DNA from: Candidatus Hodarchaeota archaeon
GTDB taxonomy: Archaea > Asgardarchaeota > Heimdallarchaeia > Hodarchaeales > Hodarchaeaceae
Direction of reading: 5' to 3'
Length of the DNA stretch: 38,167 bases
NCBI GenBank assembly: GCA_016839815.1
Contig: JAEOTM010000037.1
Location: 1 to 38,167, forward strand
Part shown: positions 1-38,167 of the stretch, piece by piece
How positions within the stretch are numbered: position 1 is the first letter of the stretch
How the letters are laid out: each line of letters begins with the position of its first letter
Made by a program: the position numbers and the translations under genes
The notes under the pieces: generated by a model
What the model was told of the DNA's origin: nothing
The model's database searches: none
The model's input: only the letters and a program-made list of their open reading frames with translations

Positions 1-594
1 ATACAATAACATTTTCTTTTCCTTGGCATATTCGACCTGTTCTTTTAAAAAATCACGGTAACCAAGAATAGTTGCGCCATCAAAGTTTCTTAGCTCTGAA
101 AGTCTTCTAAGTGAACAAGCATGCGATAATCTAGACTCATTTACCTCTTCATAAAGATCTAAATGTGCATCAATGAATATAGTATGAAAAGGAATGTTAA
201 GCTTCTCGTATGCATTACCTACACCTATGGTTGTGCTATGATCACCTCCCATGATTAAAAATGGAATATCAAAAGAGATTAGATCAGCTATACCTTCACT
301 CACACGTTGCAAGCTTCTTTCAATTTCAGTATTTATAATTCCAATATTTCCCCAATCCTTAAGACGGAAATATTTTGTCAGATCTACTCCCTTCTCAGAA
401 ACACACTCAAAATTCTCTGATAATAGCGCTCTTCTTAGATTTTCAGGACCAAAACGAGATCCAAGACGATACGAGGATGAAATATCTAATGGTACACCTA
501 AAAGATTATAGTTATGTGTTTTGTCTTTCCAATGGGGTCTAATTAGCCCACAAAATGATTGGGGGTGGTGAGACACAAAATCTAGATTATTCAC
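1..594 (-). CDS. speB: Agmatinase / ureohydrolase (arginase family), 3' end runs off the window
   Basis: Not in the ORF track. Manual minus-strand translation from GTG at 594 gives ...LLGVPLDISSSYRLGSRFGPENLRRA...GGDHSTT...IFIDAHLDL, the hallmark ureohydrolase motifs. Confidence 0.88.
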   Translation of the reverse strand, partial: MNNLDFVSHHPQSFCGLIRPHWKDKTHNYNLLGVPLDISSSYRLGSRFGPENLRRALLSENFECVSEKGVDLTKYFRLKDWGNIGIINTEIERSLQRVSEGIADLISFDIPFLIMGGDHSTTIGVGNAYEKLNIPFHTIFIDAHLDLYEEVNESRLSHACSLRRLSELRNFDGATILGYRDFLKEQVEYAKEKKMLLY

Positions 595-705
595 AAGGGA
601 TCACACTAAAAGACCTTTCTAATACAAATATAAAAATAATTTCCTGATAAGAGAATTAAGTAAGTTTTGGGATTCATTAAGTATGTAATAGGAGATAATA
701 CTGTT

Positions 706-1989
706 TTGCACCTGGAAAAAGAAGATAAAGAGAAAGTAAAGTATTTATTACTTGATTACAAAGATAATATACTACATTTCAATGGAATAAATTTGGAGGA
801 GTTATTAAAGAAGTATAAAACGCCAATTTTTCTTTTTTCTCAAGAAATCCTAGAAATGCAATATGATAGAATTAACGAGATATTTTCTTCTCTTAATATA
901 GATTCTCTAAAAATCGCATTTTCGGTTAAATCAAATCCAGTACCACGAGTTGCTCAAACATTTGCTAAAAAGGGGAGTTATTTTGAAGCTACTTCGTTAG
1001 GAGAAGTAAAACATGTTCTTGCAAATGGAGGAGTTCCAAATCATATAATATTTACGAATATCGTGAAGACTGTCTCGGCGATAAAATTTTCTCTTGAACA
1101 CGGAGTGGGCCTTTTTGCGGTGGACTCTTGGAGTGATATGCTGAATATTGAAAGAGTTTGCAAGTCATTACAGTTAAAATCTAATGTATTATTACGTGTA
1201 AATCCTGGGACTCTTCTAGATGACACATTATTTTCATGTACAGGAATCAATAGTAAGATCGGAATTCTTAATTCCAATAACTTGGATAATGATTCATTAC
1301 TTAGATCTATCCTAGATTATTGTTTAAATTCCAAATGGCTATCATTTAGAGGCCTGCATGTTCATTTGGGAAGTCAAATCATAAATCTAGATCAATATCG
1401 AGAGGGAATGCGGAGAATAAGTCAGCTCATATCTCAAATCGAAAATTTGGGGACTAAAGTCAAAATACTTGATATTGGAGGTGGATTTCCTGTAAATTAT
1501 GGAGGAAAAGAAATTCCTCCAGTCGAAAAATTTAGGGATGTAATCCAAGAGGTATTCAATGGTCAATTATCATCACTAGAGCTGATTCTTGAGTCAGGAC
1601 GATATCTAACAGCTCCTGCAAGTATTCTAGTCTTTCAAATAGCTATAATCAAAGAAATAAATCCCTTTTTAAATATTGCATGCGTTAATGGAAGCTTTTA
1701 CAACACAATCCCAGATGTAATAATTGCAGATTGGTTTTTCCCAATTAAAAACGTGAAACACAATAAGAACTCACCTATTAAACCTTATCGCATTGTAGGT
1801 TCGAGCAATGATACCTTAGATTTATATCATGGTCAGAATAAGAAAGATAATACGGTACTCCTTCCTAAATTAGAGGAAGGCGACAATATTGCATTTTTAC
1901 AGGTAGGAGCATACTCAATATCATTTAATTCAACATATTGTATGGAAGAAAGACCTTTAGTACATTTTATTGACAATAGTAGTCAATAA
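706..1989 (+). CDS. PLP-dependent fold-type III (Orn/Lys/Arg/DAP) decarboxylase
   Basis: Motifs FSVKSN (PLP Lys), HVHLGSQ, DIGGGF, ESGRY and GAYS. The ORF track starts at 667, but TTG at 706 follows a GGAG SD-like site. Substrate is uncertain. Confidence 0.85.
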   Translation: MHLEKEDKEKVKYLLLDYKDNILHFNGINLEELLKKYKTPIFLFSQEILEMQYDRINEIFSSLNIDSLKIAFSVKSNPVPRVAQTFAKKGSYFEATSLGEVKHVLANGGVPNHIIFTNIVKTVSAIKFSLEHGVGLFAVDSWSDMLNIERVCKSLQLKSNVLLRVNPGTLLDDTLFSCTGINSKIGILNSNNLDNDSLLRSILDYCLNSKWLSFRGLHVHLGSQIINLDQYREGMRRISQLISQIENLGTKVKILDIGGGFPVNYGGKEIPPVEKFRDVIQEVFNGQLSSLELILESGRYLTAPASILVFQIAIIKEINPFLNIACVNGSFYNTIPDVIIADWFFPIKNVKHNKNSPIKPYRIVGSSNDTLDLYHGQNKKDNTVLLPKLEEGDNIAFLQVGAYSISFNSTYCMEERPLVHFIDNSSQ

Positions 1990-2170
1990 TGATTGATCTT
2001 GGGTTATTCCTAAAAAGGGATAGAATTAGATTTGTCATTGATAGTGTGACCTTTTGAAATCAGTTTCTCAAAAAATTTGAAATAGATATTCATCTGTACC
2101 AGTGAACCCCGAAATCAATATAATCAGAAACTATATAATTTATCAGGATAATAGAAGAGTTTTATAGATT

Positions 2171-3088
2171 ATGAAATTGCACAAAATGAAACAGGTCGAT
2201 ATTACCGCAAATATGACTGTTACGGAACTATTAGATTCGATGAAAAATGGAGGATTCACTTGTCGAAAAGTTGCCCTCGCTACTGATCTTTTTTTGGACA
2301 TGATTAGAGATGAATCATGTACCACATTTTTAGGTTTAGCAGGTGCTCTTATACCAGGTGGAATGCGAAAAGTACTTTATAAAATAATCGAAAAGGAAAT
2401 GGTTGATTGTATTATAACTACAGGTGCAAATTTGAGTCATGATCTGTTGGAAACCTCAGGAGGATCTCATTTTCATGGAAATATTGAATTAGATGATGCA
2501 AAAATTAAAGAACTTGATGTTAGTAAAATTTTTGATACATTTGTCTCATATGAATCCTTCGTAAAATTCGAAAACCTTGTTCAGAAAATACTCGATAATA
2601 TCCCAAATGAACCAATGAGTACCCGTCAGTTTATTTATGAGATTGGACGGTATGTAACTGACCCAAATTCCATAGTTAAATTAGCTCATGACAAAAAAAT
2701 CCCTATTTTTGCCCCATCATTTGCTGATAGTATGCTGGGTGTACAATCGTGGCTTTTTTCACAAATGAAGCCATTAAAAATTGATGTGTTAAAAGATCAT
2801 ACTGAATTTTCAAAGATAATATACGAATCAAAGAAAATGGGGGCAATGATCCTTGGAGGGGGAGTTCCAAAACATTTCATCATGAACGGATCACAATTAC
2901 ATGATGGATTAAGTTATGCAGTTCAAATTACAATGGATCGTCCGGAACATGGAGGAGTTAGTGGTGCATCGATTAAGGAGGCAGTTTCATGGGGAAAAGT
3001 AGCATCCGATGCAAAATGGATAGACATAATGGGGGATGTAACATTAGTTCTCCCACTCATAATTACGGGAGTCCTTTCGAGACTATAA
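2171..3088 (+). CDS. dys: Deoxyhypusine synthase
   Basis: Motifs TTGANLSHD, GGGVPKH and GGVSGA..EAVSWGK (active-site Lys). Confidence 0.93.
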   Translation: MKLHKMKQVDITANMTVTELLDSMKNGGFTCRKVALATDLFLDMIRDESCTTFLGLAGALIPGGMRKVLYKIIEKEMVDCIITTGANLSHDLLETSGGSHFHGNIELDDAKIKELDVSKIFDTFVSYESFVKFENLVQKILDNIPNEPMSTRQFIYEIGRYVTDPNSIVKLAHDKKIPIFAPSFADSMLGVQSWLFSQMKPLKIDVLKDHTEFSKIIYESKKMGAMILGGGVPKHFIMNGSQLHDGLSYAVQITMDRPEHGGVSGASIKEAVSWGKVASDAKWIDIMGDVTLVLPLIITGVLSRL

Positions 3089-3109
3089 CATCGAGGAAAT
3101 GAAAACTTT

Positions 3110-4489
3110 ATGCTCAAGGAATATCATATCGGTATTGATGATACTGATTCTCATGAAGGTATGTGTACAACGTATTTAGCAACTCTACTAGTAAACACTT
3201 TAGAAAAATATGAAGTAGACTTCCTTGATTTTCCAAGATTAGTCAGATTGAATCCAAATATACCCTACAAAACCCGAGGAAACGGTTCAGTCTCGATCAG
3301 TTTTATTACAACAGCTCACAAAATTGATGAGATTTGGGAAGAGTGTATAAACTTAGTCAGAATACACTCAGACATTAAAGCGCCAAATACTGATCCGGGA
3401 CTCGTCTTACTAGTAGGAAAACCAGACTCTACCATCAAAAAAGTCTACCAAGATGCATTATTTTCAGTTATATCCATTAAGAGAATGAAAGATATATTAA
3501 ACAAAGAATTTAAAGGAAGATTTTTTAATATTAAAAAAGGGAGAGGTTTAATTGGAGCATCTGCAGCAATTGGTGTAGATCTTCAATCCGATTATACATT
3601 TGAATTCATCGCTTATAGGGATCCTGACATAAAAACTTCTAAAAGAGCGATTGATAAGCAATCTGTAATTATGGCAGATAAATCAATTGACCTGTCTTTT
3701 GGAAATTTTGATTATGCGCATAACCAACTTATGATAGCTCCTCACGGTCCAGATCCAGTTTATGTGGGAATCAGAGGTGAGTCAGTTAAATCAGTTATAG
3801 ATATGTGGTGTAAGATAAGAATTCAAGAGACAATGAAAGACCTAATGATATTCAGATCAAATCAACATACTGGTCCTCATTTTCCCAAAGAGTTTAGGGG
3901 AAATGAGATTAAACCATATTATTCCGTCAAAGTAAGAGGAAGGGTCGATTCAAATCCTTATTTAATAGAGGGAGGGCACGTTTTATTTCCAATGGTTTCA
4001 AATGGAGAATCTATTAACTGTGCAGCTTACGAACCAACGAAAAAGTTTAGGAGTATTGTGAGGGAGTTAGTTAAAGGAGATGATATTATTGTTTACGGAG
4101 GAGTTCGTCCTGCTTCCGACAAGTATCCCATAACAATTAATCTAGAGCATTTTGAGGTTCAAAACCTGAAACAACATTCTTCTCGTATTCCATTGAAATG
4201 TCCCCAATGTAATAGCCCATTAAAATCTCTGGGATTAAACCAAGGTTTTCGGTGTAAGAGATGTGAATATGAAATTAATGAGAAAAAATTAGGATACCAG
4301 CCTAAAAAACGTGGGTTGTATTCAGGTATTAGATATACAGTACCTATCTGTGCGCAACGTCATTTGACCAAGCCCATATTACGAGATACAATTCGACAAT
4401 TCTATGTACCTTCGAAAATACAATTTAAAATGGAATTTAAGGAATTCTTATCTATTCGGAAGGATTTGGTTGAAAAAACCGCTATTTGA
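3110..4489 (+). CDS. tiaS: tRNA(Ile2) 2-agmatinylcytidine synthetase
   Basis: Motifs IGIDDTD, GMCTTY, RLVRLNPNIPYKTRGNG, GRGLIGA and AYEPTK, a C-terminal Zn ribbon (CPQC..CKRC), and RHLTKP. Confidence 0.95.
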   Translation: MLKEYHIGIDDTDSHEGMCTTYLATLLVNTLEKYEVDFLDFPRLVRLNPNIPYKTRGNGSVSISFITTAHKIDEIWEECINLVRIHSDIKAPNTDPGLVLLVGKPDSTIKKVYQDALFSVISIKRMKDILNKEFKGRFFNIKKGRGLIGASAAIGVDLQSDYTFEFIAYRDPDIKTSKRAIDKQSVIMADKSIDLSFGNFDYAHNQLMIAPHGPDPVYVGIRGESVKSVIDMWCKIRIQETMKDLMIFRSNQHTGPHFPKEFRGNEIKPYYSVKVRGRVDSNPYLIEGGHVLFPMVSNGESINCAAYEPTKKFRSIVRELVKGDDIIVYGGVRPASDKYPITINLEHFEVQNLKQHSSRIPLKCPQCNSPLKSLGLNQGFRCKRCEYEINEKKLGYQPKKRGLYSGIRYTVPICAQRHLTKPILRDTIRQFYVPSKIQFKMEFKEFLSIRKDLVEKTAI

Positions 4490-4499
4490 GGGAAAAATA

Positions 4500-5894
4500 A
4501 TGAATACTAAGTCTTTCGTTCAAGCGGAATTTAGTAGGGCATGGAAAGAATGGATTCATGGACATGATAATGAAGCAGCAGAAATTTGGTATTCAATTCT
4601 ACGAAAGTACCCCGAATCGGAGAATGATGAGATTACAATTGATGTGATAAATTACCTAGCTATGTATGAGAGAATATGGGAAGGAAGAATGGAGACTGAA
4701 ATCGATATAATCCGAAATATGAGAAATGCGGAAATTCTTAATTATTCGAAAGGAAAAGCTGATGCACTAATAGAAATAGCGCTTCGATCCAAGTCACAGG
4801 AGGATACTCTTAACGAATTTCAGACCGCTCAAGAAATATATGAGCATCTGGATGATAAAGAAGGACTAATTAAATCAAATTACCAATATGGTATGCATTT
4901 TGTTAATCGTGGAATTGGTAGATTCGGCCATATATTTAATAAATTCCAAGTTGCACTCCAATTTGCTATTGAGACTAATCGGAAATATTACAAAGCTCTG
5001 ATACATCATGGAATTGGGGAAGCATTCCTTCGATTAGAAAACATTGGGGAGGCTAGTCATCATTTCGATATCGCGTCCCAAATTTTTCAATATTTGAGCA
5101 ATGAAAGAAAAGTAATCGAATTACTAGTAGCAAAAGCAGATGTAGAATCCCAAAAACAACAAAATGTTACATCTGAAACATTAAAATCTCTCTATGAAGA
5201 GTTTACAACTAGAATAGAATCAATTAAAGGTAAAATTCCCAAAACTGCATTGTTCAGTCATTTATCTAGGTTTTGTGAATTATTTCTCGACTTTGAAGAT
5301 TATAAACAAATAGACATCCTTGTAGAAGAGCTGGATGCAATACTAAGACAAGCAAATATAAACTCTAGGTTATATTTCCAAGGAAAAATGTCACTAGCTC
5401 TGATAAAAGGCAATATTCAGCTAAAAAAACTTAATCTTACGAATGCTGAAGATTTGTATAATTATATTATACGTCGACGCGGAGAAGCCAAGATAACAGA
5501 TCTTTATGGTGCATTAATCAGTTTAGCTATAATCTCTCTCTATAAGTATCGGATATTCTTTGATACGACTCACCTCTCTAAAGCTCAAGAATTAACACAA
5601 GAAGCAATCAATATTTCTGAAACGACAGATCACGTCAGAGGATATTTACGAGCAAATGTTGTAAATGTGATGCTAAAGCTTTCAGTGGGAAATCTTGATG
5701 ATATTGAGGAAATGGAACAAATTATTCAATCAGCTCAAGAAAAAGGTCTTGTAACTGAAGCACAAAGAGCACAGAAAGAAATAAATCGTTTAAAGCGCAT
5801 GATCAGGACAGAAAGTTTAACAGAAGGGAGATCTGTAGAAAAGATTTTACAATACGCCCTAGAAGCTAAAAGACTAGTATTGAAAAATCAATAA
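4500..5894 (+). CDS. Tetratricopeptide-repeat (alpha-solenoid) protein
   Basis: Helical repeats such as ALIHHGIGEAFLRLENIGEASHHFDIASQIF. ATG at 4500 lies just after the tiaS stop; the ORF-track start at 4404 overlaps tiaS. Confidence 0.65.
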   Translation: MNTKSFVQAEFSRAWKEWIHGHDNEAAEIWYSILRKYPESENDEITIDVINYLAMYERIWEGRMETEIDIIRNMRNAEILNYSKGKADALIEIALRSKSQEDTLNEFQTAQEIYEHLDDKEGLIKSNYQYGMHFVNRGIGRFGHIFNKFQVALQFAIETNRKYYKALIHHGIGEAFLRLENIGEASHHFDIASQIFQYLSNERKVIELLVAKADVESQKQQNVTSETLKSLYEEFTTRIESIKGKIPKTALFSHLSRFCELFLDFEDYKQIDILVEELDAILRQANINSRLYFQGKMSLALIKGNIQLKKLNLTNAEDLYNYIIRRRGEAKITDLYGALISLAIISLYKYRIFFDTTHLSKAQELTQEAINISETTDHVRGYLRANVVNVMLKLSVGNLDDIEEMEQIIQSAQEKGLVTEAQRAQKEINRLKRMIRTESLTEGRSVEKILQYALEAKRLVLKNQ

Positions 5895-6153
5895 GCCTAT
5901 CACGATGAATAAGATAAGGGTAGATAAAATTTAATAAATGAACAGCTAAAATAATTCTGAGTAACTACAGGATTAATACTCTATTGTCTTTCTAAGTCAG
6001 TAATTAAACTACCCATACGAGAACATAAAACAGAAAAATAATTTCGTTTTGATGAAGAAGAACTAAGGGTTATATTTCTTAGTTCTGAATAGGATGATAA
6101 AGAAGGCATACACGGTGTTCTTCCTAAATTTTGTAAGTAATTTTTTGGTCGAA

Positions 6154-6693
6154 ATGTTAAATACTTTCTTAACAACATTGGCAGCTTTTCCTCCGAGGCA
6201 ACCCCCTTTATCATCGATTTTCATTTTAATAGTCGCTTTCTTTGTGTCTCTTGGATCCACTCTGATATCTAGATATATGATAGACATAGATCGTTTAACA
6301 GTCTTAACAAGAGAAACAAAAAAGCACAATAAAATGCGAATGGAAATGATGAGAACTGCTGATACGAAGTTAAAGCTCAAATATGAGAGAAATGCTGATA
6401 AAATGAAGAAACTACAATCAGAACTAACTTCAATGAGAATGAAACCATTACTAATTACATTCCTTCCCTTGATGATATTTTTTGTCCTTCTCTCTAACAT
6501 TTACAGAGGTGAAGCAATTCCAGCAGTTATTCCTTTTGCTCTACCAGAAGCTATAATATTACGTATTGGTTCAAATACCTATGTGGAAGGATGGGGAAAA
6601 GTTTTTCGTCCTGATTATGTCTGGTGGTATTTTGGAGGAAGTATAACATTCGGATCAATCTTTCAGAAGTTAGCTGGTCTACAACCTGATTAA
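6154..6693 (+). CDS. EMC3/TMCO1 (DUF106, Oxa1-superfamily) membrane protein
   Basis: TM helix, coiled coil, MKPLLITFLP and a WWYF motif, in the usual position before eL34. Start refined from 6094. Confidence 0.85.
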   Translation: MLNTFLTTLAAFPPRQPPLSSIFILIVAFFVSLGSTLISRYMIDIDRLTVLTRETKKHNKMRMEMMRTADTKLKLKYERNADKMKKLQSELTSMRMKPLLITFLPLMIFFVLLSNIYRGEAIPAVIPFALPEAIILRIGSNTYVEGWGKVFRPDYVWWYFGGSITFGSIFQKLAGLQPD

Positions 6694-6711
6694 TTATCCA
6701 AAAGGTGAAAC

Positions 6712-6933
6712 TTGATGACTAAAAATATAATGAAAAAGAAAACTCCAGGTGGACGAATTGTTACTCACAAGGTGAAGAAGGTATCGTCCTCTTCTCACTG
6801 TCGTATCTGCGGAAGTTCATTGCGTACAAACAAAAAGTCGAAAACGAAAAGCGGAAAACGAGTTGCCAGACCACTCAGTGCAGAACTTTGTCCCGCATGC
6901 TTGAAATCATCTATACAAATGGTTGAACTATAA
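6712..6933 (+). CDS. rpl34e: 50S ribosomal protein eL34 (L34e)
   Basis: Motifs KTPGGR, CRICG, KRVARP and LCPAC, with a GGTGA SD upstream. Confidence 0.88.
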   Translation: MMTKNIMKKKTPGGRIVTHKVKKVSSSSHCRICGSSLRTNKKSKTKSGKRVARPLSAELCPACLKSSIQMVEL

Positions 6934-6968
6934 AATTCTAAGTAGCATCAGAGAATGAGTGATGTGTA

Positions 6969-7367
6969 ATGAGCCCAAAAAGGAAGAAAAAGATATCATG
7001 TAAGAAGTGCGGAAGGGAAATCAACCCAACTGAAACCCCTCCATTAAAAACATGGCAATTGGTAAGCCCGATGCCAGATAAGGAAGGAAGGGTAACACTT
7101 ACAATTATGGGTTCATTCAGATGCCCAGATTGCAATGCCTCCGTACGGGCCGCACTCAAAAAAGTCCGAGGAGACGAAATGGGTTCGGGAACCTCAAAAA
7201 AGGAATTACTCATTCAGGCGGTAAAACTAATAGAAAAACCTACACCAATCGACGAAATAGAGATTCAAGGTATCTCCTCAAAAGCAGTAGGAAAAGCAAT
7301 AGAGACTCTTATTTCGCAAAAAAGCTTGAATGGGGAAGTGAAAGAAGGAAAATTCTACCCTGAATAA
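6969..7367 (+). CDS. Zn-ribbon / Cren7-like domain fused to a small C-terminal helical (winged-helix-like) domain
   Basis: CKKC...KTWQLVSP...TIMGSFRCPDC resembles the Cren7-type beta architecture. Basic N-terminus. Confidence 0.5.
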   Translation: MSPKRKKKISCKKCGREINPTETPPLKTWQLVSPMPDKEGRVTLTIMGSFRCPDCNASVRAALKKVRGDEMGSGTSKKELLIQAVKLIEKPTPIDEIEIQGISSKAVGKAIETLISQKSLNGEVKEGKFYPE

Positions 7368-8572
7368 TTATCCGACAATGAGCTAGTTTTCATCACTTCT
7401 CTAAGGAAGATAGTCCCATAGGAGCCCTTAGGTAAACTGAAGTGAACCTGCATATTGTCACCAACTGTACAATCCGAAAATAATTTCACATCAGCTGGTC
7501 TTACAATAGCAAATCTTTCTGTTCCTTTAGAATTCAAACTCTTTATCTTCTGGTTGAATGAAGCTGTTTCTAATTCATCCATTGAAAGACAGCCTTGTAT
7601 AAACGATTTAATCTCCAGAGGTGTCTTTTCTAAACTTGTAGAGTATCCAATTACCGGTAATTTTAATTCTGGGTCTAGTTTATAGCTCTGGTTCTGAAGA
7701 TGAGACAGTAACTTGTTAAAAACAAAAGATTGATAAGCAGATACCGCCAGACGGAGAAAGTAGGGCGGAAAAGATTGTACGATTTTCTTTGTCGAATGTC
7801 CTTTCATTAAACCGGATAACATCCTTCTTTCAAACGTGTAGGTACGTGGATATTCGTTGAATATCCCAATTAATGGTTCATTATCTTTGTATTTTTGTCG
7901 TAATTCAGAAATTCTCTCATGTTCAGATTCTGATTCATCTCCAAGATATGAATCAATTGCGCGGGAATACCGTTCCTGGAGTAGAAAACGGCCAATCTTA
8001 TGCATTATGGGTCTTTTTGATCCAAATCGCTGAAGGCCATAATAATTCAAAAATCCGTGAGATTCTGCATCAGAACAAAACTCTCCCAATTCTGATTGAC
8101 TCACTTTTCTCTGAATACTGCGGATAATAACTTGAAACCGATTTCCTATGAGATCTCCAATAAACACTCCAAACTTTTGTTTGATGGGATTGATGATTTT
8201 TAAATTCGGGAAATTTATGTTACCTAAGCAATCTTTACTACCAGCCCATACTGAAATTCTCTGATATGTTTCTGCTTGGGCATCTTTTAATCCTGCGTAA
8301 CCAAAGTCCTTTTCAGAATAGTGACAAATATTAGCAATTTTGTTAATCGCAGTATTTGTATCAATTCCTCGTTTCCATAATACAAAATGTACATACATCC
8401 CTCCGACATCGTCCCCGATTTCTTTCCCAGAAAGAAGAGCTTTCCCATTTGGGATAATCTCTTGAACAATAAAATCTTCTGGAAAGTTTTTGATACTTCC
8501 CCCGATTCCTAGAAAATCTAAAAAGTATCCGTAAATCCCAACTTGATGTTCAAACGGATTGTTACTGTCCAT
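7355..8572 (-). CDS. truD: tRNA pseudouridine(13) synthase TruD
   Basis: Motifs PEDFIVQE, YAGLKD, GNRF, NYYGLQRFG and FSLPKGSYGT. Confidence 0.95.
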   Translation of the reverse strand: MDSNNPFEHQVGIYGYFLDFLGIGGSIKNFPEDFIVQEIIPNGKALLSGKEIGDDVGGMYVHFVLWKRGIDTNTAINKIANICHYSEKDFGYAGLKDAQAETYQRISVWAGSKDCLGNINFPNLKIINPIKQKFGVFIGDLIGNRFQVIIRSIQRKVSQSELGEFCSDAESHGFLNYYGLQRFGSKRPIMHKIGRFLLQERYSRAIDSYLGDESESEHERISELRQKYKDNEPLIGIFNEYPRTYTFERRMLSGLMKGHSTKKIVQSFPPYFLRLAVSAYQSFVFNKLLSHLQNQSYKLDPELKLPVIGYSTSLEKTPLEIKSFIQGCLSMDELETASFNQKIKSLNSKGTERFAIVRPADVKLFSDCTVGDNMQVHFSLPKGSYGTIFLREVMKTSSLSDNYSG

Positions 8573-8578
8573 TATAAT

Positions 8579-9049
8579 TCAAAAGAATTGATCATAAGCG
8601 CCTGAATTGATCTCGTCAATGATTCTTTTGGGTTCCGAATCATCAACAGTCAATCCAATGGAAACACAAGTTCCCACTACTTCTTTCACAGCAGCACGCA
8701 AACTTACAGCGAGCATTGCATTTTGTTTCATTTTAGCTACTTTTATGCATTGCTCGAAGTTAATATTACCAACTTTTTCAGAGTTAGGAGTGCCACTTCC
8801 TTTCTCTACTCCAGCTTCACTTAAGAGTAAGGAGGATGTTGGGGGGACTCCGACAGTAATAGTGAATTTTCGATTATCGTCTACTTCAACAACTATTGGG
8901 ACTTTCATACCTTTAAAATCTTGGGTTTGCTTGTTGATTTCGTCAATAACTGCTTTGATATTTACACCAAGGGGCCCCAGAGCGGGACCAAGAGGTGGCC
9001 CAGGGGTGGCTTGCCCTGCATCAACTAATGCTTCAATTGTTTTCGCCAT
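8579..9049 (-). CDS. rpl11: 50S ribosomal protein uL11
   Basis: MAKTIEALVDAGQATPGPPLGPALGPLG. The true start is ATG at 9049; the ORF track extends to 9199. Confidence 0.96.
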   Translation of the reverse strand: MAKTIEALVDAGQATPGPPLGPALGPLGVNIKAVIDEINKQTQDFKGMKVPIVVEVDDNRKFTITVGVPPTSSLLLSEAGVEKGSGTPNSEKVGNINFEQCIKVAKMKQNAMLAVSLRAAVKEVVGTCVSIGLTVDDSEPKRIIDEINSGAYDQFF

Positions 9050-9393
9050 TTTGTTCACAAGTTTGAATTTAATCGAAAAAAAGCCTAAACCTTTGGAATC
9101 GGTTGATATGCTTGTTATATAAAGGAGATTTAGTTGACAAATTAAGATTTGTTGTATATTCAATCTTACATCTAAAATATTTAACTTGCCTCTTATCAAT
9201 TAAAAGGAAAAGAATCCTACAAAGAGAAATTTGATAATTAAAGAACTCGCTAATATTGGTATAGATGCCCGTGTTTCTCATTTAGGGGAGAGGGAGAAAG
9301 ACCTCAAAACACACAAAAAATAAGTCTAAAAAACCTAGAAGTAGTCTAAAAAATTAAATAAAACCCATTAAATGAATAAGAAGGGATTTTATT

Positions 9394-10053
9394 ATGTCTT
9401 ATGCACCAAATCAATTGGAAGAAGCAATATCCAAAGCCAAGAGTTTAAGTGAGGAAAGAAAACAACGGAAATTTACTGAAACCGTTGAAATTTCCATAGG
9501 CTTACGTGATATTGACTTAAAAAATCCTACGAACCGAATCAATATTGAAACCTTGGTTCCTAACGATTTGGGAGGCGACATTCGTGTTGCCGTCTTTGCT
9601 GAGGGAGACCTCGCAACAAAATCTAAAGAATCAGGATTACAAACCTTAGGTCGAAAGGAAATCGAGCAACTGTCAAAAGAACCAAAACAGGCGAAAAAAT
9701 TCGCTAATCAGTATGCATTCTTTCTTGCAGAACCACCCCTCATGGGAGTTGTAGCAAGGTTTTTAGGAAAAATCCTTGGACCAAGAGGTAAAATGCCAAA
9801 ACCAATACCACCAAAAGTTGATATCGAAAAGTATGTAGAACGATACGGTAGAACAGTTCAGTTAAGACTTAAATCTACCCCAGTTATTAACACAAAAATA
9901 GGGAAAGCAAATTTGGATAACAAAGTGCTATCTGAAAATGCCAATGCAATTCTACAAACGCTTACAGGTAAATTACCAAAAGGATCAACGCAGATTAAAT
10001 CAGTAACCATTAAAACAACAATGGGTCCTTCTGCAAAAGTGGATAAGAGTTAA
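9394..10053 (+). CDS. rpl1: 50S ribosomal protein uL1
   Basis: Motifs RKFTETVEI, LGKILGPRGKMP and KTTMGP. Confidence 0.96.
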   Translation: MSYAPNQLEEAISKAKSLSEERKQRKFTETVEISIGLRDIDLKNPTNRINIETLVPNDLGGDIRVAVFAEGDLATKSKESGLQTLGRKEIEQLSKEPKQAKKFANQYAFFLAEPPLMGVVARFLGKILGPRGKMPKPIPPKVDIEKYVERYGRTVQLRLKSTPVINTKIGKANLDNKVLSENANAILQTLTGKLPKGSTQIKSVTIKTTMGPSAKVDKS

Positions 10054-10062
10054 GGAGTAAGA

Positions 10063-10221
10063 ATGATGGCACGAAATAAACCATTCCCTAAGAAAATTCG
10101 ATTAGGAAAAAAAGGGAAGGAAAATCAGACTGTTCCAACGTGGGTTATAATGAAGACCTCACGACGTGTAACAAATCACCCTAAGAAGAGACGGTGGCGT
10201 AGTACAAAGATCAAACCATAA
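10063..10221 (+). CDS. rpl39e: 50S ribosomal protein eL39
   Basis: Not in the ORF track (52 aa): [59 protein letters not shown] upstream; lies directly before eL31. Confidence 0.93.
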
Positions 10222-10232
10222 GGTGAAATGAA

Positions 10233-10514
10233 ATGAGCGAAACACCAGAAGATTCTATTATCGAAGAAAGGATATACACCGTACCTTTTAGTAAGGTGGT
10301 TTATGGACGAAAAATTCCACGAAAAAAGAGGACTCCAAGAGCAATGCGTCATTTAAAAGCATTTATTCAGCGTCATCTAAGAAGTGATAATATTATCATT
10401 ACTGCAGAAGTCAATGAATTAATGTGGACAAGAGGCATTCAACATCCACCGCGGAGAATACGTATCCGTGTTGTAAAAACAGAGGACGACGTTGTTACAG
10501 TCTTCCTTGCTTGA
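10233..10514 (+). CDS. rpl31e: 50S ribosomal protein eL31
   Basis: Motifs ERIYTVP, KRTPRAM and NELMWTRGIQHPPRRIRIRV. Confidence 0.95.
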   Translation: MSETPEDSIIEERIYTVPFSKVVYGRKIPRKKRTPRAMRHLKAFIQRHLRSDNIIITAEVNELMWTRGIQHPPRRIRIRVVKTEDDVVTVFLA

Positions 10515-10577
10515 AATATCAACTATCCTTCATCAAAACGACTCGATTACCTATCTTAGTTAGGAGATGTCTAGGTA

Positions 10578-11231
10578 TTGGAAATTGAATTTGCAGATCT
10601 ACTTGGCAATATCCATATCGGAGTTTCAATTCTATGTACAGAAAATCATGCTTTGATTCCTGTTGAAACACCAGAGGTACTTGTGAAACTTATCGAATCT
10701 ACTATGAAAGTGACAATTATTCGACTTGCTGAAAGGATCATAGGCTCATTAGTTCTTGGAAACTCTAACGGATTTATACTTTCAAATGTAATTGCCAAAG
10801 AAGTTGTTGAACAGATTCAATCAACAGGCTTACCTGTTTACCAAGCACCTGAATTCTTTGCTTTTGGGAATGTAGTGCTAGCCAATGATTATGGAGGAAT
10901 AATCTCACCAATTGTCCCCTCTAAAATCCGACACGATATCGAAAAAATACTGAAAGTCCCACTGAAAATAAAAACCATCGCAAATTCAGATTTAGTAGGA
11001 AGTCTGGCATACATCACGAACTATGGAGGTTTAATCACCCCATTAGCAGATGAAACTGAAGTAAAGGAATTGAAAAGTCTTTTAAACCTTCAGGAGATCG
11101 GAGTAGGAAGTGTTAACAAAGGATCAGAATTTATTTCCTCAGGAATCGTTGGAAACTCCAAAGGTTTACTAATTGGAAGAGAAACGACAGGTATTGAAAT
11201 AATGGAGATTACACGATGTTTCTCATCTTAA
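10578..11231 (+). CDS. eif6: Translation initiation factor aIF-6
   Basis: Pentein repeats (IGSLVLGNSNG, GNVVLANDYG, GSVNKG, TTGIE), in the conserved position after eL31. Confidence 0.92.
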   Translation: MEIEFADLLGNIHIGVSILCTENHALIPVETPEVLVKLIESTMKVTIIRLAERIIGSLVLGNSNGFILSNVIAKEVVEQIQSTGLPVYQAPEFFAFGNVVLANDYGGIISPIVPSKIRHDIEKILKVPLKIKTIANSDLVGSLAYITNYGGLITPLADETEVKELKSLLNLQEIGVGSVNKGSEFISSGIVGNSKGLLIGRETTGIEIMEITRCFSS

Positions 11232-11306
11232 TTTCAAACAAGAAAAACAAAATTTAATATAAAAATCAAAAAATAACTAAAATCTATGAAGTAGAGGTGT
11301 AAAAAT

Positions 11307-11573
11307 ATGTCAAATGAAAAAACTGTGAAGATTTTTCGCATTTCTGGATATTTTAAACAAAAAAGGGAAACTTCCCCATTTTCTAAGGAATATTTAGCAA
11401 TAACAGAAAAGAACGCAAAGGATAAACTATTTTCTCAATTTGGGAGTAAAAATCGTCTGAAAAGAAACCAGATAAATATTCAATCTGTATTGGAAATTTC
11501 TAAGGATGATGTTACAGATCCCTTAATTGAGAAAATCCTCAATAATGAGTTCTCCATCCCAATGGATGATTGA
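11307..11573 (+). CDS. rplX: 50S ribosomal protein eL20 (LX/L18Ae)
   Basis: KIFRISG...FSKE...SQFGSKNRLKRNQINI, between aIF6 and prefoldin. Confidence 0.9.
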   Translation: MSNEKTVKIFRISGYFKQKRETSPFSKEYLAITEKNAKDKLFSQFGSKNRLKRNQINIQSVLEISKDDVTDPLIEKILNNEFSIPMDD

Positions 11574-11575
11574 AA

Positions 11576-12022
11576 ATGGCTACCCCTAATCTGCCTCCTG
11601 AGATTCTGAAACGAGTCCAAGTTCTTCAAACCGAAATAGAACAACTCCAAATTAGTTTAAATGCCATAGAACAACAAATGTCGTTAATGAATAGAGCAAT
11701 GAATTCAATCGATGGATCTAATTTTATTCAAGAAGAACTTAAAGAAAAGAAAAGTGGAGATGAAATTTTAGTTCCAATCGGCGGGTCGAATTTTGTTCTA
11801 TGTTCAGTTAAAGACCCCAACAATGTTTATATTTCTCTTGGCTCAGGAATTAGCAAGCAATCTACATTAGAGGAAGCAGTTAATAGAAATAAAGAACAAT
11901 TGAGCACTTTAAATTCCAACCAAAAACAATTGAGAGAGCAATATAACCAGTTTTCACGAATGATGAATACAAGAAGAAGTGAATTGGTGAAAATTGCCCA
12001 AGAATATCAAATCATTGGATAA
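11576..12022 (+). CDS. pfdA: Prefoldin subunit alpha
   Basis: Coiled coils flanking EILVPIGG...VYISLGSG, in the conserved context. Confidence 0.9.
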   Translation: MATPNLPPEILKRVQVLQTEIEQLQISLNAIEQQMSLMNRAMNSIDGSNFIQEELKEKKSGDEILVPIGGSNFVLCSVKDPNNVYISLGSGISKQSTLEEAVNRNKEQLSTLNSNQKQLREQYNQFSRMMNTRRSELVKIAQEYQIIG

Positions 12023-12080
12023 AAAGGATTATCCAGTGATTTTTTCTGAGAAGAAAATCTAACACTAGGGTGATGTAAGT

Positions 12081-13004
12081 ATGTCTTCGCTTAGGAAAGG
12101 GGTGGGATCACTAAAAAAGAAACTCTCGACATTTGAAATTACGGAAAAGAATATCCAGAGAGCAATTAGAGATTTTAAGCGTCTTTTAATTACTAATGAT
12201 GTGGCAATTGAAGTTGCTGAGGCCATTACCGCAGAATTAATACAAGAGATGAAAGGAAAAAGGACACGAAGGTTCAGTGATCTTTCAAAATTACTTTTAG
12301 AACACGCAGAACCAACTCTTGTCAGGATCATTTCCCCTTCTAAAACAATCGACCTAATAGAGGAGATAGTTGAAACACGAAAGATAACAAAAGAATCTTT
12401 GACAAAAGAACCAGTAGTTATCTTATTTCTTGGAATAAACGGTACTGGTAAAACAACAACCATTGCCAAACTAGCTTACTTATTGAAAAAGAAAAAAATG
12501 CGTGTTATTTTAGCTGCAAGTGATACATTTAGGTCAGGCGCTCAAGAACAATTAAAAATACACGCTGATAAAGTAGGTGTAAAAATAATTTCTGGAGATT
12601 ATGGAAGTGACTCAGCTGCTGTTGCTTATGATGCTATAGCACACGCAAAATCAAAGTATGCAGATGTGGTCATAATTGATACCTCAGGAAGGATGGCTAT
12701 AAACAAAGATTTAATGCAGGAAATGAAAAAAATAAAGCGAGTTGCCAATCCTGATTATACAATACTAGTGGTGGATGCCCTTGCTGGGAATGATGCCACC
12801 AAACAAGCTGCAGAATTCCATGCATCTATAATTTTAGACGGAGTTATATTATCAAAAATGGATGCTGATGCAAGAGGAGGAGCTCTCATCTCAGTAACCC
12901 ACGCTACAAATGGTGTACCCATCTTATATATTGGAACGGGTCAGAAATACTCAGATTTAGAGAGATTTGATCCAGGGACTTATATCCAAAATATCTTGAA
13001 ATGA
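12081..13004 (+). CDS. ftsY: Signal recognition particle receptor FtsY
   Basis: Motifs GINGTGKTT, DTFR, DTSGR, KMDADARGG and GTGQ. Confidence 0.96.
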   Translation: MSSLRKGVGSLKKKLSTFEITEKNIQRAIRDFKRLLITNDVAIEVAEAITAELIQEMKGKRTRRFSDLSKLLLEHAEPTLVRIISPSKTIDLIEEIVETRKITKESLTKEPVVILFLGINGTGKTTTIAKLAYLLKKKKMRVILAASDTFRSGAQEQLKIHADKVGVKIISGDYGSDSAAVAYDAIAHAKSKYADVVIIDTSGRMAINKDLMQEMKKIKRVANPDYTILVVDALAGNDATKQAAEFHASIILDGVILSKMDADARGGALISVTHATNGVPILYIGTGQKYSDLERFDPGTYIQNILK

Positions 13005-13026
13005 GGAATCAGGAGAAAAATGTGTT

Positions 13027-13941
13027 TTAGTAATCTTTAAATTCTATTTTGGATTCTGAAACTTTTTCTTTTAATGTGCTTGCTTGAGCTTTCGTTTTTG
13101 CCAGTAAAAGATTGACGTTTTCTGGAAGGATATAATTGGCTTCAACTGATAAACCATAAGCCTGTCGTACTGCATTCCCTAGAAGGACGGGGATAGATTC
13201 TTTAGAATAATAGTTCACCCTCGGATCAACTGCAATTGCTAGAGCACTCATAAAAGCCTGTTGCAGATCAGAAATGATTTGTTCCTCATTTACATCGAGT
13301 ATACTGCCATCAATGACTTCATCACCTTCAAGAATATGGCTTATTCGTAAGTTTACGCTGAATGGTTGTATACCGAGTCTTGTGAGGACAGCAGCGTGAA
13401 TTTCACTTACAGTGTCACCGATAGAAAGAACTTTAGCAGTTTTTGTGATCCGAATCTTACCTTTTTCAATTCTTGTCTGTAATCCTATTGATCCAAGTTC
13501 ACTGATAATTGGTCCTGGATCAAGATTAGTAATTCCTTCGGGGATAAATACCTCTACAGGAGAGATCTGACCGGCTTTTGCAGGAGCAGGAACAGTATTT
13601 TTACTTAGAAAGCGTTGAAGTTTAAATGGATTCTCGTTTGTAAAGATTAATGCACATGAGCCTGTAATATGACTGAGGAATTTTTCTACAGTCTTCTTGC
13701 TAGTTTTTTCTTGGAATTTTTCTAGCGCAATTGTTTTCAAGGTATTTTTAGCTACTTTAAGGGTAGCATTTACCTCTCCTGATCTTAAAGACGTTCTTAT
13801 ACCTTGAATTGCATTAGAACTTATTCCACTTAAATCAGCAATACCAATAACCGAATTCTCTTCTGCTAATTTTACCATAGTCTCAATTTGGGCTTCTTTT
13901 CTAGTTAACCCGCTTTTTGTTTTTGTCATTGAGATAGCCAT
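13027..13941 (-). CDS. rpl10: 50S ribosomal protein uL10 (aP0), lacking the usual acidic C-terminal tail
   Basis: Motifs KVAKNTL, NPFKL, PAPAKAG and the archaeal/eukaryotic domain II insert. Start could be 13953, 13941 or 13929. Confidence 0.93.
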   Translation of the reverse strand: MAISMTKTKSGLTRKEAQIETMVKLAEENSVIGIADLSGISSNAIQGIRTSLRSGEVNATLKVAKNTLKTIALEKFQEKTSKKTVEKFLSHITGSCALIFTNENPFKLQRFLSKNTVPAPAKAGQISPVEVFIPEGITNLDPGPIISELGSIGLQTRIEKGKIRITKTAKVLSIGDTVSEIHAAVLTRLGIQPFSVNLRISHILEGDEVIDGSILDVNEEQIISDLQQAFMSALAIAVDPRVNYYSKESIPVLLGNAVRQAYGLSVEANYILPENVNLLLAKTKAQASTLKEKVSESKIEFKDY

Positions 13942-14069
13942 TATATTCAACACGCTGTTATTAATTTAGCAGTCAGAACTCGAAGTACCGAGACTCCTGC
14001 AGAATATCTTCTTTGTGTAGGCTTTCTTTTTTCAGGATTAATAAGTTAGGCTCTAGTAGTTAGACTTAC

Positions 14070-14543
14070 TTACAGCTCAACTTCAGTCTCGTCTTCTTCT
14101 TCACTTGGTTGGATCAATTTTACAGAATCAGCGTGAAGAACTATTGGTATTGTAACACTACTGGTCAATAAATCAACAGTTATCTCTTCACGAGCTTGAT
14201 AAATAGACGAAATTCTTGCTTGACTTCCTTTGAAGGGTCCTTCTGTGATTTCAACAATATCTCCAGGCTTTAATCCTTCTATTACTGGAGTAGGAACCAA
14301 TTGGTTTTCTAATTCAGAAATTGGTACACGTCCTAACTGTTTACTCACATAATGTGCATTTTCTACAGCTTTTAAAATGTCTTGAATATTACCCTCTATG
14401 AACAGATACCCTTGAATTTCAGTAACGAGAACTGTATTAATATCAAAACGATGAACATCAGCATATTGGGCTATTGATTCTGCGGCATTGAACTCCTGTC
14501 CCTTCTTCACCTTATAACAATATATACCATACTTTTCTAGCAT
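14070..14543 (-). CDS. spt5: Transcription elongation factor Spt5 (NusG family)
   Basis: NGN domain (GQE, GYLFIE) plus KOW (GDIVEITEGPFKG). Start uncertain; the ORF track gives 14585. Confidence 0.93.
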   Translation of the reverse strand: MLEKYGIYCYKVKKGQEFNAAESIAQYADVHRFDINTVLVTEIQGYLFIEGNIQDILKAVENAHYVSKQLGRVPISELENQLVPTPVIEGLKPGDIVEITEGPFKGSQARISSIYQAREEITVDLLTSSVTIPIVLHADSVKLIQPSEEEDETEVEL

Positions 14544-14591
14544 TTTAACCACAATATCTTCGATTATGATGAGTTCAAAAACCAATATTAC

Positions 14592-14792
14592 CTATAAGTC
14601 TCGACCAAGTAATACGAAAATTATAAAACGAATAACAAAAGCGACAAGACCTAATACTGCCATTCCTGCTACTGTAATTTTAATAACTAGCGTTACCTCT
14701 GAACGATCTGGCTTTTTAGCAAGCCTCAGTATCCGTATCGCTCGTTTGTAAAAACTGGCTGATCCCATTCGACTACTACTATCAATTCCCAT
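14592..14792 (-). CDS. secE: Protein translocase SecE / Sec61-gamma
   Basis: RILRLAKKPDRSE followed by a TM helix, upstream of spt5, with a GGTGA SD. Confidence 0.92.
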   Translation of the reverse strand: MGIDSSSRMGSASFYKRAIRILRLAKKPDRSEVTLVIKITVAGMAVLGLVAFVIRFIIFVLLGRDL

Positions 14793-14806
14793 AATTATCA
14801 CCTTGA

Positions 14807-17800
14807 TTAATATGTACTATCTGCTAAAACAATCTGAGGCTTTATTGTAAGAGCCATTAATTCCTGTAACAATAATTTGAACGCATAAGAGATTGCGATT
14901 TTATAAATTCCAGTATCTACAGTTCCACAGATACTGCAATAAGTTTGATCTTTCTTTCGATCCCAAGTAGCAATAACACCACAACTCTCGCAAATGAAGA
15001 TCTCTGTTTTATCAGATTCCTCTAGCAACCGTTCTTTCAATAATAATGCTGCACCATGACCAATTAAGCAATCACGTTCCATTTCACCAAATCTAAGCCC
15101 TCCTTCACGAGCACGGCCTTCTGTTGGTTGACGAGTTAAAATTTGGATTGGTCCTCGCGCTCGTGCATGAATCTTATCTGCGACAAGATGGTGAAGTTTT
15201 TGATAGTATGTAGGGCCAATGAAAATTCTAGCGGGGAGTTTCTGACCTGTCATTCCATCATACATCACAGATTCAGCATATGGATGAAAACCTAAGTTTC
15301 TCAATTTATCTGCAATATCTTCAGGATCAGGAGATTCGAACAAAGTAGCATCGATTTGTTTACCTTCATAACAAGCGACAATAGCACTCATACATTCAAT
15401 AATTTGACCAACAGTCATTCGACTTGGAATAGCATGTGGATTAATAATTAGATCAGGGACAATACCCTCTTCAGTAAAAGGCATGTCACTTTGGGGTACA
15501 ACATTTCCGATTATACCCTTTTGACCATGTCGTGATGCGAATTTATCACCTAATTCAGGTACCCTTTGATCACGCACCTTAATTTTAACTAAAGTACTTC
15601 CTTCAGAGGTTTCGGTCAAGATGACAGCATCTACTATACCCTTTTCTCCATGACGAATAGCAAGACTTGTCTCTCTTCGTTGGGGAGTTGCAGACTCAAA
15701 CGAATCAAGTTCGATATATTCCTCTAGGAATCGGGGGCGAGAAGTACGTCCAACGAGAATATCTCCACCTCCTACCTCAATCTCAGGTTCGATAATTCCA
15801 TCTACCTCACTTAAATGGCGGTACACCTCTTTAGCGCGATAACCTCGGACTCCTTTTTGAGGAATTTCAAACCTATCTTCTTGTCCACCTAAATATTTCT
15901 TCTCTTCACCAACATAAGATCTAAAGAAATGGCTACGAGCTAATCCTCTTTGAACACTTGCACGATTTAATATAATAGCATCTTCTATATTGTAACCTTG
16001 AAAACTCAGAATTGCTACAATGAAGTTCTGTCCTGCGGGACGATCGTTGAACCCAATAACTTCCATTGGTTTACTACCAACCAGAGGAATTTGAGGGGCC
16101 TGTAGAATATGAGCACGTCGATCTGTACGAAAATAGAAATTAGAAGCATAAAGTCCAAGAGCTTGTTTTGTCATTCCAGCCTCATAGGTATTACGAGGGG
16201 ATTGATTGTGTTCGGCATAGGGAATAATCGAAGCACATATACCCAGAATTGCGGAAGGAGAAATTTCAACGTGTGTATGATTAGATTCAATTTCATCTAG
16301 GGTCATTGAAATAAAAGAATTTTCCTCCTCCTCTGCATCAAGAAATTCAATTACTCCTTCTTTCAACAAATCTGAAAACTTAATATCACCCTTCCTTAAT
16401 TTTTCAATATGGCCCATTTTTAACCTCGGAACAGCTGGTTGACCAGAAGTATCCGAAGGATCGAGAATGATTAGTGGCCTACGAACACGTCCTTCATCTG
16501 TATTAATTGAAATAATATGATTTTCCTCAAAGAAAGCAAGATTAATCTCATGGTAGAGCTTATTTGTCCTTCTCGCATTTCTAATGATTGAAAATGTTTC
16601 AAATGGTTCTCTTGTTGTAGCAACAAGGTTTCCATTAAGTAAAATTTGTACACCTTGATGATCAATACTTTCACTTACAGGAACTGCTTTACAATTTTGA
16701 TAAATAAACTCCTTAACTGGTTCATCAGGGGTTCCAATCGAAATATATGCTTGCATTGCCAGATTTTTCACAAGACCACAATTAGGCCCTTCAGGGGTTT
16801 CATTTGGGCATATCTTTCCCCAATGAGTTGCATGCAAATCTCGAGCTTCAAAGTGGGCCTGACTCCGAATAAGAGGGCTAATAACTCGTCTAAGATGGCT
16901 ATAAGTAGACATATAATTTGTACGATCTAAAAGTTGTGAAACTCCCGCTTTTCCACCAACCCAATTACCTGTGGCTAGAGCATGACGAATTCTTTCCGTT
17001 ATCACATCTGCTCTCATTGCAACACGTAAATTGGGTAATTTACCCCTCCTCGCTCCCTTTTCCAGCTGATATTTAATATCACGATAGAGGGAATGGAAAG
17101 CTACACGAAAAAGACTCGTTAACATCTCACCAGCAAGTTTCAACCTTTTATTCGCATAATGATCTTTATCATCAGCTTCAATTCGTTTCAAATTGAGCTT
17201 AATTACTTTTAACGCCATTTGTGCAAGATAAAGAGCTTTTTGCTTGCGATAACTTGCATCTTTTCCAACATGAGGTAATAAATAGTTATCTAACACCTGT
17301 TTAGCTCGTAAAATTCGATATTGTCTGGTTTGCCCTACAGCAACCCGTTTACCAATGAAATCCAGGGCTTCTTCCTGATCTACAATTTCTGCTGCCTCAC
17401 GCAAGGTGGGTAACAATTCTTGAATAAGTTCAGGGTCATTACTTACTAAGTTGGCAATATCTCTATCTATAGTGATTCCCAACGCTTTGATTAAAACAGC
17501 TAGGGGTAAAGGTCTTGGAACACTAAAGAAATTGACAAGTAGACGTCCATCCTTCCTTCTTTGAACAGACACTAAAGAACGAAAACCAGCCACAGTACTA
17601 AAGACTTTGGCTACAGCAGTCGTGGAAGATCCTTTTCGTCCTTCATCAACTAAAACACGGTTTGAAACCAAGTATTCCTGAGTAACAATAACTCTCTCTG
17701 ATCCATTGATAATAAAATATCCTCCAGGATCCTCTGGATCTTCTCCTAATCGAGTTAATTCTTCAGTGGATAAGTTGTGCAATAAACAAGAGTTTGATTT

Positions 17801-18178
17801 TAGCATTATTGGTAATCGCCCAATGTATGCGACAATTACTTCCTCTTCCTTCTCAATTCCCGCATCTACATATACAGGACGCATTTTTAAATTTAAAGGA
17901 GCAGAATAGATTAAATTTCTCACACGAGCTTCCATGGGATATATAGTTCTTTCAGAACCATCAGCCTCCCTCACAGAAGGCTCTCCAACCTCAATTCCTT
18001 CTAATTTTACATAAAATCCTTCAATATCAGGTTCAATTTTAGGTCGTTCTTGAACTATATCATTTAGCTTTTTATCAACGAACTCATTGAAGGAGTAAAG
18101 GTGTTGTCTTACTAATCCAAATTCATTATACAAAGATTTTAGAACTTCCCACTTATCATCATTAGCCAATTGTTCCAC
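14807..18178 (-). CDS. rpoB: DNA-directed RNA polymerase subunit B (Rpo2), unsplit
   Basis: Motifs GYFIINGSE, ETPEG, GDKFASRHGQKG and GGLRFGEMERD, with a C-terminal Zn finger. GAGG SD before GTG. Confidence 0.98.
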   Translation of the reverse strand: MEQLANDDKWEVLKSLYNEFGLVRQHLYSFNEFVDKKLNDIVQERPKIEPDIEGFYVKLEGIEVGEPSVREADGSERTIYPMEARVRNLIYSAPLNLKMRPVYVDAGIEKEEEVIVAYIGRLPIMLKSNSCLLHNLSTEELTRLGEDPEDPGGYFIINGSERVIVTQEYLVSNRVLVDEGRKGSSTTAVAKVFSTVAGFRSLVSVQRRKDGRLLVNFFSVPRPLPLAVLIKALGITIDRDIANLVSNDPELIQELLPTLREAAEIVDQEEALDFIGKRVAVGQTRQYRILRAKQVLDNYLLPHVGKDASYRKQKALYLAQMALKVIKLNLKRIEADDKDHYANKRLKLAGEMLTSLFRVAFHSLYRDIKYQLEKGARRGKLPNLRVAMRADVITERIRHALATGNWVGGKAGVSQLLDRTNYMSTYSHLRRVISPLIRSQAHFEARDLHATHWGKICPNETPEGPNCGLVKNLAMQAYISIGTPDEPVKEFIYQNCKAVPVSESIDHQGVQILLNGNLVATTREPFETFSIIRNARRTNKLYHEINLAFFEENHIISINTDEGRVRRPLIILDPSDTSGQPAVPRLKMGHIEKLRKGDIKFSDLLKEGVIEFLDAEEEENSFISMTLDEIESNHTHVEISPSAILGICASIIPYAEHNQSPRNTYEAGMTKQALGLYASNFYFRTDRRAHILQAPQIPLVGSKPMEVIGFNDRPAGQNFIVAILSFQGYNIEDAIILNRASVQRGLARSHFFRSYVGEEKKYLGGQEDRFEIPQKGVRGYRAKEVYRHLSEVDGIIEPEIEVGGGDILVGRTSRPRFLEEYIELDSFESATPQRRETSLAIRHGEKGIVDAVILTETSEGSTLVKIKVRDQRVPELGDKFASRHGQKGIIGNVVPQSDMPFTEEGIVPDLIINPHAIPSRMTVGQIIECMSAIVACYEGKQIDATLFESPDPEDIADKLRNLGFHPYAESVMYDGMTGQKLPARIFIGPTYYQKLHHLVADKIHARARGPIQILTRQPTEGRAREGGLRFGEMERDCLIGHGAALLLKERLLEESDKTEIFICESCGVIATWDRKKDQTYCSICGTVDTGIYKIAISYAFKLLLQELMALTIKPQIVLADSTY

Positions 18179-18576
18179 AAGATAGACCTCTTCTAGTCTT
18201 CGTTTGGGTTTATTCTACGAAAAAACAAAATAAGCGTAGAGAATTGTATAAATCAACGTTACATTCAATAAAACACATAGCTCTAACCATATTGGGTACA
18301 TTTTATAGGGAAAGCTACTCAATGCTGATTTTTTATGATAATTTTGACTATCATTTACAGGGCTTATCAACGAAGGCAGATAGAACAACTTTACTAAGAA
18401 TTTATATTAGCTGTGAATTATTTTTCCAAAGAAAGAAGTTGGGATGTGGGTACTAGATTTATCCATTTATTCACAACAATCACAACACACTAAATTCTGA
18501 GAAAAATCATCTTATAAAAAACCTAAGGCACCAAATCAACTTTTTATATACCTGAAAAGAAGGATGGTATCTATAT

Positions 18577-19473
18577 ATGAGCATAATAGCTGATTATCTT
18601 TTACACGCTTTATTTTGGGGAGTTATATTTAATTTTCCTTTGTTATTTATAATAATAAAGTTAAAACTACTTACAGTTCCAGGAGGAATAATAACGGGAG
18701 CCACAATTGCTATTATGATGTATATGATTTCACCATTTCTTTGGTGTGCTTTATTACTCTTCTTTCTATCATCTTCAATGATTTCCAAACAAACCTCACC
18801 CCAAAAACAGTTAGTTACTGCAGAATTTTCTAAGGATTCAACACGTGACGCCATTCAAGTGTTATCAAATAGTTTACCAGCCTTAACATTTGGAATACTA
18901 TTTTTAGTGGTCGATTTCTTTCCAAAAGTAGAAAAAAATGGTAATTTTTCTTTCTTTTCGCTTTCTGCATTAATGTTTGCCGCATTTGCAACAATAGCTA
19001 CTCATAATTCAGACACCTGGATGACAGAAATTGGTATCAACACAAACAGCATTCCTAGATTGATAACAAATCTCAAAAAGGAGGTTTCAAAGGGTACAAG
19101 TGGAGGGGTAACAATTAAAGGTACGTGTGCCGGATTACTAGGCTCTATGGTAATATCATTTGTTTATCTAGTTTATGTAATTCTTAATTCGAATTTAGAA
19201 GTTATGAGAATCTTTTCTCAATGGGTTCTTCTTATTCTAGTGGGGACAGTGGGGGGATTAACTGATTCTCTTGAAGGAGCAACCATCCAAGGATTGTATT
19301 ATTGTGACCATTGCATGAAAGTAACGGAGAGAAGCACTCACAGATGCGGAAATTCTACAAAATTTCTTAAGGGATACCGTTTTGTGACAAACGATCTTGT
19401 AAACACAAGCTCCGCCTTCATTAGTGGCATATTAGCCATTATCGGATATATATCAATTGAGATACTTCTGTAG
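18577..19473 (+). CDS. DUF92 (TMEM19-like) integral membrane protein
   Basis: Motifs RDAIQVLSN, DTWMTEIG, GTSGGVT, DSLEGATIQ..Y.C..C and NDLVN. Confidence 0.85.
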   Translation: MSIIADYLLHALFWGVIFNFPLLFIIIKLKLLTVPGGIITGATIAIMMYMISPFLWCALLLFFLSSSMISKQTSPQKQLVTAEFSKDSTRDAIQVLSNSLPALTFGILFLVVDFFPKVEKNGNFSFFSLSALMFAAFATIATHNSDTWMTEIGINTNSIPRLITNLKKEVSKGTSGGVTIKGTCAGLLGSMVISFVYLVYVILNSNLEVMRIFSQWVLLILVGTVGGLTDSLEGATIQGLYYCDHCMKVTERSTHRCGNSTKFLKGYRFVTNDLVNTSSAFISGILAIIGYISIEILL

Positions 19474-19509
19474 CTAGTTCCCATCATTCTGATATCGACG
19501 AATTATAAC

Positions 19510-20637
19510 CTAATCTATAATGATATTATCATAAATTTGAAATGGACGTCTTTCAAGAATGAATCTTACCGCATCAACACTTGTTTGTACTACTGGACTA
19601 ACAGACTTCGATGAGGAATATCCAGCCAACCGAGTTTTGAAAAGACATTCCATGAGGATTCCTAAGGCGATATGAAAGTCAATTGTTATTCCTTCTGGGT
19701 AGTAATCAGACAAAGATAACCCATTGTATGCACATGTATGATCATAACCTTTACAGAATAATTCGATGTCTGAAACAGTCTTATCAAAGTTTTGTGTCAA
19801 GGAAAAGTCATTATAAGCAAATTTTGAGAAAAAAGTACCGATATCCTCCGCCCTATCAACATGGCTTTCTCTATCTAAATATGCTGGATCAATTAGGTAA
19901 ATAATTATATTATCCATCCTAATATCTCCTGTATTTTCGAGCGGTGCTGTTGATTCGTAGAACATTAAATTACCAGGGTGAAAGTCACCAAAACAATGAG
20001 CACCCGCCGTACTGAGACTCATTTGCTTCAATGGGTGTTTAAACAAATAATTGAGCTCATCACGATCATTTGGAGTAATATTTAGACCATTCAAAGTTTC
20101 CGTGATAAGATGCTGATATCGATCAAGACCCACTTTTTGTTCGAAGAGTCCATGGATGTAGGGAAGAGCACTACCAGCCAGAAAAAGTTTTTGTGGCAGA
20201 TCCAGATCGTTTTCAAAAAACTCTGTGGGATTGGATAGACCCTCATAGATTAGTAACGAGTGGGCTTCTGAAAAATATAGTAAACGAGCGGTTTTGAGTC
20301 TATTATTTGTTTTTAAAAGATCTGCTAACCATGCCGCACCATTTGCTTCTTCAATTGCCGCATCTGAGTTTTCATGAAATTTAAATGCAAGATCTATTTT
20401 GAAATCTCTATTCTGAAGCGCATCATTAACTGTTACAGTCATTAATTGCAATTCTTTTCTTTTTCCCAATCTCCTACCTAATTCTAAATTTGAAAGACGG
20501 TCAACGGGAAAAAAAGCACCCGTCTTATCTCTCAAGAGTTCTTCGAGCTGTCTTAAAAAGTATTTAGATAATACTCGAAGTAACTCAAGCTTAAGCTGTT
20601 CTTCGGCGAGTATGTCAGTAGCCATTCGATGAAACAC
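19510..20637 (-). CDS. Protein-kinase-like phosphotransferase (APH/choline-kinase-like)
   Basis: AFK (ATP Lys), Brenner-like GDFHPGN, and IDP as the metal-binding Asp. Start may be ATG 20625. Confidence 0.65.
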   Translation of the reverse strand: MFHRMATDILAEEQLKLELLRVLSKYFLRQLEELLRDKTGAFFPVDRLSNLELGRRLGKRKELQLMTVTVNDALQNRDFKIDLAFKFHENSDAAIEEANGAAWLADLLKTNNRLKTARLLYFSEAHSLLIYEGLSNPTEFFENDLDLPQKLFLAGSALPYIHGLFEQKVGLDRYQHLITETLNGLNITPNDRDELNYLFKHPLKQMSLSTAGAHCFGDFHPGNLMFYESTAPLENTGDIRMDNIIIYLIDPAYLDRESHVDRAEDIGTFFSKFAYNDFSLTQNFDKTVSDIELFCKGYDHTCAYNGLSLSDYYPEGITIDFHIALGILMECLFKTRLAGYSSSKSVSPVVQTSVDAVRFILERRPFQIYDNIIID

Positions 20638-21043
20638 CCGAGAAAGAAAGAATTACTAGCGAATTAATTTTAAACTACTAGTAATACAACTCTGAAGTGG
20701 TATAAAGAGGGGATATTTTTTGTGTATCAACCGTCAATTCCTATTACGTAAATACCTAACCCAAAATTAAACTTTAAAAGGAGTTCCCTTAATTGAATAA
20801 ATGTGGTGAAAAATTGTGATAAATAGCTGGGATCGTTTTGTTATTCCTTCTACATCAACCCGCTAAAAGGAAATCACAGTTTATAATTATACAAACCAAT
20901 TTATTTGACTTATTCCGTAATAAGCCTGTTCAGAGTAAGTACGCTTTTTATCATTTTGATTTTTTAGGCAGTCATTGCTTTTTTGAACGAATGAAATTTA
21001 GAATACGGATCTCGAGCCAAATAAAAAATCTGAGGAGAAAAAC

Positions 21044-23626
21044 ATGGCATTAAAACCCAAAATCAAGAAGAAAAGATGGAAAGCAAGTAATGAAAGAGAG
21101 ATTATCCAATATTGGGCTGAATCTGAAACATATAAATTCAGTAAGGATTCAAAAAAGCCTGTTTACATCATTGATACGCCTCCTCCTTATGTCTCTGGCC
21201 GAGCACATCTAGGATTCGCAATTCACTATGCCCAGATCGATATGATTGCACGGTATTATCGAATGCTGGGTCATAGTGTTATTTTTCCAGCTTGTGCGGA
21301 TCGGAATGGATTACCAGTAGAGGTTAGAGTAGAACAAAAACTCAATAAATCCATGCATGAGATGGACAGAGAAGATTTTCTACAAATATGTAAGCAAGAG
21401 CTAGATATAGCAGAAGAAAATACCATTCAAGTTATGAAATGGATGGGACTCTCCTGTAATACATTCTATGGTTCTCCAGAGATTTATTATCAAACAGATT
21501 CTCCTCAATATCGGTTCAATACCCAACGAACATTTATTAGAGCTTGGAATGAAGGGCTCATCTCAAGAGCAGCCCGTCCCAATAATTGGTGTATTGAATG
21601 TGGAACAACTATTGCTGATGCAGAGATTGAATATCGTGATGATGAATCATTTTTACACGATATCATATTCGAAGTAGAAGATTCTGATGAGACCATAACT
21701 ATTTCTACAACAAGGCCAGAACTAATAGCCACATGTGAATTGATTATCTTTCACCCAACTGATACAAGATATACTCATCTTGAGGGAAAAAACGCGATAA
21801 CTCCCCTGTTTGAGAAAAAGGTACCTATCCTGAAACATCGGGAGGCAGATCCTGAATTTGGAACAGGAATCATGATGATTTGTGCATTCGGGGATAAATC
21901 CGATGTAAAAATTCTCCGCGAAGAGGGTATTCTCAATCCAAAAACAGCTATTGAAGCTGATGGACGATTAAATGAAGTGGGAGGAAAATATAACGGATTA
22001 TTAGTAAAAGAAGCACAATCAGCTATTATCGAAGATTTAAAAGCAAAAAAGATACTCATTAATTCCACACAAACAAAAAGAAGAGTACCTGTGTGTTGGA
22101 GGTCTAAAACACCCATTGAAATAATTGCCATGGAAGAATATTACCTTAAACAGCTGGAAGCGATTCCTGAAATAAAAGAAATTGTTGAACATATGGATTT
22201 CTTTCCCAAATCGAATAAAATAATTCTAGATAACTGGATTAACGCAATTAATACTGATTGGGCAATTAGCCGACGTCGTTTCTACGGAACTTCTATTCCT
22301 ATTTGGTATTGTTCAGAGTGTCAAGCACCAAATGTACCTACAGAAGAAGAATTAGATCGCTATTACGATGCGTGGAAAGAACAATCTCCTATAAAAACCT
22401 GTACAAAATGTGGAAAATCTCTTAAGGACGCTCAAGGGGAAGTTCGAACATTTGACACTTGGTTTGATTCTTCTATATCTGAATTGGCTGCATGTAACTT
22501 TGGAGGAATATTCTTTCAAGATAAAGGGGCAAAATTTTTTGAAAGTAATTTCCCCTGTTCTATTCGACCTCAAGGAAAGGAAATTGTCAGAACATGGTTA
22601 TTTTATACCATTTTAAGATCTTATCATCTCTTTAAAAAACCTGCATTTAATCAGGTATGGATTTCAGGTCTAGTGAGAGATCCCTATGGTGGAAAGATGT
22701 CCAAAAGCGAAGGGAACAGTGTGGATCCTCTTCTATTCCTGCAACCTCAAGTATTACCAAAAAATACTCCAGATACTTTACGTCCTGACAGAGATAGTTG
22801 GAAAGAAGTCGCAAAACTTGATTCTTCCCCGAAATTTTCTGGAAAACAAGCAAATGTGAACCTTTACTATGGAGCTGATAGTGTAAGACTTACCTCATGT
22901 TTACAAGGAAGCCATGGGTCAGATATTCGGTTTTCATTGTCAAAACTTGATGGAAATGCAAAATTTATCACGAAATTATGGAATATTTCCAGATTCATTT
23001 CCATTTTTCCTTTCGAGGAGAGACCCAAAAAACTAGAACCAGCCGATGAGTGGCTCTTATCCAGCTTGGACGCTCTTATAAATCGCTGTTTAACTGGTTA
23101 CGCAAAATTAGATTTTTCTGTACCAGCAGAAAATCTCTACAACTGGGTTTGGAATCTATTCGCTGCGCATTATATTGAACTAGTTAAATCTCGAGCATAT
23201 GGGGAAGAGAATATGTCAGATAACGTCATAAAAAGTGCTCGTTATTGTCTACATACCTCTCTTCAGGTTATCCTGAAATTACTGGCTCCAATTACCCCAT
23301 TCGTGACGGAACAAATTTATCAATCACTTTATAATCCTGAAAGCAGTATTCATCTTGATTCTCTACCACAACCAGAGAATTCTAGATACGAAGAACTCCC
23401 AGAGACAGAGGATTTACTCACATTCGATTCATTAATCTGGAAAGCCAAAAAAGACGCCGGTTTATCCTTAAAGGAACCAGTTAAACTTGCTTATATACCA
23501 AACACGTTAGGTGTATTTATGAATGATCTTAAAATTATGCATAATATTGAAACAATCAAGATAGGTACACCTGGCAAGTCTACTAAAGGATTAATCACGA
23601 AAAGTGACTTTTCAATAAAAATCTAA
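21044..23626 (+). CDS. valS: Valine--tRNA ligase (archaeal type)
   Basis: Motifs IDTPPPYVSG, HLGF (HIGH), TTRPE, DWAISRRR, DTWFDSS, RPQG.EI and KMSKS. Confidence 0.95.
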   Translation: MALKPKIKKKRWKASNEREIIQYWAESETYKFSKDSKKPVYIIDTPPPYVSGRAHLGFAIHYAQIDMIARYYRMLGHSVIFPACADRNGLPVEVRVEQKLNKSMHEMDREDFLQICKQELDIAEENTIQVMKWMGLSCNTFYGSPEIYYQTDSPQYRFNTQRTFIRAWNEGLISRAARPNNWCIECGTTIADAEIEYRDDESFLHDIIFEVEDSDETITISTTRPELIATCELIIFHPTDTRYTHLEGKNAITPLFEKKVPILKHREADPEFGTGIMMICAFGDKSDVKILREEGILNPKTAIEADGRLNEVGGKYNGLLVKEAQSAIIEDLKAKKILINSTQTKRRVPVCWRSKTPIEIIAMEEYYLKQLEAIPEIKEIVEHMDFFPKSNKIILDNWINAINTDWAISRRRFYGTSIPIWYCSECQAPNVPTEEELDRYYDAWKEQSPIKTCTKCGKSLKDAQGEVRTFDTWFDSSISELAACNFGGIFFQDKGAKFFESNFPCSIRPQGKEIVRTWLFYTILRSYHLFKKPAFNQVWISGLVRDPYGGKMSKSEGNSVDPLLFLQPQVLPKNTPDTLRPDRDSWKEVAKLDSSPKFSGKQANVNLYYGADSVRLTSCLQGSHGSDIRFSLSKLDGNAKFITKLWNISRFISIFPFEERPKKLEPADEWLLSSLDALINRCLTGYAKLDFSVPAENLYNWVWNLFAAHYIELVKSRAYGEENMSDNVIKSARYCLHTSLQVILKLLAPITPFVTEQIYQSLYNPESSIHLDSLPQPENSRYEELPETEDLLTFDSLIWKAKKDAGLSLKEPVKLAYIPNTLGVFMNDLKIMHNIETIKIGTPGKSTKGLITKSDFSIKI

Positions 23627-23648
23627 ATTCTACAAAGGATCAATCGAA

Positions 23649-24011
23649 ATGGTTCAGAAAAAAGATAAAAAAAATCCTGATTTATCTAAAATGAGTCAAT
23701 TACTACTATCGGGGGCGACAATGTTAGGAGATTCTTGTCCTGATTGCGCTGTTCCTCTATTTAAAAAGGAAAACGATATTTTCTGTCCAAATTGTGAAAG
23801 AAAAGCTGTTTTCATTAAAGATAAGGAAGAAATTCGTAAAATCGAACAAAAAATCTCTTTGGGAGAGGCAACTAACCAGCTCAGAGACGTATTGACTGGA
23901 AAGATCACCCTATTAACCAATTACTTAGCTTCTGTTGACACCCCAGAGGAAATCAACGAGATCGTAGATATTATTGGCAATATACTTGACATTCTACAGA
24001 AAATATCTTAA
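23649..24011 (+). CDS. UPF0148 / Sjogren autoantigen-1 (SSSCA1) family Zn-finger protein
   Basis: MSQLLLSGATML...CPDC..PLF.....FCPNC. Confidence 0.8.
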   Translation: MVQKKDKKNPDLSKMSQLLLSGATMLGDSCPDCAVPLFKKENDIFCPNCERKAVFIKDKEEIRKIEQKISLGEATNQLRDVLTGKITLLTNYLASVDTPEEINEIVDIIGNILDILQKIS

Positions 24012-24041
24012 TCAGAGAGAAAAATATGGGCTTATTCTTGG

Positions 24042-24392
24042 TTATCGTGACTGCAATACTTGAAAAAAGTGGATAATCTCTTCTTGAATTTCATTTCTGA
24101 GTCTGATAACATCATTGACTTCAATGGGCTCAGAATGCTTAATGGTAATATTTAATTGTACAACATTGCCAATAACCTGGACATTTTCAGCCTTCACTGT
24201 GAATTCTGTATCAAGACCTTTAATAATCAAAGAAATCGATGGTGATGGAATCTGAATTCTTACATTTCTAATTACTCCCACCATTCGTGCATCACTATCA
24301 ATCACAGCCTTACCTATCAGTTGACCAGGAAACACCAGTTCGTATAATTCTAAATCAATGTCTATAGGTTGTTTTGTCATTATCCATACCAT
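24042..24392 (-). CDS. PRC-barrel domain protein
   Basis: LIGKAVIDSDARMVGVI...VQVIGNVVQL fits the PRC-barrel pattern. Confidence 0.7.
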   Translation of the reverse strand: MVWIMTKQPIDIDLELYELVFPGQLIGKAVIDSDARMVGVIRNVRIQIPSPSISLIIKGLDTEFTVKAENVQVIGNVVQLNITIKHSEPIEVNDVIRLRNEIQEEIIHFFQVLQSR

Positions 24393-24590
24393 TTACTCTA
24401 TTTGATTAACTTTCAAACCTTTCTGAGTAAGTTTTCCAGTCCATCTTGAATGTTAAAAAATTGTGTCATTAAATTATTAAAATATTGCAAAAGGGGGCCG
24501 AATGTAAAATACTCAACCCATCCTCGATCAGATGAGGTTTTTTCTGACCCTTACGACATAACTGAATTTCAACATCCAAGGTGAAAACAA

Positions 24591-26765
24591 TTGTCCCCCG
24601 TCATCCTAGACCGACTAACTAATGATCTTCGAGAACGATATAATGCAGCAACCACGACGATAAGCAGAGAAATAGTGTTCAGCTATACAGCATTGATATT
24701 TATCTTCGTATTAGCTTTTCTAGTTCGAATTTTAGCCATGCTAAGGCCCTATGAAGTGATCTTAGCGGCAAACGATCCTTTCTCTCAGCTTAGAGCAGCA
24801 CAATATATCGAAGCAAATGGACTAGGTGCGTTTTTTAGTTGGGTTGACCCTCAAACGTGGTATCCAGAAGGACGTTATTGGGGACAATCACAATATATTG
24901 GTACACCCCTCTCAGCAGTAATTTTACATCAGTTTTTCCGCATGCTTGGATTCCATGTTTCGTTAGAATTTGTAGCATACCTTCAACCACCTTTATTTGG
25001 AGCACTTACTTGTGTAGCTATCTACTTCCTTGGAAAAGAGCTTGGAAATAAGAAAGTTGGATTACTAGCAGCTTTATTTCTTTCAATCTCTGCGGGTCAT
25101 CTGCAACGTACAATCGCAGGATTTTTTGATAATGAAGCTCTGGGTATTCTATTCCTCGTGCTAACTCTTTACTTCTATGCCAGAGCATTAAGAACAGGAT
25201 CAGCACCCATGACATTATTGGCAGGAATTTGTTTGGGTGTCTTATCAGGATCTTGGGGAGCTTCTACCTACGTATTTAACCTATTTGCTCTTCATGCATT
25301 TGTATTGATATTGATGAAAAAGGATTCAGACCGACTTTTACTGGCATATGGAGGATCAGTAATAATAGGTACCTTTATTATGACTTTAATTCCCAGAAAC
25401 GGCCCTGATGCGATATTATCAACTGATGGATTAATTCCACTGGGAGTTGCTGGTTTACTGGTTTTGGTAACACTCTATAGGACTATTTCATCAATCTATG
25501 ATTTAACTGAAGCCAAAGCTCGGATAAGAACCTACTATCCAATTATTGGATTAGGAATCGTCATCGGTATTGCTATGTTTCTCTTTTCTGGTGTAGCAAC
25601 AAATTTATCGTCAAAATTTATTACTGTCATACTCCCATTCTTTAGAGATGAAACTCCGATCTTAAAATCAGTTAGTGAACATCAATTAGTTTCATGGGCT
25701 GGTTTTTTCAGAAATAATGGTGTGTTATTGTTTTTATTACCATTAGCAATGTATTATTTATATGAAAAGCCAACGGAGAGAAATTTATTATTATTGATTT
25801 TTGGATTTACTTCAATATATTTTGCTGGTTCAATGGTCCGATTAGCGTTAATTTTAGCACCTGCTGCGGCATTACTCGCGGCGAAAGCTATTGATCAAAC
25901 CCTTTTACCTTTTGTACTTACATTCCAAGAACGATTCGCATTAAGTCGAAGGAAAACACGACTGGTACAACCTATGTCAAACGAACACACTGCAATAGCT
26001 TTTTCATTTATTGGTTTGTTCTTATTGTTTTCAGTTCTCAATGCCACTCAAGCCGCAATTGACTCGACTCAAGCCCCCTCAATACTCACAGTTGTACCTG
26101 GCAGTGGTGGACAATCGTTAATAATAGGAAATGATTGGCAAGAAGCCATTGGATGGTTAGATTACCATACAACCGTAAATGATGTCACTGCTTCATGGTG
26201 GGATTATGGATACTGGATAAGTGGGAATTCCAATGCTACAATACTTGTTGATAATGCTACCATAAATAAAACAAAAATCGGTAATGTAGGATGTATGTTG
26301 GTACTCGACCCGCGGCAGTCATTAAAGATAGCAAAAATTTATGATGTGACCTATATTGCCCTTCTAGTTTCTGATGGATACGGTACATATGGTTTAGATT
26401 CGGACCTCGGAAAAGTTCCCTGGTTTGTACGTATTGGAGAACAGAGTGGAAATATTGTCCAGATCGATCAAGATGATTATCTAGAATACGACTCTCGAGG
26501 CCAATATATTACTGGGTACGTCGAAAAGTTTTATGATTCAGTTTTCTGGGCACTCTTTACTGCTGGGGTTACTGAAGAAGCATATACAAGTCGAATTATT
26601 CAGTACAGTCCAATTGTCGATAATGCTCCTGATGCAAGAGGTTTTTCATCTGAGTATGCAGAATATGCCAACTACTACGAATTAGCATACAAAACAACTC
26701 ACGATTGGATCTACATCTACAAGATTTTGTGGGATAAAATACCACCAGGTGCTATCGCACCATAG
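24591..26765 (+). CDS. aglB: Oligosaccharyltransferase AglB/STT3
   Basis: Multi-TM N-terminal half; motifs NDP, WYPEGR, DNE, SVSEHQ, WWDYGY and DNAT...K. Confidence 0.95.
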   Translation: MSPVILDRLTNDLRERYNAATTTISREIVFSYTALIFIFVLAFLVRILAMLRPYEVILAANDPFSQLRAAQYIEANGLGAFFSWVDPQTWYPEGRYWGQSQYIGTPLSAVILHQFFRMLGFHVSLEFVAYLQPPLFGALTCVAIYFLGKELGNKKVGLLAALFLSISAGHLQRTIAGFFDNEALGILFLVLTLYFYARALRTGSAPMTLLAGICLGVLSGSWGASTYVFNLFALHAFVLILMKKDSDRLLLAYGGSVIIGTFIMTLIPRNGPDAILSTDGLIPLGVAGLLVLVTLYRTISSIYDLTEAKARIRTYYPIIGLGIVIGIAMFLFSGVATNLSSKFITVILPFFRDETPILKSVSEHQLVSWAGFFRNNGVLLFLLPLAMYYLYEKPTERNLLLLIFGFTSIYFAGSMVRLALILAPAAALLAAKAIDQTLLPFVLTFQERFALSRRKTRLVQPMSNEHTAIAFSFIGLFLLFSVLNATQAAIDSTQAPSILTVVPGSGGQSLIIGNDWQEAIGWLDYHTTVNDVTASWWDYGYWISGNSNATILVDNATINKTKIGNVGCMLVLDPRQSLKIAKIYDVTYIALLVSDGYGTYGLDSDLGKVPWFVRIGEQSGNIVQIDQDDYLEYDSRGQYITGYVEKFYDSVFWALFTAGVTEEAYTSRIIQYSPIVDNAPDARGFSSEYAEYANYYELAYKTTHDWIYIYKILWDKIPPGAIAP

Positions 26766-26868
26766 GGACATTCATTCTCTTTGGAGAACATAGAATTCCC
26801 CTAAAACTTTCTTTTTTCTCCCTTCAACTAAGACTGACTTAGTCAATAGATTAAAAAACCAGACTTAT

Positions 26869-26908
26869 AAAACTCGATTCTAGACAAGTCTCTAGATTCG
26901 AGAGTTTT
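26869..26908. repeat. Imperfect inverted repeat upstream of DP1
   Basis: AAAACTCGATTCTAGA-caagtc-TCTAGATTCGAGAGTTTT. Confidence 0.5.
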
Positions 26909-26954
26909 CCTTAGGTAAATTATTGATGAAAAAAGATCCATAAGGGGCGCTAAT

Positions 26955-28511
26955 GTGGTGGATAAAGTTAAAATAGTGAAGATTTTTCTCCAATATAATT
27001 ATAATGTTAGTGAGGAAACTTTAGAATTCATCCAAAAGAAGAATGTCTCAGAAAGAGAATTAAAAGAGTTTTTGATAACACAACCTCAGTTAGAACCAGT
27101 GATTTCAGTAAACCTTTTGAGAAGATATCTAGAAAACTTAAGAACCGAACCTAAACATATATCTCTGTCTGAAGATTCTGAAGAACAAATAAAAACTGAA
27201 ATTAAGACTTTACAGCAAAAAACACAGGAGCGAAAGTACACAAAATTAAGATTCTCAATAGACTTAGATATACCCTACAAGTTATCAGAGGAACCTAAAT
27301 TAACAGTTTTCCGGAATCTATTTCTGGATCGATATCAAACTCTCTCAAAGATTTTACTTCAAAATCTCGAACCAAATACAACAATTTTGACCCATAATCT
27401 TCCACAGGAGGAAGTTCCGATTAGTAGATCTGGAATGCTCGTTGGGATGATTCAAGATACTCAGGTTCTGCATACTAATCGCTTTGTAATACAACTGGAA
27501 GACTTTTTAACTGGCCGTACAACAAAATGTGTAATTGTGAAGGATACTCCGTCTTTTCCGCAATATAGGAGAATTTTGAGAGACTCAGTAATTGGTGTTG
27601 CGGGAGTATTGCCAAAAAATTTCCTCGAGGGAGAGCTAACAGCTTTTTGGGGACAAGATATTTTAAGACCCTCCTTCAAAAATCACAAATTCTCCACGTC
27701 AGAACCCTCAACTAAAGTATTATGTCTCTCTGATATACACTGTGGTTCATCACACTTTTCAAACCGATTATTCTCCCGACTAGTTGCATATCTGAATGAA
27801 GAGGTAAGTATTCCTGATATCCCATTTTCACCAGCGGAGATCTCCTCAATTATAATTGCTGGAGATTTAGTTGAGGGAACAGGTCTGGTAACAAAGGAGG
27901 AGAATGAACTAAAAATTGATTCTTATGAGGGGCAATATAACAAGCTCTCAGAATTATTGAGGAAAATCCCCGATCGAATTACAATATTTACTATTCCAGG
28001 AGAACATGATGCTACCCATTTAGCCATTCCCCAACCCGCAATAGATAAAAAAATGGGAAAATCCATTTATTCCTTTCCGAATATAAAAAACCATGGAAAT
28101 CCCCTTCGTATAACAATTAATGGAATGAGGTTCTTGATTTTCCATGCTCAAAGTTGTAATAATCTTTTTTATGGCCTAATGAAAATTAACCAGACTTCTC
28201 CAATTCAGGGCTTTAAAGAATTGATGGAATATCGTCATTTATCACCAGAATTTGGATCGTTTGCAGCATATGCACCATACTCAAGAGATTATCTAGTAAT
28301 AGATGAAGTTCCAGATATTTTGGTGACAGGCCATTTTCACCAAGCTAGAAAAGGTATCTACAGAGGCGTAAGTATAGCTACATGTGGAACTTTCAAAAAA
28401 ATGACCAAAACTGACAAGAAAACAGAGAGAGAAGTATCAGTTGGAGTTTTTCCAATCGTAGACACAAAAACAGCAGAAATAACGATGTTAGATTTAAATA
28501 AAATACCTTAA
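26955..28511 (+). CDS. polB: DNA polymerase D small subunit DP1 (phosphoesterase/3'-5' exonuclease fold)
   Basis: Motifs F.DRY, OB fold, SDIH, AGDLVEG, PGEHD, HLSP and DYLVIDEVPDILVTGHFH; adjacent to cdc6. Confidence 0.85.
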   Translation: MVDKVKIVKIFLQYNYNVSEETLEFIQKKNVSERELKEFLITQPQLEPVISVNLLRRYLENLRTEPKHISLSEDSEEQIKTEIKTLQQKTQERKYTKLRFSIDLDIPYKLSEEPKLTVFRNLFLDRYQTLSKILLQNLEPNTTILTHNLPQEEVPISRSGMLVGMIQDTQVLHTNRFVIQLEDFLTGRTTKCVIVKDTPSFPQYRRILRDSVIGVAGVLPKNFLEGELTAFWGQDILRPSFKNHKFSTSEPSTKVLCLSDIHCGSSHFSNRLFSRLVAYLNEEVSIPDIPFSPAEISSIIIAGDLVEGTGLVTKEENELKIDSYEGQYNKLSELLRKIPDRITIFTIPGEHDATHLAIPQPAIDKKMGKSIYSFPNIKNHGNPLRITINGMRFLIFHAQSCNNLFYGLMKINQTSPIQGFKELMEYRHLSPEFGSFAAYAPYSRDYLVIDEVPDILVTGHFHQARKGIYRGVSIATCGTFKKMTKTDKKTEREVSVGVFPIVDTKTAEITMLDLNKIP

Positions 28512-29749
28512 AGAAGTCTGAAATCAAATTGCTTATCTTTCTGTAATGTAGATTCAACTAAAGAACGAGGGATACTAAAATGAATTTCTTTTGTTCTTCC
28601 ATGACGTCCTCGAGAAACTACACGAGCAGTTATAATACCTAAAGCATCGAGTTCGTTAATTAGATCACCTACACGTCGTTGAGTAAGTGAATCCATACCT
28701 GACTCACGACATAGTTGAACATACTTTTCATAGACATCTCCTGTAGAGACAGCGTCAGGATCACTTGTAACGTTTTCAAGTTGATAAATGGAAGAAATGA
28801 CAATTTTGGATTGAATTGGAAGAGTACTAATCACTTCAGTGATTGTATTACGCTCAATGGCTCCTTGGGCTTTTTTAACATGAGATTGTGTTATGACTTC
28901 CGCGTGTTCTCGTTCAGCAATCTCTGCAGACACTCGGAGGAGATCCATAGCACGACGGGCATCACCATGTTCTTGGGCAGCTATCGCAGCTATCATATTA
29001 ATAACACCTTTATCTAGAGTGTTAGGGCGAAAAGCGATTTCTGATCTCTCTACAAGTATATCCGTGATTTCTGGAGCTTCATAAGGTTTGAAAACGAGTT
29101 CTTCTTCTGATAGGGAGGAAAGAACACGAGGATCTAAGTAATCTTTAAACTTCAAATCATTAGATATTCCAATAATGCTAACTTTCGCACTAGAAAGATC
29201 AGAATTAATTCGGGTGAGACTATAAAGCGTTTCATTCCCCGATTTTTTGATTAGGCTGTCGATTTCGTCTAATACGACGATAAACAACGATTCACGTTGA
29301 TCTAGTCCTTGCTTAAATCGGGTAAAGACTTCATCAGTAGCTAGACCAGTAAAGGGAACTTCGATACCCAAGGTACTACACAGATCTGCAAAGACTCGAT
29401 AGTTTGTATCCACATTATTACAGTTTAAATAAGCTACTTCAATGCGTAAGCCATGATCAGGAGCTTTTTCTTTCAACATACTTAAAACATACTTAGAAAC
29501 AGCGGTTTTCCCCGTACCTGTTTTACCGAAGCATAAGATATTACTAGGTTTCGCTCCTCGCAAAACAGAGGCTAAGATATAACCCAATTGTTTAATTTGC
29601 TCCGTTCGGTGTGGAAGATTCTTAGGTACAAAGGAACTATCTAAAACATCGCGCCTTTGAAATAGTTTAGGTGATTTCAGATACCCCTCAAAGATCTCAT
29701 CTAATGTTAAATCTGATTCGTCATTTTGTTTCATTGGTAATGCACCCAC
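28508..29749 (-). CDS. cdc6: Orc1/Cdc6 replication initiator
   Basis: LPHR, Walker A GKTGTGKT, Walker B VVLDEID, HGDAR, and a winged helix with RGRHGRTK. Confidence 0.97.
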   Translation of the reverse strand: MGALPMKQNDESDLTLDEIFEGYLKSPKLFQRRDVLDSSFVPKNLPHRTEQIKQLGYILASVLRGAKPSNILCFGKTGTGKTAVSKYVLSMLKEKAPDHGLRIEVAYLNCNNVDTNYRVFADLCSTLGIEVPFTGLATDEVFTRFKQGLDQRESLFIVVLDEIDSLIKKSGNETLYSLTRINSDLSSAKVSIIGISNDLKFKDYLDPRVLSSLSEEELVFKPYEAPEITDILVERSEIAFRPNTLDKGVINMIAAIAAQEHGDARRAMDLLRVSAEIAEREHAEVITQSHVKKAQGAIERNTITEVISTLPIQSKIVISSIYQLENVTSDPDAVSTGDVYEKYVQLCRESGMDSLTQRRVGDLINELDALGIITARVVSRGRHGRTKEIHFSIPRSLVESTLQKDKQFDFRLL

Positions 29750-29897
29750 CGAAATCTGCGAAAATCTACACTTCCAATAGCATTACCAGTATTTCCTATC
29801 GAAGAATTTAAATTGAATGCTAGTTCAGTGAAAATGAGAAAGGATGAAATACTGTTTTCCTTTACCTAAAAACCTTTACATCTAATGTTAATGGTCT

Positions 29898-30221
29898 CTA
29901 CTCATCTGGTAGGGATAAAAGAGATGCAGTTCTCGAAACAGTGATCTGTGCGTCTCGTTTTCGCTGAATATCCTCCAATTTATCTAATAAGGAGGATTTG
30001 TTAAAATGTTGTTTGAAGCGGGAGTCAATGGAACCTAGCTTCTGCCAGGCTAGTTCAGGACTACGACCAAGATATTTCCATGAATACTTACCAGCACGTT
30101 TATCATCTAAACGAGCAGAGTGGTAAGTGACAAGCCACAAGTAGGGGCCGTGATAAACACCTTCATTACAGCGACAACCAGTTTTTCCGCACTTCTGCCA
30201 TTTTGCAAGAACAGAGACCAT
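29898..30221 (-). CDS. Small Cys/His Zn-finger protein (DUF6788-like)
   Basis: KCGKTGCRCNEGVYHGPYLW...WKYLG. Confidence 0.6.
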   Translation of the reverse strand: MVSVLAKWQKCGKTGCRCNEGVYHGPYLWLVTYHSARLDDKRAGKYSWKYLGRSPELAWQKLGSIDSRFKQHFNKSSLLDKLEDIQRKRDAQITVSRTASLLSLPDE

Positions 30222-30296
30222 AGTGGGTAGGGGATCTCTATGAAAATTTATAGCTTTCTTACCATATCACTAGTAAGGAAAAACACCACTAAATCC

Positions 30297-31478
30297 TTAA
30301 TCGTAAGCTTGATGCAATACCTCTAGAGCATCTTCATAATCTACTTCTTCAGGATTAAACGCAATAGCACCATCATTAATCGCATCCTGAGCAATAGTCT
30401 CAAACTTGCTGGAAGAAACCTTAGCTTCCTTCAATGTTTGTGGAAGAGAAACTAAGTTATTGAGAGATTCCTGTAAAGATTTAATGAATTCAATAGTAGC
30501 TGTGGGTAGATCAGCTTTAGGAATAGAAGAATAATGCTTAGGACCAGCAAGAGGGAGGAGAAGATTCCCAATAATATCACTTACTTTCTCAAGATTGTAT
30601 TTTAATCCATGAGGAAGAAAAATATTCATTGCTACACCATGTGGAACACCACAAACTCCACCAGTTGCATGACCTAAAGCATGTACCATTCCTGCAAGAG
30701 AATTTGATAACCCCACACCTGCAAGGAAGGCAGCAGTTGATAACGCAAAACGTCCCTTTGAATCCTTAGGTTTCTTTATGATTTGAAGTAAATGTTTACT
30801 TAAGATTTGAATTGCAGAAAAAGCAAAAGCACTTGAAATAGGATTTTTTTGCAGACAATATGATGATTCAATGGCGTGTGTTAAGGCATCCATTCCAGTA
30901 GCGGCAGTCATGAACGGCGGAAGTGTCAAAGTCATTCGAGGATCTAAAATAGCAACATCGGGGATTAAATGCTGACTTGAAAAACCCATTTTTATATTGC
31001 GATTTGAATCTCTGATAACCGCAACCCCAGTCGCCTCAGAACCCGTTCCACTTGTTGTAGGAACAACAATTAATGGTTTTAGGGGTGTTTTAATTATATC
31101 ACCTCCAACAAAATCAAAAATCGTTTCAGAGTTGTGTGTAACTAATATATTAACAGCTTTTGCAGTATCAATCACAGATCCTCCTCCCAAAGCGATTAAG
31201 GAATCACTTTTTGTTTCCCGATAAATTTCAGCCAATTCATTAACAACAATATCAGATGAATCTTGAGGTACATTATCGAAAAGTGAGAAAGCAATATCTG
31301 TCTCACCAAAGGCACTTTTAATATGTTTAATTAAACCTACTCTTTGAATCCCTTTGTCAGTAATAACGAACGGCTTTTTGGCTTGTAAATGCATCAATTC
31401 ATAAGGAATATTTTCTAAAGCATTAGTTCCAGCAAGGATCTTCACAGGATTATAAAATTCAAAATAGGAGGGGATCAT
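30297..31478 (-). CDS. Iron-containing alcohol dehydrogenase
   Basis: Motifs GGGSVID, PTTSGTGSE, DALTHAIE, HALGH and PHG. Confidence 0.93.
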   Translation of the reverse strand: MIPSYFEFYNPVKILAGTNALENIPYELMHLQAKKPFVITDKGIQRVGLIKHIKSAFGETDIAFSLFDNVPQDSSDIVVNELAEIYRETKSDSLIALGGGSVIDTAKAVNILVTHNSETIFDFVGGDIIKTPLKPLIVVPTTSGTGSEATGVAVIRDSNRNIKMGFSSQHLIPDVAILDPRMTLTLPPFMTAATGMDALTHAIESSYCLQKNPISSAFAFSAIQILSKHLLQIIKKPKDSKGRFALSTAAFLAGVGLSNSLAGMVHALGHATGGVCGVPHGVAMNIFLPHGLKYNLEKVSDIIGNLLLPLAGPKHYSSIPKADLPTATIEFIKSLQESLNNLVSLPQTLKEAKVSSSKFETIAQDAINDGAIAFNPEEVDYEDALEVLHQAYD

Positions 31479-31495
31479 TCATATCATCTCATCAT

Positions 31496-32038
31496 TCACA
31501 AACCAAAAGGAATTCCTAAAAGGATAATTCGGAGTCTTCCAATGTATCTTTTATAGAAGGAAATTTTAGGTAATCGCTTAACAACTCGTTTTGCTAGGAT
31601 ACGAGGATATAAATATACTTGAATGCGATTTAAAATACGAATTAAGGACAAAGCAATTGTTATATCACCTTTAAGAAACGCTCCGTGTTCTAAAAAGGCC
31701 TGAACGGCCCCTTTTTGGGATGTCATTAACAAAAACGCATATTCTATATTTTTAATATATATCGTCATATCAGGGACGTTTTCAGTATTTCTGCATCGTA
31801 TTAGGGTATTATTCTGTTTACACAAAATCAATGCTGGACCAGTGGGAAATATTTCATAAACAAGTGTGAAAGTCTCTGGCCAGTTGTGGAGTTCTTGTTG
31901 AATTATTTTATCAAATCGGGAGGCTGATTGAATAGATCGCCCAAGTATAAATAAAACAAATGTGACTATTCCTCGTTTCAGACGTTTCTGACTAGGAGAA
32001 ATTAGTTTGTACGTGGCAGCACTCATAATACCAGCCAA
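31496..32038 (-). CDS. Hypothetical protein, possibly SCP2-like lipid-binding fold
   Basis: Operonic with Fe-ADH. D.TIYIKN...AF.....LKGDI.IA resembles an SCP2 C-terminus. Confidence 0.5.
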   Translation of the reverse strand: MAGIMSAATYKLISPSQKRLKRGIVTFVLFILGRSIQSASRFDKIIQQELHNWPETFTLVYEIFPTGPALILCKQNNTLIRCRNTENVPDMTIYIKNIEYAFLLMTSQKGAVQAFLEHGAFLKGDITIALSLIRILNRIQVYLYPRILAKRVVKRLPKISFYKRYIGRLRIILLGIPFGL

Positions 32039-32041
32039 GGA

Positions 32042-32476
32042 TTACCCCTTGATCCATAGTTCTTGACGAGATATACCATTAGTAGCTATAATTGGAAGCA
32101 GGATTAGAACACCAGTAAGAGTATCAGTAAAAGCAATCAGAATATAGGCTGCTTCTATACCCTCAGTTAGCCAAAGAAGAAGAACTATTAAAGCAAAAGC
32201 GAGACGAACCATGGAAGAGCCAAATCCGATAAATAAATAGTTCGTAACATCATGAAAACATGCATACAAAAGATAATATCCTACGACAAGAAGAAACAAC
32301 CCACTACTATAGACAAACACCATAGTATTAGGTTTATTGATCTGAAAAATAGAAATCAATAAGTCTGGAACAATTATTACTCCTAACCCAAGAATAATAT
32401 CATAAATTCCTCCAATAAAATAGCCTATTCGTATGAATTTAGGATCAGTGAGTTTTAACACCAAAGTCCACCCCAA
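32042..32476 (-). CDS. Four-helix membrane protein, unknown function
   Basis: Four hydrophobic segments; stop 3 bp before the next start. Confidence 0.65.
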   Translation of the reverse strand: MGWTLVLKLTDPKFIRIGYFIGGIYDIILGLGVIIVPDLLISIFQINKPNTMVFVYSSGLFLLVVGYYLLYACFHDVTNYLFIGFGSSMVRLAFALIVLLLWLTEGIEAAYILIAFTDTLTGVLILLPIIATNGISRQELWIKG

Positions 32477-32554
32477 AAAAAAGAGAAATCAGTGCTTTTA
32501 AATTTTATTAGGAAAGGAGAACGAGAGGTATTAAGGCTACGAAAAGTGAATCAT

Positions 32555-32854
32555 TCAGTTTAAGGCTTTATAAAAAACCTTTGGCCGCCCTCTATGACGA
32601 CGATCTTCAGAATAACTAGCCACATATCCTTTAAGAATCAAACGAAGAAGACTGTCATAGAGAGTAGAACGAGCAATCCCTGTCAACGAAACAAGCTTCC
32701 CTCTAGTCAGAGGTCCTTGCTGTTCAAGAATGTCTAACACCTGACGATCCAAATCATGGACAATTGAAGGTTTATTATGTGATAGACTATGCCGACGATC
32801 AGATGATCCAACCTTGGGTTTACTGATTACGCGAAGTAACTGATTATTGGACAT
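32555..32854 (-). CDS. Winged helix-turn-helix DNA-binding protein (TrmB/ArsR-like)
   Basis: LTRGKLVSLTGIARSTLYDSLLRL...GRPKVFY. Start refined to ATG 32854; the ORF track gives 32911. Confidence 0.8.
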   Translation of the reverse strand: MSNNQLLRVISKPKVGSSDRRHSLSHNKPSIVHDLDRQVLDILEQQGPLTRGKLVSLTGIARSTLYDSLLRLILKGYVASYSEDRRHRGRPKVFYKALN

Positions 32855-33200
32855 GTGAGACACCGTAGAATACAAGAGGATGTGGAATCTACGACATATA
32901 AAACACCACAATATGTAGATTATACGAAGATATTTTCTGATACGAAGTTGATAATTGTGGGTTTAGCGAAATTTTCTGAGAAGGACTGACTTTTTAACTT
33001 TCAATTGATAAAATCAACAGTCACAATTATTGCAAATTCGATTGATAGGTCAAAAGAGGGGATTAAGGTCAGTTAAACTCCAACCAAGAAGTGATTTGTG
33101 TATCTTTCTAAGATATTGCTTAATTGATCAATTTTATAAGAAGAAATTATTTTAGAAAAGCTCTAGTTCGATTAAGTTAATTTAATTATAACTTAGTAGC

Positions 33201-33872
33201 TTAGAAAAATTCAGATAAAGTTTTCTTAGGTCTTTTCTTTTTTGCTGGTTTTATTGTTTCCGGCCCATTATCTCCTTTACTAGGTAAAGAATCAACAATC
33301 CAACTATTCATTTCACCTTCATAAGGTTTAAGCATTTCTGATAACTCTTCTTGAGTTTTTTCGTGATCAAGCCAATTAGCTACTTGTTTCTTATTGAGAA
33401 TTACTGGCATCCTATGAAAAATCTTCTCAACAACAGGATGAGGTTTTGTTGTCAAAACTGCACATTTATATTTCATTTTACTCTCCTCTTCACTGAAATA
33501 GGAATTATACACCCCAGCGATTCCGAATAGTGGCTCATTTTTTAAAGAGAAATAGTGTGGAATTCTTTCTTTTCCAGAATGTTCCCATTCAAAGAAGCCA
33601 TTTGCTAATATCACACAACGCTTTTCAATAAAGGCTTTCCTAAAAAGTTTTTTTTCATGAACAGTTTCACTTCTGGCTTTATATGATTGAAAGCCCTTTG
33701 TATAACCCCAATACATTCGTACTAGTTTGTAATCTTCTTCATTTACAATTCCAGTTGCTCTATTAGTTGGTTTTAAATTGTAATAAGGATAGATTTCAAT
33801 ATTCTCTGAAGAAACGCCAAAGAATGATCCGATCTCGTCTTTCGAGGAAAAAAAGGCAAATCTAGAAGGCAT
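33201..33872 (-). CDS. SRAP (SOS-response-associated peptidase; HMCES/YedK) family protein, non-canonical
   Basis: Family motifs YNLKPT, WG, ARSET, F..RC.I.ANGFFEW, AGVY and RMPVIL. The N-terminus is MPSRF rather than MCGRF. Confidence 0.9.
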   Translation of the reverse strand: MPSRFAFFSSKDEIGSFFGVSSENIEIYPYYNLKPTNRATGIVNEEDYKLVRMYWGYTKGFQSYKARSETVHEKKLFRKAFIEKRCVILANGFFEWEHSGKERIPHYFSLKNEPLFGIAGVYNSYFSEEESKMKYKCAVLTTKPHPVVEKIFHRMPVILNKKQVANWLDHEKTQEELSEMLKPYEGEMNSWIVDSLPSKGDNGPETIKPAKKKRPKKTLSEFF

Positions 33873-34039
33873 ACGATTAGATTTGGTACCAGTTTTAAAA
33901 AAATGTTCTACGAAACCTAAAATGGTAAAAAAATCTTAAAACTGAACATTTTTCAAAGGATAAAAGCAAATCCATCAAAGATCCTCATATTAGGACAACT
34001 AGATAGCGACTCTTGTCCTGAAAGAATGAAGGACAAATC

Positions 34040-34522
34040 TTACATTATAATTTTAGGTAGATGATTAACCTTTTTACTATTAATGCGATATTCGAGAGGT
34101 GTGACGCCCTCTTGACGTTCTACAAAGCCTGATTCTACCAAGCGATTTAAATTTGTCTGGATTGTAGAAATACCAATATCTTCCTTCAAATAATGAGTGT
34201 AAAGTTCCTGGATTTCACGGGCTGTCAAGAAATTTGGATTAGCTCGATTATAGACAATAGATAAGATCCGTTCTTTCTTGGTCTCTAGATCCGATAATGA
34301 AACTACTTCAGGTAGAGTTGGAGATTCAAAGATAGATTCAGTTTGAGGCTCATTTTGAAGGAGTAAAGATTCGAGAAGATCATCTATTTGCTTCTGTTGG
34401 TTTCGAGATAATTCTAAGTATCCTTCAACCAATGTATGAAGCGGTCCAAGACGTATCTTGCGATCAAACGCGATAGTTATCTTATCATTGTTTGCAGTTA
34501 TTTTAGAACCTGTTTCACGCAT
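34040..34522 (-). CDS. Protein with C-terminal winged-helix domain
   Basis: KERILSIV...LTAREIQELY...ISTIQTNLNRLVESGFVER...EYRI. Confidence 0.7.
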   Translation of the reverse strand: MRETGSKITANNDKITIAFDRKIRLGPLHTLVEGYLELSRNQQKQIDDLLESLLLQNEPQTESIFESPTLPEVVSLSDLETKKERILSIVYNRANPNFLTAREIQELYTHYLKEDIGISTIQTNLNRLVESGFVERQEGVTPLEYRINSKKVNHLPKIIM

Positions 34523-35355
34523 AATTTCTACACGTCACTTGATAAAAGATTGAATAGTAATTAGTAGATAAGTTCATTTGAACTAATCTTTCACAACTAG
34601 TCATAAGATATTCACTCTAATAAAGATTAATTAATATCTCTATAATACAAAACACGGGTTCTACCGACAAAAACCTTAATGGAATATTCACATGTGAAAA
34701 ACCATTCACTTGTGAAGCTTATTTTACATAAATCATAGTGAAATGAAAAATATCGGAGGAATTAGGAATTAATGAGTTAAAAATCCTTTGATTAGTAAAA
34801 TGAGACAAAAAAAGTCATTAATTTTGTAATCAACTGAAATCTCCTATTTTTTCATACGTTATGAAATAACGAGTTGTGAAAAGGAATAATACTCCTCATA
34901 AGAAAAGACTGTAAAGTTGCAGTGGAAACAAGGGGGGTGAAAATGTACAATGTGAAAACAGAAAAAAAGATGGTTAAAGGAAAGTAACTTGGTTAATTGA
35001 GGAAATATAAAAATCTTTGTCTTTAAATTTATAGTAAAAAGAAATCCTCTTGTAAAATCTAATATTAAAGCAAAAACGCCTTTTTTGACCTCAATTTCCA
35101 GTGAAAGAAAAACATGGAAAATGACCTAGATTTGTGAAACATACACTTACATGGAAAAAATATTACCAAAAAAATGTGAAACGAATTTCTCTAAGAATCT
35201 CTTATCCTTGCTCATGTCCAAAGGATGAAATTCTTTCTCTCAACACAAGGAATTCCAAGAATACCTTGCATAATATTGAGCTCATACTGAAAATCTTAAA
35301 AAACCTGAACACCTAAATTACATAAATCAGTTTCATAAAGAGCTGACATCAAGAA
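34523..35355. other. Putative chromosomal replication origin (oriC)
   Basis: Longest intergenic region in the window, AT-rich, with a near-canonical ORB, many TGTGAA/TGGAAA/AGTGAAA half-sites, a gene-orientation switch, and cdc6 about 5 kb away. Confidence 0.7.
34916..34938 (+). promoter_or_regulatory. Origin recognition box (ORB) with G-string
   Basis: GTTGCAGTGGAAACAAGGGGGGT versus the archaeal ORB consensus of roughly GTTCCAGTGGAAAC-AAAGGGG. Confidence 0.78.
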
Positions 35356-35655
35356 ATGACCCGTTATATGGATGAAACGCTAGTAGTCGAACCAGAAGAG
35401 GAACAACCAATTGAAAGTCATCCTCAAGAATCTATCTCTAGTTTTACAAATCAAACCGACTTAAAAGTGTTTAATGCATTAAAAGAACACCAACCAGCCA
35501 CACGGATGGATCTGTGTGATAAAACGGGAATAGCACGGACTACAATCTATGATGCACTAACACGACTCATGGTTTTGAAAGTCGTTACAAAATATTCACC
35601 CCCAGTCTCCAAGAAAGGTCGTCCTAAAGTCTTTTACCGAACTATTTCGGAATAA
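35356..35655 (+). CDS. Winged helix-turn-helix DNA-binding protein, paralogue of 32555-32854
   Basis: ATRMDLCDKTGIARTTIYDALTRL...GRPKVFY. Confidence 0.8.
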   Translation: MTRYMDETLVVEPEEEQPIESHPQESISSFTNQTDLKVFNALKEHQPATRMDLCDKTGIARTTIYDALTRLMVLKVVTKYSPPVSKKGRPKVFYRTISE

Positions 35656-35837
35656 CCTCTTTTCTTACAAATTATTTCGACCATACAATAAGTAGCATCT
35701 CTTTACGAGAGATTTTGCTTGTGTGTGGATAAGGATTCATCTTTTCACTATATAGTGCACAAGGGAAATTGTACGAAGATTTAATAAAGAATACAAGCTA
35801 TTAGTATTCAATTTTTATGAATTAATAATGTTGGTAG

Positions 35838-37541
35838 ATGAAGATGAAGAAGAAGAAGTATAAAAAATCATCATTGAGTTGGGGAGTAGTAGGGATCACC
35901 CTCATATTCGTTTCATGCTTAACAAACCCTGCATCAGGAAAGGAAGGACTAGTGAGAAGTATTACTGTAGAAAGTAATACTCAACATGATTTTGAAAGTG
36001 TCGCGGGTTCACGATTACTGGGAGACGTTTCTCAAAGTGTTATCATAGGACATCCCCATCCAGATCGAGAGATACGAATAATCTTTGGTTCATATAGTAC
36101 ATCTAATAGCGATCTCACCGTATTGAAACATTGGGGTGATCGCTTCAATTTCGTATTAGAAGGAACATATACCTATGCTGTTCAAGGACTCACTCCTTTG
36201 CTCTGTTATGATTTCGATGGTGATAGAGAGGAAGAAATTTTGGTCAGTACAGGCGTTCCCAGTCAGATGTTATTTCTAAGATGGAATGGAACAGGTTACT
36301 ATCCGATTTGGCAGAATATTAGTTCACAAATTCCTTATCAGCATCAGGCACAAGCACAAGACATTGATAACGACGGGTTACCAGAATTAATCACATGTAA
36401 TTGGGCTGGGACAAATATCTATTCATGGGACGCCAATTTTACTAATTTCAGATTGGTTTATACAATTCCACATGGAGGGGGCCTTTATGCCCATGTAACC
36501 CAAATTGGTATTGGTGATATTGACAATGATAATGATCAGGAAATCATTTTAAGTGCTTATTCCGATCTAGATAATAAGTCAATACGTTTTTGGGGATTTG
36601 ACGGAAGTAATTACACGGAAGAATTCTCAGCTTATTATCCTGACTATTCATATGGATTTAGTACAACTACCGTTGTAGATATAGATTCAGACGGTCAAAT
36701 GGAAGCAATAGCAGGGACTCTACCTGAGTATGGAAATTTTGACACCGAGAGTTTTCCTATTGTACTACTGAAATGGAATGGTTCATATCTAGAACCAACA
36801 ACGATCTTTATGGATATTAATCCCCATTTACAACTTAGAGCAGCAGATATCGATGAAGATGGAGACCCAGAGGTACTAGTTGACCAGAATGGAGGATGGG
36901 CGTCACTTGTAGAAGTAGATAAAACAGGAGAAGTGATTGGAATGCAAACGAATTTTTTCTGTGTAGGAACTATAGAATTTTATGACTTTGATCTTGACGG
37001 AGTTTTAGAAATATTATCTCCAGCCCATGTGAGCGGATCAGATTATAATTTAGTTCTTCGAGACCGATATGCATTCATCATCCACGATACTCGTATTCCA
37101 TATGTCGAAAAAATAGTTTATCATCCAGCAGATCCTAAATTAGGAGACAGTGTAATAATGGAAGCCACAATCACAGATGAATCAGGAGTAGCAGAAGCAA
37201 ACATTACTTATCGTCTGAACGGAGGACTATGGATAACAGAACCATTGCTGCATTCTTATCTCGATGTGTACGTACATCATTTTGGAGTATTCACTAAACC
37301 AACACTGATAGAATACTACATTACTGCTGTGGATATTTCTCCCAACCAGAATACACGGATAGATGATAATAATGGACAATATTATCGCATAACACTAGAG
37401 GGAGATGAGACATCTACTACTACAGATATAACCACAACTACAGGTCAAAAAATTACCCCCTCAGTAGAGATTTCATTCCTAATAACAAGCCTGATTATTC
37501 TAATTATCGGTAGAAGAAAAAAACCAAGAGATAGACACTAA
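35838..37541 (+). CDS. Secreted, membrane-anchored FG-GAP/VCBS-repeat beta-propeller protein with Ig-like domain
   Basis: Signal peptide; six D[FI]DxDxxxE repeats; Ig-like segment; Thr-rich linker, TM helix and basic tail. Confidence 0.8.
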   Translation: MKMKKKKYKKSSLSWGVVGITLIFVSCLTNPASGKEGLVRSITVESNTQHDFESVAGSRLLGDVSQSVIIGHPHPDREIRIIFGSYSTSNSDLTVLKHWGDRFNFVLEGTYTYAVQGLTPLLCYDFDGDREEEILVSTGVPSQMLFLRWNGTGYYPIWQNISSQIPYQHQAQAQDIDNDGLPELITCNWAGTNIYSWDANFTNFRLVYTIPHGGGLYAHVTQIGIGDIDNDNDQEIILSAYSDLDNKSIRFWGFDGSNYTEEFSAYYPDYSYGFSTTTVVDIDSDGQMEAIAGTLPEYGNFDTESFPIVLLKWNGSYLEPTTIFMDINPHLQLRAADIDEDGDPEVLVDQNGGWASLVEVDKTGEVIGMQTNFFCVGTIEFYDFDLDGVLEILSPAHVSGSDYNLVLRDRYAFIIHDTRIPYVEKIVYHPADPKLGDSVIMEATITDESGVAEANITYRLNGGLWITEPLLHSYLDVYVHHFGVFTKPTLIEYYITAVDISPNQNTRIDDNNGQYYRITLEGDETSTTTDITTTTGQKITPSVEISFLITSLIILIIGRRKKPRDRH

Positions 37542-38167
37542 ACTCTTTTTACAACAGTATAGATGAAATGATCCTTCTGGATAAGAGTATCAATTTTCCA
37601 AGAGTCTGAACTGGCAATAAGTGCAGAAAACTCATCTCTGGTGGGCATATAAAACGGCATCCAGGGTGTTCGAGATTTACGATAGAGTATTCTGATTTGA
37701 GCCTGACCAACAGGTAAACCTTTATTCCGATTCTGAGTATGATATTCACGATGGATAGGATCTAACGATTGATCATCAGGAGAGGGATCTCTGAAATGTG
37801 CAATAAGACAAGCATTTGGGGTAGCAATGGAAGCAAGATAAGTTAAAACCTTTTTTGCAGTTTGAGGATCACCACATAGAGAAAAATTATTGCCCATAAA
37901 TAAAAAGGTTCCAAACGTTCGATTAAAAGGTGGAAAATCTTTAATATTATAACAAACAGTATTAATAATTCCCCTGTGTTTTGCTACATCTAAAGCTCCA
38001 GGAGAAACATCTAGAGCGACAACGTCAAATCCTTTCTTTTGAAAATATAGAGAATGTCGTCCAGCACCACACCCAACATCCAAAATCGGAGAGATAGCAT
38101 GATTCAGAATAGTTTGCTCCTCTGAAGGCCAGTCAACATATGTTGAAAAATATCCAGAAGTATCATC
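37538..38167 (-). CDS. Class I SAM-dependent methyltransferase (5' end beyond the window)
   Basis: ILDVGCGAGRH, ALDVSPGA. The frame stays open from 38083 to the window edge. Confidence 0.85.
   Translation of the reverse strand, partial: DDTSGYFSTYVDWPSEEQTILNHAISPILDVGCGAGRHSLYFQKKGFDVVALDVSPGALDVAKHRGIINTVCYNIKDFPPFNRTFGTFLFMGNNFSLCGDPQTAKKVLTYLASIATPNACLIAHFRDPSPDDQSLDPIHREYHTQNRNKGLPVGQAQIRILYRKSRTPWMPFYMPTRDEFSALIASSDSWKIDTLIQKDHFIYTVVKRV

Follow-up and report, generated by a model that had tools for sequence, protein, structure and literature searches.

The window, the whole 38,167-nucleotide stretch analysed here, comes from a Hodarchaeales (Asgard) archaeon and carries a conserved locus that is probably a chromosomal replication origin of the Orc1-1 type. 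Small winged-helix proteins (wHTH-A, wHTH-B and wHTH-C) are encoded around a non-coding gap of 833 bp (34523..35355). Because A, C and B are linked to this ORB-bearing gap, and C- and A-family genes are linked in at least 10 families elsewhere in the phylum, we regard the origin-associated winged-helix module as real. On balance, we think it probable that the gap is an origin platform with A, B and C as resident proteins, which would bind TGTGAA boxes and control both promoters and Orc1/MCM.

The probable origin locus and its non-coding gap

The gene for the small subunit of PolD (DP1; 26955..28511, + strand; Pfam DNA_pol_E_B and Metallophos) is convergent with that of an Orc1/Cdc6 initiator (28508..29749, − strand; Cdc6_C at 1e-28, Cdc6_lid and AAA). 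This pairing is kept in all related loci. The genome encodes four Orc1/Cdc6 paralogues, of which this copy is the origin-linked one; its orthologues are 79–96% identical within the genus and 50–58% identical phylum-wide. A DUF6788 zinc-ribbon-like protein (29898..30221, − strand; PF20586, 31 bits) is encoded between wHTH-A and orc1. Its position is unchanged in Hodarchaeales loci, and it is present too in family f22 and, divergently transcribed, in family f3. The locus shows the orc1/cdc6 adjacency of ORB-type (oriC1-like) origins. In the window orc1 lies 4.8 kb from the gap, a displacement that results from insertion of Fe-ADH and two membrane genes. Among the seven Hodarchaeales loci that contain orc1 as well as the gap, the distance is ∼ 1.1–2.3 kb in six, with DUF6788, A and C as the sole intervening genes.

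A canonical ORB, with dyad and G-string (GTTGCAGTGGAAACAAGGGGGG), is present in the gap (ORB1; 34916..34943, + strand) and is the only full ORB of the assembly. The match to the full ORB pattern (TTGCAGTGGAAACAAGGGGGG at 34917) is unique in 4.24 Mb, where composition leads one to expect ∼ 0.03 per genome by chance. ORB1 has four mismatches relative to the clade consensus. Its core occupies a fixed position in 14/14 aligned regions, with a degenerate G-string in G016. A mini-ORB (TTCCAGTGAAA; 35096..35106, + strand), preceded by a conserved ACCT, is likewise kept in 14/14. No second ORB was found within six mismatches across 26–38 kb of the window, and an arrangement of two or more inverted ORBs flanking an AT-rich unwinding element is absent there. 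With one full ORB and no inverted ORB2 in the window, unwinding inside the gap is putative. The AT-rich spacer at 34970..35069 is poorly conserved, ranks in stability among the lowest eight of the contig's 100-bp windows and may be the unwinding element (DUE). The strict full-ORB pattern was absent from the contigs of the other three Orc1/Cdc6 paralogues. A looser pattern (TGGAAAY..GGGGG) has a match on contig C47, ∼ 48 kb from its orc1, and a bare dyad match occurs on C185, ∼ 21 kb from its orc1.

The genome's densest cluster of TGTGAA[A/T] lies in the gap (7 in 800 bp versus a mean of 0.46 per kb). We considered other TGTGAA clusters as second origins and rejected them: that on C33 falls in repetitive coding sequence, and that on C98 is a short intergenic cluster with no ORB. 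The gap holds ∼ 8 TGTGAA boxes, part of them dyads (TTCACnnGTGAA). A TGTGAAA box is found ∼ 40 bp upstream of the ORB (34875..34881, + strand; core TGTGAA invariant in 14/14 aligned regions) and another immediately past it, in a conserved column block (34951..34957, + strand). These boxes flank ORB1 at fixed distances and are separated from the closest putative promoter block by ∼ 270 and 330 bp. Additional TGTGAAA boxes at 35133 and 35175 (35133..35181, + strand) were seen in the box scan and the alignment, and two dyad boxes, TTCACATGTGAA and TTCACTTGTGAA (34687..34716), in the sequence and the alignment. The TGTGAA core is not within the ORB core; a further conserved element, TTCCnGTGAAA, is a hybrid of ORB and box.

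Boxes near the gap edges overlap putative promoters. The most conserved block of the alignment, TTCACTCTAATAAAG..ATC.ATA.C (34611..34638, − strand), includes a TTCAC half-site and is probably the TATA/BRE for the C–A gene string. A TGTGAAA box near the predicted wHTH-C transcription start (34589..34595, − strand) keeps its position in 12/14 genomes. At the other edge, the ATACTGAAAATCTTAAA block (35284..35303, + strand), near-invariant in 14 genomes and ∼ 55 nt before the wHTH-B ATG, is probably the BRE/TATA of wHTH-B. The gap matched nothing in Rfam, which makes a known RNA gene there unlikely.

Strand bias was read in two complete genomes. In that of a Freyarchaeia member, read over the first half of the genome, the sign of GC skew flips at the Orc1–ORB locus to within the sampling resolution of ∼ 90 kb. 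In that of the Hodarchaeales G010 (60 stretches of 20 kb, third-codon-position correction included), the sampled skew was too noisy to place an origin and had no more than a local minimum of the cumulative curve, one sample ahead of the locus. The locus is at 1.638 Mb in the Freyarchaeia genome and at 2.717 Mb in the closed genome CP070695. A lack of clear bidirectional skew has been reported for genomes of Heimdall, Loki and Odin archaea (PMC11291895).

The winged-helix proteins and the SRAP insertion

wHTH-A (32555..32857, − strand) is a small Lrs14/TrmB-like winged-helix protein whose linkage to origins is Asgard-wide, and wHTH-B (35356..35655, + strand) is its Hodarchaeales-specific paralogue. 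The first-pass annotation had described the two as gap-free paralogues, transcribed outward and with near-identical recognition helices, and it was right on each count. By BLASTP, 29/70 residues are identical (41%; E 1e-18), the recognition helices read TGIARSTLYD (A) and TGIARTTIYD (B), both wings contain GRPKVFY and transcription diverges. Each is the other's closest relative in the genome, where the family has three members; B is a duplicate of A restricted to Hodarchaeales. The start of wHTH-A is most likely the ATG at 32857 (100 aa) and not the TTG at 32911, because the orthologues begin MSNNQ. In the structure model of A, residues 1–33 are disordered and residues 35–98 form a winged helix (pLDDT > 90), the wing terminating at residue 98 of 100. 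The N-terminal tails of A and B carry opposite charge, that of B being acidic. In the recognition helix of A, R63, T65, Y67 and D68 are invariant phylum-wide.

Profile comparison establishes homology of A and B to the Lrs14/Sta1-type core: PDB 2d1h is their closest solved relative (profile E 1e-9 for the wHTH core). Membership of the Lrs14/Sta1 family itself was rejected, since NCBIfam scores were 26–36 bits against cut-offs of 80–90 and there is no C-terminal helix past the wing. The Lrs14/Sta1 regulators of Sulfolobales share the wHTH core; A and B differ from them in stopping right after the wing and in carrying an N-terminal tail of 30 disordered residues. Against the TrmB HTH (PF01978; Pfam gathering cut-off 25.6), wHTH-B scored 27.5 bits, above the cut-off, and wHTH-A 23.3, under it; A lies above the cut-off of HTH_24 (22.0 bits versus 21.9). 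The TrmB effector domain is absent from A and B by Pfam, and the match is confined to the DNA-binding domain.

wHTH-C (34040..34522, − strand; 160 aa) directly adjoins the gap that holds the ORB, as the first-pass annotation had noted of its third wHTH, and is the gene most constantly next to ORB and TGTGAA array. The protein consists of an N-terminal β-hairpin and helix, a disordered linker and, at its C-terminus, a winged helix; the mean pLDDT of its AF2 model is 72. In Pfam it has weak matches to FUR, Penicillinase_R and TrmB, all under the cut-off, and Foldseek aligned its winged helix with those of RosR, Fur and MarR. Searches by Foldseek, PDB profiles and NCBIfam yielded generic winged-helix regulators alone, with no replication-specific match, and no sequence relationship between C and B was found. 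Automatic naming ('transcriptional repressor') would place C in the Fur family. We rejected this assignment, as PF01475 scored 22.2 bits versus 23.1 and covered the winged helix alone. A Fur metal-binding dimerisation domain was rejected as well: the protein has nothing beyond the wing, and the module at its N-terminus is of an unrelated kind. In the C recognition helix, T120, T123, L125 and R127 are invariant phylum-wide.

WhiP is the Cdt1-related winged-helix initiator of Sulfolobus oriC3 and has two winged helices. The locus resembles that case in that a non-Orc winged-helix protein is encoded beside the origin served. It differs in that each of the proteins A, B and C has a single winged helix, and in that they always occur with Orc1 and an ORB origin, not replacing Orc1. 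The analogy drawn earlier with WhiP lacks sequence or domain support: a Pfam scan of A, B and C with E up to 0.1 gave no Cdt1, and the models of A and C show a single winged helix, not the tandem of Cdt1 type.

The gene between A and C (33201..33872, − strand) encodes a protein with a SRAP domain (PF02586, 159 bits, residues 1–194). In SRAP/HMCES proteins, a catalytic N-terminal Cys2 forms a thiazolidine cross-link to abasic sites. The protein here is indeed a variant, as first proposed: it has Pro2 (MPSRF, not MCGRF) and thus lacks the catalytic Cys2, and the three full-length orthologues all begin MPSRF or MPSRL. The gene is missing from this locus in all 16 related loci. Orthologues, 83–86% identical, occur in just 4/23 relatives and at other loci. 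The A–C interval is ∼ 120–190 bp in the close relatives G005 and G007 versus 1.1 kb in the window. The SRAP gene is a recent, lineage-specific insertion of ∼ 1 kb; being absent from the locus in every relative, it lies outside the conserved module. This corrects the earlier idea that an unusual Cys-less SRAP is a member of the origin system.

Conservation of the module in Hodarchaeales and across the Asgard phylum

The synteny proposed as a check on the association holds: 14 Hodarchaeales genomes share the ORB-bearing gap, bounded by A and C at one end and by B at the other, in the order Orc1/Cdc6, DUF6788, A, C, gap (∼ 820 bp), B. On the distal side the order extends to DP1 and STT3 in related Hodarchaeales loci. 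The gap is 819–833 bp long in 11/14 orthologous regions, with motif islands fixed and the intervening sequence diverged. In 10 sister genomes, B lies between ORB1 and a facing, inverted ORB2 located ∼ 115 nt beyond B; the facing ORBs are ∼ 850 bp apart. ORB2 was lost in the subclade of G000, G002, G005 and G007. In G000, G003, G014 and G002, C and B have stayed with the gap despite insertions. The module of G008 looks split, with B at a distance of 1 Mb from C–A–Orc1, but this was dismissed as a scaffolding artefact and set aside as evidence, since both ends lie in 100-N gaps within the gap region.

C- and A-family genes also lie beside Orc1/Cdc6 in at least 10 further Asgard families, and the architecture is seen in Heimdall-, Odin-, Baldr- and Borr-type lineages. 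C, A and Orc1/DP1 occur together with canonical ORBs in families f8, f17, f28, f10, f13, f19 and f3; in f25, f20 and f22 the gene linkage is the same and no canonical ORB match was found there. In f7, orc1 is on another contig, and an ORB pair, 11 boxes and the C homologue remain together. Scatter of the orthologues away from ORBs, the pattern that the first-pass annotation had set against its own proposal, is clearly not seen in the 14 Hodarchaeales genomes and these further families.

A k-mer test, made independently on the intergenic regions of 19 non-Hodarchaeales loci, gave TGTGAA as the top hexamer (78 observed versus 13.4 expected), present in 18/19 genomes. The densest TGTGAA window was within 600 bp of an ORB in 14/18 loci; box enrichment was weak in the four Odinarchaeia loci. 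In the sampled genomes of f14 and f27, no A or C was found beside the orc1–dp1 pair and no ORB or box cluster was present there. A search of three complete or near-complete f14/f27 genomes revealed no canonical ORB anywhere. These two lineages appear to have lost the whole package.

Possible roles of the boxes and of the resident proteins

The window resembles oriC1-type origins (Sulfolobus oriC1, Pyrococcus oriC) in its ORB with TTCCAnTGGAAA dyad and G-string, its AT-rich spacers and its orc1/cdc6 gene convergent with dp1, and sister genomes add the facing ORB pair. Unlike these origins, the window has a single full ORB and a displaced orc1, the facing ORBs of the sister genomes enclose wHTH-B, and a non-ORB repeat, TGTGAA, dominates the region. 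The reading that we favour takes the gap, with ORB1, the mini-ORB and the boxes, to be a rigidly conserved protein-docking platform. A, C and the lineage-only duplicate B would be origin-resident DNA-binding proteins whose genes travel with the gap DNA across much of the phylum. We infer both the pairing of these proteins with the motif and any effect on initiation: the boxes are most likely bound by A, B and C, which would control the divergent promoters (that of the C–A–DUF6788–orc1 string and that of B) and may shape or gate the action of Orc1 and MCM at the origin.

The best functional analogy is with UBP, a non-initiator protein whose target in Sulfolobus oriC1 is the essential ucm motif (Dhanaraju et al. 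2025, PMC12141716). UBP/ucm is a case of a small non-initiator protein that reads a conserved non-ORB origin motif and modulates activity. UBP is a β-rich saddle and strand-swapped dimer, a nucleoid protein that has hundreds of sites across the genome, and its gene is not described as origin-linked (PMC12141716); here, in contrast, winged-helix proteins with genes at the origin itself are the candidates, and the boxes form arrays of ∼ 8–11. We propose a likeness of A, B and C to UBP that would be functional only, as the fold differs.

It is possible, though on the unlikely side, that A, B and C act as autoregulators, as transcription factors for their own promoters and for orc1 and dp1. The TGTGAA boxes would then be lineage-specific mini-ORBs read by Orc1/Cdc6 or by one of the three paralogues, and linkage would follow from a shared promoter/origin intergenic region. 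The winged-helix folds do match standard repressor families, and A-family paralogues away from origins exist in relatives (e.g. at 422 kb in G010, with no ORB or box cluster nearby). The putative C promoter is overlapped by the 34589 box and by the TTCAC block (34611), which fits plain autoregulation, but the boxes flanking ORB1 lie away from the promoter blocks, and in f7 C stays with ORB and box array despite the location of orc1 on another contig. As to the mini-ORBs, clustered 13-bp copies serve as binding sites of Cdc6 in Pyrococcus, and a second such cluster is located in dp1 of Thermococcales (Matsunaga et al. 2007, PMC1904270). Like the boxes, these are many short repeats found only around oriC, cdc6 and dp1, in an organisation kept within the order, and the hybrid TTCCnGTGAAA element would suit such a reading. 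However, the Thermococcales mini-ORBs are ORB cores bound by Cdc6, whereas the Asgard ORB does not contain TGTGAA. A more ambitious form of the platform reading, which we offer tentatively and hold to be rather unlikely, makes A and C (with B in Hodarchaeales) Asgard-specific origin co-factors that would assemble on iteron-like TGTGAA arrays next to the ORBs and be required to license, time or limit Orc1-dependent MCM loading.

The complete model of the first-pass annotation, in which an A/B heterodimer, C and a PCNA-tethered SRAP form an origin licensing and fork-protection system, now seems very unlikely. It draws on the close paralogy of A and B with their near-identical recognition helices and oppositely charged tails, on the dyad boxes and on the PIP-like C-terminal TLSEFF, which is retained in SRAP orthologues. 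Nevertheless, the SRAP gene behaves like a mobile cassette and is never origin-linked in the four relatives that have it, and outside Hodarchaeales, where B is absent, one A-type gene is enough for the module. Mere hitch-hiking, with small genes staying near orc1 by chance or low recombination and no functional tie, would have a precedent in haloarchaea. There, gene order around oriC1 is highly syntenic too and includes neighbours without known function (PMC3528665). We nonetheless find this explanation highly improbable, since the linkage is kept across families despite varying orc1-proximal arrangement, order and orientation, repeated insertions leave C next to the array, and ORB, boxes, A and C co-vary, being jointly present or absent.

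We found no published description of this arrangement of origin, winged-helix genes and TGTGAA boxes; in searchable reviews and genome papers, Asgard origins are defined, at most, by GC skew. How Asgard archaea, the nearest known relatives of eukaryotes, initiate replication has hardly been studied, and the locus provides an origin architecture that is concrete and defined by sequence, in which ORBs and TGTGAA arrays are combined with two or three resident winged-helix genes. With the architecture defined, accessory sequence-specific origin factors, coupling of orc1 expression to origin state and loss of the package in f14 and f27 become testable questions.

Gene order around the gap

The window is one entire contig (C30; 38,167 bp) of an archaeal MAG of 4.24 Mb in 206 contigs, with 36% GC. 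The names carried by close homologues assign it to the Hodarchaeales, in the Heimdall group of Asgard archaea. The gene for the PolD small subunit DP1 (26955–28511, + strand) converges on orc1/cdc6 (28508–29749, − strand), the two frames overlapping by 4 bp at 28508–28511. Most of the lineages examined in the phylum retain a convergent dp1–orc1 pair, at variable spacing. Then follow, all on the − strand, genes for a DUF6788 protein (29898–30221), an Fe-ADH and two membrane ORFs (30297–32476), wHTH-A (32555–32857), a SRAP protein (33201–33872) and wHTH-C (34040–34522). A non-coding gap of 833 bp (34523–35355) separates wHTH-C from wHTH-B (35356–35655, + strand), beyond which a secreted FG-GAP protein is encoded. 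We compared 16 loci from 16 related genomes at the genus level and found the recurring order STT3, DP1, Orc1, DUF6788, wHTH-A, wHTH-C, a gap of ≈ 820 bp and wHTH-B. The DUF6788 protein is zinc-ribbon-like (CGKxxCxC...HGPY); in Hodarchaeales and in family f22, its gene separates wHTH-A from orc1, and Heimdallarchaeum-type genomes have a divergently transcribed relative beside wHTH-A and orc1. This protein could be an additional member of the module.

In 10 sister genomes, an inverted second ORB, ORB2 (…CCCGTTGATTTCCnATGGAA…), is present ≈ 115 nt past the wHTH-B stop codon. There, ORB2 faces ORB1, the ORB of the gap, over ≈ 850 bp, and the two enclose the wHTH-B gene. ORB2 was absent from the window and its three closest relatives, in which the DNA past wHTH-B is not conserved. 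Compared with an oriC1-type origin, the window thus has an ORB and linkage to orc1 and, since ORB2 is gone, lacks inverted ORBs. In one genome (G008, CP070760), wHTH-B appears ≈ 1 Mb away from wHTH-C, wHTH-A and orc1. This is probably a mis-scaffold, with 100-N gaps on both sides, inside the origin gap (L124:~8950–9050 and L037:~10640–10740).

The first-pass annotation had counted the SRAP protein among the components of a candidate origin module. Its domain match is strong (159 bits), and it lacks the catalytic Cys2, because the protein begins MPSRF. The gene is a ≈ 1.0-kb insertion between wHTH-A and wHTH-C, which are 120 to 190 bp apart in close relatives. Orthologues occur in only 4 of 23 relatives, all at unrelated loci, and are 83–86% identical, versus 45–73% for wHTH-C in the same genomes, whose core genes have diverged far more than SRAP. 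A unit of ≈ 725 bp (33201–33925), consisting of the gene and ≈ 55 nt upstream, recurs in different contexts, and decayed copies are found in two genomes (G014:C7 and G004:C93). The high identity, scattered loci and decayed copies suggest a mobile cassette. We therefore place SRAP outside the origin module, despite the conservation of Pro2 and a C-terminal TLSEFF among its orthologues. The spacer between wHTH-A and wHTH-C (32858–34039) has received insertions repeatedly: SRAP here, ≈ 1.2 kb of additional sequence in G016 and, in G002 (B3_Heim), a ≈ 59-kb element that terminates in an integrase-like gene (L161:5092–5883). The Fe-ADH and two membrane genes are likewise inserted, between DUF6788 and wHTH-A; G002 has all three, and the close relatives G007 and G005 have the same two membrane genes, at least partly.

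The gap and the winged-helix proteins

The full ORB pattern (dyad plus G-string) matches only once in the whole assembly, at 34917, inside the gap, which also contains the densest TGTGAA[A/T] cluster of the genome. The length of the gap is 819 to 833 bp in 11 of 14 genomes. A MAFFT alignment showed mostly diverged DNA with short islands at constant positions: a reverse TGTGAAA near alignment position 70; a strongly conserved TTCACTCTAATAAAG block, probably the wHTH-C promoter; two TTCACnnGTGAA dyads near 165–200; the ORB (consensus GTTCCAATGGAAATAAGGGGGT) with TGTGAA boxes ≈ 40 bp before and 9 bp after it; a mini-ORB, ACCT..TTCCnGTGAAA, near 570; further TGTGAA boxes; and a near-invariant ATACTGAAAATCTTAAATAT, probably the wHTH-B promoter. 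An Rfam search of the gap matched no family. Judged from the alignment, this footprint pattern looks like a protein-docking region; islands at fixed positions are ill-suited to a coding or RNA gene. The stretch between ORB1 and the mini-ORB (34970–35069) is AT-rich, of low stability and not conserved, and is a candidate unwinding element.

wHTH-A and wHTH-B are 41% identical over 70 residues without gaps (E 1e-18) and are mutually closest within a family of only three members in this genome, which confirms their initial description as a gaplessly aligning paralogous pair. Orthologues place the start of wHTH-A at the ATG at 32857 (100 aa). Its model has a disordered tail of 33 residues and then a high-confidence winged helix. 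Its nearest solved relative is a 109-aa regulator of Sulfolobus tokodaii (2d1h, E 1e-9); Lrs14/Sta1 matches (NCBIfam) were below threshold. wHTH-C has no sequence relation to either protein; winged helices similar to its own occur in RosR, Fur, MarR and MecI. In a tree of the winged-helix cores, wHTH-B formed a Hodarchaeales-only clade, sister to the wHTH-A clade of Hodarchaeales and f22, indicating that wHTH-B arose by lineage-specific duplication. The recognition helices of both families are near-invariant phylum-wide.

Linkage to Orc1, ORBs and TGTGAA boxes across Asgard archaea

Single-sequence queries against 301 sampled genomes of the phylum found wHTH-C homologues in 84, nearly always one each, and wHTH-A homologues in 151, single-copy outside Hodarchaeales. 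A hand count from hit coordinates gave about 45 genomes, from at least 10 families, in which the two lie within 5 kb. Using tblastn (35 loci), we found wHTH-C and/or wHTH-A directly beside Orc1–DP1 in families f8, f25, f17, f28, f20, f22, f10, f13, f19 and f3; lineages with this linkage include Odin-, Baldr- and Borrarchaeia and Heimdallarchaeum. Canonical ORBs (CCAGTGGAAATAAAGGGG), often as inverted pairs, occur in the adjoining gaps of most such families; none matched in those of f25, f20 and f22. The synteny with ORB regions that the first-pass annotation had proposed as a check is thus found in most of these 10 families. The wHTH-A recognition-helix pattern occurs at 76 loci among 185,579 species genomes, all Asgard-labelled but one, probably a mis-binned contig.

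Near the Orc1–DP1 pair of f14 and f27, there was no wHTH-A, wHTH-C, ORB or box cluster, and searches of three genomes, complete or nearly so, gave no match to the canonical ORB pattern anywhere. The components of the package thus occur all together or not at all. These two families have a conserved ORF of ≈ 215 to 240 aa between dp1 and orc1 (L263:2802–3485, L264:764–1411, L270:668–1393). In the f7 genome G247, orc1 is on a separate contig, and an inverted ORB pair around 150 AT-rich bp is found together with a wHTH-C homologue and 11 TGTGAA boxes, arrayed both in tandem and inverted at 9- to 10-bp spacing. wHTH-C therefore follows origin DNA, not orc1.

Because the box was first seen in Hodarchaeales, we analyzed 19 loci from outside this order, comparing the intergenic DNA of the module with their remaining intergenic DNA. 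TGTGAA/TTCACA was the most enriched hexamer (78 observed versus 13.4 expected; 18 of 19 genomes), outranking ORB-derived words. Of 18 loci with an ORB, 14 had its densest window ≤ 600 bp from one, and the remaining four were those of the Odin genomes; where a module locus has no strict ORB match, the box cluster still adjoins wHTH-C. By its distribution in these sequences, the box is a second origin-linked element. A smaller TTTCACA cluster without an ORB, intergenic between two large genes (G000:C98:51900–52110, in the present genome), could be another target of a putative box-binding factor. In module intergenic regions of non-Hodarchaeales loci, several families also show an excess of GTTAACA/TGTTAAC and of words containing GGCGCC close to the origin (e.g. 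L136:10600–10810, L127:10380–10660), and a third conserved motif may exist.

Strand skew gives limited independent support for the identity of the origin. GC skew is noisy in G010, in agreement with PMC11291895. The same paper reports clear skew for a Freyarchaeia genome. There, of the 19 samples taken up to 1.63 Mb, 17 had positive skew, and skew was negative at 1.70 Mb; the Orc1–ORB locus lies at 1.637–1.639 Mb.

Possible roles of the module

Whether the winged-helix proteins bind the TGTGAA boxes is, in our estimate, an even question. wHTH-C would be the best candidate, because it is constantly adjacent, and wHTH-A and wHTH-B would suit the dyads. So bound, the proteins could regulate the divergent promoters that the gap contains and affect how Orc1 and MCM act; a direct effect on initiation seems rather unlikely. 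In the main rival explanation, the boxes would be mini-ORBs recognized by Orc1/Cdc6, as in Pyrococcus, and the winged-helix proteins ordinary regulators of nearby genes. For box reading by the winged-helix proteins, the closest functional precedent is Sulfolobus UBP, a non-initiator protein that reads the ucm motif, itself an essential element distinct from ORBs.

In the searchable literature, we found no description of Asgard origins with such genes or boxes. New here are the Hodarchaeales anatomy, the derivation of wHTH-B by duplication and its place between two ORBs in the sister genomes, this subclade's loss of ORB2 and the exclusion of SRAP from the module. Very probably, the winged-helix genes and their surroundings form a real, conserved origin-linked module.

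Follow-up and report, generated by a model that had tools for sequence, protein, structure and literature searches.

The gene analysed here is an intact open reading frame of 223 codons on the minus strand, running from position 33872 down to 33201 of the window (the whole stretch of DNA under analysis, 38,167 nucleotides from a Hodarchaeales archaeon), and it encodes a protein with the SRAP fold. Its features are the following:

33201 to 33872, minus strand: coding sequence of the SRAP-fold protein, 223 amino acids plus the stop codon (open reading frame list; Pfam SRAP, 159 bits; AlphaFold pLDDT 90.8; Z 25-27 to YedK, HMCES and BT_1218).
33864 to 33872, minus strand: codons ATG CCT TCT for Met1-Pro2-Ser3, with Pro2 at the position of the family nucleophile Cys2 and Ser3 at that of Gly3 (sequence, alignment, codon variation and model).
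33678 to 33680, minus strand: codon for Lys65, in the column of YedK Asn75 and HMCES Asn96 (alignments).
33588 to 33590, minus strand: codon for Glu95 in GFFEW, the equivalent of the catalytic Glu105 of YedK, kept and invariant both in the clade of Pro2 proteins described below and in the Cys2 group.
33414 to 33419, minus strand: codons for Phe152-His153, with Phe at the catalytic His160 of YedK and His at the Asp161 column (iFHrmP versus iHDrrP).
33246 to 33287, minus strand: motif LP(S/A)(K/R)GDNGPxTIKP, residues 196-209, specific to the clade and standing where the canonical VNxxxN...CI.P segment was.
33204 to 33227, minus strand: PIP-like tail ending in KTLSEFF, residues 216-223, a proposed PCNA-binding peptide (conservation of L219 and F222; complex model).
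33873 to 33925, minus strand: short stretch conserved upstream of the gene (DNA similarity among congeners; upstream sequences), in which a T/A-rich box precedes the ATG by about 25-33 nt; likely a promoter, whose mRNA would have a short leader or none.

An earlier note, made from the sequence alone, had given the start of the gene as ATG CCT TCT AGA TTT (MPSRF), and this is indeed how the minus strand of 33201-33872 reads. The ATG is the first start codon past the upstream in-frame stop, so that no N-terminal extension of the protein is possible. Residues 1-194 match the Pfam SRAP family (PF02586) with 159.4 bits, against a curated cut-off of 27.1 bits, and SRAP is the only Pfam domain in the protein, which has no Fapy_DNA_glyco, H2TH or zinc-finger domain. 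Among proteins of solved structure, BT_1218, HMCES, and YedK come nearest in sequence. An AlphaFold2 model built from the alignment (mean pLDDT 90.8) matches SRAP structures only, with Z-scores of 25-27.5 and an rmsd of 2.1-2.4 Å over 203-209 residues for BT_1218, YedK, and HMCES, and with Foldseek E-values of 1e-15 to 1e-19. The window protein is a member of the SRAP superfamily by descent, the family of YedK and HMCES, which protects abasic sites in DNA. The note had also asked whether Pro2 occupies the Cys2 site, and at the level of the alignment it does: for 6NUA, 6KCQ (the YedK cross-link), 8D2M (the Schiff base of YedK C2A), HMCES, and BT_1218 alike, the aligned range opens with residue 2 of the model on residue 2 of the solved chain.

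Residue equivalences were taken from a profile alignment to the solved SRAP proteins YedK and HMCES. Three positions are replaced, with Pro2 for YedK Cys2, Lys65 for Asn75, and Phe152 for His160, and four are kept, namely Arg67 (Arg77), Glu95 (Glu105), Thr141 (Thr149), and Arg154 (Arg162); His153 stands for Asp161 in a variable column. All motifs quoted in the earlier note (KAR, IFHRMP, FFEW, and WG) were found in the protein, at residues 64-69 (YKARSE), 151-156 (IFHRMP), 92-96 (GFFEW), and 55-56 (WG). Its reading of IFHRMP as a shift of the histidine stands as far as the motif is concerned and needs refinement otherwise: the change is a replacement of His by Phe at the catalytic column, together with a His one column further on. 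A shifted histidine is only partly a covariate of Pro2, since 22 of 185 Cys2 proteins, and human HMCES as well (IHHRMP), have a His in the second column, and what is distinctive is thus the Phe at the catalytic His column and not the His that follows it. Outside these positions, the loop after the WG motif is about eight residues shorter than in typical Cys2 SRAPs (alignment A1), and L196, P197, D201, G203, P204, and T206 of the C-terminal motif are invariant in the clade (alignments A1 and A2). Set against the cross-linking class, the protein lacks Cys2, Asn75/Asn96, and His160/His210 (YedK/HMCES numbering), where it has Pro2, Lys65, and Phe152, and retains Glu105/Glu127 (Glu95) and the residues that bind the ssDNA backbone, Arg77/Thr149/Arg162 (R67/T141/R154). 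Judged by its sequence, it has only one of the four active-site features that define that class, which makes an annotation as a cross-linker of the YedK/HMCES type inapt. On chemical grounds, a Pro2 protein without a thiol, and thus without a 1,2-aminothiol, cannot form the thiazolidine cross-link.

Cys2 was called absolutely conserved in the founding description of the SRAP family (PMC3765255), and our searches of open-access papers and bioRxiv for Pro2, archaeal, or Asgard SRAPs brought up nothing on a Pro2 SRAP. Among 5.8 billion proteins searched, 43 clusters matched the window protein at 44-90% identity. The case that close relatives all begin with MCGR, which the earlier note had named as speaking against its reading, does not apply: all 41 full-length relatives in this range begin with MPSRF, the other two clusters are fragments, and the next matches beyond them are bacterial MCGR proteins at no more than 38% identity. 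The clade of Pro2 proteins comprises 44 sequences from Heimdallarchaeia/Hodarchaeales metagenomes and metagenome-assembled genomes (MAGs), which share 38-90% identity with the window protein, with source names that include Hodarchaeales, Heimdallarchaeota (including LC_3), Kariarchaeaceae, and sometimes 'Thorarchaeota' or 'Promethearchaeota'. When 1.84 billion representatives at 50% identity were searched exhaustively with a profile, 23,857 SRAP proteins were found, and among these representatives the clade consists of one sequence (P0036) plus a divergent member (P0095, 38% identical) in which TTG immediately precedes PSRF. The start codon abuts the proline in nine out of nine loci that we read, and is ATG except for the TTG of one divergent member.

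We then compared the active-site columns in an alignment of 243 sequences that includes 43 from the clade and 185 Cys2 sequences. Pro2, Ser3, Lys65, and Phe152 occur together in 43 out of 43 clade sequences and in none of the 185 Cys2 sequences, and His153 is found in 42 out of 43. The Cys2 group has Asn in the Lys65 column in 185 out of 185 sequences, His in the Phe152 column in 184, and Gly3 in 167. Glu95 (43 out of 43 in the clade), Arg67, Thr141, and Arg154 are common to both groups. Across the loci of the clade the codons vary synonymously (CCT, CCC, or CCG for Pro2; TCT, TCA, TCC, or TCG for Ser3) while the residues stay unchanged. In a maximum-likelihood tree the clade forms one branch (SH-aLRT 100) on a stem of 0.78 changes per site, and two MPG-start sequences (P0072 and P0208), which retain Gly3, Asn, and His, branch outside this Asgard clade. 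The clade in which Pro2 goes together with changes at the Asn and His columns, whose existence the earlier note had proposed to check, is therefore real and monophyletic; because it has a single origin, the four replacements are one lineage signature and cannot be counted as statistically independent cases of covariation. In the free tree, the Pro2 clade and the Cys2 SRAPs of Heimdallarchaeia are not joined, and an AU test does not reject their union (p 0.39).

These observations dispose of several explanations. An assembly error, a singleton, or a wrongly called start are ruled out, as the change from TGT to CCT takes two substitutions, there is no start codon upstream, and 41 relatives carry MPSRF with varied codons; decay of the copy in the window is ruled out by the invariance of the replaced positions. 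With invariant replacements, synonymous codon variation, and a monophyletic clade, the proposal of the earlier note that this is an intact, re-wired protein has held, and the sequence data support the view that the active site was rewired and is under selection in the Pro2 clade.

The genome, which is about 90% complete, has a single SRAP gene, and a search for a second SRAP paralogue in it found none. It encodes three Fpg/Nei homologues, two of which start with MPEGPE or MPELPE (Pro2/Glu3). The genes adjacent to the SRAP gene encode small winged-helix proteins and unrelated products, and Orc1/Cdc6 and the small subunit of PolD lie 3.5-6 kb away. There is no conserved operon or context: the neighbours differ in every locus examined, a tblastn search for common flanking genes found none even in congeners, and DNA similarity among congeners is confined to the gene and about 53 nt upstream. 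In GTDB species genomes, we find the Pro2 type in 4 out of 22 of the genus of the window and in 1 out of 61 others of the class; a second copy broken into three pieces is found in one congener (G102, contig 7) and a remnant in another genome (G265). Because the gene is patchy in this way and not syntenic, the role of the Pro2 SRAP is dispensable. Other families of the class have Cys2 SRAPs, and one MAG (G250, 63% complete) carries both types. We rejected a viral or mobile origin, as IMG/VR contains no clade member and its sole viral match is 30% identical. No fused or longer forms were found in the clade, which is weak evidence.

The last residues of every clade member read (G/S/T)LxxF(F/L), preceded by a basic linker, and L219 and F222 are conserved. 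Compared to the canonical PIP box, Qxx[LIM]xx[FYW][FYW], the tail of the window protein (K-T-L-S-E-F-F) has the Leu and the Phe-Phe and lacks the Gln. Full PIP boxes terminate Cys2 SRAPs of the same class (QSSLNDFF, QGSLDDFF, and QKSITDWF in families f4, f5, and f7), and proteins of another family of the same phylum (f11) mostly have no C-terminal PIP box. We modelled residues 186-223 of the SRAP protein with the sole PCNA of the genome (G000, contig 206), both given as alignments. The complex scored 0.62, versus 0.07 for the best control, a mark to which 58 out of 80 solved complexes and 2 out of 110 mismatched pairs come up; this score may itself reflect likeness to solved complexes, given that PIP-PCNA is a textbook and much-solved type of pair. 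At least 70% of contacts are common to the runs, with a partner pLDDT of at least 46 (below 50, so that the fold of the partner is uncertain). In the model, residues 214-223 of the tail lie in the PIP pocket, on PCNA residues 46, 49-53, 131, 235-236, and 252-257, with Leu219 and Phe222 placed most confidently. The model favours docking of the tail, but we read it as a sign that the tail resembles a PIP peptide and not as a demonstration of binding. C-terminal PIP motifs bring human HMCES to forks (PMC9067407). The Pro2 clade may have descended from a Heimdall SRAP with a PIP box.

To interpret the replaced residues, we turned to the known chemistry of SRAP and Fpg/Nei enzymes. In YedK, the side chain of Asn75 holds the backbone of Cys2 by hydrogen bonds to residue 2, next to the lesion, and His160 acts in ring opening only (PMC9436759). 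His160 also holds O4' of the opened sugar. When Cys2 is mutated (C2A or C2S), the N-terminal amine forms a Schiff base that can be trapped with borohydride, followed by strand cleavage of the AP-DNA (PMC9436759). Glu105 is needed for this, as C2A/E105Q loses most of the rate of Schiff-base formation and of the lyase, and His160 is largely dispensable, as in C2A/H160Q the rate of Schiff-base formation is kept and that of the lyase falls to about 40% (PMC9436759). In their AP-lyase chemistry, Fpg/Nei enzymes employ the secondary amine of Pro2 together with a Lys that sits at the 3'-phosphate and a Glu that sits at O4'; the initiator Met of Nei2 is removed before Pro, and some Fpg/Nei enzymes (Nei2) act on ssDNA (PMC11323726). 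The clade thus retains what the engineered lyase requires, namely an N-terminal amine at position 2, the Glu, and the DNA channel, and has lost the thiol and His160, which the lyase does not need.

From the lyase activity of YedK C2A and C2S and from the parallel with the Pro/Glu/Lys of Fpg/Nei, we therefore favour chemistry at the amine of Pro2. The reading to which we give about an even chance (roughly 50%) is that the Pro2 SRAP would attack aldehydic lesions in ssDNA through amine (iminium) chemistry, with incision or a short-lived adduct as the outcome; it would be recruited to PCNA and form no thiazolidine. Its substrates in the single strand would be abasic sites, with 3'-PUA or 5'-dRP ends as further candidates. 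A proline after the initiator Met allows removal of that Met, and methionine aminopeptidase would cut off Met1 and expose the secondary amine of Pro2. Placed as the alpha-amine of Cys2 is in YedK and HMCES, Pro2 would attack C1' of the ring-opened sugar to give an iminium, with Glu95 (the equivalent of Glu105) as acid/base. Lys65 and Phe152 would rebuild the pocket, and may tune the pKa of the proline or touch the 3'-phosphate or O4' as the Lys of Nei does. In the absence of thiol ring closure, the adduct would either undergo beta-elimination, resulting in strand incision of the AP- or dRP-lyase kind, or hydrolyse back, and the PIP-like C-terminal tail would bring the protein to PCNA.

The earlier note had raised the use of Pro2 in the style of Fpg/Nei, which by analogy with the YedK C2A and C2S lyases would be a reasonable inference; the set of Pro2, Glu95, and Lys65 does resemble, by analogy, that of Fpg/Nei in an unrelated fold. 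Several considerations weigh on the other side, among them the patchy, non-syntenic distribution of the gene, the uncertainties of the PCNA model, and the lack of the canonical Gln in the tail. The ring-opening His is lost in the clade, and the genome already has two Pro2/Glu3 enzymes of the Fpg/Nei type; both count against the favoured mechanism. An enzyme tethered to PCNA that cut template ssDNA would endanger forks, which is a reason to expect a different substrate or an outcome without cleavage. Finally, YedK C2A forms its Schiff base at 1.7 per min and cleaves at only 0.05 per min (PMC9436759), and so slow a lyase step speaks against a SRAP pocket made for elimination.

The nucleophile might instead be Lys65, which would form the Schiff base in the manner of Nth/OGG1 or Pol-beta, while Pro2 would merely shape or cap the N-terminal strand. 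The epsilon-amine of a Lys is the usual nucleophile of AP and dRP lyases, and Lys65 occurs in every clade sequence compared and in none of the Cys2 group. Since it takes the place of Asn75, beside the lesion and the backbone of residue 2 (PMC9436759), its sequence position suggests a nucleophile equally placed with Pro2. A residue 2 with a purely structural role would, however, allow other small residues that permit Met removal, and what we see is Pro in 43 out of 43 sequences with the initiator codon always adjoining. Moreover, the essential Lys of Nei contacts phosphates and does not attack C1' (PMC11323726), and the MPG-start SRAPs, which are independent, keep the Asn, so that Pro2 can arise without the Lys. 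On balance, we consider Lys65 an unlikely nucleophile.

We are similarly doubtful of a reading in which Pro2 would form a reversible adduct that does not cleave, either a carbinolamine/iminium or, after renewed attack by O4', a ring-closed N-(2-deoxyribosyl)proline. Such an adduct would shield AP sites in ssDNA at PCNA-marked forks and release itself, leaving no stable DNA-protein cross-link. The putative PCNA tether and the retained DNA-binding channel would suit shielding of the HMCES kind, the cross-links of YedK and HMCES are themselves reversible, and the Schiff base of YedK C2A in the SRAP pocket outlives its formation about 30-fold before elimination (PMC9436759). Loss of His160 would free O4' for re-closure. 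On the other hand, the iminium of a secondary amine is permanently charged, which should favour beta-elimination or fast hydrolysis, and a reversible adduct of the Pro2 type has been described for no SRAP, so that this reading is purely chemical reasoning. A fuller version would have a PCNA-tethered SRAP that makes a thiol-free, self-reversing Pro2 adduct (an iminium or a ring-closed N-deoxyribosyl-proline) at AP sites in ssDNA, and that evolved from a PIP-bearing Cys2 SRAP of a kind that may be ancestral to eukaryotic HMCES. We hold this version to be improbable; if it were true, it would represent a new chemical class of abasic-site handler and a Hodarchaeales type of fork protection without proteolytic removal.

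That the protein has no covalent chemistry at all, and is a pseudoenzyme that binds as a reader of AP sites or ssDNA or as a PCNA adaptor, seems to us quite unlikely. The replacement of three of the four canonical active-site residues, the patchy distribution, the disrupted second copy in G102, and the remnant in G265 would fit such a role. Yet the replaced positions are invariant and do not drift, Glu95 is kept throughout, and the proline directly follows the start codon in every member. Least probable of all is another substrate or activity, either a glycosylase of the Fpg kind on damaged bases in ssDNA or an enzyme for other aldehydes (formyl-pyrimidines, protein or peptide adducts): the Pro/Glu/Lys set does parallel that of bifunctional Fpg/Nei glycosylases (PMC11323726) and the surface is reshaped by the shorter loop after WG and the new C-terminal motif, but the residues that hold the backbone of the AP site are unchanged and no gene context supports it. 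To our knowledge, moreover, SRAP structures have no base-binding pocket.

The iminium chemistry of Pro2 that we favour would matter beyond this locus. In the SRAP field, Cys2 counts as invariant and the family is seen as existing for the sake of the thiazolidine cross-link; a conserved natural lineage with Pro/Lys/Phe that keeps the Glu, the DNA channel, and a putative clamp-binding tail would suggest, by analogy, that the scaffold supports a second chemistry. Heimdallarchaeia and Hodarchaeales are usually placed nearest to eukaryotes. Since Cys2 SRAPs of the same class have PIP boxes like that of HMCES, the locus bears on the origin of a eukaryotic fork-protection factor, and likewise on the ways in which archaea deal with abasic sites there. 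New here are the PIP-like tail with its PCNA model, Lys65 as a rival nucleophile, the conservation among congeners of the gene only, and the PIP-like feature that the clade has in common with the Cys2 SRAPs of Heimdallarchaeia.

Of the known systems, Fpg/Nei enzymes (MutM, endonuclease VIII, and Nei2) share with the window protein an N-terminal Pro directly after Met and an active-site Glu and Lys, but their fold is unrelated, and the Glu adjoins the Pro there whereas the window protein has Ser3. The window protein is not a relative of Fpg/Nei, and the resemblance would be convergent. The MPG-start SRAPs P0072 and P0208 also have Pro for Cys2, but they are single sequences on separate branches that keep Gly3, Asn, and His. 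The SRAP domain of YedK and HMCES (PF02586; 6NUA, 6KCQ, and 6OEB) has the same fold, with a Z-score of about 25 and an rmsd of about 2.2 Å over about 206 residues; the equivalents of Glu105, Arg77, Thr149, and Arg162 are likewise present in the window protein, which is a stand-alone protein of about 220 amino acids and, as HMCES does, carries a C-terminal motif, here a putative one, of the PCNA type. It differs from both in the changes of Cys2 to Pro, Gly3 to Ser, Asn75 to Lys, and His160 to Phe, in the shorter loop after WG, and in the new LPxxGDNGP motif. The best functional analogue is YedK C2A/C2S (8D2M), in which an N-terminal amine without a thiol sits in a SRAP pocket and the mutants are Schiff-base AP lyases (PMC9436759). 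Those mutants were made in the laboratory, their amine is primary, and they retain Asn75 and His160, whereas the clade is natural, has a secondary amine, and shows changes in the pocket that would be compensating. The Pro2 clade may thus be regarded as the natural counterpart of the engineered C2A lyase.

Loss of Cys2 is not confined to the Asgard clade of Pro2 SRAPs, as it is also missing in sporadic family representatives outside this clade: P0072 (MPGRLSIY), P0208 (MPGLFSQ), P0161 (MGHRF), and P0227 (MFKRF). Both MPG-starting proteins (P0072 and P0208) retain the Asn and His and fall on branches separate from the Asgard clade; therefore, the change from Cys to Pro in SRAPs arose more than once. 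Within the genus of the window genome, the SRAP gene undergoes gain, duplication, and loss, and we found two degraded copies in congeners:

G102 contig 7, about 81265-81922 (L051): second MPSRL-type SRAP copy, which shares 82-88% identity with the window protein but has its coding sequence broken up over three frames
G265:C93:4775-4936: SRAP remnant of 55 residues that contains a stop codon

The window genome also encodes three Fpg/Nei-family proteins (contigs 67, 117, and 94; L053-L055), two of which have an N-terminal Pro (MPEGPEVE and MPELPELE), while the third lacks it (MSIELPEA).

The SRAP gene lies approximately 3.5 kb from a tail-to-tail pair of replication genes whose 3' ends overlap by 4 nt:

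within 26955-29749, plus strand: PolD small subunit (DP1-like; DNA_pol_E_B and Metallophos)
within 26955-29749, minus strand: Orc1/Cdc6

A replication origin may be located near this pair. The PCNA of the same genome (L052 1486-2349, contig 206) carries an acidic, Asp/Glu/Tyr-rich C-terminal tail of approximately 30 residues, which is conserved in its Hodarchaeales relatives (alignment A3).

Several bacterial-type SRAPs (P0072, P0047, P0107, and P0135) end in QLTLF, LTLF, RTLF, or QLHLFD. Because these tails look like beta-clamp-binding motifs (QLxLF), clamp tethering may be common across the SRAP family. Among Cys2 (MCGRF) SRAPs of the window's class, the listed C-termini (L036-L045; G235, G169, G148, G247, G298, G181, G092, and others) carry canonical PIP boxes (QSSLNDFF, QGSLDDFF, QKSITDWF, QNSLSNYF, and KQQKLF). 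Comparison of C-termini showed that Cys2 SRAPs of f11, a family in the same phylum, mostly lack one. Eukaryotic HMCES was reportedly proposed in 2013 to be of bacterial ancestry. The PIP boxes of the class are relevant to the question of whether it instead derives from a Heimdall-type SRAP, as human HMCES likewise has its PIP motifs at the C-terminus (PMC9067407).

Follow-up and report, generated by a model that had tools for sequence, protein, structure and literature searches.

Does an 833-nt non-coding spacer that carries a canonical origin recognition box (ORB), lies between two divergent winged-helix genes, and is set apart from an Orc1/Cdc6 gene by seven genes (4.8 kb) form part of a chromosomal replication origin, and if so, with what architecture? 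Heimdall-group Asgard archaea are described as the closest known relatives of eukaryotes, and no experimentally mapped Asgard replication origin was found in the literature searched; the Asgard replisome, review, and circular-genome papers in that search do not describe chromosomal origin DNA, the replisome work dealing with proteins. The window analyzed here is the entire 38,167-bp contig (C30) of an assembly of 4.24 Mb in 206 contigs, with 36% GC and a completeness of 89.5%. The genes and the spacer on which the argument turns are as follows.

26955-28511, plus strand: small subunit of PolD (dp1), convergent with cdc6, with Pfam DNA_pol_E_B and Metallophos domains
28508-29749, minus strand: Orc1/Cdc6 initiator gene, with Pfam Cdc6_C, Cdc6_lid, and AAA domains
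34040-34522, minus strand: 160-aa winged-helix protein, candidate box binder, of a phylum-wide family neighboring cdc6
34523-35355, non-coding: 833-nt spacer between the divergent winged-helix genes, the putative ORB-plus-box arm of the origin locus
35356-35655, plus strand: 99-aa TrmB-like winged-helix protein (Pfam TrmB), a second conserved origin-linked gene

The gene organization is as read in the original prediction, with all eight ORFs from 28508 to 34522 on the minus strand and the next two on the plus strand, and Pfam confirms the Cdc6 at 28508-29749. This Cdc6 shares 96-97% identity with proteins of 'Heimdallarchaeota B3_Heim' and of Hodarchaeota metagenome genomes, which places the organism in the Hodarchaeales group of Asgard archaea, and 52-57% identity with cdc6 matches in Thermococcus, Odin, and other contigs. 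The genome has four Cdc6_C-bearing genes, among which this copy has the top Cdc6_C score, and there is no canonical ORB beside any of the other three paralogues (contigs C185, C18, and C47). An Rfam scan of 34000-36000 gives no family above threshold, the one sub-threshold match being to tmRNA within a coding region, and this stretch thus contains no known RNA gene.

Conservation was assessed within the genus, using a query that runs from the beginning of the 160-aa gene across the spacer into the beginning of the 99-aa gene. This query has a match in 14 of the 21 other genomes, at full length in four. Thirteen orthologous spacers were aligned, and because one is partly masked, column invariance was scored in 12, as runs of at least four columns identical in all 12 genomes. 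Spacer length and the positions of the elements are kept among the 13, with identity to the window down to 37-46% in the distant ones; outside the elements, identity drops to ~44%. The first of these elements is the ORB itself.

34917-34938, plus strand: ORB1, canonical origin recognition box (dyad core, then G-string)
34923-34928: columns of the ORB1 core, invariant in 12 genomes
34933-34936: columns of the ORB1 G-string, invariant in 12 genomes

An ORB had been predicted at 34916-34938 and is there exactly, on the plus strand; its conservation in relatives, on which the prediction was made to depend, extends to all 13 same-genus genomes. The sequence TTCCAATGGAAAT followed by a G-run is present in 13/13 spacers, at an offset of 411-418 from the 160-aa gene and in unchanged orientation. 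ORB1 departs from the 12-nt core at one position and carries six consecutive G, and the core contains the TTCC and GAA motifs that are conserved in Pyrococcus ORBs and mini-ORBs (Matsunaga et al., PMC1904270). A weight matrix built from 12 relatives, with the window excluded, and scanned over both strands of the 4.24 Mb has its top genome-wide match at 34917 (23.3 bits, with the runner-up at 19.0). Two single-contig relatives (4.94 and 3.16 Mb) each contain a strict ORB pattern only once, at the orthologous site, and the reversed control of this pattern has zero matches in both. The second-best ORB match in the genome, C196:46481, lies in a 590-nt spacer with several cores of the small box described below, and its neighbors code for a TPR protein, a kinase-like protein, and unknowns.

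A further set of elements concerns the other side of ORB1 and the places where the DNA could open.

35087-35106, minus strand: ORB2, inverted ORB-like box, its core with one mismatch to canonical and its G-string reduced to AGGT
35096-35099: TTCC of ORB2, columns invariant in 12 genomes
35101-35106: GTGAAA of ORB2, columns invariant in 12 genomes
34939-35086, no strand: AT-rich tract flanked by the G-strings of ORB1 and ORB2, candidate unwinding element
34790-34860, no strand: another stretch of low stability, next to the core side of ORB1, which the canonical polarity rule would make the alternative unwinding element

Judged by its sequence, 35087-35106 is an inverted ORB-like element. On the minus strand (35106-35087) it reads TTTCACnGGAAAT, two bases, and AGGT; the core and its ACCT flank are kept in 11 of the 12 readable orthologues, the element lies at offset ~600 in 13 spacers, and its sequence joins the left half of an ORB to the small box. 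The earlier statement that there is no inverted full ORB has to be revised to this extent, with the G-string of ORB2 being weak. The proposed atypical ORB geometry is borne out, in that the polarity of the pair is reversed and only a remnant of the ORB2 G-string is left: the G-strings of ORB1(+) and ORB2(-) point inward to the AT tract, the reverse of the canonical polarity. The Ori-Finder-Arch rule (bioRxiv 10.64898/2026.08.15.744077) is ORB(-)/DUE/ORB(+), and the Thermococcus, Odin, Hod-like, and LC30 loci have ORB pairs in the order (-) then (+), with the cores inward. No canonical ORB(-)/DUE/ORB(+) pair was found in the spacer. The AT tract has 2 of 125 columns invariant and the lowest mean duplex stability over 12 orthologues. 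It had been described as very AT-rich (34960-35090), and it is indeed richer in AT than the entire spacer, but by a small margin (75.6% versus 71.4%), so that this wording is too strong. A second minimum of mean duplex stability is at ~34803-34828, and the least stable 50-mer falls in 34790-34860 in 4 of the 12 orthologues.

The small boxes and the remaining elements of the spacer are arranged along its length as follows.

34589-34595, minus strand: inverted TGTGAA box, 7/7 columns invariant in 12 genomes, at the putative transcription start of the 160-aa gene
34618-34625, minus strand: TATA-like block, invariant in 12 genomes, ~95 nt upstream of the 160-aa start codon
34687-34716, no strand: two dyad boxes (5+2+5 palindromes) of the same half-site, the first a perfect 12-nt palindrome
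34738-34742, plus strand: box core GTGAA, invariant in 12 genomes
34875-34880, plus strand: TGTGAA box, invariant in 12 genomes
34951-34956, plus strand: TGTGAA box, invariant in 12 genomes, within the originally listed box 34946-34957
35175-35180, plus strand: TGTGAA box, invariant in 12 genomes, absent from the original list
35198-35201: TCTC, columns invariant in 12 genomes
35285-35310, plus strand: TATA-like block, putative promoter of the 99-aa gene, 14/26 columns invariant, with an invariant run at 35288-35300

Five boxes had been listed as variant half-sites of the ORB (34946-34957, 35096-35106, 35111-35120, 35131-35140, and 35147-35157). All are present at these positions on the plus strand, and those at 35111, 35131, and 35147 have zero invariant columns across the genus, so that three of the five are not conserved. 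The copies of the TGTGAA motif that are invariant in the genus are four forward cores, one inverted copy, and the GTGAAA inside ORB2; conservation of the dyad boxes is only partial in distant relatives. From their positions, the block at 34618-34625 is probably the promoter of the 160-aa gene, with the inverted box at what would be its transcription start, and the block at 35285-35310, ~50 nt upstream of the 99-aa start codon, would be the promoter of that gene.

The boxes are strongly concentrated in the spacer. GTGAAA occurs eight times on the plus strand of the 833 nt, whereas dinucleotide shuffles average 0.79 and never exceed 4 in 2000 trials, and when the test is made unbiased by taking the highest count of any 6-mer, the observed value is reached by only 1.1% of shuffles. 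The spacer is also the top 700-nt interval of the genome for the originally listed motif set, the runner-up intervals examined being coding, and for TGTGAA on both strands (eight copies against a genome mean of 0.45). The shuffle tests and the genome-wide rank together exclude chance as the source of the cluster.

Outside the genus, the 6-mer box is absent from the ORB-pair spacer of three Odin and two Hod-like loci, whose place is taken by two to six copies in another spacer, the one that precedes a 153-159 aa gene, against an expectation of 0.3-0.4; LC30 has eight boxes in an ORB-containing spacer, with the clearest run just upstream of the homologous 165-aa gene. A survey of 23 loci from nine other Asgard families shows 97 boxes within the 500 nt upstream of the winged-helix gene (8.4/kb, versus 0.59/kb elsewhere in the 23 loci, a 14-fold difference), with two to eight in each locus; these counts are pooled over related genomes that are not independent, which overstates any probability taken from the pool, yet the pattern holds family by family. 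The box 6-mer and the ORB core are different sequences and remain so in 13/13 genomes. In a mini-ORB array the small repeats are shortened ORB cores, which these boxes are not. The original term of variant half-sites is thus not upheld, as these are not degenerate ORB half-sites; on the evidence of sequence and position, the small boxes read as a motif class separate from the ORBs, a distinct TGTGAA motif that tracks the winged-helix gene from its upstream side and is missing from the ORB-pair spacers of the five lineages checked.

The gene that the boxes accompany belongs to a family whose profile is found in 115 of 151 sampled Asgard genomes and 41 of 52 genera, mostly in single copy. Members across the phylum are 157-160 aa long; the 160-aa protein has 35-38% identity to its Odin and Hod-like homologues (E 1e-10 to 1e-12), and its direct match in LC30 is weak. 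The C-terminal winged-helix domain is modelled with a pLDDT of 85-96 per 10-residue block, and the phylum-invariant columns of the family concentrate in the modelled recognition helix and wing. In a fold search the closest solved structures are single-domain winged helices of the MarR, ZitR, RosR, and Fur types, with E values of at least 1.8e-3; among the matches listed there are only generic winged-helix regulators and no replication factor, Cdt1-like proteins included. Its linkage to the boxes makes the 160-aa protein the most likely candidate for their binder. The 99-aa protein on the other side of the spacer is 39-46% identical to the products of 92-96 aa genes that lie beside ORB pairs in the Odin and Hod-like loci, and these 92-96 aa genes are homologues of the 99-aa and 118-aa genes of the window. 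One more family of small proteins, the third found next to ORB pairs (in Odin and others), has no homologue in this genome or close to the origin in the closed relatives.

Boxes, winged-helix gene, ORBs, and cdc6 are linked phylum-wide. The winged-helix gene directly adjoins cdc6 in 22 of the 23 loci of other families, a solitary ORB(-) is positioned 245-302 nt upstream of it in 16, and a canonical ORB pair is within 1.6 kb in most. The Odin, Hod-like, and LC30 loci have canonical inverted ORB pairs 1-2 kb upstream of their cdc6 orthologues and, as judged by ORF position only, an ORF of dp1-like size convergent with cdc6. ORB1 precedes the 160-aa gene by ~400 nt and is oriented relative to it as is the solitary ORB of the other families, and from this distance and orientation ORB1 corresponds to that solitary ORB.

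Adjacency to the initiator gene, a criterion by which archaeal origins are recognized, is lacking for the spacer. An origin detached from cdc6 by seven genes had been proposed, and the separation is real, but the ancestral arrangement is cdc6-adjacent. In the 4.94-Mb relative, judged by position and ORF size, the ORB is followed by the 160-aa gene, two small genes, cdc6, and dp1, with three small ORFs and ~2 kb between ORB1 and the start of cdc6, and close relatives are without the SRAP and Fe-ADH genes of the window. The shorter gene order of the relatives and their missing SRAP and Fe-ADH genes show that the seven-gene gap is a recent insertion into an ancestrally cdc6-adjacent arrangement. 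An additional element precedes cdc6 itself.

29776-29803, minus strand: element of the ORB2 type (core with GGT), preceding the cdc6 start codon by 27-54 nt

Its sequence is the same in the window and in two close relatives, and both single-contig relatives keep it.

A canonical module is present near the locus in other members of the genus. Distant same-genus relatives have an ORB(-), ~230 nt of AT-rich DNA, and an ORB(+) beyond the 99-aa gene, and close relatives have an apparent inverted copy of this module, with one box degenerate. In the window the syntenic position is occupied by an FG-GAP gene and a methyltransferase, with a synteny break at 37541, and the canonical ORB/AT/ORB module of the relatives was not found in the 89.5%-complete assembly using a fuzzy pattern and short-word BLAST; it may be missing through loss or through non-assembly. 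The module in the relatives may be the true unwinding site, and its presence there and absence here is the main reason that a start of unwinding within 34523-35355 is not claimed.

GC skew, originally suggested as a check and run here on closed relatives, gives no support for the origin. Within 400 kb around the ORB of the first closed relative, the top-strand GC skew shifts by +0.03 (p=0.007 by window shuffling), the shift persists within genes of either strand, and the cumulative minimum is 25 kb from the ORB; the corresponding shift in the second is +0.011 (p=0.14). Forty-two 20-kb samples of the 4.94-Mb relative, a sparse coverage, show no two-arm skew pattern centered on the ORB (p=0.8). 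With a local shift in only one of the two closed relatives and no genome-wide two-arm pattern, GC skew neither supports nor relocates the origin.

The spacer at 34523-35355 probably belongs to a chromosomal replication-origin locus and binds Cdc6, because ORB1 is canonical, genome-unique, and fixed in position in 13 genomes, because of the synteny with cdc6 and dp1, and because in other Asgard families, too, these genes are flanked by spacers with ORBs. Initiation within the spacer is close to an even call, leaning slightly against. By its layout the spacer is an ORB-type arm of a putative origin locus, with reversed ORB polarity and an interleaved second motif tied to a phylum-wide winged-helix gene. 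Of the putative oriC as first drawn, membership in an origin locus and the atypical geometry are supported, and the degenerate half-sites and the lack of an inverted ORB are not.

In the mechanism that we propose, Orc1/Cdc6, encoded 4.8 kb away, would bind the strong ORB1 and, more weakly, the inverted ORB2. The interleaved TGTGAA boxes would be a second class of sites, most likely bound by the neighboring 160-aa winged-helix protein. Since one box is at the putative transcription start of the 160-aa gene, the protein would auto-regulate, and the remaining boxes, at fixed distances from the ORBs, would bring it together with Cdc6 in a larger protein-DNA assembly. Either the AT tract between ORB1 and ORB2 or the low-stability stretch on the core side of ORB1 would be the site of MCM loading and unwinding. 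A more general proposal is an Asgard two-component origin code, in which Cdc6 acts on ORBs and the 157-160 aa winged-helix protein acts on TGTGAA arrays as an accessory origin-recognition or licensing factor; this is possible though not probable, and the same tentative standing applies to its corollary that in this genus both site classes became interleaved at fixed spacing.

As to their function, it is equally possible that the boxes are bound by Cdc6 or act purely as transcriptional operators. The spacer as a whole might be a transcriptional control region only, with ORB1 and ORB2 as Cdc6 operators and the boxes as operators of a repressor-like 160-aa protein, tuning the divergent 160-aa and 99-aa genes together with the co-directional run that ends in cdc6, and with replication starting only at a canonical pair elsewhere that is unassembled here. 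We regard this as unlikely, if deserving of serious attention. It would account for the canonical ORB(-)/AT/ORB(+) module beyond the 99-aa gene in relatives, for the box that overlaps the putative transcription start of the 160-aa gene, and for the resemblance of the 160-aa protein to MarR/Fur-type regulators; the ORB2-type element just upstream of the cdc6 start codon is in a typical position for auto-regulation, the box-plus-ORB spacer in other families is a promoter region common to cdc6 and the 157-aa gene, and non-initiator Orc1 paralogues are documented as transcription regulators (PMC9738581). However, the spacing of boxes and ORBs is fixed over 600 nt, far past the normal operator range, ORB1 is the sole strict ORB of each closed relative genome, and Sulfolobus oriC1 sets a precedent, with three ORBs of which one lies apart from the DUE-flanking pair (PMC12141716). 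Regulation and origin function can, moreover, coexist.

Another reading of the boxes is that they are true mini-ORBs, weak and cooperative Cdc6 sites as in Thermococcales and Methanothermobacter, with the winged-helix gene as a bystander. ORB2 combines the ORB left half with a box, the box resembles the right half of the ORB core minus one G, and both Cdc6-bound arrays in Pyrococcus and cooperative binding in Methanothermobacter are documented (PMC1904270); yet the explanation is very unlikely, given that three Odin and two Hod-like lineages have no box in the ORB-pair spacer and show enrichment solely upstream of the 157-aa gene, that the ORB core and the box read differently in every one of the 13 genomes, and that the Thermococcus mini-ORBs in the loci compared are copies of the ORB core itself. 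Scarcely credible is a motif cluster that is neutral or due to chance, or that is part of an integrated mobile element with its own initiator. Chance is excluded as described above, the elements are invariant in 12-13 genomes, and the same gene-motif module adjoins the cdc6 orthologue phylum-wide, as well as a dp1-sized convergent ORF where checked; genes between the spacer and cdc6 that differ among relatives, and the four Cdc6 paralogues in the genome, would fit such an element, but this Cdc6 ranks first of the four on Cdc6_C and has the 52-57% identity to Thermococcus and other cdc6 matches noted above.

Read as an arm of an origin locus, the spacer offers a concrete and testable origin architecture for Hodarchaeales, with defined probes (ORB1, ORB2, and the boxes) and defined proteins (Cdc6 and the 160-aa winged-helix protein). 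If the winged-helix protein is origin-binding, it would be a second specificity factor for archaeal initiation, in a pairing that recurs in nine further families, and if the two-component code is true, it would represent a prokaryotic step toward multi-subunit origin recognition. Origin finders that need initiator adjacency or canonical ORB polarity may miss the spacer arm.

One close parallel is with the oriC of Pyrococcus and Thermococcus (PMC1904270), which has the same ORB dyad core with TTCC, GAA, and a G-rich tail, the same linkage of the origin to cdc6 and dp1, and small repeats around long ORBs; the Cdc6 of the window is 55-56% identical to cdc6 matches on Thermococcus contigs. There, however, the cores of the long ORBs face inward to the AT-rich region and the origin abuts cdc6, whereas here the pair is reversed, ORB2 is weak, and seven genes intervene. 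The small repeats of Thermococcus are copies of the ORB core, whereas those of the spacer are a different motif, and Thermococcus has a second ORB cluster inside dp1, which is absent from the dp1 of the window.

Bulk predictions by Ori-Finder-Arch include Promethearchaeota genomes (bioRxiv 10.64898/2026.08.15.744077), and the spacer resembles these in being ORB-type and Cdc6-linked, the predictions being drawn from ORBs, an AT-rich element, and initiator genes. The rules given in the preprint are an initiator-adjacent spacer and at least three ORBs in ORB(-)/DUE/ORB(+), and the spacer has neither; text searches of the preprint gave no passage on a second motif or a winged-helix gene. A WhiP-type origin, as in Sulfolobus oriC3, with an adjacent Cdt1-like initiator and the layout IR(+)/ucm/IR(-), was considered and set aside, as no Cdt1-like fold match is listed and the layout differs.

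Sulfolobus oriC1 (PMC12141716) is similar in being of the Orc1-1 type, with one ORB apart from the DUE-flanking inverted pair, and in having a second, non-ORB element, the ucm, which is needed for origin activity and is bound by UBP (PMC12141716). No homology was found between ucm/UBP and the box and winged-helix system. The ucm occurs once, within the DUE, whereas the boxes of the spacer are several and spread over 600 nt, and UBP is a general nucleoid protein with a saddle-like fold, whereas the binder proposed for the boxes is a winged-helix protein whose gene is at the locus.

Four consecutive conserved boxes in forward orientation (TGTGAA, or GTGAAA for the one within ORB2) in the spacer between the divergent 160-aa and 99-aa winged-helix genes lie at window positions 34875, 34951, 35101 (within ORB2), and 35175, at intervals of 76, 150, and 74 nt, or approximately 75, 150, and 75 nt. 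These intervals are maintained throughout the genus, and their regularity suggests a phased protein-DNA assembly. In the 3.16-Mb single-contig relative, the orthologous spacer (L034; G008:C1, ∼1.6789 to 1.6791 Mb) is partly a run of N, and ORB2 is unreadable there.

Past the 99-aa gene, same-genus relatives carry a module of canonical polarity, ORB(-)/AT-rich/ORB(+), at the following loci:

L036:2750-3050, ORB module
L035:2750-3044 (reverse), ORB module
L028:2950-3240, ORB module

In the closest relatives, the module is apparently inverted, with one degenerate box, and no counterpart was found in the window's assembly. To the right of the 99-aa gene, the window contains two genes:

35838-37541, FG-GAP gene, intact
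37538-38167, methyltransferase gene, abutting the FG-GAP gene

Close relatives retain only the last ∼140 nt of the FG-GAP gene (L006:3019-3159), and its stop codon is the exact point at which synteny with the relatives breaks and the methyltransferase gene adjoins.

An ORB2-type element (core plus GGT) is also present on the minus strand at 29776-29803, 27 to 54 nt 5′ of the start codon of cdc6. Two close relatives have an identical element and both single-contig relatives conserve it; it is possibly a site of Cdc6 autoregulation.

Elsewhere in the genome, the second-ranked ORB matrix match is inside a 590-nt spacer (contig C196:46261-46852, corresponding to L085:3262-3853) that also contains five box cores. 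Next to this spacer are genes for a TPR protein and for a kinase-like protein along with unknowns, and no replication gene was seen there. A second Cdc6 paralogue has an 800-nt upstream spacer (contig C185:27126-27928) with neither a canonical ORB nor an obvious repeat, which could be an origin of a different box type.

In several Asgard families, the ORB pairs are flanked by a third small protein family of about 92 to 131 aa, with members at three loci:

L022:7564-7842, third-family gene
L017:7635-8030, third-family gene
L023:8126-8416, third-family gene

These proteins share 49 to 52% identity between Odin and Hod-like genomes, have no Pfam match, and are without a homologue in the window's genome. 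In the window, the 99-aa gene has a 118-aa winged-helix paralogue at 32555-32911 (41% identity), which the origin-linked 92- to 96-aa genes of Odin and Hod-like genomes match more closely than they do the 99-aa gene.
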